Position numbers and translations under genes: made by a program | Source of the DNA: Candidatus Magasanikiibacteriota bacterium | GTDB taxonomy: Bacteria; Patescibacteriota; Patescibacteriia; Magasanikbacterales; GWA2-37-8 | DNA length: 64,000 nt | Assembly (NCBI GenBank): GCA_016182085.1 | Contig: JACOYB010000004.1 | Span: 147,923 to 211,922 of the forward strand | Direction of reading: 5' to 3' | The notes under the pieces: model-generated | Database searches by the model: none | What the model was told of the DNA's origin: nothing | The model's input: the letters and a program-made list of their open reading frames with translations, nothing else | Shown here: one piece after another, positions 1 to 64,000 of the stretch | Layout of the letters: every line of letters begins with the position of its first letter | How positions within the stretch are numbered: the first letter of the stretch is position 1

Positions 1-59
1 AAAGCGGCCATGATAATCTTGCAAGATTATTTTGATAGAAAATCATAAGGCCCTGCTGT

Positions 60-665
60 ATGCTCGCAATAGTGTTGGCTAGAAAAGATATTAAAGAATT
101 TGATCAGATAGTTTCACTCTATACCCGCGAACAAGGGAAGAAAGATGTGTTGGCCAAAGGCATTAAAAAAATTACCAGTAAAAATTCTTCTAATCTAGAA
201 ATTATTTCAGTGGTAGAAGTGGAAATCGCGCAAGGAAAAGAGACAGATCATCTAACCAAGGTGCAGCCAATAAAAATATTTCATCGGATTTATTCTGATG
301 TTGATAAGATCCTGCTTGCCGGCTATATCATACAAGTATTTGATGATGCAGTTCTAGCAGGAGAAAAAGACGCAGCGTTATTTGATTTTTTACTTGGATT
401 TTTTGAATTTCTAAATACAGCTTCAACAATTAATTCGCTGCCGCTAGCCACAGGTTTTATCTTCAAATTCTGGCATCATTTAGGTTTTGGTGAGTTAGAA
501 GGCAAATATGCTCTATGGCTGGAAAGCAGCTGGGATGAAATAAATAACCTACATGTATCAAAAATCGAAGCGCAGTTGGCTTACCAAGCCGCGTTGCAGT
601 TTGCTCAGTATCATACGGGTAAAAAGCTTGCCAAATTTATAGAAAGTGATAGGATTATTGGGTAA
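60..665 (+). CDS. recO: DNA repair protein RecO
   Basis: 201-aa ORF. N-terminal OB-fold-like region typical of RecO (ILARKD..SLYTREQGK..LAKG), followed by a helical C-terminal part. Family call is by resemblance only. Confidence 0.55.
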   Translation: MLAIVLARKDIKEFDQIVSLYTREQGKKDVLAKGIKKITSKNSSNLEIISVVEVEIAQGKETDHLTKVQPIKIFHRIYSDVDKILLAGYIIQVFDDAVLAGEKDAALFDFLLGFFEFLNTASTINSLPLATGFIFKFWHHLGFGELEGKYALWLESSWDEINNLHVSKIEAQLAYQAALQFAQYHTGKKLAKFIESDRIIG

Positions 666-689
666 TTCTGCTAATCCTTTAATGCATTT

Positions 690-1982
690 ATGCAAACATT
701 TGTTAAAAATTTAGCATCAATGGTTGGTCAAGAAGTAGAAGTTAAGGGCTGGTTATACAACAAGCGTTCTTCGGGACCGATTGCTTTTTTGGAATTGCGA
801 GATGGAAGTGGTTGGGTGCAGGCCGTGGCCGCTAAATCCGAGCTGGACCCGGTTGTTTGGGAAGAAATTGAAAAATCAACCCAGGAATCATCGGTAGTAG
901 TCACCGGTAAGGTTGCCAAACATCCAAAAAAAGCAACTGTTTTTGAACTTCAAGTTATAAATTTTAAATTATTACAGTTAGCTCATGAGTACCCTATTGC
1001 GCACAAAGAGCACGGGCCGGATTTTTTAATGGAAAATCGTCATTTGTGGCTGCGCAGCAAAAGGCAATGGGCAATTTTGCGCGTGCGTGATGCAGTTATT
1101 ACTGCCATCGGCGAATATTTGCATAAAGAAAATTTTATAAAAGTTGATTCGCCGGTATTTACACCAAATGCGTGCGAAGGTACGACGACTCTTTTTCCTG
1201 TGCCATATTTTGATTTGGGTACTGCTTATTTGTCTCAATCCGGACAGCTCTATATAGAAGCAGCGATTGCTTCGGTTGGCCGTTGTTATGATTTTGGCCC
1301 GGTATTTCGCGCGGAAAAAAGCAAAACTAAACGGCACTTAACTGAATTTTGGATGATGGATGCCGAAGCCGCATTTGTGGAACATGAAGATAATTTAAAA
1401 ATTCAAGAAGGATTAGTGCGATATATTATTCGTTATTGTTTAACTAACTGTCAGGAAGAATTAAAAATTTTGGAACGCAATACTGAACCGCTAGAAAAAG
1501 CAGACAAACCATTTACCCGTTACACATACGATGAAGCGATAAAGAAATTAAATGAATTGGGATCGGATATAAAATATGGAGAAGATTTGGGAAATGATGA
1601 TGAGGGGCTGCTCACCAAAGATAGTCAAGTGCCGGTGTTTATAGAAAAATGGCCAAAAAGCATCAAGCCATTTTATATGAAACGGGATTCAGTTAATTCC
1701 GATTTGGTATTAAACGATGATTTAATTGCGATTGAAGGGGCGGGAGAAATAATCGGAGGCAGTCAGCGCGAAGAGGATTATGAATTGCTGTTATCCAGAA
1801 TAAAAGCCGAGGAGTTAAACGAAGAAGATTATCAGTGGTATTTAGATTTGAGAAAATATGGCAGCGTGCCGCATTCGGGTTTTGGTATCGGGCTGGAACG
1901 AATGGTGCGCTGGATTACCGGCGTAGAGCATATTCGTGAGTGTATTCCTTTCCCTAGAACTATTGGCCGATTAAGACCGTAA
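690..1982 (+). CDS. asnS: Class IIb aminoacyl-tRNA synthetase, asparaginyl-tRNA synthetase or archaeal-type aspartyl-tRNA synthetase
   Basis: 430 aa. N-terminal OB anticodon-binding domain. Class II motifs: motif 2 FRAEKSKTKRHLTEFWMMDAE and motif 3 GFGIGLERMVRWITG. C-terminal PFPR..RL.P ending. Confidence 0.8.
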   Translation: MQTFVKNLASMVGQEVEVKGWLYNKRSSGPIAFLELRDGSGWVQAVAAKSELDPVVWEEIEKSTQESSVVVTGKVAKHPKKATVFELQVINFKLLQLAHEYPIAHKEHGPDFLMENRHLWLRSKRQWAILRVRDAVITAIGEYLHKENFIKVDSPVFTPNACEGTTTLFPVPYFDLGTAYLSQSGQLYIEAAIASVGRCYDFGPVFRAEKSKTKRHLTEFWMMDAEAAFVEHEDNLKIQEGLVRYIIRYCLTNCQEELKILERNTEPLEKADKPFTRYTYDEAIKKLNELGSDIKYGEDLGNDDEGLLTKDSQVPVFIEKWPKSIKPFYMKRDSVNSDLVLNDDLIAIEGAGEIIGGSQREEDYELLLSRIKAEELNEEDYQWYLDLRKYGSVPHSGFGIGLERMVRWITGVEHIRECIPFPRTIGRLRP

Positions 1983-2010
1983 TCGGGAAGTGTTAAAAAT
2001 AAACTACAAC

Positions 2011-2035
2011 AAAACCGCTAAAACAGCGGTTTTTG
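2011..2035 (+). terminator. Rho-independent terminator after asnS
   Basis: Hairpin AAAACCGCT-aaaac-AGCGGTTTTT followed by a T-run. Confidence 0.6.
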
Positions 2036-2067
2036 TCTATTTTTAGATAAATTTTTGTCTTGCCATA

Positions 2068-2096
2068 TTGACAAAATGATAAATTTATGGTAAGAA
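2068..2096 (+). promoter_or_regulatory. Host-type sigma70-like promoter upstream of high-GC cassette 1
   Basis: TTGACAAAA -35, 17-bp spacer, TAAGAAT -10-like. Followed by a roughly 110-nt mid-GC leader with hairpin GGCTCTCCggttGGAGAGCC and a GGGGAGG RBS 7 nt before the ATG at 2209. Confidence 0.4.
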
Positions 2097-2208
2097 TGTT
2101 CTCAGAAGGCTCTCCGGTTGGAGAGCTGCTTTGACATAAAACTGCGTCCAGGGGGTACTAACTTCCGGACGTTTGTTCACAAATTCACCCTTCACGGGGA
2201 GGTCTGTC

Positions 2209-4563
2209 ATGGGATTTAACGACTTTTTCGCTGATAGTGCGACTCGTAGTCACCAGGGCGGTTCCACCTCGGATACCGCCAAATCCGGATTCAGTCCGGC
2301 GCCGGGCAGGACAAGCCTTACGTCCGATCTTCCGGCGGCAACGCAGTGGGATCGGGAAGCGGAGCGAGCGATCGGCCGTGCAAATCGGCACTTGGATGAG
2401 TTGCCCGAATTGATTCGGGCGGCCAAGGACACCTTTGGAAATGTCCAGTTCCAAGAAGCCAAAGCGGCCATTGGCCAACTGGAGAACAAGCTCTCGCTCG
2501 CTCAAGATAACGCGGGCAGAGCCAAAGGGATTCTGGGTCATGGCAGTGTTGAGAATAAGGCGCTGCTGGAACAGCTGGATATGCTGGAGCAGCGGATTCA
2601 ATCCGCCAAAGAAGATGTGGCGCCGATTCTGGCACGGAAGCCGCCAGAGACCAAGAGTGTTCCATTCTCCCTTCCTGGGGTAGATGAGGAACCTGACGCG
2701 GTTGGTAAATGGGAGAAAGAGCAGACTGCTACCCAGGATTCCTGGGAGACCACGCAGACTGCGATCAATTCATTGCCACCCGATGAGCGAGAGCCCGTTG
2801 GGTACGAGCAGGAAAGCTGTCGGGTTCGAGGCCCGGTGGCCGACAATGCCTTTGAGGGGATCAAGCTATTCATCAAGGCTCGAGCCGAGGATGATATTGA
2901 TCACGCCTACGACATTACGTATCCTTCCTTCTTGGTCGGACCAGGCAAGGTTGGTCCGTACAAGCTGGATCCGGCGCTCAAAGGCGGAAAGGTAGTGTTC
3001 TTCCTGGCTCACCATTCGGAGCGAGGTTACCCCGAGTGGGTCATCGGCCCCGATAACGTGGAAGAGTTCAGGCAGAACATTGACGCGTACGTTGGTGCGG
3101 CTCGCACGGCGCTGCCAGGAAGCAAAAAAATTCCTGGCTCACAGGCCGATGGGGCCGACAAGTTTCCCCACGACCCCTCAATGCTTGAGCTTGAGGCGTT
3201 TGGCAAAGCGCCTTACCAGCAACAGCTGGGTGCAGGACAGAGCGAAGCCCCCTTCAACCAGCCGAAGGAACACTCCGGAATGTTCGGGGTGATGTGGGAT
3301 GGACTCACCGAAGGGATGGATGAAGCCAATGGCGGCAGTTCTGCTGTTGGCGCGCGTAATGCGCATATTCGTCTGACTGACTACGTGGAGAAGGCTCGGG
3401 AAATCGCCCGTCAACTAATGGCGGACGTAAACTCGGGAAAGATGCAGCATCTGGATGCTCGCGGCGCAGCCGTGGCCGGTCGCAACGATTTGATGCGAGG
3501 TGTGAGAGAGCGGATGTCACCATCCGCGCGCTATACCTCACAGAAGATCAAGGCAGACGATGGCATCTCCGAAGGCGCCATGGTCAAGAAGAAGGTGCCG
3601 GATCTCCTGAATGCGGCGCGAAAGGGCGGGGATGGTATGCGAGTTCTTGGTCAGGCAGGTAGTCCGGAAGATCTCCGCAAGTTCTTGGGAGAAGAATCCG
3701 AAGCCTGGTCCAAGTATCTCAAGGCTCTTGAGGCTGGCGAACCTAGCAAGTCCGTAACCTCAAAAGCTGTTCAGGAGATGAGTCAGCAGCCGTCGGTCAG
3801 CCGTGCCATCATCAATTCTGCTGGCAAGAACAACCAAACGGTAACCAGGCTTGTAAAGCTGGGTCGTGTGGCTGGTGCGGCAGGGGCCGCAGCCGGTGTT
3901 GTTGATATGGCTCAAACCATTTACAACGCCGAAGATGGAGAGCGACTCCACGTGGCTGCGGGTGAGCTCGGTGGATTTGTAGGTGGAATTATTGGCGCTG
4001 AACTTGGCGCCATGGCCGCAGTCTGGGTTGCGTCACTGATCATTTCTGGTCCGGCTGCGCCTGTCGTGCTGGTCGTGTCGCTTATCGGCGGCATGGTCGG
4101 CGGAGCGATTGGCGCGCAAGCTGGGCACGAAATGCCGAACATGGCAACTGCGGCGCTTGGCGAAGGCCTTAACGCGGTGGTTACTCCCGGATCCGGGCAA
4201 GCCGGTGGCTATGCTGGTATGCACCAGCGCAGCTCCCAGGCTGGCAAGGACAAGATGAACACCGCGGAACGGTTGCGTCAGATCCAGGACCAGCTCGATT
4301 CGGATATCAGGCAGGCTGAAACCGAAATCAAGAAGGCCAAGGATCGGGACGATCTTGACCGTTGGCAGTTGCAGCGGCTTAACCTGCTGAACTATCGCGA
4401 CCAGGTCGGCGGTATCTACCAGCTCCTGCGGGCTGGCAAGATCAACGAGACCCAGGTCTACGAACTGATGGGTGAAGAGGTCGTCAAACCCGAACCTCAG
4501 GAGTGCGCTCCTGAAGAAGAATCGGAAGGCGGGGCCAATGAAGTTTCTGAAGTTGAGCGGTAA
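2209..4563 (+). CDS. Hypothetical large protein on a high-GC island: coiled-coil N- and C-terminal regions plus a glycine-zipper transmembrane segment
   Basis: 784-aa ORF (ATG at 2209 after GGGGAGG; the ORF track extends upstream to a TTG at 2173). The locus is about 60% GC in a roughly 40% GC genome, with GC-rich third codon positions. Gly-zipper region AGAAGAAAGVV..GGFVGGIIGAELGAMAAVWVASLIISGPAAPVVLVVSLIGGMVGGAIGAQAG. Flanking coiled coils. No recognisable catalytic motif. Confidence 0.6.
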   Translation: MGFNDFFADSATRSHQGGSTSDTAKSGFSPAPGRTSLTSDLPAATQWDREAERAIGRANRHLDELPELIRAAKDTFGNVQFQEAKAAIGQLENKLSLAQDNAGRAKGILGHGSVENKALLEQLDMLEQRIQSAKEDVAPILARKPPETKSVPFSLPGVDEEPDAVGKWEKEQTATQDSWETTQTAINSLPPDEREPVGYEQESCRVRGPVADNAFEGIKLFIKARAEDDIDHAYDITYPSFLVGPGKVGPYKLDPALKGGKVVFFLAHHSERGYPEWVIGPDNVEEFRQNIDAYVGAARTALPGSKKIPGSQADGADKFPHDPSMLELEAFGKAPYQQQLGAGQSEAPFNQPKEHSGMFGVMWDGLTEGMDEANGGSSAVGARNAHIRLTDYVEKAREIARQLMADVNSGKMQHLDARGAAVAGRNDLMRGVRERMSPSARYTSQKIKADDGISEGAMVKKKVPDLLNAARKGGDGMRVLGQAGSPEDLRKFLGEESEAWSKYLKALEAGEPSKSVTSKAVQEMSQQPSVSRAIINSAGKNNQTVTRLVKLGRVAGAAGAAAGVVDMAQTIYNAEDGERLHVAAGELGGFVGGIIGAELGAMAAVWVASLIISGPAAPVVLVVSLIGGMVGGAIGAQAGHEMPNMATAALGEGLNAVVTPGSGQAGGYAGMHQRSSQAGKDKMNTAERLRQIQDQLDSDIRQAETEIKKAKDRDDLDRWQLQRLNLLNYRDQVGGIYQLLRAGKINETQVYELMGEEVVKPEPQECAPEEESEGGANEVSEVER

Positions 4564-4975
4564 TCGTACCCAGAATCGGGCGACCTTGTGGATGGTTGAC
4601 GTGGGATTGTTCCTGTTCGGAATGTTTGCCGCGTTTACCACGTATGTGTTAGTTCCCCAACTGAACCGCTCGTTGCCTGTGTGGACACTGGTATTCTTGC
4701 TGCCAGTGCTAACATTTACGGTACGAGTCCAGTTCGTCAAATCTGAGAACGGCGTAATTGCAAAATTCATCTACTTCTGGCTGTTTGTTCCGTATAGGTT
4801 CAGTAGTCAGGAAGTGGTGGATGTAGCGACAAGCTGTAGTTCAGATGATCTGGACAAAGAAGATGAGCTGGGGTTGATGAGGAGGGACGGAAACCACAAC
4901 TGGATTGAGTGCTACGGCGCAAATGCCGTGGCTCAGTGGATACGAAAATCCACCGGTTTGAACCTCGAACCGTAG
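4538..4975 (+). CDS. Hypothetical small membrane protein (2 predicted TM helices) on high-GC island 1
   Basis: ORF overlapping or abutting the 3' end of the large island gene. Possible starts are ATG 4538, GTG/ATG about 4592, or ATG 4472 in the track. Hydrophobic segments LFLFGMFAAFTTYVLV and LVFLLPVLTFTV. Same high GC as its neighbour. Confidence 0.4.
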   Translation: MKFLKLSGNRTQNRATLWMVDVGLFLFGMFAAFTTYVLVPQLNRSLPVWTLVFLLPVLTFTVRVQFVKSENGVIAKFIYFWLFVPYRFSSQEVVDVATSCSSDDLDKEDELGLMRRDGNHNWIECYGANAVAQWIRKSTGLNLEP

Positions 4976-5030
4976 TTGCAAGAGGAGGTCAGTCGTCTGG
5001 TCGGAGCAATCCGAACAGACGCGAAGTTTC

Positions 5031-5069
5031 AAAGCCGGCGGCTAGTATAGCGCCGGCTTTTGTATTTTT
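5031..5069 (+). terminator. Rho-independent terminator closing high-GC island 1
   Basis: AAAGCCGGCGgctagtatagCGCCGGCTTTTGTATTTTT. The sequence composition returns to AT-rich host DNA immediately after. Confidence 0.6.
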
Positions 5070-5079
5070 ATAGTTTGGA

Positions 5080-5108
5080 TTGACAAAGAGGTAGGTGTAG
5101 ATTATAAT
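5080..5108 (+). promoter_or_regulatory. Promoter for tRNA-Leu
   Basis: TTGACA (5080-5085), 17-bp spacer, TATAAT (5103-5108), about 20 nt upstream of the tRNA 5' end. Confidence 0.55.
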
Positions 5109-5127
5109 TTGTCATACATATAAATTA

Positions 5128-5209
5128 GCCGAAGTGGCGGAATTGGTAGACGCACACGACTCAAAATCGTGCGGAGAAATCCATGAGAGTTCGATTCTCT
5201 CCTTCGGCA
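5128..5209 (+). tRNA. tRNA-Leu (anticodon CAA), class II tRNA with long variable arm, CCA not encoded
   Basis: GCCGAAGTGGCGGAATTGGTAGACGC D-arm. Anticodon stem CACGA/TCGTG with loop CTCAAAA. Long variable arm. T-arm GAGAGTTCGATTCTCTC. Acceptor 3' strand CTTCGGC plus discriminator A. Followed by terminator hairpin AAAGACCCGCGAGTGCGGGTCTTTATT (5218-5244). Confidence 0.85.
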
Positions 5210-5338
5210 CAAATAATAAAGACCCGCGAGTGCGGGTCTTTATTATTTTGGTTGCTCTAGAGAATTGAACGCCGGAGTGGTGCTGAGTTTTTTTATTAAA
5301 TTGTTTGTGGTATAATATTTTTGTCTTATACATTATTT

Positions 5339-6112
5339 ATGGCTGAAGTAATCGCAGTAGTTAACCAAAAAGGCGGGGTAGGCAAAACCACTACGGCCGT
5401 CAATTTAGCCGCAGCTCTGGCTGAAAGCGGCAAATTTGTATTGCTTGTTGATTTGGATCCGCAGGGAAATGCCACCTCCGGATTAGGCATAAAATATCAA
5501 GAATTGGAACAAGGATTGTATCACAGTCTTGCCGGCCAAACTCGTTTGCACGACGTGGTACACAATACTGCTCATGCGGGGTTGCGGGTAGCTCCGGCTA
5601 CCCCAGATTTAGCAGGTGCAAATGTGGAGCTGGTAAATGTAGAAGGCCGTGAAAAAAAATTAGATGAAATTTTATCTGAAGTGTCTCATGCCTACGATTA
5701 TATTATCATTGATTGCCCGCCATCTCTGGGAATTTTAACCCTCAATGGCCTTATCGCTGCCGATCATATTTTGATTCCGGTGCAGGCTGAATACTATGCC
5801 TTGGAAGGATTGGGACAATTGCTTAAAACTATAGAACTTATACGAAGCAACTTAAAACCGGAGTTAAAAATTTTGGGCGCTGTGCTTACCATGTATGATT
5901 CTCGCAACAGCTTATCCGAAGAAGTAATGAATGATCTTTATAAATTTTTCCCAGATAATATTTTTCGTTCGGTTATTCCGCGCACCGTGCGGCTGGCTGA
6001 AGCGCCAAGTTTTGGCCAAAGTATTTTCCATTATGACCCAAGCGGTAAGGCTGCCAAAGCATACGAAAGGTTGGGCAAAGAATTTTTAGAAAGGTTTGAA
6101 AAAGAAGAATAA
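5339..6112 (+). CDS. parA: Chromosome partitioning ATPase ParA/Soj
   Basis: Deviant Walker A NQKGGVGKTTTAVNLAAALA. ParA-family length. TATAAT at 5311-5316 upstream. The ORF track extends to a TTG at 5321. Confidence 0.9.
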   Translation: MAEVIAVVNQKGGVGKTTTAVNLAAALAESGKFVLLVDLDPQGNATSGLGIKYQELEQGLYHSLAGQTRLHDVVHNTAHAGLRVAPATPDLAGANVELVNVEGREKKLDEILSEVSHAYDYIIIDCPPSLGILTLNGLIAADHILIPVQAEYYALEGLGQLLKTIELIRSNLKPELKILGAVLTMYDSRNSLSEEVMNDLYKFFPDNIFRSVIPRTVRLAEAPSFGQSIFHYDPSGKAAKAYERLGKEFLERFEKEE

Positions 6113-6206
6113 TTTTTAATAGTGTCATCCTGAACTTGTTTCAGGATCTGTATATTTAATAACTAAAGAGATGCTGAAAACTTGTTCAGCATGACAGATA
6201 AAATAT

Positions 6207-7049
6207 ATGGCCTTAGGCAAAGGACTGGGCGCCCTAATCTCCGGCGCTCCAAAACAAAAATCAGAATCACATTCCGGCGCGGATGGCCAGGAACGAGTTT
6301 GGCATATTCCGGTTGGCTCCATTACCCCAGGCACCAATCAGCCTCGGCAAAATTTTACAACTCCGGAACTTGATGATCTGGCAGCGTCTATAAAAGAACA
6401 TGGAATTTTGCAGCCACTACTTGTTACCGAACGCCTAGATGGCGGGTATGAACTAATTGCCGGAGAAAGACGTTGGCGAGCCGCGCAAATGATTGGACTT
6501 GCTACTGTGCCAGCGCTCATTAAGCAATTACCAGACAGGCAAAAATTAGAAGTAGCACTCATTGAAAATATTCAGAGAGAAAATTTAACGCCGATTGAAG
6601 AAGCGTTTGCTTATCAAAGACTCATGGATGAGTTTGCCTTAACTCAACAAGAAGTGGCGGAAAAAGTAGGTAAAAGCAGACCGGCGGTGGCCAACACTGT
6701 TAGGCTGCTCAGTTTACCGGAAGAAGTAAAAACCGCGTTAACCGACAAACGCATCAATATGAGTCAGGCTCGCGCCCTCTTGTCTCTGGAAGACAAAGCC
6801 AAGCAACTGGATATGCTTTCATCCATGCTTGGTCAGCGCATTACGGTACGAGAATTGGAGCGGTCAGTTAGCAAGCAAAATACCAAAAAAAGTCATCGCG
6901 ACCCCAATGTAACATATTTAGAAGACCAGTTGCGCGCTGCTCTTGGTACCAAAGTAACCATAACTAAAAAAGGCGAGCGAGGAACGATTGTTATAGATTT
7001 CTACTCGCAAGAAGAATTAACTCGTTTACTTAAAAAACTTACCGGTTAG
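6207..7049 (+). CDS. parB: Chromosome partitioning protein ParB/Spo0J
   Basis: ParB N-terminal box GERRWRAAQMIGLATVPALI. HTH region. Located directly downstream of parA. Confidence 0.9.
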   Translation: MALGKGLGALISGAPKQKSESHSGADGQERVWHIPVGSITPGTNQPRQNFTTPELDDLAASIKEHGILQPLLVTERLDGGYELIAGERRWRAAQMIGLATVPALIKQLPDRQKLEVALIENIQRENLTPIEEAFAYQRLMDEFALTQQEVAEKVGKSRPAVANTVRLLSLPEEVKTALTDKRINMSQARALLSLEDKAKQLDMLSSMLGQRITVRELERSVSKQNTKKSHRDPNVTYLEDQLRAALGTKVTITKKGERGTIVIDFYSQEELTRLLKKLTG

Positions 7050-7065
7050 AATTGAGGGTGTTATG

Positions 7066-8568
7066 TTATTTTTTTGTTCGGGGCATGATAATTTTTAGCC
7101 ATTTGCCTTTTTCAGTTTTCAGTTTTTCTTTTATTTTTGATTTTGCTTGGTGTGTTTTTACATGTTTAAGCCAATCTTGGCTTGGACCCTTGCGATTTTT
7201 GTCGGTAAAAACTTCTATCACATCGCCGCTTTTAAGCGGTGTGTCTAGACTTACCAGCTGATCATTTATTTTTGCGCCATTGCATTGATTGCCAATATCC
7301 GTATGAATATGATAGGCAAAATCAATCGGGGTGGCATCTTCGGGCAGATCTATGACGTCGCCTTTAGGCGTGAACACAAAAATACGATTTTTAAAGAAAT
7401 CAACTTTTAGCTCATCTATATCGGATAGTTTTTCCAAAATATTTTTTTGGATATCGGCCAGTTCTTTGGCCCAAAAAATATCTTTGGCCGGCAAGCGGGC
7501 GCCTCGTTCGTCATAATGCCAGTGGGCCGCAATACCATATTCCGCCTCATCATGCATGGATTTATCTCGGATTTGAAATTCAACGATTTTTCCATCTACG
7601 CAAAATACGGTGGTGTGCAAGGATTGATAGCCGTTTGGTTTAGGTTGAGAAATATAATCTTTGATGCGTCCTTTGAGCGGCCGCCAGAGTTTGTGAATGA
7701 TGCCCAGCGCCGCGTAGCAATCGGATACGCTGTTTACAATAATGCGAATTGCAACCACATCATAAATTTGTTCGGCATTTTCCCAGCCGCCTTTGGCCAT
7801 GATTTTGCGGTACAAACTATATAATGTTTTTTCCCGACCATGGACATTTAAAACATCGATACCGGCATTTTTCAGTTCAGACTTAGCTATTTCCATTACA
7901 TTCTGCAAATAAACCTCGCGCTCTGAAACCAAAGTCTTTCGTAATTCTTCGGTTTTTTCATATTCCTTTGGCAGGATATGAGGGAAAGATAAGTCCTCCA
8001 AAAGACCTTTGAATTCTCCGATACCTAGGCGGTTAGCAATAGGAGCGTAAATTTCTAAGCTTTCCAAAGCAATGCGATGTTTTTTCTTAGGCGGCAACGC
8101 GTCCAGCGTAGATAGGTTGTGTACGCGGTCGGCGAATTTAATGATCATTACGCGGATATCTTCGGCCATGGCCACAAACATTTTGCGCAGATTTTCTATA
8201 TATCGTTCCACGCCGCGATACTTTAGTTTTCCCAATTTGGTAATGCCGCGAATCATGCCGGCTATATCAGGGCCAAAATTCTTCTCTATTTCTTCCAGGG
8301 TCACCGAGGTATCTTCGGGTACATCATGAAGCAGAGCCGCGACAATGATATTTGGGTCAATTCTCATGCGAGCCAAAATCATGGCCGTAGCCACCGGATG
8401 AATGATATATGGTTCGCCGGATTTTCTAAATTGCCCGCGATGCGCTTTCTCGGCGAAATCATAAGCAAGCCGCACCATATCCGTATCTTGCTTGCGGTAA
8501 TAAGTCTTGATTTGTTCCATCAAGTCGGTGATATTTGGATTTGTTGGGATTATATCTTTATAGGGCAT
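7066..8568 (-). CDS. RelA/SpoT-family (p)ppGpp synthetase/hydrolase, short form of about 500 aa lacking the C-terminal ACT domain
   Basis: HD domain HDVPEDT and IIHPVATAMILA, a nucleotidyltransferase (synthetase) domain, and a TGS-like segment (FVFTPKGDVIDLPEDATPIDFAY). No ACT/RRM C-terminus. Confidence 0.85.
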   Translation of the reverse strand: MPYKDIIPTNPNITDLMEQIKTYYRKQDTDMVRLAYDFAEKAHRGQFRKSGEPYIIHPVATAMILARMRIDPNIIVAALLHDVPEDTSVTLEEIEKNFGPDIAGMIRGITKLGKLKYRGVERYIENLRKMFVAMAEDIRVMIIKFADRVHNLSTLDALPPKKKHRIALESLEIYAPIANRLGIGEFKGLLEDLSFPHILPKEYEKTEELRKTLVSEREVYLQNVMEIAKSELKNAGIDVLNVHGREKTLYSLYRKIMAKGGWENAEQIYDVVAIRIIVNSVSDCYAALGIIHKLWRPLKGRIKDYISQPKPNGYQSLHTTVFCVDGKIVEFQIRDKSMHDEAEYGIAAHWHYDERGARLPAKDIFWAKELADIQKNILEKLSDIDELKVDFFKNRIFVFTPKGDVIDLPEDATPIDFAYHIHTDIGNQCNGAKINDQLVSLDTPLKSGDVIEVFTDKNRKGPSQDWLKHVKTHQAKSKIKEKLKTEKGKWLKIIMPRTKK

Positions 8569-8612
8569 ATTAAGTGAATTTTATCTTATTTAGGTGATTA
8601 AATCAATCTGAC

Positions 8613-8690
8613 TGTCATTCCCGCCACAGCGGGAATCCAGGTGATTCGTTCGATCGGATACTAGATTCCCGCTGTGGCGGGAATGACAAC
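8613..8690. repeat. Cargo-less MITE-like palindromic element: two inverted copies of the GTCATTCCCGCCACAGCGGGAATCCAG hairpin repeat separated by a 20-bp spacer
   Basis: Copy 1 at 8613-8640 and inverted copy at 8661-8690. Each copy is itself a hairpin (ATTCCCGC-N4-GCGGGAAT). Same family as the terminal inverted repeats of the GIY-YIG element at 56693-57062. Sits in the relA promoter region. Confidence 0.8.
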
Positions 8691-8700
8691 GATTTAAAAT

Positions 8701-8730
8701 AAAACAAACGTGAATATTCACGTTTGTTTT
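8701..8730 (-). terminator. Perfect 30-bp palindrome, likely terminator of gyrA
   Basis: AAAACAAACGTGAATATTCACGTTTGTTTT, immediately downstream of the gyrA stop on the minus strand. Confidence 0.5.
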
Positions 8731-8765
8731 ATAAATATTATTTTTATAATTACTAGGGACGAGGC

Positions 8766-11231
8766 TTACATTAGTGTCACACTCGCCACTCTGTCGCCAT
8801 CCTCTTTAAATCGCATCAGGCGGACGCCTTGGGTGGCGCGGCCGGAAGAATTGATTGATCCAAATGGCAGGCGAATTACCTGGCCTTTGGCCGACATGAT
8901 AAGCAAGTCTTTTTCTTTAAATTCCACAGCATCCACCACTTTGGCAAATGTTAAGTTGCCGGTCTTGGCTGTGATTTCGGCGGTTTTGATACCGCTGCCG
9001 CCGCGTCCTTGTACTTTATATTCATCCAGTTCCGTGCGTTTGCCCACGCCATTTTCACCGACGGTTAAAAATGCCAGACTTTTATTTTTCGGATCAACGA
9101 TATCCATGCCAATCACTTCATCGTTGCTTTTTAGCCGCATGCCGCGCACACCGCTGGCCGTGCGTCCCATCTCACGAACATCTTTTTCTTTGAAGCGAAT
9201 GGCCTGGCCTTGTTTGGTGGCAATCATAATTTCGTCGCTGCCGGTGCTTGGTTTTACCCATTCCAAATTATCGTCTAGCTTTAATTTTATGGCGATGAGG
9301 CCGCTGCGGCGAACATTGGCAAAATCCTCCAGAGCGGTTTTTTTGATATTGCCTTTGGTGGTGGTCATGACCAAATATTTAATATTTGTCATATCTTTCA
9401 TTCCGAGCAGAGCCGTAACTTTTTCGTTCGGCGCGAGCTGTAAAAAGTTTATCAGCGCTTGGCCTTTGGCAGTGCGGCTGGCTTGGGGGATATCATAGGC
9501 CATAAGCTGGAAGACACGGCCACGGTTGGTGAAAAATAGTATATTGTCGTGGGTATTGGTGCTTACCAGATTTTCCACGCTTTCTTCTTCTTTGGTGGTT
9601 ACACCAATGACACCCTTGCCGCCGCGGGATTGTTGGTGGAAAGTGTCCGGAGGCAACCGTTTGATATAACCATCCGAAGTTACCATAATAATAGTAGCTT
9701 CGTTTGGAATTAAATCTTCGGTCGTAAATTCTTTAATGCCATGGGCAATAATTTGGGTGCGTCTTGGCTGGCCGTATTTTTCTTTTATAGCTAAAGTTTC
9801 ATCCTTAATTATTTTTAGTATTTTGGCTTTTGAAGCAAGGATAGATTCTAGTTCTTTTATAAGGGCTTTCTTTTCTTTTAATTCATCTTCAATTTTTTGT
9901 CGTTCCAAGTTGGCTAGCTGTTGGAGTTTCATTTCCAAAATAGCCACGGCTTGGCGGTCGCTGAATTTGAATTTGGACATTAAATTGCTTTTGGCTTCTT
10001 CTTTGTCTTTGGAAGAACGGATAGTTTTAATGATCAAATCAATTTTATCCAGAGCCATGCTTAAACCCTCCAAAATATGGGCGCGGTCTTTGGCTTTGGC
10101 CAAATCATATTCGGTGCGGCGGCGGATAATTACTTGTCGGTGTTTAAGGAATTCTTCCAAAACATTTTTAATATTTAAAACTCTAGGTTGAATGCCGTCA
10201 ATTAAGGCCAGCATGTTGTAGTGGAACGTAGTTTGCAATTCTGTCATTTGGAACAACTTGTTCAACACTTTTTTCGGGTATGCGTCTTTTTTTAAATCAA
10301 TAACTACGCGTACGCCATCTTTGTTGGATTCATCGCGTAAATCTTTAATGCCTTCAATTTTTTTCTCCTGCACCAGATCGGCAATTTTTTCCAAGAGAGT
10401 TGCTTTGTTAATGTTATAGGGAACTTCGGTAATAACAATTTTAAATTGATCGGCTTTGCCTTCTTGGATTTCAGCTTTGGCACGTATCACAACGCCGCCT
10501 TTACCGGTAGAGTAAGCGGTTAAAATATCTTTTTTATTATAAATAATACCGCCGGTAGGGAAGTCCGGGCCTTTTATAAGCTCAGCCAATTCTTCTACGG
10601 AAGTATCCGGATCATCCATAAGTTTAGCCAGGCCGTCGCAGAGTTCGCTTAGGTTATGTGGAGGAATAGAGGTGGCCATACCAACTGCAATACCCATAGT
10701 GCCATTGAGCAGAAGATGTGGCAGTTTGGCTGGAAGAACAGTTGGTTCGGTATGGGAGCCGTCGTAGTTAGGAATAAAATCAACCGTTTCTTTTTCTATA
10801 TCAAACAGCATCTCTTCGGCCACGGCCATTAGTTTGGCTTCGGTATAACGCATGGCAGCGGCATTATCGCCATCCATGGAACCAAAGTTACCCTGGCCGT
10901 GTACGAGCGGGTAGCGCATGGAAAAATCTTGAGCCATACGTACCATGGCGTCGTATATGGAAGCATCGCCGTGCGGATGGTATTTGGCCATCACTTCACC
11001 GACCACGTGGGCGGATTTGCGGAAACGAGCGGTGTGGCGCAATCCAATATCCCACATTGCGTACAGTACGCGGCGATGTACGGGTTTTAATCCGTCTCGC
11101 ACATCCGGAAGCGCACGGGCCACGATCACGCTCATCGCGTATTCCAAATACGAAGTTTGCATTTCTTCTACCAGAGATGCTGGGGTAATAAGTCCAAATT
11201 CTTGAGGGTTAAGTTCTAGTTTTTCTTGCAT
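8766..11231 (-). CDS. gyrA: DNA gyrase subunit A
   Basis: [28 protein letters not shown] active-site region. GyrA-box-like QSRGGKG. 821 aa. Confidence 0.95.
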
Positions 11232-11240
11232 AAGGTATTA

Positions 11241-11669
11241 TTAATTTGTTTCTATGGTAGTGGTGGTTGCAGTCGTGCTGCTCGTTGTTTGGGTGGTGCT
11301 GGAAACAGTGGTGCTGTTTGTTTCGGCCATAAGTTTACCGAGCGTATCTTTAATTTGCATTTTCATCCGTTCATTTTTTATACGGCTCGCTTCATCATTA
11401 AACAGCGTGTTCCATTCTGTTTTGCTTGTATCAATTAATTTTTTTTCCGGTGTTTTATTCCAGCTAAATGATGCCAAGCTTATTTTTGTTGCCCATCCCC
11501 AGAGAATTAAGATGATTAATGTAAAAATTCCTACCCACAGCCACAACCATCTCTTTGCTCTGGCTCTGGCCTCATATTCTTTGGCCAGCTGTTCGGGGGT
11601 AGGCATTTGGGGGATAATTTGTTTTTTTCTCCTTGGCATACTATATTTGTTACTCTTTTTCCAGAACAA
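11241..11669 (-). CDS. Hypothetical small membrane protein with Ser/Thr-rich C-terminal tail
   Basis: One TM helix (WLWLWVGIFTLIILILWGW), Thr/Ser-rich end. Immediately upstream of gyrA in the same orientation. The overlapping plus-strand ORF 11254-11868 looks like its antisense artefact. Confidence 0.45.
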   Translation of the reverse strand: MFWKKSNKYSMPRRKKQIIPQMPTPEQLAKEYEARARAKRWLWLWVGIFTLIILILWGWATKISLASFSWNKTPEKKLIDTSKTEWNTLFNDEASRIKNERMKMQIKDTLGKLMAETNSTTVSSTTQTTSSTTATTTTIETN

Positions 11670-12288
11670 TCATTTTGGTTTCTTCTTGGGGCAGGTCTTT
11701 TTTCTTGATAATTACTTTTCTTTCGCCGGATTCAGGTTTAAGTCCCATTTCTTTCACAAAAGCGGTAATCGGAGCTGCGTCCGGATCCGTATCGCAATTA
11801 TACGCGATCGGAATTATCATTCGCGGTTCAAGCGTAGTGGCCAGCGCCGCGGCAGCTTTAGCATCTAAATAATTTTGTCCGCCGCCCACCGGAATAAACA
11901 AAATATCCGGACTCATAATTTTTTCCATATGTTCGGTTGGGGGAGCGGATTTTAGTCTGCCTAAATGTACAATATTCAAACCCTCAGCGTTTAGTTTATA
12001 GATAACATCGGTATCAGATCCGGGTACGGCGTAGATCATCAGATTTTTTACTTCCATCTCACCTAATGAATTAACTACAAACGCGCCTTGAGAAATGGTG
12101 GCCGCATTATCAAGCCCCTGGGAAAATAGGGCAACATCCGGGCTAAAGCTGCGAGGGAAGTCTCCCTTTTTTGGCTTATAGGCATCTAGTAAGACCGTAA
12201 TATCCTTATCCAAATTTTTTGTTTGCAATTTAACGCATGTTTGTCCGAGCCAGCTTATATGCATAGGTATTTTTAATGAAATCACCAC
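11650..12288 (-). CDS. Metallo-beta-lactamase-fold hydrolase (UlaG/COG2220-like)
   Basis: ISWLGQTCVKLQT...ITVLLDAY N-terminal strand pattern and overall length typical of small MBL-fold hydrolases. Family-level call only. Confidence 0.5.
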   Translation of the reverse strand: MVISLKIPMHISWLGQTCVKLQTKNLDKDITVLLDAYKPKKGDFPRSFSPDVALFSQGLDNAATISQGAFVVNSLGEMEVKNLMIYAVPGSDTDVIYKLNAEGLNIVHLGRLKSAPPTEHMEKIMSPDILFIPVGGGQNYLDAKAAAALATTLEPRMIIPIAYNCDTDPDAAPITAFVKEMGLKPESGERKVIIKKKDLPQEETKMIVLEKE

Positions 12289-12503
12289 CTAAAGTAGGGG
12301 GTGAAAGGCTATATAAAAGTTAGGTATATTTTATCATTCCGTAGGCCGCTTTGCAAGTGGGTCGCGGCCCTGAAATCATTGACAATTAGTGGTAATTATG
12401 TTCCTTCTGTGATAGAATCTGAAAACTGTTAAATTTATTACAAAAGGTTGAGAAGTCTGTAACTTTATAAGTTTTAGTGGGTATCTATATAGATATAGGG
12501 GGG

Positions 12504-12532
12504 TTGACAAAAGGCGGGTTTTGTGGTATCAT
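12504..12532 (+). promoter_or_regulatory. Consensus sigma70-like promoter for the surface-protein cluster
   Basis: TTGACAAAA -35 (12504-12509), 17-bp spacer, TATCAT -10 (12527-12532). Confidence 0.5.
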
Positions 12533-12568
12533 TCCCAGTTAATTTTTTAAAAATAATTCAAGCAATAT

Positions 12569-15268
12569 ATGCAAAAAATGAAGAAAAGAGCACAGCAATT
12601 TGTCAGCGTCTTAGCGCTGGCTTCTTTGGTTTTTGGTTTAAGCGCAACGGCTTTGCCTCAGGCGGCTAAAGCCGCAGGTGAAGATTTTGCGGTCGGTTTT
12701 AATTATGAAAATAGTTATGGCACCGAAGGTCTTACCACCGACATAGAGTTAGTGGTGGCAGACAATAATCAGGCCGGCACACACGGAGAAATCACAGTTA
12801 CTTATCAAATAGATTTTTCAGGCAATTTATATTCAAATCCTATCACCCCGGCTTCTTCTGGAGATTTTACGGTTAATGGGTTTTATACTTCTAGTGGCAC
12901 CATAACTATTCCTGCAGATCAAAATTCTGTTTTCGTTCAAATTCAAAATGTTAATGATACGTTTGCGGAGCAAGAGGAGTCTTTTGTTATAACGATTCTG
13001 GATGCTCAAATCTCGGGAGGAGATACTGTTAGAGTTGCGAGAGCCGGCGGCGCTGCTGATATGCCATACCCTAGCCACATGCATTTTATTGTAGACAATG
13101 ATAATCCCGAATTAAGCGTTGCCGATTCTTCTCAGGGTGGCAACACCTTTGCGCTTGAGGACCAAGGACAGGGTACATTCAAAGTATTACTTTCTACCAT
13201 TTCCACAAGCGATATAACTTTTGATTGGTCAGTTCAAGATAACACGGCCACATATTTGGAAGACTATTCTATTGCCGGAGGCAGCGCGACTATTCCAGCC
13301 GGTGAAACTTCTACCACTCTTAGTATTGGCGTGCTTGATGATGATTTAAATGAAAATAATGAAGAAATAGTATCTATTATTCTTTCCAACCCAACTAATG
13401 CTGTTTTAGGATCTAACTACGCAAGAATATATTACATTATTGACAATGAAGATATTAAGGTTGGTTTTTCCACTAACTCTGGCTCTGGATTAGAAAATGT
13501 AGGCACAGTTCCGCTGACTATCAATCTTAATTTTGTAAGCAATAACGAAGTTACAGCCGATATATCTATTGAAGAACCCGGTAGCAGTCCTGCCAGCACT
13601 CCGAGTGATTTCGTTTTGGAAAATTCCAGCGTTGTATTTCCAGCCGGCACTACTTCTACGGTTGTTAATCTTATCATCGTAGATGATAATTTACAGGAAT
13701 CAGATGAATTTATCTGGCTTGTCATTAGAAACCAAACAAATGGCGGCGATATTATCGGAGTTGGTCCAAATTCTTCTTTTGGCTATACTATCCAAGACAA
13801 TGGTGATGTAAATAATACGCCAACCCTAAATCTTTCGGCTGCTACTGCTTCCGGAATGGAAAATGAGCCAGGAACGTTCACTGTATCTATGGACGCAGTT
13901 TCAACTGAAAATGTAACTTTCCAATGGAAAACAGATGGCGGCACCGCTTCTATAGTACCTACCACAGTTGGCACAACCGTATTCCCAGCTGACTATACTG
14001 GCTCGGCTACGTTTGCCACGGCCACAATTCCAGCCGGATCATTATCAACAACTATAAGTTTAAATGTTTCTGATGACAGCCTAGCTGAACAAGATGAAAC
14101 TTTTGAAATTACTATTGCCAGTGCCAGTGGCGCAACTATTGGCCCGGTAAATACTCAGACATACACAATCAATGAAAATGATTTTGTAAACGCGCAGTTT
14201 GAATCAGCCGCTTCTTCGGGATCTGAATCCACCGGTTCGGCAAATCTTAATATCGTTTTGTCTAATGTGAGCGATAGGGAAGTGAAAGTATATGTTGAAA
14301 ATACAGCTTCCAGCACGGCTACCTTTGGTACCGAATGGCAAATGGCCAGCGGTACTGTTGTCTTTGCCCCGGGTGAAACTTCCAAACCAATCGGTTTAAC
14401 TATTGTTGATGATGGCGATCAAGAATCTTCTGAAACTGCCGTGGTTGCTTTAACTGGCTCGAGTATCGGCGGCGTGTCGGGCATCTTAACTCATACTTAT
14501 ACTATTACTGATAACGATACTCCTTCTGGATCAGGCGGCGGCAGCGGAGGATCAGGCGGCGGAGGAGGCGGTGGATCTGGTATAGCTTTACCTACCACTC
14601 CAACCGGATCCGGTTTTGCTGGAGAGGCTCAGAGTGTGCGTGTGGAAAGCGTAACCACAGTTGGTGATACAAATTTTGCTAACTTGGTCTTAGCTGGCGG
14701 TACCGCGGTTCGTATGGCAATTTCTAACAGCCTTGGTTTTGAAAATGCTGTTTCGGAATCATATAAGACGAGCGCAATCTGGAAACTTTCTTCCGGCGCT
14801 GGTACAAAAACTGTGTATGTTAAATTCTTCAACAATGCCGGCTTTGCCTCTGCGATCGTAAGTACGACCGTAACAGTTGGCGGAAGTATTGGCGGTGGAG
14901 AAGTGCTCGGTGTACAAATCAGCTTACTTGATGAGTTGATTGCTAAGTTGAAAGCCGGCACAACTAGTGATGAAGTTAGACAATTACAAGTAGAATTGCA
15001 AAAGAAAGGTTACTTTACCAAGAATTTTAGACCTACCAGATTTTATGGCGCAATGACCAGAGCGGCTGTAGCCAGATATTTGGCTGATAAAATGACTGTA
15101 GATGAATTAGTTGCCGCCTTAAAATTGGGCAATCGCGGCGCTTTGGTAAGTAAATTGCAAACTGAACTTAAAAAATTAGGTTTCTTCCCGGCCAATATGG
15201 CGGCCACCGGTTACTTTGGTTTGGTAACCAAGGCTTCCGTAACCAAGTACCTAGCTTCCAAAAATTAA
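12569..15268 (+). CDS. Secreted Calx-beta-repeat surface protein with Gly/Ser linker and two C-terminal peptidoglycan-binding (PG_binding_1-like) domains
   Basis: Signal peptide. Repeated modules ending ...PAGETSTTLSIGVLDDDLNENNEEIVSIILSNPTNAVLG (Calx-beta signature). (GGS)n linker at about 14527-14580. C-terminal repeats LQVELQKKGYF...FYGAMTRAAVARYL. Confidence 0.75.
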   Translation: MQKMKKRAQQFVSVLALASLVFGLSATALPQAAKAAGEDFAVGFNYENSYGTEGLTTDIELVVADNNQAGTHGEITVTYQIDFSGNLYSNPITPASSGDFTVNGFYTSSGTITIPADQNSVFVQIQNVNDTFAEQEESFVITILDAQISGGDTVRVARAGGAADMPYPSHMHFIVDNDNPELSVADSSQGGNTFALEDQGQGTFKVLLSTISTSDITFDWSVQDNTATYLEDYSIAGGSATIPAGETSTTLSIGVLDDDLNENNEEIVSIILSNPTNAVLGSNYARIYYIIDNEDIKVGFSTNSGSGLENVGTVPLTINLNFVSNNEVTADISIEEPGSSPASTPSDFVLENSSVVFPAGTTSTVVNLIIVDDNLQESDEFIWLVIRNQTNGGDIIGVGPNSSFGYTIQDNGDVNNTPTLNLSAATASGMENEPGTFTVSMDAVSTENVTFQWKTDGGTASIVPTTVGTTVFPADYTGSATFATATIPAGSLSTTISLNVSDDSLAEQDETFEITIASASGATIGPVNTQTYTINENDFVNAQFESAASSGSESTGSANLNIVLSNVSDREVKVYVENTASSTATFGTEWQMASGTVVFAPGETSKPIGLTIVDDGDQESSETAVVALTGSSIGGVSGILTHTYTITDNDTPSGSGGGSGGSGGGGGGGSGIALPTTPTGSGFAGEAQSVRVESVTTVGDTNFANLVLAGGTAVRMAISNSLGFENAVSESYKTSAIWKLSSGAGTKTVYVKFFNNAGFASAIVSTTVTVGGSIGGGEVLGVQISLLDELIAKLKAGTTSDEVRQLQVELQKKGYFTKNFRPTRFYGAMTRAAVARYLADKMTVDELVAALKLGNRGALVSKLQTELKKLGFFPANMAATGYFGLVTKASVTKYLASKN

Positions 15269-15292
15269 ATTAAGTCTTAATATATTAATTAT

Positions 15293-16999
15293 ATGCAAGA
15301 CAACAAACTATCCGTAGGAAAAAAAGTCTTGGCGGCTGCTTTTTTGATGCTTGGTTTGGTAATTATGCCAAAACCCGCATCTGCCGCGGCAAACCAAGTT
15401 GATGTCTCTGTAAGTACAAATTCCGTTGCGGAAGGAAATGTGGTAACTTTTACATTTACCACGGCACGCGCCGCGGTAGGGAATATTGACATTAGTTATA
15501 ATTTAACCGGCGAGGCAAATGCTGCCAGTGATTATACGTTTAATAATTCTGCCAGCTTCAGCGGTGTTGTTAGAATTGATAATGGTAATTCAACTGCCGC
15601 AGTTACGCTTACGACCACTCAAGATGTGGCTGTAGAAAATGATGAGGGCATAGCTTTTACAGTTGCCGGTGTTGCTAATCTTGATGATCCGGAAGGCGCC
15701 AATTTTAACTCCGCTCACGCTACGACCAATCTTATAATTGTAGATGACGACAGCCAGTACAAACTATTTTTTACAGCTTCATCTTCTATCATGAACGAAA
15801 GTGAAGGCCCGATGTTTTTTACGGTTTCACTTTCTAACGCCGCGCCAACCGAGGTTACATTTTTATGGAACACATTTCTTAACTCCACGGTGAACTCTAC
15901 TACCGCTTCCGGCTATGCCGCTATGGACGGAGACTTTACCGGCGGTTCGGCAGATTATGTTTTAGTAACTATCCCTATTGGCCAAACTTCTGCTCCGATT
16001 ACGCTTAATGTTACCGAAGATACTCTAGACGAATTTAATGAGGTGGTACTTATGACTATCTCATCTCCAACTGGCGCAACACTCGGCTCTGTTACTCAAC
16101 GCACAGTTACGATTGAAGACAATGATACGACTTTGGTATCTTTCTCCCAAGCGACCTCTTCTGATAACGAAGGTGTAACTGCTCGCAAAGCACAACTTTC
16201 TTTATCTACGCTGAGCGACCATGATGTAACCGCTAGCATTGAGGCAGTTGCGGCACAAAGCACTGCTGAACTCGGAACTGATTGGCAAGTGCCTGTAACT
16301 GCCTGGGTTATTCCAGCTGGTCAATTGACTAAAGATGCGGAAGTAACGGTTATAGATGATTCAGCCGAAGAAGCAGACGAGACGGCTATGATTCGTATCG
16401 CTACAGTTGGTGACGGTGGTTTAGGGGTAAGTACAACCCATGCTTTTATTATTACTGCTAACGATACTCCAACTCCGGCAAGTGGCGGCGCGTATGGCAC
16501 AGCTATTCCTCAAAGCACTGCTTCCGTGGGTGGCGTACCGGCTGGTTCGGTAGTGGTTGCTCCTCCAGATACAGTTCCTCCGGCAATTGAGATTCCGACT
16601 GTTCCAGCTCCGACCACTCCTTCCGGAGAAGTCTTGGGTGTACAGGTATCTTTGGTAGATGAATTAATTGTTAAGTTAAACCCGGGCCAGGTTAGTGATG
16701 AAGTAAGAATATTGCAAACTGAACTTCAAAAACTCGGATTTTTCCGCGCGACATTTAAGCCAACCAGATATTATGGCCCTATGACCAGAGCCGCCGTAAA
16801 TGGGTATTTGGACGGCCGCGCCGATGCTATGACCTTGGATGAACTAGTGGCCATATTAAAATTTGGTCACAGAAATAATGCCGTGAAAAAATTACAAAAC
16901 CAACTTAAGATATTATTTTTCTTTCCGGCCACGGTAAGATCTACCGGTTACTTTGGCGTAATTACCAAAGCATCCGTAGCTAAATACAAGAATAGATAA
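15293..16999 (+). CDS. Secreted Calx-beta-repeat protein with two C-terminal peptidoglycan-binding domains (paralog of 12569-15268)
   Basis: Signal peptide. Calx-beta-like modules (IPIGQTSAPITLNVTEDTLDEFNEVVLMTISSPTGATLG). C-terminal ILQTELQKLGFF...YYGPMTRAAVNGYL repeats. Confidence 0.75.
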   Translation: MQDNKLSVGKKVLAAAFLMLGLVIMPKPASAAANQVDVSVSTNSVAEGNVVTFTFTTARAAVGNIDISYNLTGEANAASDYTFNNSASFSGVVRIDNGNSTAAVTLTTTQDVAVENDEGIAFTVAGVANLDDPEGANFNSAHATTNLIIVDDDSQYKLFFTASSSIMNESEGPMFFTVSLSNAAPTEVTFLWNTFLNSTVNSTTASGYAAMDGDFTGGSADYVLVTIPIGQTSAPITLNVTEDTLDEFNEVVLMTISSPTGATLGSVTQRTVTIEDNDTTLVSFSQATSSDNEGVTARKAQLSLSTLSDHDVTASIEAVAAQSTAELGTDWQVPVTAWVIPAGQLTKDAEVTVIDDSAEEADETAMIRIATVGDGGLGVSTTHAFIITANDTPTPASGGAYGTAIPQSTASVGGVPAGSVVVAPPDTVPPAIEIPTVPAPTTPSGEVLGVQVSLVDELIVKLNPGQVSDEVRILQTELQKLGFFRATFKPTRYYGPMTRAAVNGYLDGRADAMTLDELVAILKFGHRNNAVKKLQNQLKILFFFPATVRSTGYFGVITKASVAKYKNR

Positions 17000-17029
17000 A
17001 AGGGGTGGATAGACAAATCATAACAAGAA

Positions 17030-17063
17030 TAAGCAAAAATCCACCCGGTAATTAAGGTGGATT
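17030..17063 (+). terminator. Terminator hairpin after the second Calx-beta gene
   Basis: AAAAATCCACCcggtaattaaGGTGGATTTTT. Confidence 0.55.
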
Positions 17064-17106
17064 TTTGTCTAATCCGGGGTATGGTATAATAAATGTATAG
17101 CTTCAT

Positions 17107-18081
17107 ATGGACTTTGGAAACATGAAAAAAGTATTCAAAAAATATTTTATTCCGCACCACGAGAATAATTTTCACCCGCATATTCTGCATACCAAGCGCG
17201 CGGTTTTTTATGGCCTGGTATTTTTACTAACCAAAGGCATCATGGTAGCTTTTGTACTACTGCTTCCAATTGGAGCGTTTGTGCTTCCCGATGTTTTGGC
17301 CGAGGAACAAAGGCAGATTGTGGCCCTAACAAACAAAGTCCGCCAGGAAAAAAATTTACCTGCTTTAGTTGTTTCCGAAAAGCTGGGTGTATCGGCGCAA
17401 AATAAAGCGGACGATATGGCGCAAAAGAGCTATTTTGCTCATGTAAACGACCAAAAAAGCCTCTCTACCTGGCTTAAAGGCGCGGGGTATTCATACGAAG
17501 TAGCCGGAGAAAATTTGGCCGTAGGGTTTAGCACGGCTGAACAAATTATTACAGCCTGGAAAAATAGCCCAACTCATTATGATAATTTAGTGGATTCTGA
17601 TTTTAAGGATTTAGGCATAGGACTCGCTGGCGGAGAGTACAAAGGCAGAGCTGTAATCTTTATCGCTCAGCACTTAGCTTTGCCAATAGCGGTTGCAAAA
17701 ATAGAGAAACCCGTTGTTAAAAAAGAAGCAGTTAAAAAGTCTCCGGTGACTGGAACAAAGGCGGCAGTTTCTTCTCAAAAGAATAACCCGGCCAGCTCAT
17801 CGGTTTTGTCCGGCAGAATTAAAAATTCAGATGAAACAGAGCTTGCCGTAATAAATACAGATCAGCCAACGCCGGTGGAAAAATATATACAAGCCAAGCA
17901 GGTATTATCTCCGCTCACCAATATATTTAGCGTTTCTCAAACTATTTATTTCTGGGCCATGATATTTTTTGGTTCAGCTCTGCTGCTGAGCGTACTTATC
18001 AATATGCGCAGACAGCGCGGCCATATAGTTGCTCAAACTGCCGGCCTGCTAACTTTACTATTTGTTTTTTGGAAATTTTAA
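17107..18081 (+). CDS. CAP/SCP/PR1-like (YkwD-like) domain protein with N- and C-terminal TM helices
   Basis: CAP-domain motifs (NKVRQEKNLPAL, SYFAHVN, ITAWKNSPTHYDNLV). Hydrophobic N-terminal and C-terminal segments. Confidence 0.7.
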   Translation: MDFGNMKKVFKKYFIPHHENNFHPHILHTKRAVFYGLVFLLTKGIMVAFVLLLPIGAFVLPDVLAEEQRQIVALTNKVRQEKNLPALVVSEKLGVSAQNKADDMAQKSYFAHVNDQKSLSTWLKGAGYSYEVAGENLAVGFSTAEQIITAWKNSPTHYDNLVDSDFKDLGIGLAGGEYKGRAVIFIAQHLALPIAVAKIEKPVVKKEAVKKSPVTGTKAAVSSQKNNPASSSVLSGRIKNSDETELAVINTDQPTPVEKYIQAKQVLSPLTNIFSVSQTIYFWAMIFFGSALLLSVLINMRRQRGHIVAQTAGLLTLLFVFWKF

Positions 18082-18100
18082 TTCTTAATTTAATTGTCCT

Positions 18101-19978
18101 ATGCAAAAAGCAATTAAAAACAATTTTATCATCGGAGCCTTTTTTGTTTTAAGTTTGTTGTTTTTGCCAAAACCAACCGCAGCCGCTCCTCTGGCAAATC
18201 TCGGATTTCAAACATCGGCGGCTTCAACGGCAGAAGGCAATGTCAACATGGTTAATTTTGTGTTGGATAATAATTCCTTTAGTTTAGGCGATCTTACTGT
18301 AAATTATACGATTAGCGGCACCGCCTCTGCCGATGACTATGCCTTTGCCGGAGTTTCTGGGAGTGGTTCAGTGCAAATTAGCCAAGGCGGTATTATGCTC
18401 GCGCCGTTAGAGTTGTTTGATGATGGCGGTTTGGAAGGAAATGAAACCGTGATTATTACCATTACTTCCATTGTTTCTTCCAACGGGTCAGAAGTGGGAG
18501 TTGATCAAAATAAAAAGGTGTTTACTCAAACTATTGTTGATAATAATAATCCGCCAGCGGTAAGCTTTGAATTTTTTGCCTTCGCGGCTCAAGAAAATAT
18601 TCCAGCCACAGTAAAAGTTAATTTGTCCCATACTTCTAATTTTAACGTTACGTTCCAGTGGAGATTAAACCCTGCTTCAACTACGGCTTCGGCTATGCCT
18701 GTAACCATAGGCGGTAATACTTTTCCGGCGGATTTTACTAACGGCCCTTCGGGTTGGGTAACTACCACCATACCTTCCGGTCAAACTTTTGTAATAATAG
18801 ACCTTGGAGTTCAAGAGGATAATTTGTTTGAAGATGTTGAATATATAAGAATAGATTTAGGAGGCAATTTAAAGAACGCTGTCTACGGATCATGGACTTC
18901 TCATCTGTATCAAATAAGCGACAATGATTTGCCTACGGTTTCGTTTCAAGCCGGATCTTCTTCCGGGCAAGAAAGTCTGGCTTCCCCAAGCTTTTCTGTG
19001 GTTTTATCCAATCCGTCAAAATTTGATACCGGAGTAGAAATTGTGAGCGCCGCGGGCGGTACTGCTCAGAAAGGCGATTTGTCTGCAGCGGGTAATGATT
19101 GGAATTTGCCATCAGGCATGTTTACAGTTCCGGCCGGACAAACATCTGCTAATTTTAGCATTTCCGTAAAAGACGATAGCGAGCAAGAAACAAACGAGAC
19201 CGCGGTGCTTTATATGGAAAGCACTCAAGGCGCAACTTTTGGCCAATACCGCACGCTTACTTATACTATTATGGATAATGATGTTCCTGGCTCTGGGTCA
19301 GGTAGTGGTGGGGGTGGTGGATCAGGCAGCGGCAGTGGAACTGGGGGGAGTATGCCCGGCCCGTCGTGTCCGGTTTTAAATGTGGGCGATATGGTAAAAG
19401 TCATAAACAAGCCGGCTATTTATGTGGTTAATAGATTGTCAAAAATAATGTATTTCCCATCCGGAGACGAATTTAAGAGTTGGAACCAGAACGAAAGCTA
19501 TGGTGGATATAAAACCATAGATCAGGCATGCTTTGATTCTTTGCCAGCTCCAACCGCATATCCGGGCGGAATTAATTTTAGGCCAGGTTCGTATGTTATA
19601 AAAAAAGATACCTCCAGCCAGCTGTATGCGGTTTTGCCAAATAATACTATTGCCAAAATTAGTTCGGCAGAAGCGACTGCTTTGTATGGCGCAAATTATA
19701 AAGTAATGATTGTAAAATCGGTTTTCTGGCCAAATTATGTAACTATGGTGGCGGATATTTCTACCAAAGCGCACGCGGGTATGTTGGTTAAGAAAGACAA
19801 CAAAACTTGGTATGTTGATGGTGCAAACTTGCGAGAAGTTACTTCGGCCGGCATGACTGCGAATAGGTTTAAGAATGCTTTTGTGCGAACCGTGCCAAGT
19901 TCGTATCTGAGCCCGTTTGGAACGGGTGCGCTCATTGATGGAGAAGTGGCGGATATTGCCAATAGAACACAATTATAA
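18101..19978 (+). CDS. Secreted Calx-beta-repeat surface protein with Gly/Ser linker and distinct C-terminal domain (paralog)
   Basis: Signal peptide. Calx-beta-like modules (VPAGQTSANFSISVKDDSEQETNETAVLYMESTQGATFG). GSGSGSGGGGGSGSGSG linker. About 200-aa C-terminal domain of unknown family. Confidence 0.7.
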   Translation: MQKAIKNNFIIGAFFVLSLLFLPKPTAAAPLANLGFQTSAASTAEGNVNMVNFVLDNNSFSLGDLTVNYTISGTASADDYAFAGVSGSGSVQISQGGIMLAPLELFDDGGLEGNETVIITITSIVSSNGSEVGVDQNKKVFTQTIVDNNNPPAVSFEFFAFAAQENIPATVKVNLSHTSNFNVTFQWRLNPASTTASAMPVTIGGNTFPADFTNGPSGWVTTTIPSGQTFVIIDLGVQEDNLFEDVEYIRIDLGGNLKNAVYGSWTSHLYQISDNDLPTVSFQAGSSSGQESLASPSFSVVLSNPSKFDTGVEIVSAAGGTAQKGDLSAAGNDWNLPSGMFTVPAGQTSANFSISVKDDSEQETNETAVLYMESTQGATFGQYRTLTYTIMDNDVPGSGSGSGGGGGSGSGSGTGGSMPGPSCPVLNVGDMVKVINKPAIYVVNRLSKIMYFPSGDEFKSWNQNESYGGYKTIDQACFDSLPAPTAYPGGINFRPGSYVIKKDTSSQLYAVLPNNTIAKISSAEATALYGANYKVMIVKSVFWPNYVTMVADISTKAHAGMLVKKDNKTWYVDGANLREVTSAGMTANRFKNAFVRTVPSSYLSPFGTGALIDGEVADIANRTQL

Positions 19979-20002
19979 GAATTAACAACCAAAAAACACC
20001 CA

Positions 20003-20031
20003 TTGACAAAATGGGTGTTTTTTGGTATATT
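20003..20031 (+). promoter_or_regulatory. Host-type promoter embedded in the terminator hairpin, upstream of high-GC cassette 2
   Basis: AAAAAACACCCATTGACAAAATGGGTGTTTTTTGGTATATT: TTGACA -35 (20003-20008) inside a hairpin, 17-bp spacer, TATATT -10 (20026-20031). Followed by a GC-rich leader and an AAGGAGAAGG RBS. Confidence 0.45.
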
Positions 20032-20118
20032 ATTGCGTTATTCCCAGAGAGGGGAAGACCCTTGGTCCCGGGCAGGGACAAAATGCTTTTCGGGCTTTTA
20101 GTCCGAAGGAGAAGGCAA

Positions 20119-20598
20119 ATGGCCAAGTACAATGATTTGACGATGGGCCAGGTAGAGGCGCTCGTCAACAAGATCGGCGGTATGAGGAAGGTGCAGGCGA
20201 TCCTGCGCGGTGATCTTGAGCTGAACGTGGAAGTTGCTGCGCAAGAGCACCGGCAAGACCTCCCATCCGACTTTCTAGCGCACAAGCATGGCGCCTATAG
20301 GGTGTTGCGAGATGTAGAGCCGACCAAGTTCGAGCCGGGCAAGCCGCTTTACTACCACCCGGATATGGGTTTGGTGGATGCGGTTTTCTTGCTGGAAAAT
20401 CAGCACAGGATGGCAGCCCAGTATAGTGGGTTGTCAGAGCTAGAGTTCCACGGAACCCTTCTCCAGAGTGCCTGGGCATATTGGGAAATATCCCATGCAT
20501 ATCTGAGGCGTGTTACCATACCGGATGTGGCACAACGAGGTTTGACAGAATGGGGTTTGATATTCAAAGCCCTTCCTAACAAACACCTCGCCAAGTAG
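20119..20598 (+). CDS. Hypothetical protein on compositionally foreign high-GC cassette 2
   Basis: 159-aa ORF with strong RBS AAGGAGAAGG. About 60% GC with GC-rich third positions, in an AT-rich intergenic context. Followed by GCGCCTCG...CGAGGCG hairpin plus T-run (20606-20655). No recognisable domain. Confidence 0.55.
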   Translation: MAKYNDLTMGQVEALVNKIGGMRKVQAILRGDLELNVEVAAQEHRQDLPSDFLAHKHGAYRVLRDVEPTKFEPGKPLYYHPDMGLVDAVFLLENQHRMAAQYSGLSELEFHGTLLQSAWAYWEISHAYLRRVTIPDVAQRGLTEWGLIFKALPNKHLAK

Positions 20599-20724
20599 TT
20601 CTTTTGCGCCTCGTTCGGTATTGACCTAACAAGTTAATCTGGGCGAGGCGTTTTGTTTAAATTGACAGTTCGTATTTATGGTCGTATTATATACGATATT
20701 ATCTTTTATAATTTAAACATATAT

Positions 20725-23445
20725 ATGTCGCACAAAAATTTTAGTAGAAATTTCAAAATAAAAAAGATAGTTATTTTTGTAGTTATCGCAATGGTAGGAA
20801 TATTAGTATGTCAGAGTGCTAAAGCAGCGGATATTAAAGCTTCAGAAGTTTTGGGTCAGATTAACCCAGCCACTAATCAACCCGATTTTACTCAGCGTAA
20901 TATAAATAGTCACGTGGTAAATAATTATGGTTTTAACCACGAGGAAGTAGTGATGGTAGATACAGGGCTCCATCGTTTATTTGTAGCCGATGCTAATAAT
21001 AACCGAGTTTTGGTTTTTAATCTTAATAATAATGATGAGCTTGTTGATTATTATGCGGATAATGTTTTAGGGCAATCAAATTTTATAAATTTTCTTTCAA
21101 ATCAGGGTGGTGCGCCAGGAGCCGCAACCATGCGTTTTCCCTCAGGTCTTGCTTATAACAATCTCAACAATACTTTGTATGTGTCTGATACTTATAACAA
21201 TCGTGTTTTGGTTTTTGATGTCAGTACTATTACCAACGGCGAACCGGCCGTTGCAGTTTTGGGACAATCTACATTTGCAAATGTAAGTGCCAATCAGAGT
21301 GGCGCTGTTTCTGCCCAAACTCTTTTTAATCCTACAAGCCTTGTGCATAACAGCATAGATAATATTTTATATGTTTCTGATTTAGCTAATTCTCGTGTTC
21401 TAGCCTATGATGTAAATACTATCGTAAATGGCGAAGCGGCCGTTGCAGTCTTAGGCCAGCCTAATTTTATAAGTAATACGTTCACGGGAGTATCACCTAC
21501 GTCTGTATTTCAGCCTAGAGGCCTGGCCTTTAACAATACCAATAAATGGTTATATTTGGCTGACAGTTACAATAATCGCGTCCTAGCCTATGATGTAAAT
21601 ACTATCGTAAATGGCGAAGCGGCCGTTGCGGTCTTAGGCCAGCCTAACTTGATGAGTGCTGTTGCTAACTATCCCAATAATATTCCCGCTGCTAACAATC
21701 TTTCTTTGCCGAGGGGGGTCGCTTTTGATAAGGGGAGTATGAAATTATATGTTTCTGATTCAGCTAATTCTCGTGTTCTAGCCTATGATGTAAATACTAT
21801 CGTAAATGGCGAAGCGGCTGTGGCGGTCTTAGGCCAGCCTAATTTTATCAGTAATAGTGCCAATCAAGGTGGTATGTTAGCGGGAGCTACAACTGTTAAT
21901 TATCCAATGGGGCTTGCTCTTAACAGTTACAAAAAATTATTTGTAGCTGATACCAATAACAACAGGGTTTTGGTTTTTGATGTCAGTGTTATTGTTAATG
22001 GCGAAGCCGCGGCTTCAGTTTTAGGCCAGCTTGATAATAGCAGTCAGCCGAATTTCAACCAGAACAGAATTAATAGTCATTTAATCAACGATTATGGTTT
22101 TGACAAGCCAAAAGAAATGGCCATAGATATAAAATTACACCGTTTATTTGTAGCCGATACTAATAACAACCGTGTTTTGGTTTTTAACCTTAATAATAAT
22201 GATGAGCTTATTGATTATAATGCGGATAGTGTTTTAGGCCAGCCCGATTTTACAAGCAACTTACCAAATCAAGGAGGTAACACAGGGCCTGGAACTCTTA
22301 ATCATCCGTCCGGTCTTGCCTTTAACATAAGTAGAAATTTACTATATGTGGCAGACACGAATAATCATCGCGTTTTAGTTTACGATGTTACTACCATTGT
22401 TAATGGACAATCAGCGGTCAGTGTTTTGGGTCAACCTGATTTTATAAGCTCTCTTAAGAATAATTGTAACTGTACTATTCCGACTGCGAACTCTCTTAAT
22501 GCACCCGGCAACATTGTATACAGTAAAAATAATAACATTTTATATGTAGGAGACGGTGGTAATGCGCGCGTGCTTGCTTATAATGTTACGACTATCGTCA
22601 ATGGAGAATCAGCTCTTTCAGTGTTGGGTAAGCCGGATTTTGTTACTCCTTTCGTTAATAACCCCCCGACAGCAGAAAATCTTAATCAGTTTTTAGACAT
22701 GGGCGGTTTAGCCTATGACGATGATAACAAAATTCTATATGTTTCTGACTCGCGCAAGCATCGTGTCTTAGCTTACGATGTAAACACTATCGTAAATGGC
22801 GAAGCAGCCGTTGCGGTCTTAGGACAATTTAACTTTTTAAGCGGTAACTCAAACCAAGGAGGTTTTTGGCCAGGGCCAGGAACTCTTCATTCCCCCGTAG
22901 GTCTTGTATATGATAAGGATAATAAAAGTTTGTTCGTAACGGATCAAGGTAATAATCGCGTTCTGTTGTTCGACGTAGCTACCATTGTTAATGGCGAAGC
23001 GGCAGCTGCGGTTTTAGGTCAGCTTAATTTTGTCAGTAATTATCCAAATCAAGGCAGTTTTTTACCAGGACAAAAGACCCTTTGGGTCCCATCTGCTGTC
23101 ACGTACAACGGTGTCAATAACACTGTATATATATCAGATTTAGAAAATAATCGTGTTATGCTGTTTAAGCTTATTGATATTATTACCGTAGAGATGCCTA
23201 ATGGCACAGTGGGCAATTCATATAACCAGACGGTAGTGGCTCAAAATGGCCAAAGTAACAACGTAAGATATTCTGTTAGCGCCGGATCTTTGGCTAACGG
23301 CCTTACATTGAACAGTGTAACAGGGTTGATCTCTGGTACGCCCACTGTAGCCGGTACTTTCTTATTTACTATTAAAGCTTCGGATAATTTTGCGGATACC
23401 AGTGTGATCTCTGATCGCCGTCAGTTTAAGCATACGATTTTCTAG
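20725..23445 (+). CDS. Large secreted NHL-repeat (beta-propeller) protein with a C-terminal putative Ig-like domain
   Basis: Signal/TM at the N-terminus (ATG 20725; the track start 20653 is probably an upstream extension). At least 12 NHL-type repeats (LYVSD..NNRVLVFDV...NGEAAVAVLGQPNF). C-terminal LTLNSVTGLISGTPTVAGTFLFTIKASDN (dystroglycan/He_PIG-like Ig). TTGACA/TATTAT promoter at about 20664-20698. Confidence 0.75.
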   Translation: MSHKNFSRNFKIKKIVIFVVIAMVGILVCQSAKAADIKASEVLGQINPATNQPDFTQRNINSHVVNNYGFNHEEVVMVDTGLHRLFVADANNNRVLVFNLNNNDELVDYYADNVLGQSNFINFLSNQGGAPGAATMRFPSGLAYNNLNNTLYVSDTYNNRVLVFDVSTITNGEPAVAVLGQSTFANVSANQSGAVSAQTLFNPTSLVHNSIDNILYVSDLANSRVLAYDVNTIVNGEAAVAVLGQPNFISNTFTGVSPTSVFQPRGLAFNNTNKWLYLADSYNNRVLAYDVNTIVNGEAAVAVLGQPNLMSAVANYPNNIPAANNLSLPRGVAFDKGSMKLYVSDSANSRVLAYDVNTIVNGEAAVAVLGQPNFISNSANQGGMLAGATTVNYPMGLALNSYKKLFVADTNNNRVLVFDVSVIVNGEAAASVLGQLDNSSQPNFNQNRINSHLINDYGFDKPKEMAIDIKLHRLFVADTNNNRVLVFNLNNNDELIDYNADSVLGQPDFTSNLPNQGGNTGPGTLNHPSGLAFNISRNLLYVADTNNHRVLVYDVTTIVNGQSAVSVLGQPDFISSLKNNCNCTIPTANSLNAPGNIVYSKNNNILYVGDGGNARVLAYNVTTIVNGESALSVLGKPDFVTPFVNNPPTAENLNQFLDMGGLAYDDDNKILYVSDSRKHRVLAYDVNTIVNGEAAVAVLGQFNFLSGNSNQGGFWPGPGTLHSPVGLVYDKDNKSLFVTDQGNNRVLLFDVATIVNGEAAAAVLGQLNFVSNYPNQGSFLPGQKTLWVPSAVTYNGVNNTVYISDLENNRVMLFKLIDIITVEMPNGTVGNSYNQTVVAQNGQSNNVRYSVSAGSLANGLTLNSVTGLISGTPTVAGTFLFTIKASDNFADTSVISDRRQFKHTIF

Positions 23446-23494
23446 TTAATAATTCTTACTACATACTTTGCAGTTTGTTAAGAGCAAAATAATA

Positions 23495-23528
23495 AAAAGA
23501 CCATTAACTCAACAAGTATGGTCTTTTT
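23495..23528 (+). terminator. Terminator of the NHL-repeat gene
   Basis: AAAAAGACCATtaactcaacaagtATGGTCTTTTT, followed by a TTGACAAAA promoter-like box at 23532. Confidence 0.6.
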
Positions 23529-23608
23529 ATATTGACAAAATGTAATTAATCAGTCATTATACCCCTATATGAACCGAGAAATCGGCGATTTTGCGTATTT
23601 ACGTTAAT

Positions 23609-23783
23609 TGTCATTCTGAGTGGAACGAAGAATCCCTGTATATCATTCCCGCCAAAGCGGGAATCCAGACAATCGGATACTGGATTCCCAATTCGTTGGG
23701 AATGACAGGCGAAGATCCCTCCCGCCCGAACGTACACGTTCGGTACGGGCGGGCGTCGGCTAAAGCCTCGCTTGGGATGACAA
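23609..23783. repeat. Cluster of hairpin repeats of the GTCATTCCC...GGGAATCCAG family plus a GC-rich palindrome
   Basis: Copies at 23609-23636 (diverged), 23641-23668 and inverted 23681-23708 (spacer ACAATCGGATAC). Palindrome CCCGCCCGAACGTAC/ACGTTCGG..GGGCGGG at 23721-23753. Partial copy TTGGGATGACAA at 23772-23783. Confidence 0.8.
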
Positions 23784-23844
23784 TGTAAAAGCATATGCCA
23801 CTATTTCCCCTAAGAGGGGTCTGCCCTCGGGGCTGAAAATAAGT

Positions 23845-25872
23845 ATGCCACTATTCCAACTCCACTCAAAATTTAAACCAGCTGGAGATCAGCCCGAAGC
23901 TATTAAACAATTAATGGCTAGTTTGGATAAAGGAAATCGTTATCAAACTTTGCTCGGGGTAACCGGTTCGGGTAAGACTTTTACTGTCGCCAATCTTATT
24001 ACGCAATTTGATCAGCCGGTCTTGGTAATGGCGCCCAACAAAGCCTTGGCCGCGCAGCTGTACCGTGAATACAAAAATTTCTTTCCCGAAAATTCGGTGA
24101 ATTATTTTGTTTCTTATTACGATTATTATCAGCCAGAGGCATATATGCCAACCAGCGATACCTATATAGAAAAAGAATCAATGATAAATGAAGAGATAGA
24201 CAGGTTGCGCCACCAGGCCACCAGCGCGCTCGTGTCTCGCAAAGATGTAATTGTGGTTGCCTCTGTATCCTGTATATATAACTTGGGTGTGCCAAATAAT
24301 TATTTTGAATCAGCCGTGCATTTGGAAATAGGGCAGCCGATGGTGCGAGCCGATCTTATGCGACAGCTGATAAAAATTCAATTTGCGCGCACGCCCGGAG
24401 CTTTAGAGAGAGGTAAGTTTCGTGTGCGGGGTGATGTGTTTGAAATAGCGCCAGCGGCCGATAAATTTTTGTATAGAATAGAAATTAAAGACCAAAGAGT
24501 GGCCGAGATTTCTGTAATAGATGCTCTAACAAAAGTTGTAAAAGAAAATCTAAAAGAAGCGGTAATATTTCCGGTAAAACATTTTGTGTCTTCAGAGCCG
24601 CAAATGAAGGAAGCGCTCAAAGAAATAAAAGCCGAACTAAAAGACCGCTTGGCATATTTTAAGAAAAAAGAATTGTATTTGGAAGCAGAACGGCTAGAGC
24701 GTCGTACTCGATATGATTTGGAAATGTTAAAAACTTTGGGTTTTTGTCATGGAATAGAAAATTATTCTCGGCATTTGGCCGGCAAGCTGGCCGGAGAAGC
24801 GCCGGACACTCTATTGGCATATTTTCCGTGGAAAGACGGCAAACCGGATTTTTTAACCATTATGGACGAATCACATATTGGCTTGCCCCAAGTGCGAGGT
24901 ATGTATGCCGGAGACAGAAGCCGTAAAGAAGTGCTGGCTCAGTATGGCTGGAGATTGCCTTCGGCTTTGGATAACCGCCCGCTTAAATTTGATGAATTTG
25001 AAAAAAGAGTCGGGCAAGTGGTATTTACTTCGGCTACTCCGGGGGATTTTGAAATGACCAAATCCAGCACTATTGCCGAACAAGTTATTCGCCCAACAGG
25101 ACTAATTGATCCGCCAATAGAAGTCCGCCGCGCCTCGCCGACAATAAACCCCACCCCTTTCCCCTCCCCTTATAGGGGAGGGAACGACACCAATAGTGTT
25201 GTTTCCCCCGCTCCGGTTCTCTCCCCTACAAGGGGAGAGATAAAGAGAGGGGTTTACAATGGCCAAGTAAATGATGTAATGCAAGAAATTGAAGGAATAG
25301 TTAAAAGAGGCGAACGAGCGATTATAAACGTGCTCACCAAAAAAATGGCCGAGGAATTATCGGAGTTTTTGCTTCAAAGAAAATTCGCGGTAAATTACCT
25401 GCATTCTGATGTAAAAACTTTGCAGCGCACGGAAATTTTGAATGATTTTCGTCTCGGAAAGTTTAGTGTGCTAATTGGCGTAAACTTATTGCGTGAAGGT
25501 TTGGATTTACCGGAAGTAACTTTGGTAGCGATTATGGATGCGGACCGAGAAGGGTTTTTGCGCAGCGAAGAGTCGCTTATGCAGACTATGGGCCGCGCCG
25601 CTAGAAATGTGAGTGGTAAAGTTATTTTGTATGCGGATACGCTTACTAAATCAATAAAAAATGCGATGAAGGAAGTGGAAAGACGCCGTAAGTTGCAATT
25701 GGAATATAATGAGAAACACGGTATTACGCCACAAACAACTCATAAAGCGATAGAACAGTTTTTGGATATTCCGGATGCGCCTGATCCCGCTAATTCTAGA
25801 TCAGGTAAAATTAGTACGGAGCCAGATCGTAGAGGTAAAAGATCAATTAAAAAGCAAACGGAGAAAAAGTAG
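23845..25872 (+). CDS. uvrB: Excinuclease ABC subunit B (UvrB) carrying an in-frame insertion of about 40 aa derived from palindromic repeat DNA
   Basis: MPLFQLHSKFKPAGDQPEAI start. Helicase motifs GVTGSGKT and DESH. UvrB C-terminal region. The segment ...VRRASPTINPTPFPSPYRGGNDTNSVVSPAPVLSPTRGEIKRGVYNG-QVNDVMQEI has no counterpart in canonical UvrB and is encoded by two CCCCT/AGGGG hairpins at about 25135-25262. Confidence 0.9.
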   Translation: MPLFQLHSKFKPAGDQPEAIKQLMASLDKGNRYQTLLGVTGSGKTFTVANLITQFDQPVLVMAPNKALAAQLYREYKNFFPENSVNYFVSYYDYYQPEAYMPTSDTYIEKESMINEEIDRLRHQATSALVSRKDVIVVASVSCIYNLGVPNNYFESAVHLEIGQPMVRADLMRQLIKIQFARTPGALERGKFRVRGDVFEIAPAADKFLYRIEIKDQRVAEISVIDALTKVVKENLKEAVIFPVKHFVSSEPQMKEALKEIKAELKDRLAYFKKKELYLEAERLERRTRYDLEMLKTLGFCHGIENYSRHLAGKLAGEAPDTLLAYFPWKDGKPDFLTIMDESHIGLPQVRGMYAGDRSRKEVLAQYGWRLPSALDNRPLKFDEFEKRVGQVVFTSATPGDFEMTKSSTIAEQVIRPTGLIDPPIEVRRASPTINPTPFPSPYRGGNDTNSVVSPAPVLSPTRGEIKRGVYNGQVNDVMQEIEGIVKRGERAIINVLTKKMAEELSEFLLQRKFAVNYLHSDVKTLQRTEILNDFRLGKFSVLIGVNLLREGLDLPEVTLVAIMDADREGFLRSEESLMQTMGRAARNVSGKVILYADTLTKSIKNAMKEVERRRKLQLEYNEKHGITPQTTHKAIEQFLDIPDAPDPANSRSGKISTEPDRRGKRSIKKQTEKK

Positions 25873-25937
25873 TTGTGCCCTTTAAAAAACAGTACGCCGG
25901 TCTCTTGAGGAGGCCGGCTGACGAGAATGAGCGGGTT

Positions 25938-26321
25938 TCAGTTTTTACCGAAGGCTTTACGAATGTAGTCGGTGTAATCGAACTTGACTACAGCGGCATT
26001 GCATCCGGCTTTCATGAGTTCGCTATTGCTCTCATCACTGCTTGAAGCTGCAACGATCAGGCCGCGGAATCCCATGTCCCTGAAGTGATGTACAAGTGGC
26101 GTGGTGGTAAGCTCTCCATCCTTAATCACATCGTTATCGTTGCGAGGCACGCTGCCATCTACGGTGATGGCCACGATATCGGGATGCTGGGCGTAGAGAT
26201 TCTCAGCTTCGGCAATAGTACGCGCAAAGACCATTTCTATGTAATCTATCAGCATGTCTGGCCAGAGTTGCTGGCATGAAGGATTATCTTCCACGACCAG
26301 AATTTTCGGCAGATTGCCCAT
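25938..26321 (-). CDS. Stand-alone receiver (REC/CheY-like) domain protein, atypical
   Basis: 127 aa. KILVVEDN acidic pocket, putative phospho-acceptor in AITVDGSV, LIVAASS and a later Lys. No output domain. Locus GC about 50%, above the host background. Confidence 0.55.
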   Translation of the reverse strand: MGNLPKILVVEDNPSCQQLWPDMLIDYIEMVFARTIAEAENLYAQHPDIVAITVDGSVPRNDNDVIKDGELTTTPLVHHFRDMGFRGLIVAASSSDESNSELMKAGCNAAVVKFDYTDYIRKAFGKN

Positions 26322-26523
26322 AGGTCCCCCCTTTGAGACTTGGTTATATATAAGCTAACACCAGCAACTAAATAAATCAATAGATCTAATAATATGAAAA
26401 GAAATAACAAATATTCTTTAATATAAAAATAAGACGCTGTCTGGGTAGACAGCGAGGCCCGTGAGGTGGAGCCAATTACCTGTTGAAGGATCATTTTTCT
26501 TGATTTGTGAGGTTCGGACTCAA

Positions 26524-26886
26524 TCAGATACCGAGAATCTCTCGAATTTTATCGACCACTTGGTCCTTGCGAGCTTCGTGTTCGCATCCACTAATCACTC
26601 GCAGATCGAAGTTGGAATCAATACTGTTCGAACCAGCAATCATGCGAGCCCCATATCCGGCCTCTCCGAGCCGCTTGGCCAGCAAAACGGTATCTCCACT
26701 TTCGTGAAGAGATCCGTCCACGACGATCACATCGAAATCAGGGACAGTGTGGGCGAGAATCTGGTTGACGACCGTGGTCGCCCCAGCTAGCGTGGTAACT
26801 GGCACAATCTCGACCGTAGCGGGTAGATCCTGACGATACTTGGTTTGCCACTCAGTGAGATCCTCGATCACCAGTACTCTGGGCAT
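26524..26886 (-). CDS. Stand-alone receiver (REC-like) domain protein, paralog of 25938-26321
   Basis: 120 aa. RVLVIEDL, DVIVVDGSL, MIAGSNS. Aligns with the neighbouring REC ORF. Own terminator hairpin CGCTGTCTgggtAGACAGCG at 26437-26458. GC about 52%. Confidence 0.55.
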   Translation of the reverse strand: MPRVLVIEDLTEWQTKYRQDLPATVEIVPVTTLAGATTVVNQILAHTVPDFDVIVVDGSLHESGDTVLLAKRLGEAGYGARMIAGSNSIDSNFDLRVISGCEHEARKDQVVDKIREILGI

Positions 26887-26992
26887 GGATTTCCGCCTTA
26901 GGTTGAAGTTGAGTTGACACTACCATTTTTGACTAAAAAAGTCAATGCTCAACACAGGTTTATTAAAAAATTTAATAGGCATAATTTCAAAT

Positions 26993-29491
26993 ATGGAAGA
27001 TAAAATTATCATAAAAAAAGCCAGGGTACATAATCTTAAAAATGTATCTCTAGAAATTCCTAAAAATAAAATGACGGTTTTTACCGGCGTATCCGGCAGC
27101 GGCAAATCGTCGCTCGCTTTTGATACCATTTTTGCCGAAGGTCAACGCAGATATATAGAATCTTTGTCGCCATACGCTCGCCAGTTCTTGGGTCAAATGG
27201 AACGGGCGGACGTAGATGAAATCACCGGTTTGTCTCCGGCTATTGCTATTGGCCAAAAAGCCTTGAGCCATAATCCAAGATCTATTGTAGGCACTCTTAC
27301 AGAAATTTATGACTATTTGCGTGTGCTCTATGCCAGACTTGGAGAAGTTTTTTGTCCAAAATGCGGTCTTAAGATTGAAAAACTTTCTCCGGAAGAAATG
27401 ATTGATATTATAATTGGCATGGCCGGAGAATTGAAAGAAAAATCTGTAACGATTTTATCGCCAGTAGTGCGCGGCCGCAAAGGGGAGTATTATCAAATGC
27501 TTTATGATTTTTTAAACGAAGGTTTTGATCGGGCGCGCGTAGATGGCAAGGTCCATTCTTTGCACGACCGTATAGAGCTCTCTCGTACCAAAGTTCACAA
27601 TATAGATATTGTGATTGACAGAGTAATGATAAGCGATGAAAGCCGTTTGTTTGAAGCGGTGGAGAGTGCGCTGCAGCACAGCAAAGGATTAGTAACAGTT
27701 TTGTTTGGCGAAAATACCAAAAATCCAACTGAAAGATTATTGTCTAGTCATTGGTCTTGCCCGGCCGATGGGTTTTCTTTTCCGGAAATTGAACCAAGAC
27801 TATTTTCTTTCAACAGCCCAGCCGGTGCTTGTGTGACCTGTGGGGGTTTAGGAAAATCCGATGTGTTTACCAAAGAAATTTGTCCGGATTGCGAAGGCAA
27901 AAGATTGAAACCGGAAGCCTTGTCTGTACGGATTAAAAATAAAAATATTTATGAAGTTTCTTCTCTAACTATAGAAGATTGTCATGGATTTTTTAAAGAT
28001 TACGGCAAAAAATTAAATGAACGTCAGCATCTGATCGCGCATAATGTGATAAAAGAAATAAATGACCGATTAACATTTTTGTTAGAAGTAGGATTGGATT
28101 ATATTACTCTAACCCGAGAGGCGCATACTTTGTCTGGCGGTGAAGCGCAGCGTATTCGGCTGGCTTCACAGATCGGTTCACATTTATCTAATACGTTGTA
28201 TGTTTTGGATGAGCCTACAATTGGCTTGCATGAACGAGATACAGAAAAATTGGTGAAGACATTAAAGGCTTTGCGCGATGAAAATAATACAGTAATTATT
28301 GTAGAGCATGATGAACGTACTATAAAAGACTCTGATTATTTAGTAGATATCGGCCCAATGGCGGGCGAGCTGGGTGGGGAGGTAGTTTATAGCGGGCCAA
28401 CAGCAGGCATTAAAAAAGAAAAAAATAAATCTTTGACCTTAAAATATCTTACAGAAGAAGTAAAAATAGCAGTACCCAAAAAACGCCGTTGGAAAGAAAC
28501 AGAAGAAATTTCTATCGTGGGAGCGCGTGCCAACAATTTAAAAAATGTTAGTGTAAAAATTCCTTTGCGTAAATTTGTTTGTATTTCCGGAGTATCTGGT
28601 GGCGGCAAATCTTCGCTTTTGTACGATGTGCTCTACGAAAATGTAGCTCGTATAAAAAGCCGGTTCAAAAAATTAGAAAATGTAACTAGTATTACCGGTA
28701 CAGAATACATAGACAAAGCGGTGATTGTAGATCAAGCCCCAATTGGGCGCACTCCGCGCTCTAACCCAGCCACATATACTGGTATTTTTACACCTATTCG
28801 TGATTTTTATACCAGTTTGGAAGAAGCTCGGGTAAGAGGTTATACTCATTCCAGATTTTCTTTTAATGTGCCTGGTGGAAGATGTGAATCTTGCCAAGGA
28901 GCAGGGTTTAACACTATTGAAATGCACTTTATGCCAGAGGTAGAAGTTCCTTGTGAAGTTTGCCATGGAAAAAGATTTAGCCGCGAAACCTTGCAAGTAA
29001 AACATAAGAATAAAAATATTAGCGATGTGCTAGAGATGACCGTAAATGAGGCAGTGAAATTTTTTGAACATATTTATCAAATTACTGACAAATTAAAAGT
29101 GCTGCAAGAAGTAGGTTTGGGTTATTTGCGTTTGGGACAAAGCGCTACCACACTCTCTGGCGGAGAAGCGCAGCGTATAAAATTGGCTCGAGAACTAGCA
29201 GCGCCCTTGGGCAAGAAAAATTTATATTTGTTGGATGAACCAACGGTTGGTTTGCATTATCATGATATTGAAATGTTGCTCGCAGTTCTAAATAAATTGG
29301 TAGATAAAGGGAATTCAATAGTGGTAATTGAGCATAACTTGCATATTATAAAATGCGCCGATTATATTATAGATATGGGGCCAGAAGGCGGCGCTAAAGG
29401 CGGTATGGTTGTAGCCAAAGGCACGCCGGAGGAAGTTGGAGATAACCCACATTCGTATACGGGCATGTACCTGAGACCGTATTTGGATTGA
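26993..29491 (+). CDS. uvrA: Excinuclease ABC subunit A (UvrA), compact form
   Basis: MEDKIIIKKARVHNLKNVSLEIPKNKMTVFTGVSGSGKSSLAFDTIFAEGQRRYIESLS. Two ABC ATPase modules with LSGGEAQR signatures. Zinc-finger Cys clusters. The ORF track start 26945 is probably an upstream extension. Confidence 0.93.
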   Translation: MEDKIIIKKARVHNLKNVSLEIPKNKMTVFTGVSGSGKSSLAFDTIFAEGQRRYIESLSPYARQFLGQMERADVDEITGLSPAIAIGQKALSHNPRSIVGTLTEIYDYLRVLYARLGEVFCPKCGLKIEKLSPEEMIDIIIGMAGELKEKSVTILSPVVRGRKGEYYQMLYDFLNEGFDRARVDGKVHSLHDRIELSRTKVHNIDIVIDRVMISDESRLFEAVESALQHSKGLVTVLFGENTKNPTERLLSSHWSCPADGFSFPEIEPRLFSFNSPAGACVTCGGLGKSDVFTKEICPDCEGKRLKPEALSVRIKNKNIYEVSSLTIEDCHGFFKDYGKKLNERQHLIAHNVIKEINDRLTFLLEVGLDYITLTREAHTLSGGEAQRIRLASQIGSHLSNTLYVLDEPTIGLHERDTEKLVKTLKALRDENNTVIIVEHDERTIKDSDYLVDIGPMAGELGGEVVYSGPTAGIKKEKNKSLTLKYLTEEVKIAVPKKRRWKETEEISIVGARANNLKNVSVKIPLRKFVCISGVSGGGKSSLLYDVLYENVARIKSRFKKLENVTSITGTEYIDKAVIVDQAPIGRTPRSNPATYTGIFTPIRDFYTSLEEARVRGYTHSRFSFNVPGGRCESCQGAGFNTIEMHFMPEVEVPCEVCHGKRFSRETLQVKHKNKNISDVLEMTVNEAVKFFEHIYQITDKLKVLQEVGLGYLRLGQSATTLSGGEAQRIKLARELAAPLGKKNLYLLDEPTVGLHYHDIEMLLAVLNKLVDKGNSIVVIEHNLHIIKCADYIIDMGPEGGAKGGMVVAKGTPEEVGDNPHSYTGMYLRPYLD

Positions 29492-29638
29492 TTTAATTTT
29501 TTATATTTAAGACAGGAATTCAAGGGGTTTTTAGGTTGACAAAAACCCTGTTTTTTGTTATTAGTAAAGTTAACAAAAAGGCAAAGTATCATAGGCATTT
29601 TGCCAAAGGTATTAGCCCAAAATTTGAGGAGGGGAATC

Positions 29639-30214
29639 ATGCTTCCTGCCGTAGATCGTATTGTGGATCGTTTGCTTGGATCAGACAACCAGGTACCGCC
29701 ATTGCGTCAAGTGAGTTCGACCGTACCGCGCAAGGTAATGGTTGTTCTGGATGTTAATTTGGAACAGTGGATTGAAGTGGCGAAAGAGCGGGGCGCTTAC
29801 CAGAAAGTACATATTGGCACATCGGGCATTCCTCGTCCGCCATGGCATCCCGATAACATTCCTGTGGCCAGGTTTTCAATGCCAGATCCGTCCAGCGCGT
29901 GGTCGGTGGTGCGCGCCGTGTCCTTCAATCAGCGGGTTAGTATGGATGAAGTGAAGGGGTTTATTCGCTTTACCCATCTTGAGCTATTTACTACTCCCGA
30001 ATATTATTCCGATACGGCCAGCGCTTTTGAGCATATTGCGTTGGACATACAGTATCCGGAAGTGACAGACGGGCTCAGCATTATTTCGTTTGATAAAGAG
30101 AGTTGCTCGCCCCGTCTGGTGTCTTGCGGTCCGACCGGAAATCGTGAGCTCTTCGTGGGGCCGTTCATTCCCAACATGCTGCGGTCAGAAAATACGCATT
30201 GGCTGTTGCGATAG
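29639..30214 (+). CDS. Hypothetical protein on compositionally foreign high-GC cassette 3
   Basis: 191-aa ORF with GAGGAGGGG RBS. About 58% GC. Upstream TTGACAAAA box inside hairpin AAGGGGTTTTT..AAAAACCCT (29526-29557). Downstream hairpin GGGACCC...GGGGTCC plus T-run (30234-30300). No recognisable domain. Confidence 0.55.
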   Translation: MLPAVDRIVDRLLGSDNQVPPLRQVSSTVPRKVMVVLDVNLEQWIEVAKERGAYQKVHIGTSGIPRPPWHPDNIPVARFSMPDPSSAWSVVRAVSFNQRVSMDEVKGFIRFTHLELFTTPEYYSDTASAFEHIALDIQYPEVTDGLSIISFDKESCSPRLVSCGPTGNRELFVGPFIPNMLRSENTHWLLR

Positions 30215-30362
30215 CTGGAGCGTTCTTTAAGTAGGGACCCTCGCTTATCCTACCTGTAATAGGGGTAGTGACCGCGGGGTCCTGTTTGTTTTTATAAACA
30301 TTTGTTATACTAAAAATCAGAATAATTTAAATATTTATTATTTAATTCACTCACTTCATATT

Positions 30363-31223
30363 ATGAAAATTTTTTTTACAGTTTTTCTCGTACTGCTCAT
30401 AATAGGTTTGACCTCTCTGTTTAGTTGGTATTATTTCGGCAGGCCATCCAATTTACCAATTACTACGGACAATATTCTAACTTCTACTCCAATGGTAGAA
30501 AATAAAAAGGGATTAGTTCTAGATAATCTAAAAGAAAACGACACGATTGCCTCGCCATTTAAAATTACCGGCTATACAAATGGAGAAGGGTGGGGAGGAT
30601 TTGAAGGACAAGTGGGCAACGTTAGTTTATATGATATAAATAATAACCTGTTGGATTTTAAGCCGCTTACGGCGGTCACTGACTGGATGACATCTACGGT
30701 ATATTTTGAAGCCAATTTGGAATATACAACGAGCGACGAGCGAGGATGGGTGGTATTTAAAAATGAAAATCCAAGCGGTGATCCGGCCAGAGATAAAGAA
30801 ATTGATATTCCGGTAAAATTAGTGCCTACCGATGAAATTATGAAAGTGCAGGCATATTTTGGTAATAGCAATTTGGATCCGGAAGTAACTTGTGAAAAGG
30901 TTTTTCCGTTAGCCCGCGTCGTGCCCAAAACCATAGCTGTGGCCAGAGTTGCTCTGGAGGAGCTTTTAAAGGGGGTGTCTTTTGAAGAAGCTAATTCCGG
31001 TTATCAAACTAGTATCAATTCCGGCGTGCAAATTAATAGTTTAAGCATTGAAAACGGTGTGGCCAAAGTTGATTTTAGCGCGGAGCTCCAGAATGGAGTG
31101 GCCGGAGCTTGTAAAGTAAACATGATTCGTTTGCAGATAGAGCAAACACTTAAACAATTTTCTACCGTAAACAGCGTGGTAATTTCCATAAATGGTAATA
31201 CCGAAGATATTCTGCAACCATGA
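30363..31223 (+). CDS. GerMN-domain (LpqB/GerM-like) secreted/membrane protein
   Basis: N-terminal TM/signal. VQAYFGNSNLDPEVTCEKVFPLARVVPKTIAVARVALEELLKG matches the GerMN motif. Stop overlaps the uvrC start (ATGA). Confidence 0.6.
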   Translation: MKIFFTVFLVLLIIGLTSLFSWYYFGRPSNLPITTDNILTSTPMVENKKGLVLDNLKENDTIASPFKITGYTNGEGWGGFEGQVGNVSLYDINNNLLDFKPLTAVTDWMTSTVYFEANLEYTTSDERGWVVFKNENPSGDPARDKEIDIPVKLVPTDEIMKVQAYFGNSNLDPEVTCEKVFPLARVVPKTIAVARVALEELLKGVSFEEANSGYQTSINSGVQINSLSIENGVAKVDFSAELQNGVAGACKVNMIRLQIEQTLKQFSTVNSVVISINGNTEDILQP

Positions 31224-32377
31224 GCTTAAAAGATACAGTTAAACAATTTCCTTTAACCCCCGGGGTTTATATTTGGCGGGATAAAAATAACAAACCCCTG
31301 TATGTTGGCCGAGCCACATCTCTTCGTCGGCGTGTTTTGCAATACTTTAGAAACGATATAGATCCGCGCATCGGTGAAATGGTGTCGCTGGCGCGTACGG
31401 TGGAATATCGCTGCACCGATACGGTTTTGGAATCAGTTATACTTGAGGCCAACATGATTAAAGAATACTGGCCAAAGTATAATATAGAAGAAAAAGATGA
31501 CAAATCTTTTATTTTTTTGGTTATTCCCAAAACCGATTTTCCCAAACCAATTATGGTGCGGGGCAGGGAATTGCAGAATTTTCCAGTTCCAGCAGACAGG
31601 GTATTTGGCCCATACCAAAGCTACACAGCTTTAAAAACAGTTCTAAAAATCGTACGTCGAATTTTTCCGTATAGTACTTGCAAGCCCACCGGCAAGCCTT
31701 GTTTTGATTATCAGATCGGGTTATGTCCGGGTGTGTGCGTGGGTGCGATAAGTAAAAAAGATTACCAAAAAAATATCAGTAATTTATTATTGCTGTTTAG
31801 GGGGGAGAGTAAAAAATTGTTAAAGAAGCTCTCCAAAGAAAATCCCGAGGCCGCGATACATTTAAAACATATTCAGGATGTTACGCTTATTTCCCGCGAA
31901 GATTTGGATGTGAGCGGGCATTTTAACAGGATTGAAGGATACGACATATCCCATTTTGCCGGCAAAGAAGTATATGGTTCAATGGTCGTGTTTACCAGTG
32001 GTCAGCCGGACAAAAGCCAGTATAGATTGTTTAAGATAAAGACCGTTACCAATAATGATTTGGACGCGCTAAAAGAAATGTTGGAACGAAGGCTCAAGCA
32101 TACGGAATGGCCAAAACCGGATTTGATTTTAATTGACGGGGGTAAGCCGCAGATAGATTATTTAAACAAGACAATGCAAGAGTTTCAGGTAAAATGTTTG
32201 TGGCTTGGACTATCCAAATTAAACGGTGATCATTTGGTATTTCCGGCAGGAACAAAAAATGTATTCAAGGATTTGGCAGAGAGTATAAAGAGAACATTGC
32301 AGCAGGTGCGGGACGAAGCGCATCGGTTTGCCAATCGCGGCCGCAGCCGCAGATATTTTAAAGATAATTTAAAGTAG
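31220..32377 (+). CDS. uvrC: Excinuclease ABC subunit C (UvrC), minimal 385-aa form: GIY-YIG plus Cys-rich region plus RNase H-like endonuclease domain; lacks the UvrB-interacting and HhH domains
   Basis: N-terminal GIY-YIG (PGVYIWRDKNNKPLYVGRATSLRRRVLQYF). CKPTGKPCFDYQIGLCPGVC. C-terminal RIEGYDISHFAGKEVYGSMVVF...LILIDGGKPQ endonuclease domain. Confidence 0.75.
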   Translation: MSLKDTVKQFPLTPGVYIWRDKNNKPLYVGRATSLRRRVLQYFRNDIDPRIGEMVSLARTVEYRCTDTVLESVILEANMIKEYWPKYNIEEKDDKSFIFLVIPKTDFPKPIMVRGRELQNFPVPADRVFGPYQSYTALKTVLKIVRRIFPYSTCKPTGKPCFDYQIGLCPGVCVGAISKKDYQKNISNLLLLFRGESKKLLKKLSKENPEAAIHLKHIQDVTLISREDLDVSGHFNRIEGYDISHFAGKEVYGSMVVFTSGQPDKSQYRLFKIKTVTNNDLDALKEMLERRLKHTEWPKPDLILIDGGKPQIDYLNKTMQEFQVKCLWLGLSKLNGDHLVFPAGTKNVFKDLAESIKRTLQQVRDEAHRFANRGRSRRYFKDNLK

Positions 32378-32619
32378 CAGGCTGACAGGTTGGCGGTCTG
32401 GAGAAAATTCTAGTATTATAAGTAGATAATATTTTGTTCTTTCTAACGCTTGACTGAAACACTATATTTTGCTACTAATTACTTTGAGTATTTTGGACTT
32501 GGAATTTAAGAGTATCTGAATTAGATATTTTAAAATTCCAAGCCCATGTCAACGAGTCCGCCGGTTGACACCTCAGGCTGAGGTTTCTGCGGATTGTTCC
32601 AAAATTGCGGGGGTTTGCA

Positions 32620-32949
32620 ATGAAGAACGGATCCAGGACTCGCGGTCAGGCTGGTAAGTTGCGCGCGGGTATGGGAGCTTTGCTCCGAGATACCAAGAAG
32701 TACCTTCCCGGATACGAGGATCTTCACCAGGCGCTTGCCTGCAACAACATCAAACGGGCGCGAGAACTTCTTGATGCGCTCAGGGCAGTAGGGAGTGGAG
32801 CTGCGCTCTATTTGCCAAAAGAACGAAACGGCGTACCAGCGCCGCAACTTGTAACCACAAGGAGTAGGCTGCTGGCCCGACTGACTCAGGCTCGCGTAGC
32901 TAATGGTCTATACCTACGGCTACAGAGCCAGGGTCAGGATAAATGGTGA
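32620..32949 (+). CDS. Hypothetical small helical protein on compositionally foreign high-GC cassette 4
   Basis: 109-aa ORF (alternative TTG start at 32605). About 62% GC. Followed by hairpin GGGAACGGtagggggtacgCCGTTCCC (32967-32993), then a perfect TTGACA-17-TATAAT host promoter at 33004-33032. Confidence 0.5.
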   Translation: MKNGSRTRGQAGKLRAGMGALLRDTKKYLPGYEDLHQALACNNIKRARELLDALRAVGSGAALYLPKERNGVPAPQLVTTRSRLLARLTQARVANGLYLRLQSQGQDKW

Positions 32950-33003
32950 TTTTTGGCAGTATTTGAGGGAACGGTAGGGGGTACGCCGTTCCCGCCTCAT
33001 GAC

Positions 33004-33032
33004 TTGACAAAATAATGCCTGTTTAGTATAAT
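33004..33032 (+). promoter_or_regulatory. Consensus sigma70-like promoter upstream of rpsA, with structured leader
   Basis: TTGACAAAA (33004-33009), 17-bp spacer, TATAAT (33027-33032). The leader contains palindromes ATATGGGCTAAAGCCCATAT (33125-33144) and AAGTTAAATACATTTAACTT. Confidence 0.55.
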
Positions 33033-33203
33033 TTAGTTAATAAAATTTAACGTAAGCCCTCCCAATTTAGAGGCGGGCACCTATGCCGATTTAATTGGCA
33101 GGGATAAAAAGGTTTTTTTGTTTATATGGGCTAAAGCCCATATATACTCATTCGTTCGCAATAAGTTAAATACATTTAACTTATTGACTCACTCATTTCG
33201 AAT

Positions 33204-34349
33204 ATGGAAGATTTTAAAACGCTTCTGCAATCTCACCCGCTTACCATCCCTAAAGAAGGGGATGTAGTTAAGTGTAAAATTATCTCTATTGATAAAGGCG
33301 AGGTGCATGTAGATATTGAAGGTTTAACCGTTGGCGTGGTGCGCGGACGTGAATTGTTTGCTGAATCCAAAGAATATACCAATTTAAAAGTGGGCGACGA
33401 AGTGGAGGCCACTGTGTTGGATTTAGAAAATGAAAATGGTGAAATGGAATTATCATTCCGCATTGCCGGTTACCAACGCGCTTGGAACAATGTTAAAAAA
33501 TGGATGCAAGACAATATTACCATCAAAGCCAAAGTTTTGGCTGCCAACAAAGGCGGCCTCATAATGCAAGTTGAAGGCTTGGGTGGTTTTATGCCGGTAT
33601 CACAACTTAATCCGGATCATTACCCAAGAGTAATGGGCGGCGACAAAAACCGCATCTTGGAAAAATTGCGTGAACTGATGAACAAAGAATTGGAAGTTAA
33701 AGTAATTGATGTTAATGAAAAAGAAGAAAAGTTGATTGTTTCCGAAAAAGCTGTTTGGGAAGATTCTCAAAAAGCCGTACTGGAATCATATAAAGTGGGC
33801 GATACCATAGAAGGAGAAATCAGCGCCCTCACTTCTTTTGGCGCGTTTGTAAAGTTTGGTCAGGATTTAGAAGGGCTAGTGCATATTTCCGAAATCGCTT
33901 GGCAGCGCATTGATCACCCGAAAGATATTTTAAAAGTTGGAGATCAAGTAAAAGCCCAAATCATCCAACTAGACAGATCCAAAATTTATTTATCCATTAA
34001 ACGTTTGGTAGATGATCCGTGGAAATCTGTAAAAGATAAATATAAAGTGGGCGATAAGGTAAGCGGTAAGATTTTAAAGATTGAACCGTTTGGTCTTATG
34101 GTTGCTTTGGATAAAGATATTCACGGTTTGGCTCATATTTCCGAATTGGCCGACGAAGGCATTAGCAACTTGGCCGACAAGTTTAAAGTTGGCCAGAACA
34201 CTGACTTTGAAATTGTTTCCCTAGAACCGCCGGAACACCGCTTGGGCTTAAGACTTTACGGAGTAAAGGGTAAAGCAAAGAAGGCTGAAGAGAAAAAGGA
34301 AGAGAAGAAAGAAAAAAAGTCAGAAACTGAAGCTGATAAAAAAGAATAA
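33204..34349 (+). CDS. rpsA: 30S ribosomal protein S1 (4 S1 domains, Lys/Glu-rich tail)
   Basis: Four S1 repeats (e.g. GDVVKCKIISIDKGEVHVDI, GDTIEGEISALTSFGAFVKF, GDKVSGKILKIEPFGLMVAL). Acidic/basic C-terminal tail. Confidence 0.85.
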   Translation: MEDFKTLLQSHPLTIPKEGDVVKCKIISIDKGEVHVDIEGLTVGVVRGRELFAESKEYTNLKVGDEVEATVLDLENENGEMELSFRIAGYQRAWNNVKKWMQDNITIKAKVLAANKGGLIMQVEGLGGFMPVSQLNPDHYPRVMGGDKNRILEKLRELMNKELEVKVIDVNEKEEKLIVSEKAVWEDSQKAVLESYKVGDTIEGEISALTSFGAFVKFGQDLEGLVHISEIAWQRIDHPKDILKVGDQVKAQIIQLDRSKIYLSIKRLVDDPWKSVKDKYKVGDKVSGKILKIEPFGLMVALDKDIHGLAHISELADEGISNLADKFKVGQNTDFEIVSLEPPEHRLGLRLYGVKGKAKKAEEKKEEKKEKKSETEADKKE

Positions 34350-34440
34350 TCTAAGAGGGCAGACTTGAAAAAGTCTGCTTTTTTGGCTAATTTTAGAGCT
34401 TGATTTTTTTATTAAAACAGAGTAAAATTCCTTAATAATT

Positions 34441-36288
34441 TTGATCTATAAATATATGCGAAACTTCTTAAAAAATTTCATTTTTGTATTCGTCTTTTTG
34501 TTTTTGGTAGCCGCGGTTTTGGGTTATGTGAGAAGTGAAAAAAATAAAGGCCCAGAGGTGGTAAGTATTACTAAAATGGTAGAGGAAATTAACGCCGGTC
34601 AGGTAAAAACGGTAATTATAAAAGGCGATACCTTGAGTTTGCAGCTGAAAGATGAAAAAGCCAAGTTGCAGGAAGTGCAAAAAGAGCAAAATGGCACTTT
34701 TGGCGAGATTGTAAAAAATTACGGAGTCTCCAGTTCGTCTTTGGCGCAATTATCCGTAGAAGTAAAAACCGATAGTTCCTGGAAATTCTGGGTGGGTAAT
34801 TTGTTGCCGGTATTATTGCCACTTATTATTTTTGTTCTGTTCTTCTATTTCATGACTCGCGGCGTGCAGGGTATGAACAATAAGGCTATGGGTTTTGGCC
34901 AAAGCAATCCTCGCCAAACTAATCCGGACGATAAAAATAAAAAGACCTTTACGGATGTAGCTGGAGCCAAAGAAGCAAAACAAGAACTTGTAGAAGTTGT
35001 AGATTTTTTGAAGGATCCGAAAAAATTCGCGGATATGGGCGCGAAAATTCCTAAAGGCGTACTTTTGGTCGGCAGCCCGGGTACGGGTAAAACCTTGCTT
35101 GCCAAAGCGGTGGCTGGAGAAGCCAATGTGCCATTTTTCAATATGTCCGGCTCGGAATTTGTGGAAATGTTTGTGGGTGTGGGCGCTTCACGTGTGCGCG
35201 ACTTATTTAGCAAAGCAAAAAAAGAAGCTCCTGCAATTGTATTTATAGATGAAATAGACGCAGTCGGACGCCGCCGCGGCGCGGGGCTTGGCGGAGGCCA
35301 TGATGAAAGAGAGCAAACCCTTAATCAAATTCTGGTAGAAATGGATGGGTTTGAGCCGAATTTGGGGGTAATTGTAGTTGCGGCCACCAACCGTCCGGAT
35401 GTGCTTGATCCGGCGCTTCTACGACCCGGACGTTTTGACAGACGCGTAACTCTGGATTTACCGGATATCAAAGACCGTGAAGAAATTTTAGGCATTCATG
35501 CCAAAAATAAACCGCTTGAAGCCGAAGTGTCGCTGCGAAAAATAGCTGAACGAACACCAGGATTTTCAGGAGCGGATTTGGCCAACCTGCTTAACGAAGC
35601 TGCGATTTTAGCTGTACGTCGAGGTAAGAAAAAAGTCAGCGAGATTGATATTTTAGAAAGTATTGAAAAAGTTTTACTCGGCCCGGAAAGAAAAAACAGA
35701 ATTATTAGCGACCAGGAGAAAAAAATGACTGCTTATCATGAGGCTGGGCATGCCATCGTAGGGCATTATATGGCACATGGCGATCCCGTACGAAAGGTGT
35801 CTGTAATTTCTCGCGGACAAGCTGGCGGGTATACCTTAAAGATGCCGACCGAAGACAAACATTATCATACCTTGGCGCAGTTTAAAGATGAGCTCGCTAT
35901 GATGTTGGGTGGTTATGTTGTAGAAAAAGCAATTTTTGGCGATAACATGCTTTCTACCGGCCCATCTTCTGATTTAGTAAATGCCACAAAAGTTGCTCAT
36001 GATATGGTGGTGCGATATGGGATGAGTACAATGGGTCCTCGAACCTTTGGTGATCATCAGGAAATGGTATTTTTAGGCAGGGAAATCACCGAACAGCGGG
36101 ATTATAGCGAAAAAACTGCCGAAGCCATAGATAGAGAAGTAAGCGGATTTTTGGCTGAAGCCGAAAAAAGAGCCAAGGAAGTCATAGATAATCGTAGTCC
36201 CCAATTAGAAGCCATGGTTAAGGAATTAATGGAAAAAGAAACTTTAGAGCAAGAAGATGTAGAGAGAATTTTGGGGCCAAGACAATAA
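34441..36288 (+). CDS. ftsH: ATP-dependent zinc metalloprotease FtsH
   Basis: N-terminal TM. AAA+ Walker A GPPGTGKT-type ([21 protein letters not shown]). [12 protein letters not shown] zinc site. Alternative start at 34456. Confidence 0.95.
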
Positions 36289-36373
36289 AATTATAAAATT
36301 TAAAACAAAAACCCGATCGCTCAGTGCGGTCGGGTTTTTGTTTGTGCTTTCAGTTATGGTATAATGTAAATAG

Positions 36374-37363
36374 TTGTTTTTATATTTTTCAATTTGTATG
36401 AAAGAGCCATCATATCGCCAAACATTAGGCCACGCCTGGCAGGTAGTTTGGGAAAATAAAATTTTATGGATACTGGGACTTCTATCTGTTTTTTTGGGGC
36501 AGATCGGCTTCAGTGATACGTTTGGCAGGATTTGGTCAATGTTTGATACGACTCTTACGGGCCAAGGATTTTCACTAAGACCGCTGCTTATTTTTGAGCT
36601 CACGGGCAGCTTCTGGAATATTTTTGGCCTGGCCTGGCTTATGGTAATTTGCATATCAGTATTTGCGCTATTGATTTTTTTGGCAGTTGCTTCGCAGGGT
36701 TCGCTTATTACATATGTGGCTGAGTGGTTTAAAACCGGTAAGCACCAAATTTTGGCCAAGTCTTGGCGCAACAGCGTAAAACATTTTTGGAGCGTGCTGC
36801 TGGTAAATATAGTTAGGCAAGCCTTAATGTTCTTACTGCTTGTTGCTTTTGCTTATACCGCTAACTATTTTTTTAATTCAGGTAATTTGGCGCAAGGGTT
36901 TCTGTTTGCTCTGGGCGCGGTTTTACTTTTGTTTTTTTCTTTGGTTTTTTCGGCTTTGTGCGTATATACTTTATGTTATGTGTTGCTAGATGGAAAGGGA
37001 GTGGTAAAATCTGTTAAAAAAGCCTGGATGTTATTTTCAGAACATTTACTTGTATCTTTGGAAATAGGAGTTCTCTTAATGTTATTAAATTTTTTGTTGA
37101 TCCTGGCAATTGTAATCGGATCATTCTTTGCTTTCTTACCGGCCGCGCTTATCTGGATAGTGGGTGGTATTACCAATTTGGCGGTTTTAGGCGCGGTAGG
37201 TTTGGTGATCGGTATATTTTTACTGCTATTATTTATCGTTTTTTCAGCTGGTTTTTTCAATGCCTTCACTATCAGTGCCTGGGTATTTTTATTTATGAGA
37301 ATGCACAAAGAAGGGCTTTCCAGCCGGTCTATTCATTTTTTTAAATACTTATTTTCCAGGTAG
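36374..37363 (+). CDS. Hypothetical polytopic membrane protein
   Basis: At least 6 hydrophobic helices. No recognisable motif. Probable true start at MKEPSY (about 36398). Confidence 0.45.
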   Translation: MFLYFSICMKEPSYRQTLGHAWQVVWENKILWILGLLSVFLGQIGFSDTFGRIWSMFDTTLTGQGFSLRPLLIFELTGSFWNIFGLAWLMVICISVFALLIFLAVASQGSLITYVAEWFKTGKHQILAKSWRNSVKHFWSVLLVNIVRQALMFLLLVAFAYTANYFFNSGNLAQGFLFALGAVLLLFFSLVFSALCVYTLCYVLLDGKGVVKSVKKAWMLFSEHLLVSLEIGVLLMLLNFLLILAIVIGSFFAFLPAALIWIVGGITNLAVLGAVGLVIGIFLLLLFIVFSAGFFNAFTISAWVFLFMRMHKEGLSSRSIHFFKYLFSR

Positions 37364-37456
37364 TTTAATTTCTTACCAGTTATAAGCGAAGCTTTAAATT
37401 ACGTCGGGCTTCGAAAAAAGAAAATACATTTTCTTTTTTACTCACCCCTAGAAATT

Positions 37457-39187
37457 ATGAGTGATTTTCCTTCTATAAATAGTTTGCTTGGCCAGTCAAA
37501 GTCAAAACCTTCCGGAGCGGCTGCAAGTCCTGCGGGCGCCAGTCAAGATGCGGGCAAAAAGTTTGAGAAAAAAATTCATGAAATAGACCTTAAAGCCAAA
37601 GAAGAGTTGGTGGCAAAAAATGCCGCCAGTCTTGGTTTGGGGTATATAGATTTATCGGCTTTTCCCATTACCGCCGAAGCGCTTAAAACAATTTCCGAGA
37701 AAGATGCTACGGAACAAAAAGTAATTTGTTTTTTTAATGTTCCCGGAGAAATACGGCTGGGCTGCGTGGAGTATAATGACGCGATTAGCGAGCTTGCGTA
37801 CCAATTAGGAGAAAGCCACCATGCCAACACGCAAGCATATTTAATATCTGAAAATAGTTTGGCCAAAGCCATGAAGCTATATGCCAATTTGCCAGTCATT
37901 AAACCGGTAACCAAAGATATTAATATTACCGACGAGGAATTAGAAAAATTTAAATCCGGCGTTATAGATTTTAGAAGTTTAGAAGCTCAGTTTTTAAATG
38001 TTTCTATCAGTGATATTTTAACTTTAATAATTGCTTCGGCACTGAAGGTAGAATCATCCGATATTCATGTGGAAGCCGAGGAAAATGGCATCATGGTACG
38101 GTATCGTATCGATGGTATTTTGCATGACGTGGCCACCTTGCCCAAAGAACAGTGGAAAAAATTTGTTTCCCGCATAAAACTCTTGGCGGCGTTAAAAATA
38201 AATATTACGGATCGGCCGCAGGACGGCAGGGTAACATTAAAACTATCTTCAGGAAGTTTGGATGTGCGTGTTTCCACCATGCCGACTATTTACGGGGAAA
38301 GCGTGGTAATGAGAATCTTGCATAGCGGCAGCAAGGGCGTTACGTTTGATGAACTCGGGTTGCGCGGTGATGCGTATGCAAAATTGAAGAAAGAAGTAGA
38401 ACGACCAAATGGCATGATAATTACCACCGGTCCGACCGGTTCGGGCAAGACCACAACTATGTACGCCATTATGCGCACTCTCAATAAACCGGGGGTAAAA
38501 ATTATAACTTTGGAAGATCCGGTAGAAATTAAAATTGAAGGCATCAATCAAAGCCAGGTGGATGCCAGCCGCGATTATACTTTTGCCAAAGGTCTGCGCA
38601 GTTTGTTGCGCCAAGACCCGGATATTTGTTTAGTAGGTGAAATCAGAGATTTGGAAACAGCTGAAATCGCTATTCAAGCGGCCTTAACCGGACATTTAAT
38701 ATTATCTACCATTCATACCAACAGTGCTTCCGGTACTATTCCACGCTTCTTGTCTATGGGGGTAAAGCCATTTTTGTTGGCGCCGGCCTTGAATTCCGTA
38801 ATTGGTCAAAGACTGGTGCGAAAAATTTGCTCACATTGCCAGGAAGAAGATAGGCTAACGTCAGAACAAACAGAGCGCGTCATGAAAAATTTGGAAACAT
38901 TACCCGAAGCGGAAAAAAAGAACGTTGATTTTAAAAAGCTAAAATTTTTTAAAGGCAAAGGCTGTGAAGAGTGTAGTGGTTTGGGCTATAAGGGCAGAAT
39001 CGGAATCTATGAAATTTTCACCATGAACAAGGAAATTGAACAGGCAATTTTAGGCAGTCAGATTTCTGAGTATGCTATCCAGGAATTAGCCGTAAAAGGT
39101 GGTATGGTCACTATGGTGCAAGACGGCTTGCTAAAAGCCCTGGATAAAATTACAACCGTAGAAGAAGTCTTCAGGGTAATTGAATAA
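37457..39187 (+). CDS. Type II/IV secretion (type IV pilus) ATPase, GspE/PilB family
   Basis: N-terminal GSPII_E_N-like domain. Walker A GPTGSGKTTT. Asp and His boxes. C-terminal tetra-Cys motif CSHC...CEEC. Confidence 0.85.
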   Translation: MSDFPSINSLLGQSKSKPSGAAASPAGASQDAGKKFEKKIHEIDLKAKEELVAKNAASLGLGYIDLSAFPITAEALKTISEKDATEQKVICFFNVPGEIRLGCVEYNDAISELAYQLGESHHANTQAYLISENSLAKAMKLYANLPVIKPVTKDINITDEELEKFKSGVIDFRSLEAQFLNVSISDILTLIIASALKVESSDIHVEAEENGIMVRYRIDGILHDVATLPKEQWKKFVSRIKLLAALKINITDRPQDGRVTLKLSSGSLDVRVSTMPTIYGESVVMRILHSGSKGVTFDELGLRGDAYAKLKKEVERPNGMIITTGPTGSGKTTTMYAIMRTLNKPGVKIITLEDPVEIKIEGINQSQVDASRDYTFAKGLRSLLRQDPDICLVGEIRDLETAEIAIQAALTGHLILSTIHTNSASGTIPRFLSMGVKPFLLAPALNSVIGQRLVRKICSHCQEEDRLTSEQTERVMKNLETLPEAEKKNVDFKKLKFFKGKGCEECSGLGYKGRIGIYEIFTMNKEIEQAILGSQISEYAIQELAVKGGMVTMVQDGLLKALDKITTVEEVFRVIE

Positions 39188-39219
39188 AATTCAAGCCAGA
39201 TTGATTATTTTTGCAAACA

Positions 39220-39279
39220 CCCTCTCGCCTCGCTGTGGCGGGCGAGGGGTTCAGATCTCGTCCCGACGCGAGTCGGGAC
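39220..39279. repeat. Two GC-rich hairpins, the first sharing the CCCGCCACAGCG core of the GTCATTCCC repeat family
   Basis: CCCTCTCGCCTCGCTGTGGCGGGCGAGGGG (39220-39249) and GTCCCGACgcgaGTCGGGAC (39260-39279), between the pilB-like gene and recG. Confidence 0.6.
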
Positions 39280-39330
39280 TCCGATGTGTTGCCAAAATAA
39301 TCAATCCGGCTTTTTATTTTTCTTTACAGT

Positions 39331-41460
39331 TTGTTATACTTGTTTCATATGGATTTAACAACCCCTGTTTCAGAGCTCACTCGCGTAGGTAAAACCGCCA
39401 GTAAAATACTGGAATCTTTAGGTATAAAAAATATTAAGGATTTGCTGCATTATTTTCCGTTTCGGTATGAAGATTATCGCGCGATTGTAGATATATCGCA
39501 GTTGCGTGATGGGGAACTAGTTACGATTTGCGGACAGGTAGAGCTTATAGCCAACAAGCGAAGTTTTAAAACAAAAAGAGTCATTACTGAAGCTTTGGTA
39601 TCGGACAAAACGGGCAGCGTACGAGTCGTCTGGTTTAATCAGCCATTCATACTTAAAAGTATAAAAAGCGGCGACAGGGTTTATTTATCAGGAAAAGTGA
39701 AAGTCGATATGCTGGGCGCGCAACTGGTGAGTCCGGTCTATGAAAAATACAAAAAAGATACCACCCATACGGCAAGACTCGTGCCGATCTATCCGCTCAT
39801 ATACGGCTTAACTCAAAAACAAATTCGATTTTTAATCAGCCAGATTATTCCCCTGGCCGACACAATTGCTGATTGGTTGCCCAAAGATATTATAGAAGCC
39901 ATGGATTTGGTGCCGCTTGCAAATGCGCTGCGCGGCATACATTTTCCGGTAGATGAACACGATCTACAATTAAGCACAGACAGGTTAAAGTTTAACGAAT
40001 TATTTTTAGTGCAGATAAAATCGGAGCTTTCCAGGCAGGAAAAGGCTGCTTTGAAAGCGCCGGTTATAATGTTCCAAGAAGAAGAAATAAAAAAGTTTGT
40101 GGCATCTCTGCCGTTTATTTTAACCAAAACACAAAAAATTTCGGCTTGGGAAATTTTGCAGGATATTAGCAAGGTTAGTCCAATGAACCGCCTTATTTCC
40201 GGCGATGTTGGTTCCGGTAAAACGGTTGTGGCTGCCATGAGCATGTACAATGTTTTTTTAAATGGGTATCAGTCGGTGATGATGGCCCCAACTGAAATTT
40301 TGGCCTATCAGCATTATCAATCGCTTATTAGACTATTTAGCAATATTCCGATACGCATCGGGCTGCTTACCCGAAGCCAGAGTCAAAAAGTACACATAAC
40401 ACAATCCGGTAATGGAGAAGATGCTGCCGCAACCAAGAAAAAAATTATTAGTGATATAAAAAGCGGAGATGTTGATATTATGGTCGGTACTCACGCCCTG
40501 CTTTCTGAAAGTGTTAATTTTAAAAATTTGGGCCTGGTGATTGTTGATGAGCAGCATCGGTTTGGCGTGGAACAGAGAAAAGAAATAAAAAATAAAGCCA
40601 TTCGTTCAAAAGGCAAAGGCAAGTCGGCTCATTTTTTGAGCATGACAGCCACGCCTATTCCAAGATCGCTCGCCTTAATGGTGTATGGTGATTTGGATGT
40701 TTCCATAATTAGCGAGTTGCCGCCCGGACGAAAAAAAATAATTACTAAATTGGTTGAACCGCTTAGTCGTGATAAGGCCTATGGGTTTATTCGTGACCAG
40801 GTGAAGCAGGGAAGACAGGTATTTGTAGTCTGTCCTTTAATAGAGTCAGATTCTATGGCACAGTTCCCAAATAATAATTTGGAAAAGAAGAGTGTTTTAA
40901 GCGAATACGAAAAATTATCCAAACAGGTTTTTCCTGATCTGCGGGTGCAGTATTTGCACGGCAAACTGAAGGCAAAAGAAAAAGAAGAAATTATGGTTCG
41001 GTTTAAAGCGGGTGAGTTTGATATTTTGGCCACAACTTCGGTGATTGAAGTTGGTGTGGATGTTCCTAATGCCAGCGTAATGATGATAGAAGGCGCGGAA
41101 AGTTTTGGCCTGGCTCAGCTACATCAATTCCGCGGGCGGGTTGGCCGGTCAATTTATCAATCCTATTGTTTATTATTTACGTCCTCTGGTTCGGAAAAAT
41201 CACTGCAAAGGTTAAAATTTTTTGAAGGAGAGAATAATGGATTTAAGTTGGCGGAGAAAGATTTGGAAATTCGAGGGCCAGGCGAGGTATACGGTACGGA
41301 ACAAAGCGGAGAAATGAATTTGCGGCTCGCAAAACTCACCGATAGAGAATTGATTAAAAAGGCGCGTGACGCGGCCAAGGTTATAGTTTCGGATTTACAA
41401 AAATTTTCTTCAGTCCTGCAACAGGTAAGAGATTGGGAAGTTAAAACCCATTTGGAGTAA
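39331..41460 (+). CDS. recG: ATP-dependent DNA helicase RecG
   Basis: N-terminal wedge region (LLHYFPFRYEDY). SF2 helicase motifs GDVGSGKT, DEQHRFG and QLHQFRGRVGR. Alternative start MDLTTP at 39349. Confidence 0.9.
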   Translation: MLYLFHMDLTTPVSELTRVGKTASKILESLGIKNIKDLLHYFPFRYEDYRAIVDISQLRDGELVTICGQVELIANKRSFKTKRVITEALVSDKTGSVRVVWFNQPFILKSIKSGDRVYLSGKVKVDMLGAQLVSPVYEKYKKDTTHTARLVPIYPLIYGLTQKQIRFLISQIIPLADTIADWLPKDIIEAMDLVPLANALRGIHFPVDEHDLQLSTDRLKFNELFLVQIKSELSRQEKAALKAPVIMFQEEEIKKFVASLPFILTKTQKISAWEILQDISKVSPMNRLISGDVGSGKTVVAAMSMYNVFLNGYQSVMMAPTEILAYQHYQSLIRLFSNIPIRIGLLTRSQSQKVHITQSGNGEDAAATKKKIISDIKSGDVDIMVGTHALLSESVNFKNLGLVIVDEQHRFGVEQRKEIKNKAIRSKGKGKSAHFLSMTATPIPRSLALMVYGDLDVSIISELPPGRKKIITKLVEPLSRDKAYGFIRDQVKQGRQVFVVCPLIESDSMAQFPNNNLEKKSVLSEYEKLSKQVFPDLRVQYLHGKLKAKEKEEIMVRFKAGEFDILATTSVIEVGVDVPNASVMMIEGAESFGLAQLHQFRGRVGRSIYQSYCLLFTSSGSEKSLQRLKFFEGENNGFKLAEKDLEIRGPGEVYGTEQSGEMNLRLAKLTDRELIKKARDAAKVIVSDLQKFSSVLQQVRDWEVKTHLE

Positions 41461-41557
41461 AATGTAATAGGTAAGGCTGGAAGTGTTGACTCCTATTTTG
41501 TTTTTGTGTATCCTATTGTTGGCAAGGAAATTTTTTTGCCAAAGGAGCTCTTTCACA

Positions 41558-42175
41558 ATGACAAGTTCGAATATCCTTATGCCGACCGAAGCAGAAATCA
41601 GATGGTGGGTTTTGCATGTAACACAACATGCATATAACATCGAGTATTTTCTGCAAGAGTTAGGCCTTGGTAGCCAAGATCCGCAGCGACCGCATGATAT
41701 TGTTGGTTTGGGAAATAAGTTTGAGTGGGAAGTGATGTGCGGCTATGCCATACAGCGACGCGATAGAAGCCGGCAGTTTTTTGAGACACATGTACTGCCA
41801 TCTCTTAAACGGCATCGATGCCAGCATCATCATGTGATGTGGAATGAACCAAATGAGAGGGCTACGGTCGATGATATGAAGCTTGGTGCGGTCGATGCAG
41901 TCTGCTCACTACTTGAGCCTCGGGAGTATCAGGGAGGGGCGCATTCATTTGATCAAGTCTTGGCAATTGTGCCGCGCAATTCTATGCATAAGCAACCGTG
42001 GATAATCGAGCTCGTGTCAGAGATGCGTAAGTTGCCGATGCCTCCCATCGAGCGAATCGAATCTCTTAATGAGATACCGAATGTCGGAGTTTCAAGAAAC
42101 ACGCACGATATCGTGCGACAGCGTGTGGAAGAAACACGACGATACCTTAGGGATACATACGGAGCATGCGTTTGA
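41558..42175 (+). CDS. Hypothetical protein on GC-elevated cassette 5
   Basis: 205-aa ORF with AAAGGAG RBS. About 48-50% GC against about 40% flanks. Followed by bidirectional hairpin AAGGACTCcaatGAGTCCTT (42178-42205). Unusual His/Cys-rich segment KRHRCQHHHVMW. No recognisable domain. Confidence 0.5.
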   Translation: MTSSNILMPTEAEIRWWVLHVTQHAYNIEYFLQELGLGSQDPQRPHDIVGLGNKFEWEVMCGYAIQRRDRSRQFFETHVLPSLKRHRCQHHHVMWNEPNERATVDDMKLGAVDAVCSLLEPREYQGGAHSFDQVLAIVPRNSMHKQPWIIELVSEMRKLPMPPIERIESLNEIPNVGVSRNTHDIVRQRVEETRRYLRDTYGACV

Positions 42176-42212
42176 TTCTAAGGACTCCAATGAGTCCTTC
42201 TGCTTTTCCGGG

Positions 42213-43559
42213 CTATTTTAATATCTGCTCAACTACTTCTTTTACATTCTTTACCTGTGCAATTTTTAAATCAGAAGTTTTGACTATGTTTTGGGAAGAG
42301 GGAATAACGGCAAATTTAAATCCCATTTTTTTTATTTCATTTAATCTTTTTTCAGTTTGGGGCACAGGTCTGATTTCTCCTCCCAGTCCTACTTCTCCAA
42401 AAGAAGCGATTGTCTTAGAAATAGTTTTATTTTTTATAGCCGAGGCAAGAGCCAAAATTACTGCTAGATCTGCGGCCGGTTCTTCGGCTTGCAATCCGCC
42501 CACTACATTTAAGAATATATCGTAAGTTTCTAATGGTAAGCCTGCGCGTTTGGATAGTACGCCCACCAACACTTGTAAGCGGTTTAAATCAAATCCCGAG
42601 GCTCGGCGTTGCGGATAGCCAAAGTTGGTTTTGGTGACTAATGCTTGGATTTCTACCAGTACCGGCCGGCTGCCTTCCATAAGGCAAGTAACGGTAGAAC
42701 CCGGCACGGCATCTCCGCGTCCGGCCAAAAATATTTCCGAAGGGTTTTTGACTTCTTCTAGGCCATGGCTTTCCATAGAGAATACGCCGATTTCGTCGGT
42801 GGCGCCAAAACGATTTTTGGTGGTGCGTAAGATTCTAAATATATGATATTTATCTCCTTCCAAGTATAAAACCGCATCTACCAAATGTTCCAAAGTTTTG
42901 GGGCCGGCCACGCCGCCGTCTTTAGTTACTTGGCCGATAAGCACAATAACCTTGCCGCTTGTTTTGGCTAGATCTAGTAATTTGGTCGTGCAAGCTCGCA
43001 CCTGATTTATATTTCCAGCTTCACCTTCAACTTCAGATGCCTGTATAGTTTGAATTGAGTCTATGATTACTAATTTGCATTCCTTGTTCTGTTTTATAGT
43101 TTCAATAATATTTTCAACGGCTGTGGCATTGCCAAGCTTTAGTGTCGGCGCGGAGATGTTAAGGCGCTCGGCGCGCAACTTTATTTGTTCTACCGATTCT
43201 TCGCCAGATATATATAAAGAATGGGGGAGAATCGCGGCCAGCTGCAAGGCCAGTGTGGATTTACCGATACCCGGTTCGCCGCCGAGTAAAATAAGAGAAC
43301 CTGGTACCAGGCCCCCTCCCAGCACCCTATCTAGTTCGCCAATGTCCGTGGTTATTCGTTTAAATGCTTCTTTATTAATATTTTTTAAATCCGTAGTTTC
43401 AATTGGCGCGTAATTATTACTTGTATCTGTGTTTGATTTGGCAGGTTTTTGGCTTTGAATAATCGTACCCCATTTTCCACACTCCAAACATCGGCCAGTC
43501 CATTTTGCATACTGAGCATCGCAGTTGGAGCATGTGTACATGATAGAAGTTTTCGACAT
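42213..43559 (-). CDS. radA: DNA repair protein RadA/Sms
   Basis: Zinc ribbon CSNCDAQYAKWTGRCLECGKWG. RecA-like Walker A GEPGIGKST. KNRFG motif. C-terminal Lon-protease-like domain. The track ORF extends to 43616; likely start at MSKTS (about 43559). Confidence 0.9.
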   Translation of the reverse strand: MSKTSIMYTCSNCDAQYAKWTGRCLECGKWGTIIQSQKPAKSNTDTSNNYAPIETTDLKNINKEAFKRITTDIGELDRVLGGGLVPGSLILLGGEPGIGKSTLALQLAAILPHSLYISGEESVEQIKLRAERLNISAPTLKLGNATAVENIIETIKQNKECKLVIIDSIQTIQASEVEGEAGNINQVRACTTKLLDLAKTSGKVIVLIGQVTKDGGVAGPKTLEHLVDAVLYLEGDKYHIFRILRTTKNRFGATDEIGVFSMESHGLEEVKNPSEIFLAGRGDAVPGSTVTCLMEGSRPVLVEIQALVTKTNFGYPQRRASGFDLNRLQVLVGVLSKRAGLPLETYDIFLNVVGGLQAEEPAADLAVILALASAIKNKTISKTIASFGEVGLGGEIRPVPQTEKRLNEIKKMGFKFAVIPSSQNIVKTSDLKIAQVKNVKEVVEQILK

Positions 43560-43575
43560 AAGCGCAGGGCAGGGT

Positions 43576-44775
43576 TTATTTATGAATATAAATAAATGAT
43601 GGTTTTTTGATTTCAATTTTTCTTACGCAAGTGAGTGTTTTTGTGGCGTCGGAATAAAAACTACATCCTTGCACAGCCTGGTCATTTTGAGGGTTAAGAA
43701 TTTGATCTTTAGTCATTTTTACAATCGCGCTATTTATTTTTGGATTACCACCCGGATCGTTTATGTTAAATGTCTGGCCGCCATCACTGCTTCCGGTAAT
43801 AACCATATAATGACCCGAATAGGTCTTAAGTTTATTGTCTCCCGTATAACCAACGCAAGGGTGGCAATTAAAAATTATAGGGATATTTTGTGTCGCCAAA
43901 GTTAAAGCCCGATCTCTGTTTATGTATGGCTCAAATTTTAGATCGGACCATTGGCCTTGGCCCCAAGCTTTTTGTATCTTATCTGCACTTATCATGGCCC
44001 CCGTACATCCCAGTGAAAATTGAGCCGTATCAATAGGCGTAACGTCCTTTCCTAAATATTTTAGGATCATCGCCATTGAGGTCGGGCCGCAGCCTCTTTC
44101 TTTTATAGTAGCAAAACCTTTTGTGCACTTACTAGTATCAAAAGGCCATTGGGGCTCGTCGCCCGGTTTTAGTTTGGCCCACCTAGGATCATATTGTCCA
44201 AAATAAGGAACCTGTCCTGTTCCGGGAGCGTCGCTAACGTCGACCTCATCTTCATAAGAAGGAGAAACTTCCAGCTCCTGTCTTTCTACGATTTTAACCT
44301 TTAACGCGTTAAATTCAGTTGTAGCCGGATTTATATTATATAGAATTGCAAACGAGCCCCAGGCAATCAGCAGGCCTATTACCGCTTGGCCTATTTTTTT
44401 GTAGGCCGCATTTTTTTGTTCGCCGCCGCCTGATGTAGTAATTCGTACACCCTGTAAAATAATTGTAATTACGGCCACAATACTGACAATGGCAATGCCA
44501 AATTTGTATAAGGTGCCAATTAATTCCGGGATCCAGGGGATATAATAAAATGTGCCTGTTTCATCGCTGTTTGACACTACTCTGCTTAAGTTTAAGCCGG
44601 GAATATTAATTTCCAGTGTCGGCCTTTTTCCTTTTAAGTCAACTTCCCACCAAAGCAGGCTCGGTTGAGAATAGGTAGTAGCTTCGTTAGTCTGGGCATT
44701 TGCCGGGGGTACGCCCAACCAGAAGCTGAGAGCGAAGACAAATAAAAGAATTGTTTTGACGGATAACTTGGACAT
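43576..44775 (-). CDS. Secreted/membrane-anchored putative cysteine peptidase (C39-like/papain-fold) with N-terminal signal and two TM helices
   Basis: Signal peptide. Hydrophobic helices (GIAIVSIVAVITIIL, IGLLIAWGSFAILY). C-terminal domain with Q...GCGPTSMAMILKYLG Cys motif and ...YSGHYMVITG His motif typical of Peptidase_C39_2-like folds. Confidence 0.5.
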   Translation of the reverse strand: MSKLSVKTILLFVFALSFWLGVPPANAQTNEATTYSQPSLLWWEVDLKGKRPTLEINIPGLNLSRVVSNSDETGTFYYIPWIPELIGTLYKFGIAIVSIVAVITIILQGVRITTSGGGEQKNAAYKKIGQAVIGLLIAWGSFAILYNINPATTEFNALKVKIVERQELEVSPSYEDEVDVSDAPGTGQVPYFGQYDPRWAKLKPGDEPQWPFDTSKCTKGFATIKERGCGPTSMAMILKYLGKDVTPIDTAQFSLGCTGAMISADKIQKAWGQGQWSDLKFEPYINRDRALTLATQNIPIIFNCHPCVGYTGDNKLKTYSGHYMVITGSSDGGQTFNINDPGGNPKINSAIVKMTKDQILNPQNDQAVQGCSFYSDATKTLTCVRKIEIKKPSFIYIHK

Positions 44776-44792
44776 AATATTAAAACCACCTC

Positions 44793-45467
44793 TTATTTTT
44801 TGATAAAACTTTCTAGCATCTCACGCAGGTTAATATCAGCTTCGATATTGATAGCTTTGTTGTTTATAAAAATTGCCGGCAGGGATGGAATGCCCAAGTT
44901 TTTTGCCAGTTCTGTTCCTGCGGCCACAGCTTGTTTGGTTTGATCGCTTTGCAAGCATGTTTCCCAGGCCGCCATATTTAAATTCATTCCTTGGATGATT
45001 TTTTTGAGTGTAGATTCGGATATATTGCCGGTTCCCACCGTATCAACAAATTGCCAAAACTTTTTTTGATCTTGTTTAGCCACGCACCATCCGGCTTGAT
45101 GAGTTAAAGATGCGTCTTTAAATAACAGTCTTGGCTGTGGAGCGTCTTTCCAGATAAGGCGCATCTGTTGCGGATATTTAACAACCGCTTCTTTTATGGT
45201 CATATGGAATGATAGGCAGTCTTTACAGTTAAAGTCCATAAATTCAACTATGGTAATAGGCGCTCCCGGGTTGCCCAAAATTAAATCAGAATCAGAGGGG
45301 GGAATGAAAGTCGCATTTTCTGAAATCAGAGCCGTAGGGGTTTGATTAATGGTAATTTGTTTGCTGCGATTAATTTGTAAAAAAAATAAAAATCCGGCAA
45401 GAACTGTCATTGCTAAGAGTAAAATGTAAAATTTTTTATGATGCATATTTTTAGAGCTGCGATTCAA
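44793..45467 (-). CDS. DsbA/thioredoxin-like oxidoreductase
   Basis: N-terminal TM. CxxC active site in EFMDFNCKDC. Thioredoxin-fold length. Confidence 0.7.
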   Translation of the reverse strand: MNRSSKNMHHKKFYILLLAMTVLAGFLFFLQINRSKQITINQTPTALISENATFIPPSDSDLILGNPGAPITIVEFMDFNCKDCLSFHMTIKEAVVKYPQQMRLIWKDAPQPRLLFKDASLTHQAGWCVAKQDQKKFWQFVDTVGTGNISESTLKKIIQGMNLNMAAWETCLQSDQTKQAVAAGTELAKNLGIPSLPAIFINNKAINIEADINLREMLESFIKK

Positions 45468-46680
45468 ATACGCCCGTTTTATTTAAATCGGTAAAGACCA
45501 CTTTGTTATCACCGGCATCGTAGAAGATGTTGCTAATATTATAATTACCATCGAGAGCAATCGGTGTTTTAAGACCGGTTTTTAAATCTATCTTGAACAG
45601 ATCGTCGGAATTAAAGCTGGCTACCGATCTTGATAATCCGGCGCCAGTGGGCAGATCTCGCGGAACGGCGCAGAAAATAGTGTCATCATTGCTAAAGGAA
45701 CATTTATCCGCCCAAGTATTTAATTGCAACAGTCTGCGATTATTGCCAATGCCGTCTCCTTGGCTATCTACAAGCCATAATTCCGGTTTAAAGTCGCTGC
45801 GAGAACTGTATACGCTATATAATAATTTATTACCGGTTGTAGACCATTTCGGCAAAAATCCAGCTCCGTCTACGACAGTGGATTTGAAATTTTCTCCATT
45901 TAAACCAACAAACAACACTTCCCGTCTCTCTCCGCCCTGAGGAGCGCCGGTCTGAGAAAATGCCGCAACCTGCTGGTTGGGGGACCAGTCTACAATTACT
46001 TTATCAGAATTTTCTCCCATCGGTTCAATAAGTTTGGCGCCGGTGCCATCGCTATTTACGGTAATGAGCCAGCGATTTGTCGGGTCTAGGCCCAGGCTTT
46101 TGGCAGCAATTTGATTGCCGTCACCGGAAAAAGAAAATTCTTCCCAATGTTTGGGGAGCGTTACTTGTTTACTAGTATCAAAATTATAAACGATTTTGGA
46201 TTTATCAGGGTATTCTATGACGGCTTGGTTTTTATTTTTTGCCCAGGTAATTTTTTGAGCACTGTAAAATACCTGATTAGACAAAGTTTTAATTTCACCG
46301 GTCGGGGTGATTCTATAAAATTTTCCATCATTATTGTTGTAATAGCGAAAATCTCCGCCATTGCTCAGTGAAGGGTATGTCGCAGTTTCGGATAAAACCT
46401 GGTTGGTGGTTATTGGTTTGTAATAAGCCGGAGTGGTAGATTGAATAATGCCGGAAATTGGCAAAATTTCTCCGCCCGGGCCGGTTATGACACCCGTAGT
46501 GGTGGCTGGCCTGGTGCCGGATCCGGGGAGTTGTCCAGTGCTGGTTTCCGTAGTCGGGGGAGGGGTGATACCCGGACCTAGTTGGCCGGTACCTACAAAA
46601 AAGTAATAAAGACCATAAGCCATAAGACCGGCTATAGCCAGCAAACCCACAATTAAGGCGATTCTCTTGAGAAGAGACAT
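45451..46680 (-). CDS. Secreted beta-propeller protein (PD40/TolB-like repeats)
   Basis: N-terminal TM/signal, Pro/Thr-rich linker. Repeated ..SPDG/..DWSPN..VAF.. strands typical of PD40 propellers. Confidence 0.5.
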   Translation of the reverse strand: MSLLKRIALIVGLLAIAGLMAYGLYYFFVGTGQLGPGITPPPTTETSTGQLPGSGTRPATTTGVITGPGGEILPISGIIQSTTPAYYKPITTNQVLSETATYPSLSNGGDFRYYNNNDGKFYRITPTGEIKTLSNQVFYSAQKITWAKNKNQAVIEYPDKSKIVYNFDTSKQVTLPKHWEEFSFSGDGNQIAAKSLGLDPTNRWLITVNSDGTGAKLIEPMGENSDKVIVDWSPNQQVAAFSQTGAPQGGERREVLFVGLNGENFKSTVVDGAGFLPKWSTTGNKLLYSVYSSRSDFKPELWLVDSQGDGIGNNRRLLQLNTWADKCSFSNDDTIFCAVPRDLPTGAGLSRSVASFNSDDLFKIDLKTGLKTPIALDGNYNISNIFYDAGDNKVVFTDLNKTGVFESQL

Positions 46681-46745
46681 AGAATTCAGTTAAATCCTAA
46701 TGATAGGGAGACTATTAATAGTATATCATAAAATCAGCGGCGAAG

Positions 46746-47735
46746 TTAGCGTCTGTTCATCATCTGTTGTTCTTGTTTTCTCAGATCTTTTCTTTGGTTT
46801 TGTCTGGCTACGATTTGTTGCAATTTCATTAGTTGCGCCCGCCAGAATTGTTGTTGTTTCTCCAGTTTTTCTATCATGTTAATAATTTGATTAGTCATTT
46901 TCCCTTTAAATAGGGGAAACTTGCCGATAAAGAACAGTATGCCCAGAAAAGTTATCCAAATGGGGGATATTAAAATTATAATGATTGGAAGAATAATTGT
47001 TTCTAAAGTTTTAATTGTCATTTGCAGACAAGACCATCTGTCTACAAACGCTGCGTCCATAAAGGCCGTAAAAAGTTTGAAGGCTTTAAGAGTTCCAATA
47101 AGGCTGGTAATTGCCGTAAGCGCGACAGTTAGACCAGCAATTCTGGCCTTGAAGGATCCGTGGGTGGCTTGTTTTTTTAAGGTTTCAACCAAATTATCCA
47201 CCAGGAATGTTATATTTGGCTTGAAAAAAGATAAAAATCTTTTAGTTCTGGTTTGTTTAAATCCATTAAGTTCGTTTATCAGCTGGTCTGCTTCCTGATC
47301 CAGCTTTTGTTCTTGCATTTTTAACTGCATAAGCATGCTTTGTCTTTGCGAGGCCATGGCCGCAGCGGTCTGTGTTTGCTGGTCTGGAGCCAGCTGTGTT
47401 TGCTGGGGTTCTGGTTTTGGAGGCTGCTGGTAATTTTGTTCAGGAAAGCCTAAGTCTTCATCTGTTAAAGCGGCATCTTCCGGTTCGTCATTTTCTTCAT
47501 TATTTCCCAGATTTTCTTCAGGTTGATCTTCTTCAGTCGGAGCGGCTATTTTTTCTTGGGCTGCTTTACGAGCGCGATTGGCAGCTAAAAAATTTGCCAC
47601 CCCAGCTTCTGTTTGTGATTTTGGAATGATAATTTTTTTGGGACTAGAAGAGCGGCGTCGGTTTGTTGAACCGCCAAGCCAAGGGTTAAATGTGTTTGAT
47701 CCAGCCTCCCCGGGGTTTAGCTGCTGTCCCTCCAT
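46746..47735 (-). CDS. Hypothetical membrane protein with a low-complexity Gln/Glu-rich N-terminal region
   Basis: Charged/low-complexity N-terminal half. C-terminal TM helices (IILPIIIILISPIWITFLGILFF). Confidence 0.4.
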   Translation of the reverse strand: MEGQQLNPGEAGSNTFNPWLGGSTNRRRSSSPKKIIIPKSQTEAGVANFLAANRARKAAQEKIAAPTEEDQPEENLGNNEENDEPEDAALTDEDLGFPEQNYQQPPKPEPQQTQLAPDQQTQTAAAMASQRQSMLMQLKMQEQKLDQEADQLINELNGFKQTRTKRFLSFFKPNITFLVDNLVETLKKQATHGSFKARIAGLTVALTAITSLIGTLKAFKLFTAFMDAAFVDRWSCLQMTIKTLETIILPIIIILISPIWITFLGILFFIGKFPLFKGKMTNQIINMIEKLEKQQQFWRAQLMKLQQIVARQNQRKDLRKQEQQMMNRR

Positions 47736-47741
47736 ATAATT

Positions 47742-50234
47742 TTAATTTATGGCCAATTTATTTTCTTGTAAAACAAGTTTATGTGAAGATTTAGTTTTGT
47801 TTTGCAGGATCCGCCGGCCGATAATTTTTTCAACATCTTTTCGGATTCGTCTTCTGATTTCCCGGGCCGTATGCTGTTCCGGCATTTGACCGACAAACCA
47901 TTCAAATATTTTTTTGTCTGAGTTTATTTTGGTGCGATAGGCTTCCAGCTGTTTGTTGAGCTCGTTTATTTCCAGGGCGGCAATTTTGGCCAGATCATCT
48001 TTGTTTAAGGTATTAAATACAAAAACTTGGTCAAGCCTGTTTATAAGTTCGGGAGAGAAAAACTCTTTCAGTTTGGCGGTAATTTGTTTTTTATTTTCCG
48101 CGTAATTTATGGCTTTATCAAAACCGATTTGTGATTTTTTTATCTCTTCGGCGCCCAGCGACGTAGTTAAAATAATTGTCGCGTGCTTGAGCGACACCAT
48201 TCGGCCGGTGGAATCGGTAATGGATCCGTTTTCCAAAATCTGCAGTAATAATTTGGTAACATCTTTATGCGCTTTGTCTACTTCATCAAAAATAATTACG
48301 CAGTGCGGATTCATCTTCACCCGATCGGTGAATTGGTTTGTTTCTTTATAACCAACATAGCCGGCAGGGGAGCCAAGCAGTTTTGAAACACCGAAACTCT
48401 CGTTAAATTCACTCATGTTTAAGTGAATAAGGGAATTTTGGTGCGGATAAAGCGCCCGGGCCAGAGATTTGGCCAATTCGGTTTTACCCACGCCGCTCTC
48501 GCCGGCAAACAAAAATGAAGCCAGCGGGCGGTTGGGGCTGGAAAGTTCCAGCTGTGATTGCAATATTACCTCCGATACTTCCCGCACCACGTCATCCTGG
48601 CCAATAATATATTTTTTCAGTTCGGCTTCCAGATCGGACAGTTCTTTTTTTTCAGAAAACAATGTATTTTTTATCGGCGCGTCAATCATGTTCGCTAGTT
48701 GGACGGCGATATCCCGCTCAGTTATAAGAATTGATTTTTGGTTCGTTTTTTTAGCGCCGGTTTTTTCTTCCAATGATTTTATTTCTTTAGCCAGTATTTT
48801 TTCTTTCTCTTTTAATTTTACGGCCTCATCAAAATGATCGTGGCTGGCCGCCGCTTCTTTGTCGGTAATGGTTTGCTGCAAGTCTTGTTTAAGCTTCCAC
48901 AGCTTGGACTTAGCGGCGCTGGTTTTTATGGTGAGTCGTTTGGCCGCCGCAGTTTCGTCTAGCAAGTCTATGGCTTTGTCGGGCAGTAATTTATTGGAAA
49001 TATAGCGGTCGGCAAGCATCGCGGCTTTGGTGATAGCTTTATCGGAAATTTGCACAGTATGATAATCCTCGTAGTTCTTTTTTATGCCCATCATGATTTT
49101 AATCGTATCGGCAACGCTTGATTCCTTCACGTGAATAGGCTGGAAACGTCTTTCCAGAGCCGGATCATTTTCTATATGTTTTTTAAATTCTGTGGGGGTA
49201 GTGGCGCCAATACAGCGGATCTGTCCGCGCGCCAAAGCCGGTTTTAAGATATTGCCCGCGTCCATGCTGCCCTGATTGGAACCCGCGCCAACGATATTAT
49301 GCAGCTCATCAATAAACAAAATTATATCCGGATTATTAGCAGCTTCTTCTATAACTTGTTTCAGCCTGCCTTCAAATTCACCGCGGTAGGCAGTGCCGGC
49401 AATAAGCAGGCCCATATCCAGAGCATAGATTTTTTTGTGCAGCAAGGCATCAGGCACATCACCAGCCGCGATTTTTTTGGCGAGTCCTTCTACGATAGCG
49501 GTTTTGCCTACGCCCGGATCGCCCAGTAGTATGGGGTTGTTTTTGGTGCGGCGGCACAAAATTTGCATCATGCGTTCAATTTCGCGAGTGCGTCCGATTA
49601 CCGGATCAATGCCCGATTGCATTTCGGCGCTCGTAAGATCAACGGCAAAAAAATCCAAAACACTATCCTTTTTATTTTTTTTGTTTGCGGCGGCGTAAGA
49701 ATGGGTATGCGGCATAGTTAAATCTTCGGACAGGCTTTCTTGGATTTGGTCCATAATTTCCGGAACTTTATTTATTTGCGGAAATTGAGAAGCGTTGGTT
49801 AAGACAATTTCCAGCTGTTCTTCCAGTTCCTTTTTTTGAACTTTTTTATTTTTTAATAACTGTTCCAAGCGCTCATCTTTGCTGCCGAGCAGCGCGAGCA
49901 AGAGATGTTCTGTGCCTAGGTAGTTATGGTTATGTTGCTGAGCGATCACCAAAGATTTTTCTAACACGGCTTTTGAACTTGCCGAAAAGGGGAATAAACT
50001 AATTTTAAGTTTTGCTTCCGGCAATGTTTTAGAGCCGGTAAGGCCGGCTTCAATGGTTTTCGTGTCTAAATGATAACGATTTAAGACTTCACTTGCCATT
50101 GATCCTTTTTGCATAGATAGGGCAAGCAAAAGATGGGTCGGTTCTACCGAATTATTTTTAAGGTCCGTGGCAATGTTTATGCTGTTGATCAGGACCTCTC
50201 GTAAATTAGTTGAAAAGCGGTCAATTATGCTCAT
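47742..50234 (-). CDS. clpC: ATP-dependent Clp protease ATP-binding subunit ClpC (class III Clp/Hsp100)
   Basis: Two Clp_N repeats. Two AAA+ modules (GDPGVGKTAIVEGLA and GESGVGKTELAKSLA). Middle region with UVR-like coiled coil. 830 aa. Confidence 0.9.
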   Translation of the reverse strand: MSIIDRFSTNLREVLINSINIATDLKNNSVEPTHLLLALSMQKGSMASEVLNRYHLDTKTIEAGLTGSKTLPEAKLKISLFPFSASSKAVLEKSLVIAQQHNHNYLGTEHLLLALLGSKDERLEQLLKNKKVQKKELEEQLEIVLTNASQFPQINKVPEIMDQIQESLSEDLTMPHTHSYAAANKKNKKDSVLDFFAVDLTSAEMQSGIDPVIGRTREIERMMQILCRRTKNNPILLGDPGVGKTAIVEGLAKKIAAGDVPDALLHKKIYALDMGLLIAGTAYRGEFEGRLKQVIEEAANNPDIILFIDELHNIVGAGSNQGSMDAGNILKPALARGQIRCIGATTPTEFKKHIENDPALERRFQPIHVKESSVADTIKIMMGIKKNYEDYHTVQISDKAITKAAMLADRYISNKLLPDKAIDLLDETAAAKRLTIKTSAAKSKLWKLKQDLQQTITDKEAAASHDHFDEAVKLKEKEKILAKEIKSLEEKTGAKKTNQKSILITERDIAVQLANMIDAPIKNTLFSEKKELSDLEAELKKYIIGQDDVVREVSEVILQSQLELSSPNRPLASFLFAGESGVGKTELAKSLARALYPHQNSLIHLNMSEFNESFGVSKLLGSPAGYVGYKETNQFTDRVKMNPHCVIIFDEVDKAHKDVTKLLLQILENGSITDSTGRMVSLKHATIILTTSLGAEEIKKSQIGFDKAINYAENKKQITAKLKEFFSPELINRLDQVFVFNTLNKDDLAKIAALEINELNKQLEAYRTKINSDKKIFEWFVGQMPEQHTAREIRRRIRKDVEKIIGRRILQNKTKSSHKLVLQENKLAIN

Positions 50235-50321
50235 AAAAAATGAGTTATTATTGCTGTTTTTTTTATTGTAATATATACTAAATTGACCGTTAAGTCAAAG
50301 AGTTTTTACTATATATTTGCT

Positions 50322-51686
50322 ATGAAAATTGCTGAGCATATATTTAAAACATACGATATTCGAGGCCTGTATCCAGAAGAGTTAAACGAAGACGTGGCCT
50401 ACCGAACCGGCCGGGCGTTTGCGGAATTGATTAAGAAGGAAATACCTCGTTCCGATATTACGGTGGCCGTGGGCCAGGATATGAGAATCTCCTCGCCAAG
50501 TCTGTTTGAAGCGGTGGTAAAAGGCATTACCGATCAAGGGCTAAGCGTGGTGGATATTGGGCTTGTTTCTACCCCTACATTTTATTTTGGCGTCAGTTTT
50601 TATGGGTATGATGCCGGGCTGCAGGTTTCGGCGTCCCATAATCCGGGGAAATATAACGGGTTTAAAATGACGCGAGCAAACGCTGTGCCGATTAGCGGTG
50701 ATACCGGTATTTTGGAAATACGGGATATGGTGGTTAAAAATGAGTTTCCGGAAGTGGAGAAAAAAGGGTCGGTATCCAAACGCGAGGGAGTGCTGCCAGA
50801 GCAAATACAATTTGCTTTAACGTATGTCAATAAAGAACAAATTAAACCGTTTAAAATCGTAGTTGATACGGCCAACGGCATGGGCGGGCCGCTGGTGGAA
50901 GAGCTGTTTAAATTTTTGCCGTGCGAACTTATAAAAATGTATTTTGAGTTGGATGGAAATTTTCCTAATCATGAAGCCGATCCGTTAAAGGACGAGAATA
51001 ATGAAGCCTTGCAGAAAAAAGTCGTGGAAGTGGGCGCGGATTTTGGCGTGGCGCTTGATGGCGACGCGGATAGAATATTTTTTATAGATAACACCGGTAA
51101 GACAGTTGAGCCAGCCATAGTGCGCGGCATACTCGCCCAGATTTTTTTGCGCGATAATCCCGGGGCGAAAATTTGTTATGATATTCGCCCTGGAAAAATT
51201 ACTATAGACATGATAACCGAAGCCGGCGGCGTGCCGGTAGTAACCAGAGTCGGCCACTCGCTCATTAAAGAAAAGATGCGTGAAATTGATTCCGTGTTTG
51301 CGGGTGAGTCATCCGGACATTTTTTTGTGAAGATGCCGCACGGGACTTTTGAAGTGCCGGAAATTATCACGCTTAAAATACTTGAAGAACTTTCACGAAG
51401 CGGTCAAACAATGCGTGAATATGTGCAGCCGCTAGAGCGATATATTCATTCTGGAGAAATCAATTTTGCGGTTACAGACAAGGCAGCCGTGTTTGCGAAA
51501 TTGAAAGAAAAATATGGGCAGAATTTGCAATATGATTTTGACGGCCTTAGTTTTACCTGGCCCGATTGGTGGTTTAACGTCCGCGCGTCAAATACGGAAA
51601 ATAAAATGCGTTTGAATTTGGAATCAACCAGTGAAGAAGTGATGAAAGAAAAAACAAAAGAGGTAAGCGAAATAATTAAATCTTAA
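50322..51686 (+). CDS. Phosphohexomutase (phosphomannomutase/phosphoglucomutase/GlmM family)
   Basis: Active-site loop VSASHNPGKYNGFK. Metal-binding DGDADR. FKTYDIRG N-terminus. The track start 50283 is probably an extension. Confidence 0.85.
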   Translation: MKIAEHIFKTYDIRGLYPEELNEDVAYRTGRAFAELIKKEIPRSDITVAVGQDMRISSPSLFEAVVKGITDQGLSVVDIGLVSTPTFYFGVSFYGYDAGLQVSASHNPGKYNGFKMTRANAVPISGDTGILEIRDMVVKNEFPEVEKKGSVSKREGVLPEQIQFALTYVNKEQIKPFKIVVDTANGMGGPLVEELFKFLPCELIKMYFELDGNFPNHEADPLKDENNEALQKKVVEVGADFGVALDGDADRIFFIDNTGKTVEPAIVRGILAQIFLRDNPGAKICYDIRPGKITIDMITEAGGVPVVTRVGHSLIKEKMREIDSVFAGESSGHFFVKMPHGTFEVPEIITLKILEELSRSGQTMREYVQPLERYIHSGEINFAVTDKAAVFAKLKEKYGQNLQYDFDGLSFTWPDWWFNVRASNTENKMRLNLESTSEEVMKEKTKEVSEIIKS

Positions 51687-51696
51687 TTTTAATTAT

Positions 51697-52026
51697 ATGC
51701 CTAAAAAATCCAACATGCCGACCAGCCCTGCTGTTCACTGGTTGGGCAAAAAAGTGAGCTCGACCAGGCAAAATCAAGAAAATGAGAAAGATGAGTTGTA
51801 TAACAGGCGTTTGCAAATCGCGACCAGAATAAAACAGGCAAGTTTAAAACCAAAAATGTTTTTCAAAGCTAATTTGGAAGATGATTTGCGCGTTTTTGAA
51901 TATGTCGTGCAGAAAATTGACCGGCTTTCGGGAGAAGTATTTTTAAAAAATGAACGTGGCACGGTACGAAAACTTTCGGTATTTGATAAGCTTTTTGGGC
52001 CTAAAGCAGAGACGCGGACTCGTTAA
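51697..52026 (+). CDS. Hypothetical small protein
   Basis: 109-aa basic protein, no recognisable motif. Convergent with htpX. Confidence 0.3.
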   Translation: MPKKSNMPTSPAVHWLGKKVSSTRQNQENEKDELYNRRLQIATRIKQASLKPKMFFKANLEDDLRVFEYVVQKIDRLSGEVFLKNERGTVRKLSVFDKLFGPKAETRTR

Positions 52027-52901
52027 GCCATCTCCCTTAACTTTTTTATACGGTCTTCTATCGGCGGGTGAGTAGAGAAGAAACTGGCAAATTTTTTTCC
52101 AGAAAAGGGGTTGGCAAAAAATAAATGCGCCGTGGCTGTGTCTGCTTTAATCATTGGTTGATTTTGCGCGGCGATTTTTTCTAAGGCCTTAGCCAAACCT
52201 TCGGGGTAGCGGGTAAGCAGCGACCCGGAAGCATCGGCCAAGTATTCGCGGCGTCTGGAAATTGCCAATTTTATAATTTCAGCTACCACCGGAGCTAAAA
52301 TGCCAAAAAATAATCCGACAATCATAAGTATTACTCCGGCATTGCCATTGTCGCGGTTGCGCCGGCTGGACCTGATAGTATGAAAAAATATATTGGAAAG
52401 CATGGAAATCGCGCCTACCAGCACTACCACCAAAGTCATAAATCTGATGTCGTAATTTTGCACATGCGACAGTTCGTGAGCCAATACGCCTTCTAATTCT
52501 TCGTTGGTTAATTGCTCCAAAGCGCCGCGAGTGACGGCAATAGTGGCTGTTTCCGGATTACGGCCTGTGGCCAAAGCGTTTATGGCTGAATCTTCAATAA
52601 TATAAATTTTGGGCGCGGGCAGGCCGGAAGTAATACAAAGATTTTCTACCATTCTATAAAGATAAGCATTTTCTTCTTTGGTAATCGGTTTGGCGCCGGT
52701 AGACCACAAAGCGATTTTGTCTCCTTTAAAATATGAAATAAGGGTCATGCCAAAAGAAAATCCAACGGCAAAAAGTACGCCGCCGTAATTGCCAAGGCCG
52801 CTGGATATATCAAAAAGATAACCTAAGCCGATGATGATAAGAATAAACACCATCATTAGCGCCACCGATTGTCTTTTATTGGAGGTTATTTGAGAGTACA
52901 T
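52023..52901 (-). CDS. htpX: Zinc metalloprotease HtpX (M48 family)
   Basis: HELSHVQNYD (HExxH). TM helices. HtpX-like length and C-terminal region. Confidence 0.85.
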   Translation of the reverse strand: MYSQITSNKRQSVALMMVFILIIIGLGYLFDISSGLGNYGGVLFAVGFSFGMTLISYFKGDKIALWSTGAKPITKEENAYLYRMVENLCITSGLPAPKIYIIEDSAINALATGRNPETATIAVTRGALEQLTNEELEGVLAHELSHVQNYDIRFMTLVVVLVGAISMLSNIFFHTIRSSRRNRDNGNAGVILMIVGLFFGILAPVVAEIIKLAISRRREYLADASGSLLTRYPEGLAKALEKIAAQNQPMIKADTATAHLFFANPFSGKKFASFFSTHPPIEDRIKKLREMA

Positions 52902-52903
52902 AT

Positions 52904-53341
52904 TTATTTTGTAGCTGCTATTTCCATTTCAGCTTTATTTTTTTTCGTGTCTATTTCTATAAAAATTAAAGGCCAGACAGGTCCAGTAAAATTTTTGTTT
53001 TGGTACCAATGACCGACTAAATTTTTGGAGCCTAGTAAAGGTTGGTTGTGGGGTTCGTCCTGTAAAGAGAGGTCAACATATTTCGCCACGCCTGTTCTTA
53101 GGGAGTACAATATTATATCGGATGGTTTAACGCCTGATTTAAGAGCTTGGTTATAAGGTTCAAATAAAATTTTTTTGTGTGGTGGTAAATCTTCAGGGAG
53201 ATATATACCGTATTTGCCCTCGGCTTCAATTTTTTTGCGCATATTTTCAAGTGCCTGGGCATTTGGATTAGCCGCTTCTCTATATAAATTATCAGCTCCT
53301 TCGTGTTTGTTCATATTATTATAACTCTGTTTTAACACCAT
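52904..53341 (-). CDS. Hypothetical protein, paralog A of a tandem pair in the lemA-htpX operon
   Basis: 145 aa. The segment GIYLPEDLPPHKKILFEPYNQALKSGVKPSDIILYSLRTGVAKY aligns with LQIPKDLRPGDEFTVLNDFLDAMKIKKAEQFKPEDIIFYSKELGILKF of the next ORF. Confidence 0.5.
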   Translation of the reverse strand: MVLKQSYNNMNKHEGADNLYREAANPNAQALENMRKKIEAEGKYGIYLPEDLPPHKKILFEPYNQALKSGVKPSDIILYSLRTGVAKYVDLSLQDEPHNQPLLGSKNLVGHWYQNKNFTGPVWPLIFIEIDTKKNKAEMEIAATK

Positions 53342-53726
53342 TTTTTGTAATTGATACTACATCAAATACATTATCGCTATGATAATAAGATACTTGTAGC
53401 GCGTTTTCCTTACCTGCGTCTGCCCAGGAATATATCGTTGTTGGTATGTTTTCTATAATAAAAGTATCATCGTGTAAATCCGACTTGTAGTTAAATTTTA
53501 ATATTCCAAGTTCTTTAGAATAAAAAATTATATCTTCAGGCTTAAACTGTTCTGCTTTCTTTATTTTCATTGCATCCAAAAAGTCATTAAGAACAGTAAA
53601 TTCATCGCCTGGTCTTAGATCTTTGGGAATTTGTAAGCCAATCTTATCCTCCTTTGCAATTTCTCGCTGCATCTCTTCCAAGGATTTTTTTATGACGAGA
53701 TTTTCGTGCCGCTCTTTTTTATCCAT
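53319..53726 (-). CDS. Hypothetical protein, paralog B of the tandem pair
   Basis: 135 aa. Aligns with its downstream neighbour. Overlaps it by 23 nt. Sits between lemA and htpX. Confidence 0.5.
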   Translation of the reverse strand: MDKKERHENLVIKKSLEEMQREIAKEDKIGLQIPKDLRPGDEFTVLNDFLDAMKIKKAEQFKPEDIIFYSKELGILKFNYKSDLHDDTFIIENIPTTIYSWADAGKENALQVSYYHSDNVFDVVSITKNGVKTEL

Positions 53727-53729
53727 AAA

Positions 53730-54296
53730 CTAGAATTTCACCTGTACATTTTGTTTTTCACCTTCGGCGGCTTGGAAGAATTCGTATTTTGTAAATCCTA
53801 AAGAGTTGGCGATAAGGTTGGTAGGGAAGGTTTCAATTTTAATATTGAAGTCGCGCGTATTGCCGTTGTAGAAGCGGCGGGAAGCCTGTATTTTATTTTC
53901 GGTGTCGCTAATTTCATCTTGAAGTTGCAAGAAGTTTTGGCTAGCTTTTAGGTCTGGGTAATTTTCGGTTACGGCAAACAAAGTTTTTAAGGTGCCGGAA
54001 AGCATGTTTTCGGCATTTTCACGTTCTTTTAGAGTGGCATTTTTGTTGTCGTGTACAGCCATGGCCGCAGTGCGGGCTTCGGTAAGTTTAACCAAAGTTT
54101 GCTGTTCGTGAGTCATGTAGCCTTTTACTGTTTCTACTAAGTTTGGGATAAGGTCGTAGCGGCGTTTGAGCTGGACATCTATATCACTAAGAGCTTCGTT
54201 TACTCTGTTTTTGCCGCGGATTAATCCGTTGTATACGGCAATTAGCCACACAGCTACCAAGGCTAAACCGGCGAGAATTATATATAGGGCGGACAT
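53730..54296 (-). CDS. lemA: LemA family membrane protein
   Basis: N-terminal TM then LIRGKNRVNEALSDIDVQLKRRYDLIPNLVETVKGY, a typical LemA signature. Confidence 0.85.
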   Translation of the reverse strand: MSALYIILAGLALVAVWLIAVYNGLIRGKNRVNEALSDIDVQLKRRYDLIPNLVETVKGYMTHEQQTLVKLTEARTAAMAVHDNKNATLKERENAENMLSGTLKTLFAVTENYPDLKASQNFLQLQDEISDTENKIQASRRFYNGNTRDFNIKIETFPTNLIANSLGFTKYEFFQAAEGEKQNVQVKF

Positions 54297-54351
54297 ATAT
54301 GTTTGTTATTTATGAATTAAGCAGTGCCTATTGGCTTTTTTATGCAGATAT

Positions 54352-54419
54352 TATATGATATGCGAAGTGAGTGATAAGTAAAAATTAATTTTTACTTATC
54401 CGAACGAGAATATCATATA
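54352..54419. promoter_or_regulatory. Nested palindrome (perfect 28-bp core) in the divergent lemA-htpX / rseP promoter region; candidate operator
   Basis: Core GATAAGTAAAAATTAATTTTTACTTATC (54373-54400) flanked by outer arms TATATGATA ... TATCATATA (54352-54419). Confidence 0.45.
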
Positions 54420-54486
54420 CCTTAGTATATGATATAGCTATAGAAAATACAAGGTTTTGAACTGGTTTATTTAATTTACAAATTTT

Positions 54487-55659
54487 ATGGTAACTCTGCT
54501 TATTTTTATCGCCGTTCTGGCCGTACTCGTCATCTCCCATGAATGGGGTCATTTTGTGGTTGCGCGCAAAAGCGGCATGAAAGTCTATGAATTTGGCTTT
54601 GGCTTTCCGCCGCGACTTTTTGGCATACAAAAAATAAAAGATGAGCAAGGTAACAGTAAATGGCGTTTTATCTGGGGCCGAAAAGCAGATGAAGAAGCGG
54701 GGGAAACCGTATATTCTTTTAATATTATTCCGCTGGGCGGCTTTGTGCGTATTAAAGGCGAAGACGGCCAGGAAGTTGGGCCAGACAGTTTTGCGGCGCA
54801 AAAAGCCTGGAAAAGAGCAGTTACGTTAATGGCCGGCGTTGGCATGAATATTGTTACGGCTTTTATTTTACTTTCGGTTGGTTTTATGATCGGCGCGCCG
54901 CAGGCCGTAGATAGTTTGCCCCCAGGCACTACCGCGGAAAATAGACACATAGAAATTATAGAATTAATTGCGGATAAGCCAGCAGCCGCAGCCGGTCTGC
55001 AATCCGGCGATATTATCGTAAGTTTAGATAATCTGCAAAATCCGAGCGTGAAAGCTATGCAGGAATATGTAGATGCTAATAAAAATAAAGATATAAAAGT
55101 TACAGTGAAACGAGGAGATAACACTATAGAAAAAAATATTCGCCCGTTTGTATATGAAGATACCGGAAAAGGCGGTTTGGGCGTAAGTCTTATAGAGGTC
55201 GGGCTGGTACGCTATCCGTGGTATAGGGCTATTTATTACGGCTTGATCATGACCGGATTGTATTTAAAAGAAATTTTGTTTTCATTTTATTATCTAATTT
55301 CCGGATTATTTGCCGGCGCGCCGGTGGGTGAATCTTTGTCTGGCCCGATAGGCATAGCGGTCATGACCGGTAAAGTCGCCAAATTAGGATTTAGTTACTT
55401 GTTAAATTTTATGGCTTTGTTATCGCTTAATCTGGCTGTGTTAAATGCCTTGCCCATCCCGGCGCTTGATGGCGGAAGGCTGCTATTTTTGATCATCAGC
55501 AAACTTAAAGGCAAGCCGGTTGAACAGCGGTATGAACAGATAGCGCATGGAGTTGGATTTGTACTATTAATTTCTTTGGTTGTGTTAATCACCGTAAAAG
55601 ACCTGGGGAATTTTAAAGGATTGTTTGTTAGTTTATTTCAAAAAGTGATCGGATCATAA
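54487..55659 (+). CDS. rseP: Site-2 protease RseP (M50 zinc metalloprotease) with PDZ domain
   Basis: HEWGHFVVAR HExxH in the first TM. Central PDZ. C-terminal LDGG motif (ALDGGRLLF). Confidence 0.9.
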   Translation: MVTLLIFIAVLAVLVISHEWGHFVVARKSGMKVYEFGFGFPPRLFGIQKIKDEQGNSKWRFIWGRKADEEAGETVYSFNIIPLGGFVRIKGEDGQEVGPDSFAAQKAWKRAVTLMAGVGMNIVTAFILLSVGFMIGAPQAVDSLPPGTTAENRHIEIIELIADKPAAAAGLQSGDIIVSLDNLQNPSVKAMQEYVDANKNKDIKVTVKRGDNTIEKNIRPFVYEDTGKGGLGVSLIEVGLVRYPWYRAIYYGLIMTGLYLKEILFSFYYLISGLFAGAPVGESLSGPIGIAVMTGKVAKLGFSYLLNFMALLSLNLAVLNALPIPALDGGRLLFLIISKLKGKPVEQRYEQIAHGVGFVLLISLVVLITVKDLGNFKGLFVSLFQKVIGS

Positions 55660-55660
55660 T

Positions 55661-56692
55661 ATGCAGGATAAGTTACAACAAATAAAAACCGAAGCCTTGC
55701 TGGCGCTTAAATCCGTTAAGGATAAGATTCAGCTGGAGGAATTGGAAATTAAGTTGTTGGGCCGCAAAGGCGGGCAGCTTACCGAACTTCTTAAAGGATT
55801 AAAAGATTTAAGCGAAGATGCAAAGCGAGAGGTGGGGCAGCTGGCCAATGAAATAAAAAAAGATATTGAAAGCGCGCTTGCAAAAAAGAAAACTGAGTTT
55901 GTGCAGCAAGAAATGGCGGGGTTATTGGAAAAAGAAAATTTAGATATCACGCAGCCGTCCTTACCGCCGAAAGTGTTGGGACATTTACACCCCAATACTA
56001 TTATCCAAAATGATTTGGAAGATTTATTTACTTCCATGGGTTTTATGGTTTTGGATGGGCCGGAACTAGAAAGCGAATATTACAATTTTAGCGCCTTAAA
56101 TATTCCGGCCGACCATCCGGCGCGCGATATGCAGGATACTTTTTATATAAAAGGCCATAGCGATTGGGTGATGAGAACGCACACCTCGCCGATGCAGGTG
56201 CGGGCCATGCAAAAATATGGCACGCCACTGCGAATGATTGTGCCGGGGAAGTGTTTCCGCAACGAAGCAACTGACGTGCGCCATGAACACACATTTTATC
56301 AGTTAGAAGGAGTGGTCGTGGATAAAGATATAAGTTTTGCCCACATGAAAGGCGTGTTGGAGTCGGTTTTTAAACATATTTTTGGCCCGGAAACTAAAAT
56401 TCGTCTGCGTCCGAAATTTTATCCGTTTGTAGAGCCGGGAGTAAATGGTGAAGTGACTTGTTACTTGTGCAAAGGAAAAGGTTGTCGTTTATGCAAGCAA
56501 ACCGGCTGGCTGGAAGTTTTTGGCGCCGGTATGATCCATCCTAATGTGCTAAAGGAAGGCGATATTGATCCAAATATATACCAGGGTTTTGCCTTTGGTT
56601 TTGGGCTTACTCGTTTGGCTATGCTTAAATATGGCATAGAAGATATCCGTCTTTTGGAAAGCGGGAATATGAAATTCCTTGAGCAATTTTAG
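55661..56692 (+). CDS. pheS: Phenylalanine--tRNA ligase alpha subunit
   Basis: Class II core motifs (FRNEATDVRHEHTFYQLEG, GFAFGFGLTRLAM). N-terminal coiled coil. Confidence 0.95.
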   Translation: MQDKLQQIKTEALLALKSVKDKIQLEELEIKLLGRKGGQLTELLKGLKDLSEDAKREVGQLANEIKKDIESALAKKKTEFVQQEMAGLLEKENLDITQPSLPPKVLGHLHPNTIIQNDLEDLFTSMGFMVLDGPELESEYYNFSALNIPADHPARDMQDTFYIKGHSDWVMRTHTSPMQVRAMQKYGTPLRMIVPGKCFRNEATDVRHEHTFYQLEGVVVDKDISFAHMKGVLESVFKHIFGPETKIRLRPKFYPFVEPGVNGEVTCYLCKGKGCRLCKQTGWLEVFGAGMIHPNVLKEGDIDPNIYQGFAFGFGLTRLAMLKYGIEDIRLLESGNMKFLEQF

Positions 56693-57062
56693 GTTGTCAT
56701 TCCCGTCGCAGCGGGAATCCAGTCGATATGAATCAACGCAAAAATTATTATGTATATATTTTGGCAAGTAAAAGAAATGGCACTTTATATATTGGAGTAA
56801 CAAATAGTTTGATCAGACGAATTTATGAACACAAGCAAAATTTAATTGCTGGGTTCACAAAAAAATACGGAGTTCATAATCTAGTTTATTATGAAACTTA
56901 CGATAGTATAGACACTGCGATTGCCAGAGAAAAAGAAATTAAAAAATGGAGAAGAAAACCTAAAATTGACCTAATAGAAAAAGATAATTTAAATTGGCGT
57001 GATTTGTATAAGGAATTAAATCCAGCTTAGCGACTGGATTCCCGCTGCGGCGGGAATGACAA
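56693..57062 (+). mobile_element. Compact GIY-YIG nuclease element bounded by about 30-bp terminal inverted repeats of the GTCATTCCC...GGGAATCCAG hairpin family, inserted between pheS and pheT
   Basis: Left IR GTTGTCATTCCCGTCGCAGCGGGAATCCAGTCG (56693-56725) and right IR CGACTGGATTCCCGCTGCGGCGGGAATGACAA (57031-57062) are reverse complements with 1-2 mismatches. The ORF occupies the whole interior. Confidence 0.8.
56728..57030 (+). CDS. GIY-YIG domain nuclease (small YhbQ/COG2827-like)
   Basis: YYVYILASKRNGTLYIGVTNSLIRRIYEH (GIY...YIG), conserved R, E in EKEIKKW. 100 aa. Confidence 0.85.
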   Translation: MNQRKNYYVYILASKRNGTLYIGVTNSLIRRIYEHKQNLIAGFTKKYGVHNLVYYETYDSIDTAIAREKEIKKWRRKPKIDLIEKDNLNWRDLYKELNPA

Positions 57063-57070
57063 AACATTAT

Positions 57071-59506
57071 ATGTTAATAAGTTATCAGTGGTTAAAAAAA
57101 TACGTTAACCTTCCGGATTCTATTACGGCCGAAGAAGTGGCGGCAAGGCTAAAGGCTAGTACCGTGGAGGTAGAGAATGTTGAATTTCAAGGAAAAAACT
57201 TGGAAAATGTTGTGGTCGGGAAAGTTTTGTCTGCCGAAAAACATCCTAATGCCGATAAATTAAAATTATGTAAAGTTGATGTTGGAAATGAAAAGTTACA
57301 AATTGTCTGCGGCGGCAGCAATGTAGTGGCGGGCATGTTGGTGGCGCTGGCCAAAGTGGGCGCAAAAGTAAAATGGCATGGCGAAGGCGAATTAATAGAA
57401 TTAAAACCAGCCAAGATTCGCGATGTAGAGTCCGCCGGTATGATCTGCGCTTCTACCGAAATTGGTTTGGCCGAACTTTTTCCACTCAAAGATGAAAAAG
57501 AAATAATGGACATCACTCATCTAAAAGCCAGGCCAGGAACACCTTTAGCACAAGTGTTAGGGTTAAATGATTCTGTTTTGGAAATAGATAATAAATCACT
57601 GAGCAACCGGCCGGATTTATGGGGGCATTATGGCATAGCCAGAGAAGTGGCGGTGCTTTTTAATAAAAATTTAAAGGAATATAAAACAGATAAAATTAAG
57701 CCAGGTAAGGGGGGCGCAGTTAAAGTAGAAGTTGAAAATACCAAACTCTGTCCGAGGTATGTGGCCGTGGCCGTATCGGGAGTAAAAGTAGGTCCATCGC
57801 CGGAGTGGCTGAAAAAAAGTTTGTCAGCTATTGGATTACGTTCCATAAACAATATCGTAGATATTACCAACTTCGTTATGATGGATCTGGGGCAGCCGCT
57901 CCATGCTTTTGACGCGGCAAAAGTTGTCGACACTACGATTGTGGTTCGCGCCGCCAAAGATGGTGAGGAATTTATTACCCTTGATGGCGAGAAAAGAAAA
58001 CTAGATTCTTCCATGCTTATGATTGCCGACCAGTCAAAGGCCTTGGCCATTGCCGGAGTAATGGGAGGCTTGGACAGTGGTATAACCGACCAAACTAACA
58101 CGATTATTTTTGAATCAGCTAATTTTGATGCTGCTTCCATACGCCACACTTCAACCAAACTTGGGCTGCGCAGCGACGCTTCGGCTCGATTTGAAAAAAG
58201 TTTAGATCCAAGTCTTGCCATGCCGGCTTTACAAAAAGCCGTAGAATTAGTGCTGCAAATTTGTCCCGGAGCAAAAGTAGCCGGCAAAGTTGTGGAAGCG
58301 TCAAAGTTTAGCGTAAAACAAGGTCCGATCATGCTAAGTATGGGTCTCTTGGAGAAAAAAATCGGGACAAAAATATCTAAAAAAGAAGTAGAAAGAATTT
58401 TGACTCAGCTTGGTTTTGAGGTAAAGAGCAAAGGTGAAGGATTTGCAGTTAAAATTCCCACTTGGCGCGCCACTAAAGATATTTCCATTGCCGAAGATTT
58501 GGTGGAAGAAATCCTGCGTATGTATGGTTATGACAAGATAGAATCGTCGCTGCCAATGTTTGCCATAAACCCTCCCGAAGAAAATAAATTGAGAAAACTG
58601 GAACGGGAAGTAAAAAATATTTTGGCAAATTCTTTATCTTATACCGAAGTCTATAATTATTCTTTTGTTAGCGGCGAGCAGATAGCAAAAATTGGGGACG
58701 ATCCCGCAAAGTATATTGCTTTAGATAATCCGCTTTCAAAAGAAAAACCATATTTGCGCCGATGCCTGCTTCTTAATTTGCTGGAAAATTTAGAACAGAA
58801 TCAAGCAGGAAATAATACGTTAAAGTTATTTGAAATTGGCAGCGTGTTTCGCGAAGAAGACTCTGGTTTGCGTACAGAATCTAATAAAGACAGCTTGTTG
58901 CCTGGACAAGATACCTGGTTTACGGCTGTGTATATGGAGAAGAAAAATAATACGCCTTTTTGGGCGGCCAGAGGCGTGGTAGAAACACTGTCAAAAACTA
59001 TATTGCCCGGTATTGTAGTTTCTAAATCCGGCGCAGACGGCTTTGCCAGACACCCATCCCGTTCGGCTGGACTTATGATGGGAGAAAAAAATGTGGGATC
59101 TTTATATGAGTTACATCCTAAAGTAGGGAGCAATTTTGGATTGGAAGGACGGGTAGGAGTAGTAAAAATAAATTTAAGCTTCGTGGCCGATCTGCAACAA
59201 TTTGAAACAACATATGCGCCAGTACCGGCATTTCCGGCTGTGGAAAGAGATTTAGCGATTATCGTTAAAAAGAACATAGCCCACCAAGATATTTTGTCAG
59301 CGTTATTAGGAGCCGATCCGCTGCTTCAGTCCGTTAGTTTGTTTGATGTATACGAGGGCGCAAATGTTAGCGCGGAATACAAAAGTATGGCCTACCATTT
59401 TATTTATAGAAATAATGAGCGAACTTTGGTAACTGAAGAAGTGGAAAAAGCCCATCAAAAAATAATTGATATCTTAAAAAAGAGTTTTAACGCCGAAGTA
59501 CGGTAA
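57071..59506 (+). CDS. pheT: Phenylalanine--tRNA ligase beta subunit
   Basis: MLISYQWLKKYV start. tRNA-binding OB domain, B3/B4 and B5 domains, C-terminal FDX-ACB. The track start at 57056 lies inside the right IR of the GIY-YIG element; ATG 57071 fits the family N-terminus. Confidence 0.93.
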   Translation: MLISYQWLKKYVNLPDSITAEEVAARLKASTVEVENVEFQGKNLENVVVGKVLSAEKHPNADKLKLCKVDVGNEKLQIVCGGSNVVAGMLVALAKVGAKVKWHGEGELIELKPAKIRDVESAGMICASTEIGLAELFPLKDEKEIMDITHLKARPGTPLAQVLGLNDSVLEIDNKSLSNRPDLWGHYGIAREVAVLFNKNLKEYKTDKIKPGKGGAVKVEVENTKLCPRYVAVAVSGVKVGPSPEWLKKSLSAIGLRSINNIVDITNFVMMDLGQPLHAFDAAKVVDTTIVVRAAKDGEEFITLDGEKRKLDSSMLMIADQSKALAIAGVMGGLDSGITDQTNTIIFESANFDAASIRHTSTKLGLRSDASARFEKSLDPSLAMPALQKAVELVLQICPGAKVAGKVVEASKFSVKQGPIMLSMGLLEKKIGTKISKKEVERILTQLGFEVKSKGEGFAVKIPTWRATKDISIAEDLVEEILRMYGYDKIESSLPMFAINPPEENKLRKLEREVKNILANSLSYTEVYNYSFVSGEQIAKIGDDPAKYIALDNPLSKEKPYLRRCLLLNLLENLEQNQAGNNTLKLFEIGSVFREEDSGLRTESNKDSLLPGQDTWFTAVYMEKKNNTPFWAARGVVETLSKTILPGIVVSKSGADGFARHPSRSAGLMMGEKNVGSLYELHPKVGSNFGLEGRVGVVKINLSFVADLQQFETTYAPVPAFPAVERDLAIIVKKNIAHQDILSALLGADPLLQSVSLFDVYEGANVSAEYKSMAYHFIYRNNERTLVTEEVEKAHQKIIDILKKSFNAEVR

Positions 59507-59574
59507 ATTTTCTTGACACAAATTTCTGCCAGTGAGATAATAGCTATATAATTATTAATTTTAATGGAGGGAAT

Positions 59575-59955
59575 ATGTTTGAGAATTCAAAAGATATTTT
59601 ATATCTGGTAATCGCGTTTTGCGTTTTATGGATAACCGTTTTCTTGTGCTGGATGTTTTATTATGTAACCAGAATTTTGAAAAATGCCAATCAAATTGCC
59701 GAAGAATTTCGCGCGCGGTTGCAAATCTTAACTGAAACCATAAATTATTTAAGAGGCAAGGTAGAGAGTATCCACAGTTTAGTGAGCATGGCCAGCGGCG
59801 GTGTGGCCGGAGTGGTAAAAAGCATGGTAAGCAAAAAGGCCAATGAGTGGATAAGCAAAGGTTCGAATAAGTTCAACTCCGCAGCCAAAGATGCCGTAGA
59901 CAAAGCCGTAGAAGCTACAGCCAAGAAGATGAAGAAAACTGCTAAAAAAATTTAA
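59575..59955 (+). CDS. Hypothetical small membrane protein with Lys-rich C-terminus
   Basis: One TM helix (LYLVIAFCVLWITVFLCWMFYYV) then a coiled-coil/Lys-rich tail. Confidence 0.4.
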   Translation: MFENSKDILYLVIAFCVLWITVFLCWMFYYVTRILKNANQIAEEFRARLQILTETINYLRGKVESIHSLVSMASGGVAGVVKSMVSKKANEWISKGSNKFNSAAKDAVDKAVEATAKKMKKTAKKI

Positions 59956-60064
59956 TGAAATTTAATTAAAAAATACCCTGCAAAAGGGTATTTTTTAACG
60001 TTGATTTTGTTTATCCTTTGGGGTAAGATAGGGCCTATAAGAGGGGTAGTTTTAGATATATTTT

Positions 60065-63000
60065 ATGTCAGATTTCGTTCACCTCCATGTCCACTCCCAC
60101 TATTCTTTGCTTGACGGGTTGCCAAAAATAGATGAGTTGGTTGGCCATGCCAAAAAGCTCGGCTACAAAGCCCTGGCTCTTACCGATCATGGCAATATGT
60201 ATGGCGCCATTGAGTTTTATGAGGCTTGCCAAAAAGAGGGTATAAAACCCATTATTGGCGTGGAAGCATACTTAACCGCCGGCGATCATTTGGAAAAAAA
60301 TAACCGAGATGAAAAAGTATACCATCTCGTTCTTTTGGCATTAAATTATACCGGGTATAAAAATCTCATGAAATTGTGTTCGGTGGCAAATCTGGAAGGG
60401 CTTACCGATAAGCCGCGTCTGGATAAAGCGCTTCTAAAACAATATCACGAAGGCGTGATTGCTTTGTCATCTTGTGCGGAGGGTGAGATTCCTTGGATCT
60501 TACAAAAAGAAGATAATTATGAAAAAGCTAAACGAGTGGCGCTGGAATACAAAGAAATTTTTGGTGAAGAAAATTTTTATTTGGAACTAATGGATTTACC
60601 GGCGCTGGAAGGCCAAATGGATTTGAATACCAAACTTATTCAATTATCTAAAGATGCCGGCATACCGCTCGTAGTTACCCGCGACGCGCATTATTTGAAT
60701 TCCGAAGATGCCGAAGCGCAGGATATTTTAACCTGTATTCGTGACGGCCGAACTTTGGAAGAAGATAATCGTATGAATATGAGCAGCGTGGATTATTCGC
60801 TGGCGCCCGCCAAAGAAATTGTTGGCCGCTTCAAACATATTCCCGAAGCAGTTATAAATACGGCCAAGATTGCTGAGCGGGTGGATTTAAAAATAGAATT
60901 AAACAAATGGCATTTTCCCGATATTGATATTCCATCGGGCAAAACCGCGGACCAGTATTTGCGAGAGCAGGTTTATGAAAAATTGCCGCAGCGTATTCCC
61001 ATGACCGAAGAAGTTAAAAAACGCGCCGATTATGAATTAGACATTATTGCCAAAAAAGGCTATTCCCCATATTTTTTAACCGTAGCCGATTATATTGGCT
61101 ACGCGCGTGAACATAAAATCATGGTGACTACTCGCGGTTCGGCCGCCGGTTCTATTGTTTCTTTTGCTATGGGCATCGTCATGGATAATCCGTTATTTTT
61201 TAAACTTCCGTTTGAACGATTTTTGAATCCGTTTCGTCCCAGCCCTCCGGATATTGACGGCGATTTTGCCGATGACAAGCGCGATGAAATGATTGCCTAT
61301 GTGACCAAAAAATATGGCGCCGATAAAGTGGCGCAGATTATTACTTTTGGTACGATGATGGCGCGAGGCGCGGTAAGAGATGTAGGGCGAGCGCTCGGTT
61401 ATTCCTATTCTTTTTGCGACCAGGTCGCCAAGATGATCCCGTTTGGCGCGCAAGGATTTCAGATGACGCTTACGAAAGCTTTGGATTTGGAGCCGGAATT
61501 AAAAAAATTATACGATAAGAATTCCGAAGCGAGGCGCTTACTTGATCTGGCTAGAAAAGTTGAGGGCTGTGCTCGCCATACGTCTATCCATGCCGCCGGC
61601 GTGGTGATTTCGCCTACGCCGCTTACGGATTTTACCCCGGTACAGCTGGAAACCGGCGGCGATAAAGTAGTTACCCAATACGAAATGCATTCGGTAGAAG
61701 CAGCCGGAGTTTTGAAGATGGATTTTTTGGGTATCCGCAACCTTTCTATTTTGGGAAACGCCATTGAAATTATTGAAAAAACCACCAATCAAAAAATTGA
61801 TGTATATAATTTGTATCCATGGAATGATAAGAAGACGTACGAAATGCTTGCCCGCGGCGAAACGGTGGGCGTGTTTCAATTATCCAGTTCCGGCATGACC
61901 AGATATTTAAAAGAACTTAAACCAAGCTCAATCTTCGATATCATGGCGATGGTGGCTTTGTTTCGTCCCGGGCCGATGGAGTCCATTCCCAGTTATATCC
62001 AAAGAAAGAACCATCCGGAAATGATTGAATATGAAGATCCGCGCATGAAAGAATATTTGGACCAATCACTTGGTCTGATTGTCTATCAAGACGATGTGCT
62101 TTTAACAGCCATAAATTTAGCTAATTATAATTGGGAAGAAGCCGATAAATTCCGCAAAGCGATGGGTAAGAAGATTCCCGAAGAAATGGCCAAGCAGAAA
62201 GAGAAATTTTATAAAGGCGCCAAGGAGTTTGGCAAATTATCACAGGAAAAAATAGACAGATTATGGGAGCGTATTGAGCCGTTTGCGGCCTATGGTTTCA
62301 ACAAAGCCCACGCGGCCAGTTATGCGGTGGTGGCGTATCAAACCGCGTACCTTAAGGCAAATTTTCCGGTTCAATATATGACCGCCATCTTGATCGCGGA
62401 AAGCGGCGATATTGATAAAGTTCCGGAAGTCATTTATGAATGCGAGAGAATGGGCGTAAAAGTATTGCCGCCTGGCATTAATGAAAGTTTTAAGAATTTT
62501 GCCATGATTGCCGGCAAAGACGGTGAGTCGGCGCATATTAGGTTTGGATTAAACGGTATAAAAAACCTGGGAGAAAATATTGCCGAGGCAATTTATCGTG
62601 AACGTAAAAATAATGGCGCGTATAAAAATTTACAGGATTTTTTGACCAGGGTGAAAGATAAGGATTTGAATAAAAAATCTTTGGAAAGTTTGATAAAGTG
62701 CGGGGCTTTGGATAGTTTTGGCCATGACCGCGGATTTCTGTTCGGCAATATAGAAAACCTTCTGTCTTTTGTGAAACAAATTCGCGAACATAATATGAGT
62801 ACGCAAAACTCTTTGTTTAGCGGTACGAATATAGACATGTCTTCCAAGCTTAAGTTGGCGGATAAGCCAAATGCCACGGAAGCGGAAAAATTATCCTGGG
62901 AGAAAGAATTGCTTGGTTTGTATGTTACTTCGCATCCGTTTAGCAAGTATCAGGAACTAATGAAAGAATCTCTTACGCCGCTTAAAGATTTGTCCGGTAA

Positions 63001-63523
63001 GCCGCGTAACCAATGGGTGATAGTGGGCGGCATGATAGATGCGGCCAAGAAAAAAATAACTCGCAGCGGCAAGGCCATGATGTTTGCCAAAATTTTGGAT
63101 ACAACCAGCAATTTGGAACTCTTAGTTTTTCCAAAAACATACGAAACCACCAAAGATGTCTGGGTGGAAGGCCAGCCGGTATGCGTGATCGGCAAAACCT
63201 CGGAAGACGAAGGCGATGATAAGTTGTTTGTAGAAAAAGCGTATGTGCTTACCCCCGAAAACGCGCCGCTCCTAGCCCGACAGCTGGCTTTAGGAAAAAG
63301 CCATGATCCTAAACCGCCGGCTTCCGCTCCAGTGCAGCCTTTTGAAATTATAATTAATCAGGAACAGATAAAATCAAAAGGTGATGCCATTAAAAATATC
63401 TTGAGTAAATATCCGGGAGATAAGCCGGTGGTATTAAAAGTTGGCTCCAAAATAATAAAAACTTCGTATCAAGTCGATGATTGTGAAGAGTTGAAAAAGG
63501 AGCTGGCGGTTTTGGTTGGTTAG
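60065..63523 (+). CDS. dnaE: DNA polymerase III alpha subunit
   Basis: PHP domain HLHVHSHYSLLDG. Pol IIIalpha palm/fingers motifs. OB fold at the C-terminus. 1152 aa. Confidence 0.95.
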   Translation: MSDFVHLHVHSHYSLLDGLPKIDELVGHAKKLGYKALALTDHGNMYGAIEFYEACQKEGIKPIIGVEAYLTAGDHLEKNNRDEKVYHLVLLALNYTGYKNLMKLCSVANLEGLTDKPRLDKALLKQYHEGVIALSSCAEGEIPWILQKEDNYEKAKRVALEYKEIFGEENFYLELMDLPALEGQMDLNTKLIQLSKDAGIPLVVTRDAHYLNSEDAEAQDILTCIRDGRTLEEDNRMNMSSVDYSLAPAKEIVGRFKHIPEAVINTAKIAERVDLKIELNKWHFPDIDIPSGKTADQYLREQVYEKLPQRIPMTEEVKKRADYELDIIAKKGYSPYFLTVADYIGYAREHKIMVTTRGSAAGSIVSFAMGIVMDNPLFFKLPFERFLNPFRPSPPDIDGDFADDKRDEMIAYVTKKYGADKVAQIITFGTMMARGAVRDVGRALGYSYSFCDQVAKMIPFGAQGFQMTLTKALDLEPELKKLYDKNSEARRLLDLARKVEGCARHTSIHAAGVVISPTPLTDFTPVQLETGGDKVVTQYEMHSVEAAGVLKMDFLGIRNLSILGNAIEIIEKTTNQKIDVYNLYPWNDKKTYEMLARGETVGVFQLSSSGMTRYLKELKPSSIFDIMAMVALFRPGPMESIPSYIQRKNHPEMIEYEDPRMKEYLDQSLGLIVYQDDVLLTAINLANYNWEEADKFRKAMGKKIPEEMAKQKEKFYKGAKEFGKLSQEKIDRLWERIEPFAAYGFNKAHAASYAVVAYQTAYLKANFPVQYMTAILIAESGDIDKVPEVIYECERMGVKVLPPGINESFKNFAMIAGKDGESAHIRFGLNGIKNLGENIAEAIYRERKNNGAYKNLQDFLTRVKDKDLNKKSLESLIKCGALDSFGHDRGFLFGNIENLLSFVKQIREHNMSTQNSLFSGTNIDMSSKLKLADKPNATEAEKLSWEKELLGLYVTSHPFSKYQELMKESLTPLKDLSGKPRNQWVIVGGMIDAAKKKITRSGKAMMFAKILDTTSNLELLVFPKTYETTKDVWVEGQPVCVIGKTSEDEGDDKLFVEKAYVLTPENAPLLARQLALGKSHDPKPPASAPVQPFEIIINQEQIKSKGDAIKNILSKYPGDKPVVLKVGSKIIKTSYQVDDCEELKKELAVLVG

Positions 63524-63525
63524 TT

Positions 63526-64000
63526 TTATTTGGCCAATCTCCAATTTGGGTCAGCCTTTATTTTTTTCCAAGAAGTGTAATCTTTTTGTTTGGCATGATG
63601 ATATCCGGCCACCGCGATCATAGCGCCGTTATCCATGGCATATTTCATTTGAGGGATTTGAAAATCAGTATCAGGTAAATTTTTATTAATTTCTTCCTGC
63701 AGCGTTTGTCGCAGTTTTGGATTCGCACTCACGCCGCCGCCCAAGATGATAGTTTTTGGTTTATATTCTTTGGCGGCTTTCATAGTTTTGCTTACGAGCA
63801 CATCTATAATCGCTTGTTCAAAACTGGCGCAGAAATCATTTATATTTAAGGAATTTTTATTATCTCGCAGCCAGTAAAGCGCCGAAGTTTTTAGTCCGGA
63901 AAAACTAAAATTATAATCTTTGCTATCTATCATTGGTCGGGGGAAATGAATTGCCCGCGTATTACCGCTCACTGCCAATTTAGAAATTTGCGGCCCGCCC
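63526..64000 (-). CDS. tsaD: tRNA N6-adenosine threonylcarbamoyltransferase TsaD (Kae1/YgjD family), C-terminal part; gene continues past the window end
   Basis: C-terminal ASKH-fold segment ...TIILGGGVSANPKLRQTL... and NGAMIAVAG. The ORF is open at position 64000. Confidence 0.8.
   Translation of the reverse strand, partial: GGPQISKLAVSGNTRAIHFPRPMIDSKDYNFSFSGLKTSALYWLRDNKNSLNINDFCASFEQAIIDVLVSKTMKAAKEYKPKTIILGGGVSANPKLRQTLQEEINKNLPDTDFQIPQMKYAMDNGAMIAVAGYHHAKQKDYTSWKKIKADPNWRLAK

What the first reader, a model, noticed from the sequence alone, without database searches (positions are those of the whole stretch)
25135..25262. In-frame insertion of palindromic repeat DNA inside uvrB (RPE-like behaviour)
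- **Coding effect.** UvrB here reads ...PIEVRRAS-PTINPTPFPSPYRGGNDTNSVVSPAPVLSPTRGEIKRGVYNG-QVNDVMQEIEGIV.... The roughly 40 underlying residues have no counterpart in canonical UvrB (VRPTKGQIDDLLSEI...).
- **DNA basis.** The segment is encoded by two perfect hairpins, CCCTCCCCttataGGGGAGGG (about 25162-25183) and TCTCTCCCCTacaAGGGGAGAGA (25218-25240).
- **Reading frame.** The frame is preserved, so the protein probably tolerates an extra surface loop before helicase domain 3.
- **Precedent.** Rickettsia palindromic elements behave this way, but the behaviour is rarely seen elsewhere.
Basis: partly seen in the sequence, partly recalled or inferred. Interest (0 to 1): 0.7.

Follow-up and report, generated by a model that had tools for sequence, protein, structure and literature searches.

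The report
Hairpin repeat translated inside uvrB
A 112-base double-hairpin repeat sits in frame inside the DNA-repair gene uvrB of a Patescibacteria genome and adds a floppy 42-residue loop; the repeat belongs to a family found in many bacterial phyla that consistently flanks small DUF559 endonuclease genes.

Summary
uvrB (23845-25872, +) carries a non-ancestral segment (25132-25257, residues 430-471). Its core (25145-25256) is one composite palindrome made of two inverted hairpin units, A and B.

- **Reality.** A second assembler reproduces the region exactly, and four other uvrB alleles carry homologous segments at the same site.
- **Distribution in UvrB.** 112 of the 120 closest homologs have the plain linker. 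Alleles with 1, 2 or 3 units lie scattered among insert-free relatives.
- **Protein effect.** AlphaFold places residues 431-471 as a disordered loop between the last strand before helicase domain 3 and that domain's first helix. All residues invariant across the 60-sequence UvrB alignment are kept.
- **Repeat family.** The same units are dispersed in low-GC contigs, about 44 of 56 from groundwater metagenomes. About three quarters of those copies are intergenic. Others are read through in reverse transcriptase, O-antigen ligase and ATP synthase gamma, and, for the multi-phylum form, in TsaD, UvrC, DapF and an RND pump.
- **New lead.** In 12 of 12 loci examined, DUF559 (Vsr-fold) endonuclease genes are bracketed by these units. 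No RAYT or other transposase was found.

Verdict: the RPE-like reading is supported. The element is a REPIN/BIME-like repeat with a candidate new nuclease partner; mobilisation is not shown.

The parts
23845..25872 (+). uvrB ORF (675 aa), the host gene, intact
   Evidence: ORF. Pfam ResIII/DEAD, UvrB_inter, Helicase_C and UvrB domains. E = 2e-214 to solved UvrB. All invariant columns of a 60-sequence alignment are retained.
25132..25257 (+). Non-ancestral coding segment (residues 430-471, ASPTINPTPFPSPYRGGNDTNSVVSPAPVLSPTRGEIKRGVY), translated as a disordered loop
   Evidence: Gap in the alignment to solved UvrB. Absent from 112 of the 120 closest homologs. pLDDT below 50 for residues 431-471, with no secondary structure.
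25132..25144 (+). Left junction (GCCTCGCCGACAA) outside the palindrome; its first part is shared with the different segment in the closest relative, L001
   Evidence: The codon-level comparison shows CGCCGCGCCTCGCC shared by the query and L001 only. The L001 segment has no significant fold, z = -0.18.
25145..25256 (.). Composite palindromic element: two inverted units plus a spacer, REPIN/BIME-like
   Evidence: Arms 25145-25185 and 25216-25256, 41 nt, 80% complementary, 30 nt apart. The predicted fold is an 8-bp terminal stem closing three hairpins, z about -6.3.
25148..25182 (.). Unit A: pyrimidine flank ACCCCACCCC (25148-25157), TTT, then hairpin CCCTCCCCT-TAT-AGGGGAGGG (25162-25182). The minus strand reads GGGGAGGGGAAAGGGGTGGGG, a four-tract G-quadruplex-type motif.
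   Evidence: The same unit is present in L003, L146 and L158 uvrB and as 'A' units in dispersed copies.
25183..25203 (.). Spacer hairpin AACGACAC-CAATA-GTGTTGTT within the 30-nt spacer; the spacer sequence is not conserved between alleles
   Evidence: Fold. The spacers of L146 and L158 are unrelated in sequence but similar in length.
25218..25253 (.). Unit B: hairpin TCTCTCCCCT-ACA-AGGGGAGAGA (25218-25240), TAA, then purine flank AGAGAGGGGT (25244-25253), which is the mirror image of the purine arm
   Evidence: The B unit is shared with L003, L004, L146, L158 and with 52 dispersed copies. The one-sided mirror flank is seen in 97 of 124 multi-phylum copies, against 12% for shuffled flanks.

Best explanation
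The segment is a copy of a dispersed, non-coding hairpin repeat that has become part of the uvrB reading frame.

**Anatomy (shown).** Each unit is a 9-10 bp perfect hairpin with a 3-nt loop, followed on one side by a roughly 10-nt flank that mirrors the purine arm. Two such units in inverted orientation, separated by a 30-nt spacer, form a 112-nt composite palindrome. That is the architecture of REPINs and BIMEs.

**Position and effect (shown).** It lies in the codons for the short linker between the last strand before helicase domain 3 and that domain's first helix. It replaces about 7 ancestral codons and adds a net 35. It is translated as a Pro/Gly/Ser/Arg-rich disordered loop, and the rest of UvrB is unchanged.

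**Why the frame is open (inferred).** Only versions that keep the uvrB frame open survive. The element itself is not especially stop-free, so the intact frame reflects selection on the gene.

**Dynamics (shown).** The linker is tolerant of insertions and deletions, and unit number at this site changes fast: 1 versus 3 units in proteins 96% identical.

**Mobility (inferred, about 0.35-0.4).** The family is the non-autonomous partner of DUF559 (Vsr-fold PD-(D/E)XK) endonuclease genes, which are themselves bracketed by the same units. The nuclease would nick or cut at the structured repeats or at target sites, and repair synthesis or recombination would copy the units. Spread of the uvrB allele between related lineages by homologous recombination is equally possible.
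For: **Repeat nature**
- An identical hairpin, with the same loop, occurs in intergenic DNA in L004, whose uvrB carries one unit.
At least 10 phyla are represented.
- The uvrB-type subfamily gave 56 contigs and 52 distinct copies at GC 0.37-0.46. About three quarters are outside long open frames.

**In-frame behaviour elsewhere**
- RVT_1, Wzy_C, ATP synthase gamma, TsaD, UvrC, DAP epimerase and an AcrB-type pump all carry copies in frame.
- A PGA_cap gene in a Magasanikbacteria MAG does too.

**Patchy distribution in UvrB**
- The query groups with insert-free P0003 and P0004 (99/100 bootstraps). P0008 and P0018 are sisters (100/100) and are never grouped with the query (0/100).
- L146 and L158 are closest to still other insert-free proteins.

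**Constraint acts on DNA, not on the peptide**
- Stems are conserved, with paired changes (CCCTCCCCT/AGGGGAGGG versus CTCTCCCCT/AGGGGAGAG). Loops and spacers vary freely.

**Disordered loop:**. **Reality of the sequence:**

**DUF559 link**
- The gene is bracketed by units in 8 loci found through the repeat and in 4 loci found through the gene, including two cultured isolates.
- 10 of 19 C4/G4-armed hairpins lie in the 3.75% of sequence around DUF559, p = 3.7e-10.
- CPR-type DUF559 genes end inside a hairpin. Their read-through tails are LSP(F/V)RGEIK(R/G)GV, almost the peptide encoded in uvrB.
- Vsr, DUF559 and the homing endonuclease I-Bth0305I share one PD-(D/E)XK clade (PMC3424549; PMC3239194).
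Against: - There is no second copy of the element in the 64-kb window and no DUF559 gene there. Multi-copy status in this particular genome is therefore not shown.
- There is no consistent target-site duplication. The flanking ACAAT/ACAAT seen in the query is not seen in L003.
- The event is not a clean insertion, because the ancestral PVFDKKT is missing.
- All hairpin-bearing alleles share the same junctions although they lie in different clades. That fits recombinational spread of one allele better than repeated transposition. However, a sliding-window comparison showed no clear recombination tract.
- In uvrB the flanks face outward (flank-hairpin ... hairpin-flank). Around DUF559 they face inward. 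So the uvrB doublet is not simply a gene-less copy of the DUF559 element.
- No cleavage, excision or insertion event has been observed. The DUF559 link is an association only.
Confidence: 0.8

Rival explanations
1. One insertion allele arose once and then moved between related Magasanikbacteria lineages by homologous recombination across the highly conserved uvrB flanks. On this view the query did not receive the element by transposition. This rival concerns how the query acquired the segment, not what the segment is.
For: - All five hairpin-bearing alleles share the same right junction (...AGAGGGGT(T/A)TA(C/T) followed by (N/G/K)GQV). All five lack FDKKT, and four of the five share the same left junction VRPV|NPTP.
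- They sit in at least three separate places on the UvrB tree.
- Close to the site the query's usual excess similarity to its own clade disappears: 0.73-0.85 versus 0.75-0.77 in residues 401-425.
Against: - The 75-nt windows are too noisy to define a tract.
- The spacers between units are unrelated in sequence among alleles.
- The query's left junction differs (RRASPTI) and is shared with its own closest relative instead.
- TsaD shows the same 'one site, variable units' pattern in two Verrucomicrobia, which suggests site preference.
Confidence: 0.4
2. The segment has been co-opted for a function. Either the nucleic-acid structure works within uvrB (an mRNA hairpin that pauses ribosomes at a domain boundary, affects mRNA stability, or forms non-B DNA sensed by repair), or the extra loop is a new interaction surface on UvrB.
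For: - The predicted structure is very stable, RNA -63.5 kcal/mol with z = -6.4.
- The position is exactly at a domain boundary.
- The segment persists in several lineages.
- The purine arm plus mirror flank, and the four G-tracts of unit A, could form triplex or quadruplex structures (sequence).
Against: - 112 of the 120 closest UvrB proteins do without it.
- Unit number varies between 1, 2 and 3, and spacer sequences vary freely.
- Identical units lie in intergenic DNA and in unrelated proteins, so their conservation does not come from UvrB function.
- The loop is predicted to be disordered.
Confidence: 0.12
3. The segment is lineage-specific linker sequence that expanded in place by slippage or duplication, and its hairpins are incidental. 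It is not derived from a dispersed repeat.
For: - The linker is length-variable in other homologs: P0010 has +4 residues, P0056 +8, and P0001 +23 without hairpins.
- There is no other copy in the window.
Against: - The same 37-nt unit (CTCTCCCCTTTTAGGGGAGAGACAGAGAGAGGGGTAT) is found in L004 uvrB and in an unrelated locus, L023.
- 52 dispersed copies of the B unit exist, and copies occur in other genes.
- The hairpin count and fold stability are far beyond chance.
Confidence: 0.04
4. The segment is an assembly or chimera artefact, or it is removed before the mature protein is made (intron, intein or translational bypass).
For: Palindromes can cause mis-assembly. Hairpin-rich insertions in yeast mitochondrial genes are bypassed during translation (own knowledge).
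Against: - An independent assembler gives 100% identity over 2,899 nt.
- Four further metagenomes carry homologous segments.
- All five alleles, of different lengths, keep the frame and have no stop codon, which would not be required if the segment were skipped.
- At 42 residues it is far too short for an intein, and no Rfam intron or ribozyme matches.
Confidence: 0.02

Closest known systems
Rickettsia palindromic elements (RPEs; Ogata et al. 2000, as summarised in PMC10969869)
   Same: A palindromic repeat of about 100-150 bp inserted in frame into unrelated housekeeping genes. It is translated as an extra peptide compatible with the host fold. Many copies also lie between genes. No dedicated transposase is known.
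   Different: A different phylum (Patescibacteria and many others). The unit is much smaller (about 35-40 nt) and modular, with 1-3 units at one site. Sequence relatedness to RPE families was not tested. A candidate nuclease partner (DUF559) is seen here.
REPINs/BIMEs and their RAYT transposases (PMC3116915, PMC3337134)
   Same: Short GC-rich imperfect palindromes. The replicative unit is an inverted doublet with a less conserved spacer that folds into a long hairpin. Clusters have alternating orientation. A single-copy nuclease-type gene is flanked by its own repeats, and the repeat sequence co-varies with lineage.
   Different: REPs are by definition extragenic, whereas this copy and a minority of others are intragenic. 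There is no GTAG-type 5' tetranucleotide. No Y1 (HUH) RAYT was found in the window or on 56 repeat-bearing contigs. The flanked gene is a Vsr-fold PD-(D/E)XK protein (DUF559). The distribution spans many phyla rather than being mainly Proteobacteria.
Intragenic MITEs (ERIC, BOX, QMITE1, Anabaena MITEs; review PMC10969869)
   Same: Small non-autonomous elements with terminal inverted repeats that can create in-frame fusions with host ORFs.
   Different: There is no consistent target-site duplication and no related IS with a DDE transposase. The termini are themselves complete hairpins with a mirror-repeat flank.
Vsr-fold homing endonucleases (I-Bth0305I family; PMC3239194, PMC2677866)
   Same: The nuclease fold is in the same PD-(D/E)XK clade as DUF559 (PMC3424549). 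They are selfish genes that target conserved sites in housekeeping genes, often DNA-metabolism genes.
   Different: Those enzymes reside in group I introns or inteins that splice out. Here the gene is free-standing between hairpin units, and the inserted DNA is translated rather than spliced.
Double-hairpin elements and GC clusters of fungal mitochondria (own knowledge: Allomyces DHEs; yeast 'byp' elements)
   Same: Tiny mobile double-hairpin elements that land inside protein and rRNA genes, sometimes at the same site in different lineages.
   Different: They are organellar, unrelated in sequence, and some are bypassed during translation. No bracketed nuclease gene of this kind is known for them.

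Membership tests
Rickettsia palindromic elements (RPE) | Palindromic repeat of about 100-150 bp able to fold into a long hairpin | tested here: met
   The element is a 112-nt composite palindrome with 41-nt arms that are 80% complementary. Fold z = -6.25 as DNA and -6.44 as RNA.
Rickettsia palindromic elements (RPE) | Many copies per genome, a sizeable share inside ORFs and in frame | tested here: inconclusive
   Dispersed and in-frame copies are shown in related metagenome contigs and other genomes. Only one copy lies in the 64 kb available for this genome.
Rickettsia palindromic elements (RPE) | Sequence homology to the RPE-1 to RPE-10 consensus sequences | not tested
One Rickettsiales MAG (L047) does carry the hairpin core.
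Rickettsia palindromic elements (RPE) | The inserted peptide lies on the protein surface and leaves the fold intact | tested here: met
   Residues 431-471 have pLDDT around 30 and sit between strand 425-429 and helix 474-487. The flanking domains are modelled normally. Invariant UvrB residues are kept.
REP / REPIN-RAYT | Short GC-rich imperfect palindromes organised as inverted doublets with a less conserved spacer that fold as one hairpin | tested here: met
   Spacers differ between alleles while the units are conserved. Definition taken from PMC3116915.
REP / REPIN-RAYT | Extragenic location | tested here: not met
   This copy lies inside uvrB. About a quarter of the dispersed copies are inside or at the edge of open frames.
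REP / REPIN-RAYT | An associated Y1 (HUH) RAYT gene flanked by the repeats | tested here: not met
   No Y1_Tnp hit among 20 small ORFs of the window. It is not among the recurrent families in 130 ORFs from 56 repeat-bearing contigs. The repeat-flanked gene is DUF559 instead. Whole genomes were not available.
MITE | Terminal inverted repeats | tested here: met
   TAAACCCC...GGGGTTTA is perfect over 8 bp, within 41-nt arms.
MITE | Target-site duplication of fixed length | tested here: inconclusive
   ACAAT is present on both sides in the query (25141-25145 and 25256-25260), but there is no equivalent in L003 or L004. Ancestral codons are deleted at the site.
MITE | A parent autonomous element with the same termini that encodes the mobilising enzyme | tested here: inconclusive
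   DUF559 genes are bracketed by the same units in 12 of 12 loci, p = 3.7e-10. However, the flank orientation differs from the uvrB doublet and no activity has been shown.
Intein / intron / bypass element | The element is removed from the RNA or protein, so there is no need to keep frame or avoid stop codons | tested here: not met
   Five alleles of different length all keep the frame and lack stops. There is no Rfam intron or ribozyme match. 42 residues is too short for an intein.

The most novel reading that the evidence does not exclude
The hairpin-plus-mirror-flank units are the non-autonomous partners of DUF559 (Vsr-fold) endonuclease genes. On this reading they form a REP/RAYT-like or homing-like selfish system built on a PD-(D/E)XK nuclease. 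It would be present from Patescibacteria to Pseudomonas-like isolates, and its short derivatives repeatedly enter core genes in frame (uvrB, uvrC, tsaD, atpG, dapF). The window itself holds a parallel case: a GIY-YIG gene bracketed by a second hairpin family. That hints at a general class of 'hairpin-bracketed mini-nuclease' elements. It would also give DUF559, a large family of unknown function, its first testable role.
Probability: 0.4. Interest if true: 0.8.

Novelty: new variant of a known kind. Interest (0 to 1): 0.6.

Why it matters
- **Genome evolution in small genomes.** Small selfish repeats remodel essential proteins even in the tiny, streamlined genomes of Patescibacteria. The result also identifies a linker in UvrB that tolerates 11 to 50 extra residues.
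- **Annotation.** Peptides such as LSPxRGE, PSPLxGER and GEGxGVRG inside otherwise conserved proteins, or at the ends of small ORFs, are translated repeat DNA. They should not be read as domains.
- **Wider point.** The same repeat architecture occurs in many phyla and consistently brackets DUF559 endonuclease genes. If that link is functional, it defines a new repeat-nuclease partnership analogous to REP-RAYT. It would be directly testable in cultured Luteimonas and Aquipseudomonas strains.

Tried and rejected
- **Peptide profile search.** A profile of the translated units searched against 5.8 billion proteins returned nothing, because only 17 match columns remained. A first attempt failed on query length.
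- **Exhaustive peptide search.** phmmer with the 42-residue segment against 1.84 billion representatives returned one unrelated tandem-repeat protein, P0121.
- **Literature search by repeat sequence.** Only eukaryotic and viral G-rich oligonucleotides came up. A search on CPR plus palindromic insertions found nothing relevant.
- **Rfam.** The only hit above gathering threshold in the window is a tRNA. The permissive scan gave only sub-threshold microRNA-hairpin look-alikes on the element.
- **RAYT or other transposase.** None among 20 small ORFs of the window. None recurrent on the repeat-bearing contigs.
- **Phage carriage.** Only 10 viral contigs hold the hairpin core. This was not pursued.
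- **Recombination tract around the site.** No clear signal.
- **'ORF-neutral' element.** Rejected. Only 2 of 6 frames of the 112-nt element are open, and B units average 3.4 open frames against 2.9 for random 38-mers.
- **L001 segment as a degraded copy of the same element.** Not supported. It has no significant fold (z = -0.18) and shares only 14 nt.
- **Mirror repeat versus direct repeat of the flank.** The two are only weakly separable in the multi-phylum set (mean score 8.13 versus 7.6). The mirror is unambiguous only in the uvrB-type B units.
- **First tree attempt.** Timed out and was redone.
Full report
**1. What is in the sequence**

Window 23845-25872 (+) is a 675-residue ORF with the full UvrB domain set: ResIII/DEAD, UvrB_inter, Helicase_C and UvrB. 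HMMER aligns it to solved UvrB structures in two blocks, query 4-429 and 472-642. These correspond to residues 5-426 and 428-598 of 2fdc_A, so residues 430-471 have no counterpart.

The DNA under that gap contains two perfect hairpins:
- CCCTCCCCT-TAT-AGGGGAGGG at 25162-25182
- TCTCTCCCCT-ACA-AGGGGAGAGA at 25218-25240

Such hairpins are about 20 times more frequent here than in shuffles: 4 observed against 0.19 expected.

The two hairpins are not independent. They lie in 41-nt arms (25145-25185 and 25216-25256) that are 80% complementary to each other. As single-stranded DNA or RNA the segment is predicted to form an 8-bp terminal stem (TAAACCCC/GGGGTTTA) enclosing three hairpins, with z = -6.25 and -6.44. 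A second assembler (Logan, run SRR12113430) gives 100% identity over 2,899 nt covering the region.

**2. Comparison with relatives**

The closest proteins are from Patescibacteria (Candidatus Magasanikbacteria). Of the 120 best homologs, 112 have a 20-residue linker reading ...VRPVFDKKTNRGQV....

Hairpin-type segments occur in five alleles:
- the query (and its identical fragment P0002), 2 units
- P0008 (L003), 3 units
- P0018 (L004), 1 unit
- two partial metagenomic alleles, L146 and L158, 2 units each

At DNA level these segments are homologous. They share the left end AACCCCACCCC and the right end AGGGGAGAG-AYARAG-AGAGGGGT(T/A)TAC. All five lack the ancestral FDKKT codons. Stems are conserved, with paired changes, while loops (TAT, ACA, ATA, TTT, AAT) and spacers vary.

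On a UvrB tree with the linker masked, the query groups with P0001, P0003 and P0004 (99/100 bootstraps), and P0003 and P0004 are insert-free. P0008 and P0018 are sisters (100/100, 96% identical in the core despite 3 versus 1 units) and nest among insert-free proteins. The query never groups with them (0/100). L146 and L158 are closest to yet other insert-free proteins.

The closest relative, P0001, carries a different 23-residue segment at the same linker. It shares only CGCCGCGCCTCGCC with the query and has no significant fold.

So the linker is a hot spot for insertions and deletions, and the hairpin segment is distributed patchily. A sliding-window comparison did not reveal a clear recombination tract.

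**3. It is a dispersed repeat**

- There is no second copy in the 64-kb window.
- L004 has the identical hairpin in intergenic DNA, and L005 has a related one.
Hits come from Nostocales, Planctomycetota, Verrucomicrobiota, Chloroflexota, Myxococcota, Desulfobacterota, Bacteroidota, Proteobacteria and others, often several per MAG.
- The uvrB-type subfamily (AGGGGAGAGAYARAGAGAGGGGT) gave 56 metagenome contigs. About 44 come from 0.1-0.2 µm groundwater fractions named 'Hain' and the rest from other metagenomes. GC is 0.37-0.46 for all but three contigs, which are repetitive 0.55-0.57 GC sequences without the hairpin's pyrimidine arm. CPR-typical T4SS-pilin genes are the most recurrent neighbours.
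- Of 52 distinct copies, about three quarters lie outside long open frames.

*Unit architecture.* Each unit has a pyrimidine arm, a 3-5 nt loop, a purine arm, 3-4 nt, and then a flank that mirrors the purine arm, with A kept or replaced by T. In 97 of 124 multi-phylum copies this flank is present at 8/9 or better on exactly one side, against 12% for shuffled flanks. Units occur as alternating-orientation arrays, like BIMEs. The uvrB segment is one A-spacer-B doublet of such an array.

**4. In-frame copies elsewhere**

The repeat is read through in real, unrelated proteins, each confirmed with Pfam:
- reverse transcriptase
- O-antigen ligase
- ATP synthase gamma
- a SucC-like ATP-grasp fragment (weak Pfam match, below the curated cut-off)
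- TsaD, at the same site in two Verrucomicrobia
- UvrC
- diaminopimelate epimerase
- an AcrB-type pump

A PGA_cap gene in a Magasanikbacteria MAG carries a pair as well.

The element is not intrinsically stop-free. Only 2 of 6 frames of the 112-nt element are open, and B units average 3.4 open frames against 2.9 for random 38-mers. Intact frames therefore reflect selection on the host genes.

**5. Effect on UvrB**

An AlphaFold2 model built from 60 homologs (pTM 0.67) gives pLDDT around 30 and no secondary structure for residues 431-471. These lie between strand 425-429 and helix 474-487. Every column that is invariant in the 60-sequence alignment is retained.

**6. How it might move**

- No Y1/RAYT or other transposase is found among the 20 small ORFs of the window. 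None is recurrent among 130 ORFs on the repeat-bearing contigs.
- Instead, three of those contigs carry a DUF559 (PF04480, Vsr-fold) gene that starts about 20 nt after a B unit.
- All nine DUF559-like hits in the 1.23 Mb held lie close to a unit, eight of them within 170 nt.
- In the eight loci that could be drawn, the gene is bracketed. A hairpin-then-flank unit lies upstream and another unit lies at or overlapping the stop; in the higher-GC loci and L143 it is the inverted flank-then-hairpin form.
- Four further loci were chosen through the gene rather than the repeat: a Magasanikbacteria MAG, a CPR MAG, and the isolates Aquipseudomonas ullengensis and Luteimonas sp. They show the same bracket with lineage-specific hairpin sequences. 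There, 10 of 19 C4/G4-armed hairpins fall in the 3.75% of sequence around the gene (p = 3.7e-10).
- Among 80 DUF559 homologs, the CPR-type proteins end ...SFP(F/S)*, with the stop codon formed in the hairpin loop. Read-through tails are LSP(F/V)RGEIK(R/G)GV, close to the uvrB peptide LSPTRGEIKRGVY. Distant homologs end in other Pro/Gly tails of the same kind.
- The only solved relative is an uncharacterised protein, 3HRL.
- A survey of PD-(D/E)XK proteins puts Vsr, DUF559 and the intron homing endonuclease I-Bth0305I in one clade (PMC3424549, PMC3239194).
- None of the 25 papers that mention DUF559 connects it with repeats.

I therefore propose, as inference, that DUF559 is the nuclease partner of this repeat family. 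One caveat is that around DUF559 the flanks face the gene, whereas in uvrB they face outward. No activity has been shown.

**7. Comparison with known systems**

In behaviour this matches RPEs and other intragenic MITEs (PMC10969869). In architecture it matches REPINs/BIMEs (PMC3116915). It fails two REP criteria: extragenic location and RAYT association. It lacks a consistent target-site duplication, and RPE sequence membership was not tested. I file it as a new variant of the known kind 'small palindromic repeats that can insert in frame', with a candidate new partner enzyme.

**8. Verdict**

The uvrB case alone is a modest novelty. The multi-phylum family, its mirror-flank unit and the DUF559 bracket raise the interest.

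Noticed in passing
window 56695-57065 (GIY-YIG ORF 56728-57030); also 8610-8690, 23640-23670 and 57038: A second hairpin family, GTCATTCCCGC-N4-GCGGGAATCCAG, is present and is entirely intergenic here. It brackets a 100-residue GIY-YIG nuclease gene: one unit ends 5 nt before the ATG and the inverted unit follows right after the stop. It also occurs as a gene-less inverted doublet at 8610-8690. This is the same 'nuclease between hairpins plus short derivatives' layout seen for DUF559. Two other GIY-YIG homologs in held loci lacked such hairpins.
   Followed up: partly
L038, L051, L104, L108, L109, L143, L163, L179, L194, L195/L196, L197, L198: DUF559 (PF04480, Vsr-fold) endonuclease genes are bracketed by the CCCC/GGGG hairpin-plus-flank units in 12 of 12 loci, including two cultured isolates. 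In the CPR-type genes the stop codon lies in a hairpin loop.
   Followed up: yes
window 23600-23835 (upstream of uvrB): A 230-nt GC-rich (about 57%) intergenic cluster holds at least four different small hairpins. These include ATTCCCGC-CAAA-GCGGGAAT, CCGAACG-TACA-CGTTCGG and CCCCT-AAG-AGGGG, the last of which ends 26 nt before the uvrB start. A spurious 82-codon ORF on the minus strand reads through it. L005 has two copies of the ATTCCCGC hairpin in the same position.
   Followed up: partly
L001 11310-11380 (uvrB of the closest relative, P0001): A different 23-residue segment (ASPEFRRNEGGTVFAPTSPKASAGHS) sits in the same linker. It shares 14 nt with the query's left junction, contains the ancestral (P)VF codons in its middle, and has no significant secondary structure. 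This marks the linker as a general insertion and deletion hot spot.
   Followed up: partly
window 25148-25182 (minus strand) and unit flanks generally: The purine arm plus mirror flank (AGGGGAGAGA-taa-AGAGAGGGGT) has the strand order pyrimidine-purine-purine. As I recall, this order was used in designed intramolecular purine-motif triplexes (own knowledge). Unit A's minus strand, and the common form AGGGGAGAGGGnnnGGGTGAGGGGT, carry four G-tracts, which is a G-quadruplex-type motif. No structural test was possible.
   Followed up: partly
L017 around 5534 and L114 around 7446: TsaD of two Verrucomicrobia carries in-frame hairpin-repeat segments of different lengths at the same site, after ...HHEAHLYSPWI. 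This mirrors the 'one site, variable units' pattern seen in uvrB.
   Followed up: partly
L194 12140-12190: Two hairpins (CCCCTCCTT-CGT-AAGGAGGGG and TCTCCCCTT-ACG-AAGGGGAGA) lie in frame inside a PGA_cap gene of a Magasanikbacteria MAG.
   Followed up: no
L146 (uvrB at about 5810-6814): This uvrB allele matches query residues 1-188 and 378-520 only. It has an internal deletion of about 190 residues, or the contig is mis-assembled, so the gene may be a pseudogene there.
   Followed up: no
L023, L038, L045, L196 (records titled 'uncultured Gammaproteobacteria'): These contigs have GC of about 0.42-0.47 where measured (L038, L195/L196). L195/L196 carry a CPR-typical T4SS-pilin gene, L038 and L195/L196 carry CPR-type DUF559 genes (80-89% identical to the Hainich ones), and all carry the uvrB-type repeat subfamily. 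The taxonomic label in the record titles is doubtful.
   Followed up: no
window 25938-26321 and 26524-26886 (minus strand): Two small ORFs with N-termini that look like receiver domains (MGNLPKILVVEDN..., MPRVLVIEDL...) lie between uvrB and uvrA. They have no Pfam hit at E <= 0.01. In relatives (L001, L005) uvrB and uvrA are adjacent or separated by other small ORFs.
   Followed up: no

Follow-up and report, generated by a model that had tools for sequence, protein, structure and literature searches.

The window analysed here is a 64-kb stretch of DNA from a Candidatus Magasanikbacteria genome, in which the genes lemA, X1, X2 and htpX form a single operon (Table 1). Neighbouring genes are separated by only 2–4 nt, and this spacing supports their co-transcription. 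A gene for an RseP-like site-2 protease is divergent from lemA. The first-pass annotation of this locus had listed htpX, two genes of unknown function, lemA and rseP, and all five open reading frames are present where it placed them. Its description of the genes as tightly packed or overlapping holds for the packing, but not for the overlap of X1 and X2. Both the N-terminus of the family and the NCBI gene call put the start of X2 at 53314, and the two genes are therefore 4 nt apart, without overlap; the ATG upstream, at 53341, is probably an alternative start that is not used. HtpX matched the NCBIfam model NF003425 with 323 bits (E=1.3e-96), below the equivalog cut-off of 355, and has hydrophobic segments at residues ~9–37, ~150–176 and ~184–215.

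Table 1. Features of the lemA–htpX locus and of the related repeat copies, in window positions.
Feature	Positions	Strand	Description
Conserved unknown 109-aa ORF	51697–52026	+	Convergent with htpX; 4-nt overlap at the htpX end
htpX	52023–52901	-	M48 zinc metalloprotease; PF01435 (Peptidase_M48), E=1e-31; HELSH motif
X2	52904–53314	-	136 aa, soluble, member of the new family; exhaustive-search profile E=1.5e-58; NCBI gene call
X1	53319–53726	-	135 aa, divergent paralog of X2; exhaustive-search profile E=4.7e-42
lemA	53730–54296	-	PF04011, E=2e-59; N-terminal transmembrane helix, then RGKNR, then LemA domain
rseP-like site-2 protease gene	54487–55659	+	Peptidase_M50, E=6.5e-52, and PDZ; HEWGH and LDG motifs
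Predicted rseP promoter	54331–54359	+	TTGGCT-17-TATGAT; inferred, architecture conserved in relatives
Segment without counterpart in related spacers	54352–54425		74 nt; contains the palindrome and one ATATCATATA copy
Repeat copy A, core	54367–54404	-	TTCG-[palindrome]-ACTCAC, lemA sense
Perfect 28-bp palindrome	54373–54400		GATAAGTAAAAATTAATTTTTACTTATC; 14-nt arms
Second hairpin	54410–54435		11-nt arms, 4-nt loop
Predicted lemA promoter	54424–54452	-	TTGTAT-17-TATACT; inferred from conservation across 7 spacers
Repeat copy B	33123–33192	+	Hairpin 33123–33144, then TTCG-[28-nt palindrome]-ACTCAC 33155–33192
Repeat copy C	37410–37445	+	TTCG-[26-nt palindrome]-ACTCAC

The two middle proteins had been described as paralogs that match no recognised family, and this is borne out by our searches. 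X1 and X2 share 32% identity over 84 aa (BLASTP, E=9e-10), and neither matched a family in Pfam or NCBIfam. Among the ORFs of the window, X1 was recovered by the family HMM with E=5.1e-27. An exhaustive profile search of 1.84 billion representatives recovered a family of ~70 clusters: 71 representatives had E<=1e-3, and 31 reached E<=1e-10. The two genes are real and conserved. The X proteins are small, soluble and of alpha/beta type, and their family had not been described. Its conserved motifs are GGPYRE..DPNA..ALExMRKxIEAEGK and PEDIxFYSxATGILKY. Of 75 proteins scored, 45 carry an N-terminal G-x-[YF]-[RK] motif; X1 lacks the N-terminal GGPYRE motif. The proteins have neither a transmembrane segment nor a signal peptide; in scans with 19-residue windows none was hydrophobic enough, with the sole exception of one marginal match of 1873 aa. 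AF2 models of the two paralogs (X2, pLDDT 76.6 and pTM 0.70; X1, pLDDT 66) share an identical order of helices and strands, with a disordered N-terminus. Comparison of the family with PDB sequences and folds gave no match, and the model found nothing significant among PDB structures (best E 0.076, TM 0.29). Hence, these searches returned no fold or sequence homolog that hints at an activity.

The genomic context of X is strikingly uniform. In line with the suggestion of the first-pass annotation that the small proteins belong with LemA, X lies directly after lemA in all ten genomic contexts recovered (L001, L082-84, L085, L086, L087-89, L092, L093, L094-95, L096 and the window), always at the same position and on the same strand, with a spacing of 2–10 nt. 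It occurs as one, two or four tandem copies, or as a two-domain fusion. Downstream of X, htpX was present wherever this was checked; L087-89 reach no further than X or an unassigned partial ORF. The family HMM found no further match in the rest of the window or in 80 other CPR loci. Of these 80 loci, none of which has X, 69 have htpX downstream of lemA, in 49 of them across a gap of <=150 nt. The module is not obligatory, since in the closest GTDB relative (L002, with a LemA 79% identical) lemA is followed by neither X nor htpX. Within the clade, the divergent rseP/lemA arrangement is conserved.

An alternative explanation might be that the X genes are unrelated passengers in a permissive lemA–htpX slot, without a role for HtpX, and perhaps a fast-evolving selfish, immunity or defence cassette. 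The slot does receive unrelated inserts in other CPR genomes, and X varies from one to four copies whose paralogs diverge quickly (25–35% identity). However, X was found nowhere else, and its position, strand and narrow spacing were the same in ten of ten contexts. Moreover, it is retained across divergence of LemA down to ~80% identity and of HtpX down to ~73%, and searches against defence and phage families gave no match. We therefore consider the passenger explanation improbable. Other CPR genomes carry small transmembrane peptides, SPFH proteins, a DUF559-like gene and even a pyrG-like gene between lemA and htpX.

The synteny is most consistent with X proteins that serve the neighbouring membrane proteins; the first-pass annotation had proposed as much, in suggesting that the pair may be new accessories of a LemA/HtpX module. 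Within one CPR subclade, the family appears to have been inserted between these two widely coupled genes, lemA and htpX, and subsequently duplicated in tandem or fused. In E. coli HtpX, the catalytic domain is established as facing the cytoplasm, and we assume the same orientation here. Judging from charge distribution only, the positive-inside rule would also place the LemA domain in the cytoplasm, with RGKNR behind its single helix. X would then reside at the cytoplasmic face, because the catalytic domain of HtpX and the LemA domain would both be located there and X itself lacks both a transmembrane segment and a signal peptide. Most likely, the X proteins are oligomeric accessory subunits of a LemA/HtpX quality-control module at this face of the membrane, where they might act as adaptors, modulators or pseudosubstrates. 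Docking would probably involve the conserved, predicted-disordered N-terminal G-G-P-Y-R-E motif. A physical interaction with LemA/HtpX and an effect on proteolysis are thus suggested by gene order. Taken together with the view, developed below, that the palindrome upstream of lemA is an inserted hairpin repeat and not an operator, we regard this reading of the locus as probable.

Several known arrangements resemble the proposed module. The lemA–htpX pair (PF04011 and M48 HtpX) is widespread in CPR, as it is in lactic acid bacteria and streptococci, and has the same flanking genes, order and strand; the difference is that one to four soluble X copies are wedged between the genes here and in a narrow clade. 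LemA may also be followed by tandem proteins with TPM domains (PF04536), which typically carry a signal peptide and a membrane anchor. X likewise forms two tandem paralogous small proteins after LemA, but lacks a Pfam TPM match, a signal peptide and a membrane anchor. SPFH/Band-7 proteins modulate membrane proteases, for example HflK/C with FtsH, and are accessory proteins encoded beside a membrane quality-control protease, as is proposed here for X. An SPFH/Band-7 gene even occupies the same lemA–htpX slot in L068. Conversely, X is not an SPFH protein, is soluble and has another predicted fold, and its putative interaction with the protease is suggested by its position.

The spacer between lemA and rseP (54297–54486) is 190 bp long and contains, in agreement with the first-pass annotation, a perfect 28-bp palindrome nested in longer arms, the outer 10-nt arms lying at 54352–54361 and 54410–54419. 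Next to it is a second hairpin, which the first-pass annotation did not mention. One of its arms (54425–54435) includes a duplicated copy (54426–54435) of the core described below, and the other (54410–54420) is a third, inverted copy of the motif that can also pair with 54352–54361. Markov shuffles of the window gave ~1 inverted repeat with arms >=10 nt, and the longest arm in 30 shuffles was <=13 nt. The folds predicted for the lemA and rseP senses have z-scores of -4.7 and -3.4, respectively. The spacer is not an assembly artefact, because an independent Logan assembly (L098) reproduces it base for base.

The palindrome had been proposed as a good candidate for an operator shared by the two membrane-stress proteases HtpX and RseP. 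In such a reading, a dimeric transcription factor would bind the palindrome and co-regulate rseP and lemA–htpX under membrane stress. A perfect dyad between divergent genes whose arrangement is conserved would suit such a role. Both predicted main promoters lie immediately upstream of the palindrome. In addition, a candidate secondary lemA promoter (10/12 match) has a -35-like TTATCA that the palindrome overlaps. Yet, the palindrome is absent from all orthologous spacers recovered (L002, L003, L085, L086, L087, L092, L094 and L060), even from that of the closest X-bearing genome, and this lack of conservation largely refutes the operator. The exact half-site has no other copy in the 64-kb window. 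With <=2 mismatches there are ten matches, of which two are the palindrome itself, leaving eight against 5.5 expected. Furthermore, Pfam and NCBIfam identified no regulator gene adjoining the locus, and related copies before unrelated genes have other palindrome sequences (see below). A shared stress operator is, in our view, highly improbable.

What the relatives lack is more than the palindrome. The window and L086 are colinear apart from a net +81 nt, and the extra segment is flanked by a direct repeat of the 10-nt core ATATCATATA, with copies at 54352–54361 and 54426–54435. Six relatives share the promoter architecture TTGnTn-17-TATA(C/A)T and TTGGCT-17-TATAAT, in which the two -10 boxes overlap. 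In the window, both predicted promoters are intact but lie ~74 nt apart. In this genome only, a repeat copy was inserted precisely between the -10 boxes of the divergent promoters, which overlap in the relatives, and the 10-nt core was duplicated in the process. This apparent target duplication could instead reflect microhomology of the element ends with the AT-rich -10 region. Each promoter retains a correctly spaced -35/-10 pair, and both should transcribe through the insert. Predicted consequences are a stable hairpin at the 5' terminus of each mRNA, and 5' UTRs of lemA and rseP that overlap in antisense by ~50 nt.

A small hairpin repeat with the inserted palindrome as its core, TTCG-[perfect AT-rich palindrome]-ACTCAC, has at least three copies in the 64 kb searched, out of a contig of at least 410 kb. 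The pattern TTCG-N24-32-ACTCAC matched four times in the window (0.4 expected). These matches fall on only three sites, each with a perfect palindrome inside and each in the orientation of the downstream gene. Copies A and B have in common the flanks TCGTTCG and TTCG.ATAT and an upstream hairpin. Copy B precedes the gene of ribosomal protein S1, and copy C that of a PilB/GspE-like ATPase. The palindromes differ in sequence, though all are perfect; found before unrelated genes, they thus point to a hairpin structure or repeat element rather than to a sequence-specific operator. REP/BIME and MITE-like repeats similarly combine a short palindromic core with conserved flanks, occur in several intergenic copies, are polymorphic for their presence at an orthologous site and have a flanking direct repeat. 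The elements of the window differ from these in their perfect, AT-only arms that vary by copy, in their three copies in the 64 kb searched, in their fixed orientation, and in a fixed distance to the start codon in two copies.

This distance, from the end of the palindrome to the ATG, is exactly 17 nt in both copies B and C, which suggests a selected cis-regulatory role over neutral spread of a repeat. Possibly, the element acts in the 5' UTR as an mRNA-stabilising stem-loop or in translational control, and lemA and rseP would have acquired it as such. Stems that vary in sequence yet remain perfectly paired in all three copies are consistent with selection on structure. The shared orientation with the downstream gene also suits such a role. 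Every predicted fold is stabler than its shuffles, although weakly so for copy C (z = -2.24; 6/200 shuffles as stable); in this copy, base pairing is also predicted between ACUCAC and the AUGAGUG start region. However, copy A lies 76 nt from the ATG of lemA, not 17, and perfect Watson-Crick arms without G-U pairs fit an origin at the DNA level equally well. Rfam gave no match, and ~670 kb of other CPR loci contained no copies. We therefore offer a selected RNA element only tentatively, as the less likely reading of a hairpin repeat that may be neutral or mobile. Stem-loops at the 5' terminus stabilise mRNAs in the E. coli ompA and B. subtilis aprE leaders. For the lemA and rseP transcripts, too, predictions place a stable hairpin at the 5' end or close to it, given the predicted start sites; unlike those leaders, it is the product of an insertion that the relatives lack. 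Beyond the far end of the operon, the 109-aa ORF that converges with htpX is kept at the same place in relatives.

What is known at this locus is the lemA-htpX module; what is new is a protein family within it, here called X, and a genome-specific insertion of a hairpin repeat in its promoter region. The two genes between lemA and htpX, X1 and X2, encode paralogs with 32% identity over 84 aa (E=9e-10), as the first-pass annotation had recognised, and their products are identical to NCBI HYT15_01230 and HYT15_01225 (410-kb contig of a Candidatus Magasanikbacteria MAG, CPR/Patescibacteria). All ORFs of the layout in that annotation are present, but the overlap it gave for X1 and X2 disappears: the NCBI call and the family N-terminus place the start of X2 at 53314 (136 aa) and not at 53341. 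The four genes of the operon are therefore spaced 2–4 nt apart, without overlap.

LemA scored 200.1 bits against PF04011 (gathering cut-off 26.2) over model positions 1–149 of 149, and its hydrophobic windows begin at residues 1–10, the place of an N-terminal transmembrane helix. The htpX product has the M48 domain, the HELSH motif in translation and the hydrophobic segments of an M48B protease. Because it reached 323 bits against the best NCBIfam equivalog model (NF003425), just below the cut-off of 355, it is called HtpX-like here and not a certified equivalog. The product of the divergent gene combines M50 and PDZ domains with HEWGH and ALDGG motifs, as in RseP/site-2 proteases.

Features of the lemA-htpX region and the hairpin repeats (window positions), with X genes and rseP-lemA spacers at related loci
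Feature or locus	Position	Strand	Description
htpX	52023-52901	-	PF01435 E=1e-31; NCBIfam HtpX NF003425 E=1.3e-96; HELSH motif
X2	52904-53314	-	
X1	53319-53726	-	
lemA	53730-54296	-	PF04011 E=2e-59
rseP-like gene, divergent	54487-55659	+	M50 PF02163 E=6.5e-52; PDZ_2 E=1.3e-7
Perfect 28-bp palindrome	54373-54400		within 190-bp spacer
Outer 10-nt arms	54352-54361 and 54410-54419		within 190-bp spacer
Further hairpin, 11-nt arms	54410-54435		within 190-bp spacer
Repeat copy A	54367-54404	lemA sense	TTCG-[palindrome]-ACTCAC
Repeat copy B	33155-33192		TTCG-[palindrome]-ACTCAC
Repeat copy C	37410-37445		TTCG-[palindrome]-ACTCAC
L001			X between lemA and htpX: 188 + 135 aa
L002			spacer 81 nt, without palindrome
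L003			spacer 87 nt, without palindrome
L060			spacer 548 nt, without palindrome
L082-84			X between lemA and htpX: 147 + 135 aa
L085			X between lemA and htpX: 122 aa; spacer 80 nt, without palindrome
L086			X between lemA and htpX: one 251-aa two-domain fusion; spacer 109 nt, without palindrome
L087-89			X after lemA: 194 aa, contigs end at X or unidentified partial ORF; L087 spacer 279 nt, without palindrome
L092			X between lemA and htpX: 211 aa; spacer 118 nt, without palindrome
L093			X between lemA and htpX: four copies, 206, 152, 220, 132 aa
L094-95			X between lemA and htpX: 209 + 124 aa; L094 spacer 302 nt, without palindrome, LemA 84-86% identical
L096			X between lemA and htpX: 199 aa

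X is a genuine family of narrow distribution. An exhaustive search of 1.84 billion cluster representatives with a three-sequence profile recovered 71 X proteins with E<=1e-3, of which 31 had E<=1e-10. Word-index searches with X1 or X2 singly returned only the queries themselves and one relative, the protein P0003; it took the exhaustive profile search to reveal the family. Members are 89–353 aa long and have in common an N-terminal motif, M-x(2-6)-GGPYRE-x-DPNA, followed by a helix, ALExMRKxIEAEGK; downstream come GIxLPExI...PEDI(V/I)(F/L)YSxATGILKY and then a region rich in beta structure. A K/E-rich C-terminal coiled coil is present in about a third, several are two-domain fusions, and none, apart from one marginal 1873-aa hit, contains a stretch whose hydrophobicity would allow a membrane helix.

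In line with the earlier remark that X1 and X2 fit no recognised family, no match was found in Pfam (X1, X2 and 34 members scanned), NCBIfam, PADLOC, PHROGs or PDB sequences. The structure prediction that the first-pass annotation had proposed gave AF2 models with the same order of elements in both proteins: a disordered N-terminus, a helix, short strands, a second helix and a five-stranded sheet region (X2, pLDDT 76.6 and pTM 0.70; X1, pLDDT 66). Foldseek searches with X2 against PDB and BFVD and with X1 against PDB returned nothing significant (best E=0.04–0.4, TM <0.4). The usual neighbour of LemA is the TPM domain (PF04536). X as a TPM domain was rejected, in view of the lack of any Pfam match and of a significant PDB fold match.

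The genomic context of X is uniform. A neighbourhood comparison of LemA with these small proteins had also been proposed, and X follows lemA directly on each contig recovered for a family member, with htpX after X at all checked loci. The wider block is syntenic with the window (rseP<- ->lemA-X-htpX <-109-aa ORF <-phosphomannomutase ->clpB), and matches of the family HMM to all ORFs of the fetched loci and the whole window were confined to lemA-adjacent X genes. As a comparison set we used 80 CPR loci from GTDB species representatives, retrieved with LemA as query. Here, htpX lies downstream of lemA at 69 loci, within 150 nt at 49, and the family HMM found X at none of the 80. At the closest GTDB relative (L002), lemA is followed by an inositol-monophosphatase gene, with no htpX in the 413 nt following lemA. 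These contexts, together with the 80 loci, indicate that a widely conserved gene pair has received X as an insertion that is specific to one lineage and expands in tandem.

The 109-aa ORF of this block (51697-52026, plus strand) converges on htpX, with a 4-nt overlap at the 3' end of that gene. Searches of Pfam, NCBIfam, PADLOC and PHROGs gave no match to it. Its position is conserved in L082-L085 and L092 (103–109 aa), and the ORF at this place in L086 is 190 aa long.

To our knowledge, the function of the very widespread LemA is unexplained, and its tight genomic coupling to HtpX lacks a mechanistic explanation; a literature search for LemA with HtpX found no mechanistic paper. That X proteins are oligomers working with LemA and/or HtpX is suggested by the tight packing of the operon, by their exclusive synteny, and by the occurrence of paralog pairs, fusions and coiled coils. 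The active site of E. coli HtpX is cytoplasmic, and by the positive-inside rule the LemA domain should be cytoplasmic too, because RGKNR follows the LemA helix. Being soluble, X would act at the inner membrane face, as oligomers with LemA and/or HtpX. The GGPYRE peptide is very conserved and predicted to be disordered, and looks like a docking or pseudosubstrate motif. Tentatively, then, X might be a dedicated, lineage-specific cytoplasmic regulator of HtpX. In this reading, X would work as an adaptor or pseudosubstrate inhibitor: the conserved N-terminal GGPYRE would provide the docking contact, and tandem paralogs, fusions or coiled coils the means of oligomerisation. LemA would be the membrane scaffold holding the HtpX protease and the X regulator together. 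If true, this would be the first functional handle on the LemA-HtpX coupling.

An insertion of this kind could also be a passenger unrelated to LemA and HtpX, which we consider quite unlikely; the strict synteny of the new family supports the earlier suggestion that X1 and X2 are accessory components of a LemA/HtpX module. A family that is found only between lemA and htpX, expands by tandem duplication and bears a conserved disordered N-terminal peptide is a natural bait for what this module does.

Other genes occupy the lemA-htpX slot elsewhere. In six of the compared loci (L018, L023, L033, L034, L041 and L061) it holds different small genes, several of which encode a conserved peptide of ~55 aa with a membrane helix at its C-terminus (MFSF(F/I)IKEASAAGLGTEFAPQAS...). 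In another (L068, about 4587-5348) it holds an SPFH/Band-7 protein (PF01145 E=2e-41), a hint that this slot serves for protease modulators.

The palindrome between the divergent lemA and rseP genes had been proposed as a shared operator of a membrane-stress regulator. The perfect 28-bp palindrome is present as described, and the whole spacer is identical in an independent Logan assembly. Shuffled versions of the window contain about one inverted repeat with arms of at least 10 nt and never a 14-nt arm. Yet, the palindrome is absent from all eight rseP-lemA spacers of relatives, a comparison that had been put forward together with the operator itself. Beyond the palindrome, the 64-kb window contains no exact copy of the half-site; when up to two mismatches are allowed there are 10 matches, including two from the palindrome itself, where 5.5 +/- 2.3 are expected. 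A shared transcription-factor operator thus fails on both conservation and half-site copies in 64 kb, and with it the regulon expected from the half-site; the related elements precede S1 and PilB-like genes. No regulator gene was evident in Pfam and NCBIfam searches of the ORFs adjoining the lemA-htpX locus. The palindrome is of local interest and defines no stress regulon.

Two further candidates were set aside. The exact 26-mer palindrome core ATAAGTAAAAATTAATTTTTACTTAT occurs only twice in the metagenome and viral collections scanned, in one contig of each (L090 5482-5507; L091 6861-6886), in unrelated AT-rich intergenic DNA with different flanks; these matches are probably chance or independent hairpins. 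GTATATGATAT was rejected as a general promoter motif, as its three other matches in the window sit inside genes.

A direct scan for palindrome plus flanks showed that the palindrome belongs to a small repeat family. TTCG-N24-32-ACTCAC has four matches in the window against 0.4 expected, at three sites only, all of which enclose perfect AT-rich palindromes of 26–28 nt: copy A in the lemA/rseP spacer, copy B before the gene for ribosomal protein S1, and copy C before that for a PilB/GspE-like ATPase. Common to A and B are a TCGTTCG left flank, ATAAGT/ACTTAT arms, an ACTCAC..TTCG.ATAT right flank and an upstream hairpin with loop TAAG or TAAA. The end of the palindrome lies exactly 17 nt ahead of the start codon in both B and C. 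Neither the S1 nor the PilB-like gene has a link to envelope stress. Because the arms differ and the pairing stays perfect, the copies point to hairpin structure or generation at the DNA level, not to sequence-specific protein binding. The three are dispersed intergenic copies with a common core and flanks, as in REP/MITE-like elements; judged from 64 kb, the family may be either such a repeat or a selected 5'-UTR element. No copy was found in ~670 kb of other CPR loci, and Rfam 15 gave only generic hairpin matches (<=21 bits vs gathering scores of 70–100).

Further observations concern these repeats. A possible degenerate fourth copy lies upstream of the Germane-domain gene at 30363 (30322-30362), where an imperfect AT palindrome is followed by ACTCACTTCATATT-ATG; it has no stable predicted fold (z = 0.0). 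A GC-rich TTCG-hairpin-ACTGAC on the minus strand (4994-5021) is an unconfirmed candidate. In copy C (37440-37463), base pairing is predicted between the ACUCAC that follows the hairpin and AUGAGUG across the PilB-like start codon, which may occlude translation. The S1 gene has a perfect consensus promoter, TTGACA-17-TATAAT (33003-33031), 166 nt upstream. Its long leader (33003-33203) holds copy B and further hairpins, has no Rfam match, and may represent either a small RNA or a structured leader for autoregulation.

Copy A is clearly present in this genome and absent from related spacers. The latter conserve a sigma-70-type promoter pair, TTGnTn-17-TATA(C/A)T in lemA sense and TTGGCT-17-TATAAT in rseP sense, with -10 boxes that overlap by 2 nt on opposite strands. 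The window spacer is colinear with that of L086, bar a net 81 nt more. The extra segment (54352-54425, 74 nt) starts directly after the shared -10 core and ends with a second copy of the 10-mer ATATCATATA, which flanks copy A as a direct repeat. This might be a target-site duplication. Given that the 10-mer also occurs within the segment in inverted orientation, microhomology or template switching is equally possible.

With the insert in place, the lemA -35 (54447-54452) retains TATACT (54424-54429) and the rseP -35 (54331-54336) retains TATGAT (54354-54359), both at 17-nt spacing. If these predicted promoters are used, transcripts would start near 54417 (lemA) and 54366 (rseP), both reading through the insert. 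Each mRNA would gain a stable 5' hairpin, with predicted folds of -22.5 kcal/mol in lemA sense (z -4.7) and -26.1 kcal/mol in rseP sense (z -3.4), and the two 5' UTRs would be complementary over ~50 nt. The insert would turn a back-to-back, overlapping promoter pair into a face-to-face pair. Promoter use and its consequences for the mRNAs are predictions from sequence. The site offers a clean natural example of a hairpin repeat inserted in overlapping divergent promoters, splitting both and destroying neither.

The rseP-lemA spacer seems to be an insertion hot spot, because other relatives carry different hairpin inserts there: GC-rich palindromes in L087 and L094, and TGTCATCCTGAA...TTCAGGATGACA in L092. 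The GC-rich repeats are nested (L087 4033-4200, L094 1353-1560; e.g. CCCTCCCCTATTAGGGGAGGG, GCTTCGCTCGGCGAAGC) and are inserted into spacers that are otherwise AT-rich, on the rseP side of the lemA promoter.

Elsewhere in the window, positions 2001-5000 are unusually rich in G+C (0.49–0.55 vs ~0.42 elsewhere); this stretch has no rRNA or Rfam match, and its 796-aa ORF (2173-4563) has no Pfam match. A 100-aa GIY-YIG gene (56728-57030; PF01541 E=3e-17) between pheS and pheT has 35-nt inverted repeats on either side, TTGTCATTCCCGTCGCAGCGGGAATCCAGTCGATA and its complement (56694-57062). The same inverted-repeat pair recurs without the gene at 8613-8688 (28-nt arms, 20-nt centre), between gyrA and relA/spoT-like genes; the two resemble a small mobile element with a GIY-YIG gene and a miniature version derived from it. 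Directly adjoining the gene-less copy, and likewise located after gyrA and before the relA/spoT-like gene, is a perfect 34-bp palindrome, ATAAAACAAACGTGAATATTCACGTTTGTTTTAT (8699-8732), with flanks that differ from those of the TTCG/ACTCAC family.

Follow-up and report, generated by a model that had tools for sequence, protein, structure and literature searches.

Between pheS and pheT in the 64-kb stretch of DNA analysed here as a whole (the window) lies ssn, an ORF of 100 aa enclosed by two inverted hairpin repeats whose tags point outward (Table 1). The inverted arms (56694-56728 and 57028-57062) are 35 nt each, are 94% complementary and have 299 nt between them, and each takes the tagged-hairpin form TGTC-ATTCCCGY-loop-GCGGGAAT-CCAG. 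Both arms, taken in isolation, are predicted to fold as DNA hairpins with an 8-bp stem and a 4-nt loop (-6.6 and -8.8 kcal/mol). These results bear out an earlier note on this DNA, which had described a GIY-YIG gene framed by inverted repeats that are themselves hairpins and had placed the element between pheS and pheT. That note had also put the start of pheT inside the right repeat, at the ATG of the ORF track at 57056; the actual start is the ATG at 57071 (MLISYQWLKKYV), as in all relatives, and thus the repeat and pheT do not overlap. Searches with the hairpin core ATTCCCGYNGCNGCGGGAAT, allowing up to three mismatches, gave 10 strand-matches, representing five hairpins, in the window versus 0.03 expected from shuffled sequences. 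A scan of the window at Rfam gathering thresholds detected a tRNA-Leu only, with no RNA family at the repeats.

Table 1. Coordinates of the cassette, its flanking genes and the other tagged-hairpin sites of the window
Feature	Position	Strand	Basis or remark
Whole SRM-ssn-SRM cassette, TGTCAT...ATGACA, 367 nt	56695..57061	+	Similarity to the cassettes of L081 and L167, at other loci, stops at TGTCAT/ATGACA
Left SRM hairpin, TGTC-ATTCCCGT-CGCA-GCGGGAAT-CCAG, tag outward	56695..56722	+	
Right SRM hairpin, TGTC-ATTCCCGC-CGCA-GCGGGAAT-CCAG (read on the - strand), tag outward	57034..57061	-	
ssn, GIY-YIG nuclease of 100 aa with a single domain, Ssn family	56728..57030	+	Pfam, SsnA homology
pheS, left flank of the insertion	55661..56692	+	Stop codon 2 nt from the cassette
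pheT, right flank	57071..59506	+	ATG 57071 start, 9 nt past the cassette
Cargo-less SRM doublet, tags outward, 20-nt spacer, relA/spoT-gyrA intergenic region	8613..8688		
Tagged-element cluster between an NHL-repeat gene and uvrB	23610..23781		
Variant tagged-hairpin doublet (TGTCAT-CCTGAAC.../TGTCAT-GCTGAAC...), parA-parB spacer	6123..6196		Overlooked in the earlier note

The GIY-YIG domain of Pfam (PF01541, E=3e-17) covers residues 6-77 of the Ssn protein and is its sole domain. In a BLASTP comparison with a 94-aa SsnA orthologue from N. gonorrhoeae (L166:1525-1809, a gonococcal chromosome mis-filed in PLSDB), the window protein was 55% identical over 89 aa without gaps, and the E-value of 8e-39 lies far below the E<1e-10 by which SsnA homologues were delimited by Chenal et al. 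2025 (PMC11893778). The gonococcal orthologue has Y6, Y17 and E64, the residues that were mutated in that study (PMC11893778), and these align with the catalytic Y10, Y21 and E68 of the window protein, which are invariant in 23 homologues. For an AlphaFold model of Ssn (pLDDT 90), the top PDB matches were the GIY-YIG folds of UPF0213 proteins (BH0048 and EF2693), Slx1 and UvrC-N, while the sequence match to UPF0213 was weak (E=1.7e-6). An NCBIfam search returned no specific model and only a sub-threshold group I intron endonuclease match; in CDD, the Ssn nucleases (SsnA) correspond to cd10448, GIY-YIG_unchar_3 (PMC11893778). A search for phage homologues found none. The window holds one copy of ssn; a second GIY-YIG match, at 31265-31510, was considered as another and is UvrC.

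Classified by its sequence, the cassette belongs to the Ssn/SRM system (Chenal et al. 2025; PMC11893778), here in a CPR host, Candidatus Magasanikbacteria, an assignment based on the 55% identity to SsnA, the retained catalytic Y/Y/E and a repeat of the dRS3/NTS/SRM type. The locus is thus very probably best explained as an SRM-ssn-SRM cassette, that is, an Ssn-family gene flanked by two inverted cognate hairpins, with SRM hairpins on both its 5' side (56695-56722, + strand) and its 3' side (57034-57061, - strand). The arms fit the dRS3 pattern ATTCCC-N8-GGGAAT exactly, as the earlier note had recognized, and they also fit the CGTC-1 REP in having a TGTC tag, an 8-bp stem beginning with AT, a 4-nt loop and a CCA tail. 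The published NTS (CGTCATTCCCGCGMAVGCGGGAATCYRG) and degenerate SRM search patterns have zero literal matches in the window. The arms depart from the NTS at the first tag base and three loop-proximal positions only, and it is their CCGCAG/CCACAG loop region that causes the NTS/SRM regular expressions to miss them; we attribute this to a limit of the search pattern and do not take it to exclude the arms from the family.

This system was already known, as the GIY-YIG family Ssn and its NTS/SRM repeats were described by Chenal et al. 2025 (Nat Commun; PMC11893778). Ssn binds the single-stranded form of the hairpin and introduces a nick a few nucleotides to its 5' side; this ssDNA-specific activity, absent on dsDNA and RNA, was shown for four homologues (those of Nm, N. 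elongata, N. wadsworthii and Wolbachia). The sole biological role demonstrated is to restrict transforming ssDNA in Neisseria, where Ssn reduces the integration of NTS-bearing DNA (PMC11893778). The window cassette shares with the published examples a single-domain protein of ~95-100 aa, the same catalytic Y/Y/E spacing, a hairpin on each side of the gene with an ATTCCC-N8-GGGAAT core, a YGTC tag and a CCAG tail, and dispersed intergenic copies. It differs in its host, which is one of the CPR/Patescibacteria whereas the paper emphasizes Pseudomonadati, in being inserted in a pheS-pheT spacer of 1-3 nt, and in the outward direction of its tags; those of the gonococcal ssnA locus face the gene. 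The NTS flanking ssnA in Neisseria are thus oppositely oriented, so that the outward-tag geometry is not universal. The CGTC-1 REP, which is the neisserial dRS3, likewise has a TGTC/CGTC tag, stem, loop and CCA tail, and occurs mostly as inverted dimers in intergenic DNA. No dedicated enzyme was found for the CGTC REPs by Di Nocera et al. (BMC Genomics 2013; PMC3733652), whereas a partner gene is evident both in the window and in Chenal et al. 2025.

The earlier note had asked whether GIY-YIG genes of this type are always bounded by the repeats. Using a tag-plus-stem detector calibrated on control loci in place of the published NTS/SRM patterns, we found outward-tagged hairpins on both sides of the gene at 46 of 75 homologous loci (61%), spread over many phyla, and a hairpin on at least one side at 70 of the 75 (93%). 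The corresponding background at control loci was 0.05% for both sides and 9.8% for at least one side, and hairpin density was 5.9/kb beside ssn versus 0.09/kb in control loci. Compensatory changes were seen in six of the eight stem pairs, and neighbouring hairpin pairs in 80 ssn loci were inverted in 55 cases versus tandem in seven. Ssn proteins that are ~70% identical occur in many phyla, and the recurrence in dozens of phyla of the same outward-tagged hairpin/gene/hairpin layout around homologues supports a true partnership between gene and hairpins, as opposed to a coincidence.

These data bear directly on the reading, anticipated in the earlier note, that the repeats are ordinary terminators or RNA-stabilizing stem-loops unrelated to the gene, to which an assembly artefact may be added. 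In favour of this reading, the hairpins are GC-rich and intergenic, but neither arm qualified as an intrinsic terminator, read in either direction, and the lone terminator-like match comes from another stem, on the - strand, which overlaps only the tail of the right arm. Further evidence against it is that the hairpin has a conserved tag and tail outside the stem and is strongly associated with ssn across phyla, in a specific orientation and over a near-zero background; the pheS-ssn-pheT arrangement is also repeated in an independent JGI assembly. The association counts, the control-locus densities and the independent assembly effectively refute an explanation that we regard as scarcely credible.

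Comparison with relatives, for which the earlier note had called, revealed both filled and empty sites. The whole cassette is present in the pheS-pheT spacer of the window and of one relative (L085), but is absent from four close relatives (L086-L089; PheS 66-83% identical), in which the pheS-pheT gap is 1-3 nt. The same spacer holds a different-variant ssn/SRM cassette in a more distant relative (L093) and a bare doublet in L157. Related cassettes (Ssn 69-79% identical) are located at other loci in other genomes, L081 and L167 among them; two 91%-identical copies occur in one deltaproteobacterial MAG, and the unit repeated in L026/L030 exceeds the cassette in size, with 17-bp terminal repeats of its own. 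The filled and empty pheS-pheT sites, the other occupants of this spacer and the related cassettes elsewhere show that the cassette behaves as a discrete unit of insertion or deletion. Ssn is 82% identical between the window and L085, and PheS 80%. The PheS proteins of the window, L085, L086 and L087 show a star-like pattern of identities (78-83%), so that a gain of the cassette is not distinguishable from its precise loss. Target-site duplications, also proposed earlier, were not visible at the junctions of the window, L081 and L167 cassettes or against the empty sites, a result that leaves room for a duplication of 1-2 nt.

How such a unit could move may be considered from the activity of the characterized homologues. 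By analogy with them, the window protein would bind its folded hairpin only in ssDNA, would recognize the YGTC tag on the 5' side, the sequence of the stem and the C that directly follows the stem 3', and would then nick a few nucleotides 5' of the tag. From the positions reported by Chenal et al. 2025 (PMC11893778), the nicks are predicted at ~56690-56694 on the + strand for the left end and at ~57062-57066 on the - strand for the right end; as both tags point outward, the predicted nick sites fall at the cassette boundaries, one per strand. SRM hairpins would be nicked by Ssn whenever single-stranded DNA arises, as in replication or DNA uptake, and SRM-bearing ssDNA may be restricted by such nicking. 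Host replication and repair could then duplicate or delete the SRM doublets and the cassette, with no strand transfer carried out by Ssn itself. A more novel reading, possible but less likely than not, is that these cassettes are mobile elements of a new mechanistic class, in which a GIY-YIG hairpin nickase, aided by host replication or repair, copies or excises the cassette and the doublets. The cassette itself is most likely a selfish or semi-domesticated module.

A possible but far from secure alternative is an autonomous GIY-YIG transposon, in which Ssn is the transposase, the hairpins are terminal inverted repeats and the doublets are mobilized non-autonomous derivatives resembling REPINs or MITEs. 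This idea was also raised by the authors of the Ssn paper, whose Discussion likens NTS-ssnA-NTS to an IS and to the IS200/IS605-RAYT/REP/BIME systems (PMC11893778). It agrees with the presence or absence of the cassette among close relatives, the three independent occupants of the pheS-pheT spacer, the related cassettes at different loci, the 91%-identical pair in the deltaproteobacterial MAG, the strong bias of adjacent hairpins to the inverted arrangement, the coincidence of predicted nick sites with cassette ends, and the wide spread among phyla of Ssn proteins with ~70% identity. The parallel with REP/REPIN-RAYT elements extends to a nuclease gene within inverted hairpin repeats, to cargo-less inverted doublets elsewhere, and to recognition of an ssDNA hairpin with cutting beside it, which for Ssn was shown in homologues. 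However, the RAYT enzyme is an HUH Y1 tyrosine transposase whereas Ssn is an unrelated GIY-YIG hydrolase, and the tag is GTAG in those systems but TGTC, of the CGTC type, in the window. The predicted nicks of the window cassette are also on opposite strands, so that single-strand excision in the style of IS200/IS605 is not possible. GIY-YIG nucleases hydrolyse DNA and are not known to form covalent intermediates or to join or transfer strands. Transposition lacks a demonstrated case, no target-site duplication was found at three junction pairs, the 64-kb window has a single ssn copy, and the larger L026/L030 unit with its own terminal repeats indicates that another mobilizing agent may act. 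The earlier proposal of a REP/RAYT-like GIY-YIG mobile system thus holds for the gene/hairpin partnership and the insertion unit; its novelty does not, given the published system (PMC11893778), and the role of Ssn as a transposase is hypothetical.

Rather unlikely, in our view, is a purely domesticated host function, in which Ssn and the dispersed SRMs act as a system for ssDNA restriction or recombination control, as in Neisseria transformation, and the cassette no longer moves. The flanking hairpins would then serve in regulation or recognition. The only role with experimental proof is a lower integration of transforming DNA that carries NTS (PMC11893778), and both the one ssn copy in the window and the similar divergence of Ssn and PheS from L085, which fits vertical co-descent at the pheS-pheT locus, are as expected from this reading. 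It leaves unexplained, however, the joint presence or absence of the gene and both arms in relatives, the different ssn/SRM variants and bare doublets in the same spacer of other lineages, and the related cassettes inside unrelated operons. A homing-type spread, in which ssn entered the spacer of a pre-existing doublet, or converts empty doublets by recombination between the arms, with the repeats as its target, is improbable. The ORF does occupy the exact position of the 11-20-nt spacer in empty doublets, and the L157 spacer holds a bare doublet, but the empty sites of the closest relatives are without any doublet, and a comparison of doublet spacer ends with the inner cassette junctions found no convincing similarity. 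Ssn has the catalytic fold of GIY-YIG homing endonucleases of the I-TevI type and of UPF0213/YhbQ, but it is without the extra DNA-binding domain of the former, is intergenic, outside any intron or phage context (the search for phage homologues being negative), and its substrate, as shown for homologues, is an ssDNA hairpin and not duplex DNA.

As the Ssn/SRM partnership has already been published, the main value of the present analysis is confirmation and context. We show that the system occurs in a CPR organism with a reduced genome, wedged into the essential pheST operon, that close relatives gain or lose the gene and both hairpins together as one block, and that other ssn/SRM variants and a bare doublet have independently occupied the pheS-pheT spacer. 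This provides comparative evidence on a question arising from the 2025 paper, namely whether NTS-ssnA-NTS is mobile and whether Ssn spreads CGTC-type REPs. If the reading as a nickase-driven mobile element were true, Ssn would be the long-missing mobilizing enzyme of these REPs, and such an event would have left its natural record in the filled and empty pheS|pheT alleles of Magasanikbacteria. These clean alleles offer exact substrates for biochemical or genetic testing.

Apart from the cassette, cargo-less inverted pairs are present at 8613-8688 and 23643-23705, in agreement with the earlier note. The former may fold, as ssDNA, into a long hairpin (predicted -34 kcal/mol), and the latter, an inner doublet with an 11-nt spacer, has a clean 8-bp hairpin in both arms. 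Two diverged copies had also been suggested. The element at 23610-23638 (+ strand) combines a TGTCAT tag and a CC tail with a stem of 5 bp, ATTCT/AGAAT; its predicted fold (-1.1 kcal/mol) does not surpass that of shuffled sequence, which makes it no more than a possible diverged SRM copy. The sequence at 39220-39249 was rejected, being without tag and tail and part of a different GC-rich double hairpin in a 24-nt inverted repeat. An outer tagged element at 23712-23781 (- strand), overlooked previously, has a large structured loop, and the 23.6-kb site would be a nested + + - - cluster if the outer pair 23610-23638 / 23712-23781 belongs to the family. The window contains ~10 tagged hairpins in total, as five pairs at four sites, and all family copies within it are in +/- pairs. 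At least three hairpin stem variants occur alongside the one ssn, and such a combination sits against the published sequence-dependent specificity.

The 100-aa GIY-YIG ORF of the window, here ssn (Pfam PF01541, E=3e-17), is bracketed by two 35-nt arms with 94% complementarity, which bears out the earlier note's reading of an ORF framed by inverted hairpin repeats at 56693-57062. Each arm is a hairpin with a TGTC tag, an 8-bp stem (ATTCCCGY/GCGGGAAT), a 4-nt loop and a CCAG tail, and the two are predicted to fold as ssDNA with -6.6 and -8.8 kcal/mol. Searching the window with the hairpin core yields 10 strand-matches at five hairpins, versus 0.03 expected. The arms fit the dRS3 description exactly, as the earlier note had proposed, and also that of the CGTC-1 family, under which the same repeat was catalogued earlier among the 'CGTC-tagged REPs', which are mostly inverted dimers and 'apparently lack a dedicated transposase' (Di Nocera 2013, PMC3733652). 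Half of the neisserial dRS3 repeats form a longer oriented hairpin, NTS (CGTCATTCCCGCGMAVGCGGGAATCYRG), and NTS-like 'SRM' flank homologues of NMB0047/NMV_0044 (ssnA) across bacteria, with at least one SRM in 71% and SRM on both sides in 42% (Chenal et al., Nat Commun 2025, PMC11893778). Our arms do not match the literal NTS/SRM patterns of that study because the first base is T rather than C and because of the CCGCAG/CCACAG loop region, a mismatch that we ascribe to limits of the search pattern itself. Prediction of intrinsic terminators picked out neither arm in either direction, the sole terminator-like call being a different - strand stem that overlaps only the right-arm tail. As the ORF begins 5 nt past the left-arm tail, expression of ssn probably depends on read-through from pheS. 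The pheT start, formerly placed at 57056 inside the right repeat, is the ATG at 57071, giving a PheT N-terminus as in relatives (ML(I/V)SY.. in every one compared); the right repeat is thus free of overlap with pheT.

SsnA (94 aa, CDD cd10448) consists of a single GIY-YIG domain. It binds the hairpin solely in its ssDNA form, with the cut a few nucleotides to the 5' side; cutting is lost in Y6A, Y17A and E64A mutants, and three more Ssn homologues act alike (PMC11893778). A Candidatus Magasanikbacteria MAG encodes, on a 410-kb contig, a 'GIY-YIG nuclease family protein' with the same sequence as the window Ssn, which has at least 7992 homologues at E<=1e-5 in a protein search, with proteins of 65-75% identity in Latescibacterota, Verrucomicrobiota, Kiritimatiellae, Gemmatimonadota, cyanobacteria, delta-, beta- and alphaproteobacteria, Chloroflexi, Planctomycetes, Omnitrophota and several CPR groups. 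A Neisseria orthologue was taken from PLSDB, where complete gonococcal chromosomes stand mis-filed as plasmids and almost unannotated. The match there (E=2e-28) is a 94-aa ORF (MQPAVYILASQRNGTLYIGV...) carrying Y6, Y17 and E64, the residues mutated by Chenal et al., and is therefore the SsnA orthologue. It shares 55% identity with the window Ssn over 89 gapless residues (BLASTP, E=8e-39), and the catalytic residues align with window Y10, Y21 and E68, which are invariant in the family alignment. In an AlphaFold model (pLDDT 90) the protein adopts the GIY-YIG fold, with UPF0213 BH0048, Slx1 and UvrC-N as best PDB matches; no Ssn structure is deposited in the PDB. We take the window gene to be a CPR member of the Ssn/SRM system described in 2025, which makes the cassette (SRM-ssn-SRM) a new member of a known system.

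Partnership of gene and hairpin is general. Across 80 homologous ssn loci from species-representative genomes, the flanks show a recurrent layout of GTCATTCCCGCGAAAGCGGGAATCCAG, ~5-30 nt, ATG...stop, ~5-30 nt, CTGGATTCCCGC....GCGGGAATGAC. The earlier note had asked whether such genes are bounded by the hairpins: among loci with complete flanks, an outward tagged hairpin (tag on the side away from the gene) stands on both sides in 46/75 (61%) and on at least one side in 70/75 (93%), versus 0.05% and 9.8% for 2000 random windows of 78 control loci. Within 130 nt of ssn there are 5.9 hairpins per kb, compared with 0.56/kb in the remainder of these loci and 0.09/kb in control loci. Hairpins have a preferred orientation both upstream (44 + versus 15 -) and downstream (43 - versus 18 +), and adjacent hairpins form 55 inverted pairs versus 7 tandem. 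Stems vary by compensatory change (TCCCGC, TCCTGC, TCCGGC, CCCCGC and others), with double-sided changes in 6/8 stem pairs (41 cells versus 5.9 expected), the stem set having been selected for at least 7/8 paired positions, a choice that inflates the percentage paired but leaves the ratio between double changes and broken pairs unaffected. In contrast to the window and most other loci, the gonococcal ssnA locus (L166, N. gonorrhoeae NZ_CP119140.1, 2.17 Mb) has flanking NTS tags directed toward the gene.

We compared filled and empty sites using PheS as query, which retrieved 80 pheS loci from metagenomes. In the closest empty-site relatives (L086, L087, L088 and L089; PheS 83, 80, 72-73 and 66% identical to that of the window) the pheS stop and pheT ATG are 1-3 nt apart (...TTTTAA|AT|ATGTTAATA...), in agreement with the proposed insertion between normally adjacent genes. 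The cassette is present in the window and in L085, an independent JGI assembly (PheS 80%, Ssn 82% identical), with common junctions (left TAG-GT / TAA-GGA; right ATGACA-AAACA(TT/AA)AT-ATG). No target-site duplication was seen at the three cassette junction pairs compared. PheS identities among window, L085, L086 and L087 are star-like (78-83%), so that a single gain followed by precise loss is indistinguishable from other histories. The same spacer is occupied independently in other CPR lineages: L093 holds a different cassette (Ssn 49% identical) with arms of another stem variant (TGTCATTGCGAGC.../...GCTCGCAATGACA), and L157 a bare doublet. In another Magasanikbacteria genome (L081-L084), a cassette with a 79%-identical Ssn lies between unrelated genes, and similarity to the window stops exactly at TGTCAT...ATGACA; a further cassette (Ssn 69-72% identical, matched ATCCCCGC arms) lies between RND-type adaptor and ABC-transporter ATPase genes. 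The filled and empty sites, together with these ends of similarity, indicate that 56695-57061 behaves as a discrete insertion/deletion block that can insert into AT-rich spacers devoid of hairpins immediately before a start codon. Filled and empty pheS-pheT alleles among relatives are what is new here, the Ssn/SRM partnership being known from PMC11893778.

The earlier note's likening of this layout to REP/RAYT systems holds as a structural insight and had been drawn in PMC11893778, whose Discussion compares NTS-ssnA-NTS to an insertion sequence and to IS200/IS605-RAYT, REP and BIME, with mobility only as a hypothesis; we found no paper demonstrating transposition of these repeats or cassettes. 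Our comparative evidence is supportive of a mobile-element reading of such cassettes, and we consider the cassette likely to be a mobile unit. That Ssn is the agent of movement is more doubtful, and we lean marginally against it. As shown for its homologues, window Ssn would recognise the folded hairpin on ssDNA, including its 5' tag and its 3' C, and would nick 5' of the tag. With outward tags, the predicted nicks (~56690-56694 on + and ~57062-57066 on -) coincide with the cassette ends, one per strand, whereas both IS200/IS605 cuts fall on one strand. Enzymes of the GIY-YIG type hydrolyse DNA and are not known to join strands, so that movement of any kind has to draw on host replication or repair. 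Candidate routes would be nick-primed copying, fork breakage with repair from another SRM, and slipped or recombinational loss between arms. An additional or alternative role in ssDNA restriction is plausible by analogy with N. meningitidis, where SsnA reduces integration of transforming DNA bearing NTS (PMC11893778).

One deltaproteobacterial MAG (L026 2884-3398 and L030 2884-3371) has two ssn cassettes, 91% identical, inside a larger 515-bp unit that runs past the hairpins, is bounded by a 17-bp terminal inverted repeat distinct from them (CATAAGCGCTAACTTAA / TTAAGTTAGCGCTTATG) and is flanked by ~11-12-nt direct repeats (CCCCCCAGCCC; GGGTTGGAAGGG/GGGTTGGGAGGG). The outer repeat also surrounds ssn in L021, L034 and L042. 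This larger unit hints at a second layer of mobility.

Positions of ssn and tagged-hairpin elements (doublet, inverted hairpin pair lacking ssn)
Element	Sequence	Position	Setting	Earlier note
ssn ORF (+)	window	56728-57030		
Left arm	window	56694-56728		
Right arm	window	57028-57062		
Doublet, tags outward	window	8613-8688	20-nt spacer	
Doublet, tags outward	window	23643-23705	11-nt spacer	
Variant doublet	window	6123-6196	fills parA-parB spacer	overlooked
Outer tagged element	window	23712-23781		overlooked
Different cassette	L093	~3545-3940	pheS-pheT spacer; PheS 61-63% identical to window	
Bare abutting doublet (GTCATTTCGACC..GAAATCTAGACTTC..GAAGTGAC)	L157	~3548-3600	pheS-pheT spacer	

The empty repeat pairs reported near 8613 and 23641 are both genuine doublets, and the whole first unit is able to fold as an ssDNA hairpin (-34 kcal/mol, z = -9.3). 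The variant doublet consists of the tagged hairpin TGTCATCCTGAAC..GTTTCAGGATCTG and its partner on the - strand; no cognate ssn variant was found within the window. A supposed diverged copy at 23610-23638 retains both tag and tail, yet shuffled sequence is predicted to fold equally well, and this element is only a possible copy; as a + element it would, with the outer - element, make a nested + + - - cluster at the 23.6-kb site. Tagged hairpins of the window comprise at least three stem variants versus a single ssn, even though recognition, as published, depends on sequence.

The other supposed diverged copy, at 39220-39249, has neither tag nor tail and differs in structure. At 39193-39312, downstream of a 576-aa ORF, a 24-nt inverted repeat (AAGCCAGATTGATTATTTTTGCAA / TTGCCAAAATAATCAATCCGGCTT) surrounds two GC-rich hairpins (-24 kcal/mol); this palindromic element is outside the SRM family and possibly a MITE or terminator. 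Apart from ssn, the window has a single GIY-YIG match, which belongs to UvrC (31220-32377), a short protein of 385 aa that reaches the TIGR00194 cut-off but spans no more than the N-terminal portion of the model's 574 positions. Finally, uvrB (23845-25872) carries an in-frame insertion of ~43 aa at 25129-25257 (..IEVRRA-SPTINPTPFPSPYRGGNDTNSVVSPAPVLSPTRGEIKRGVY-NGQVNDV..), which no solved UvrB structure contains. Two palindromic repeats (25145-25189 and 25199-25259), the first with a TGTCGTTCCC tag on the - strand, encode this insertion, which is similar to intragenic REP/RPE insertions that have been described in repair genes.
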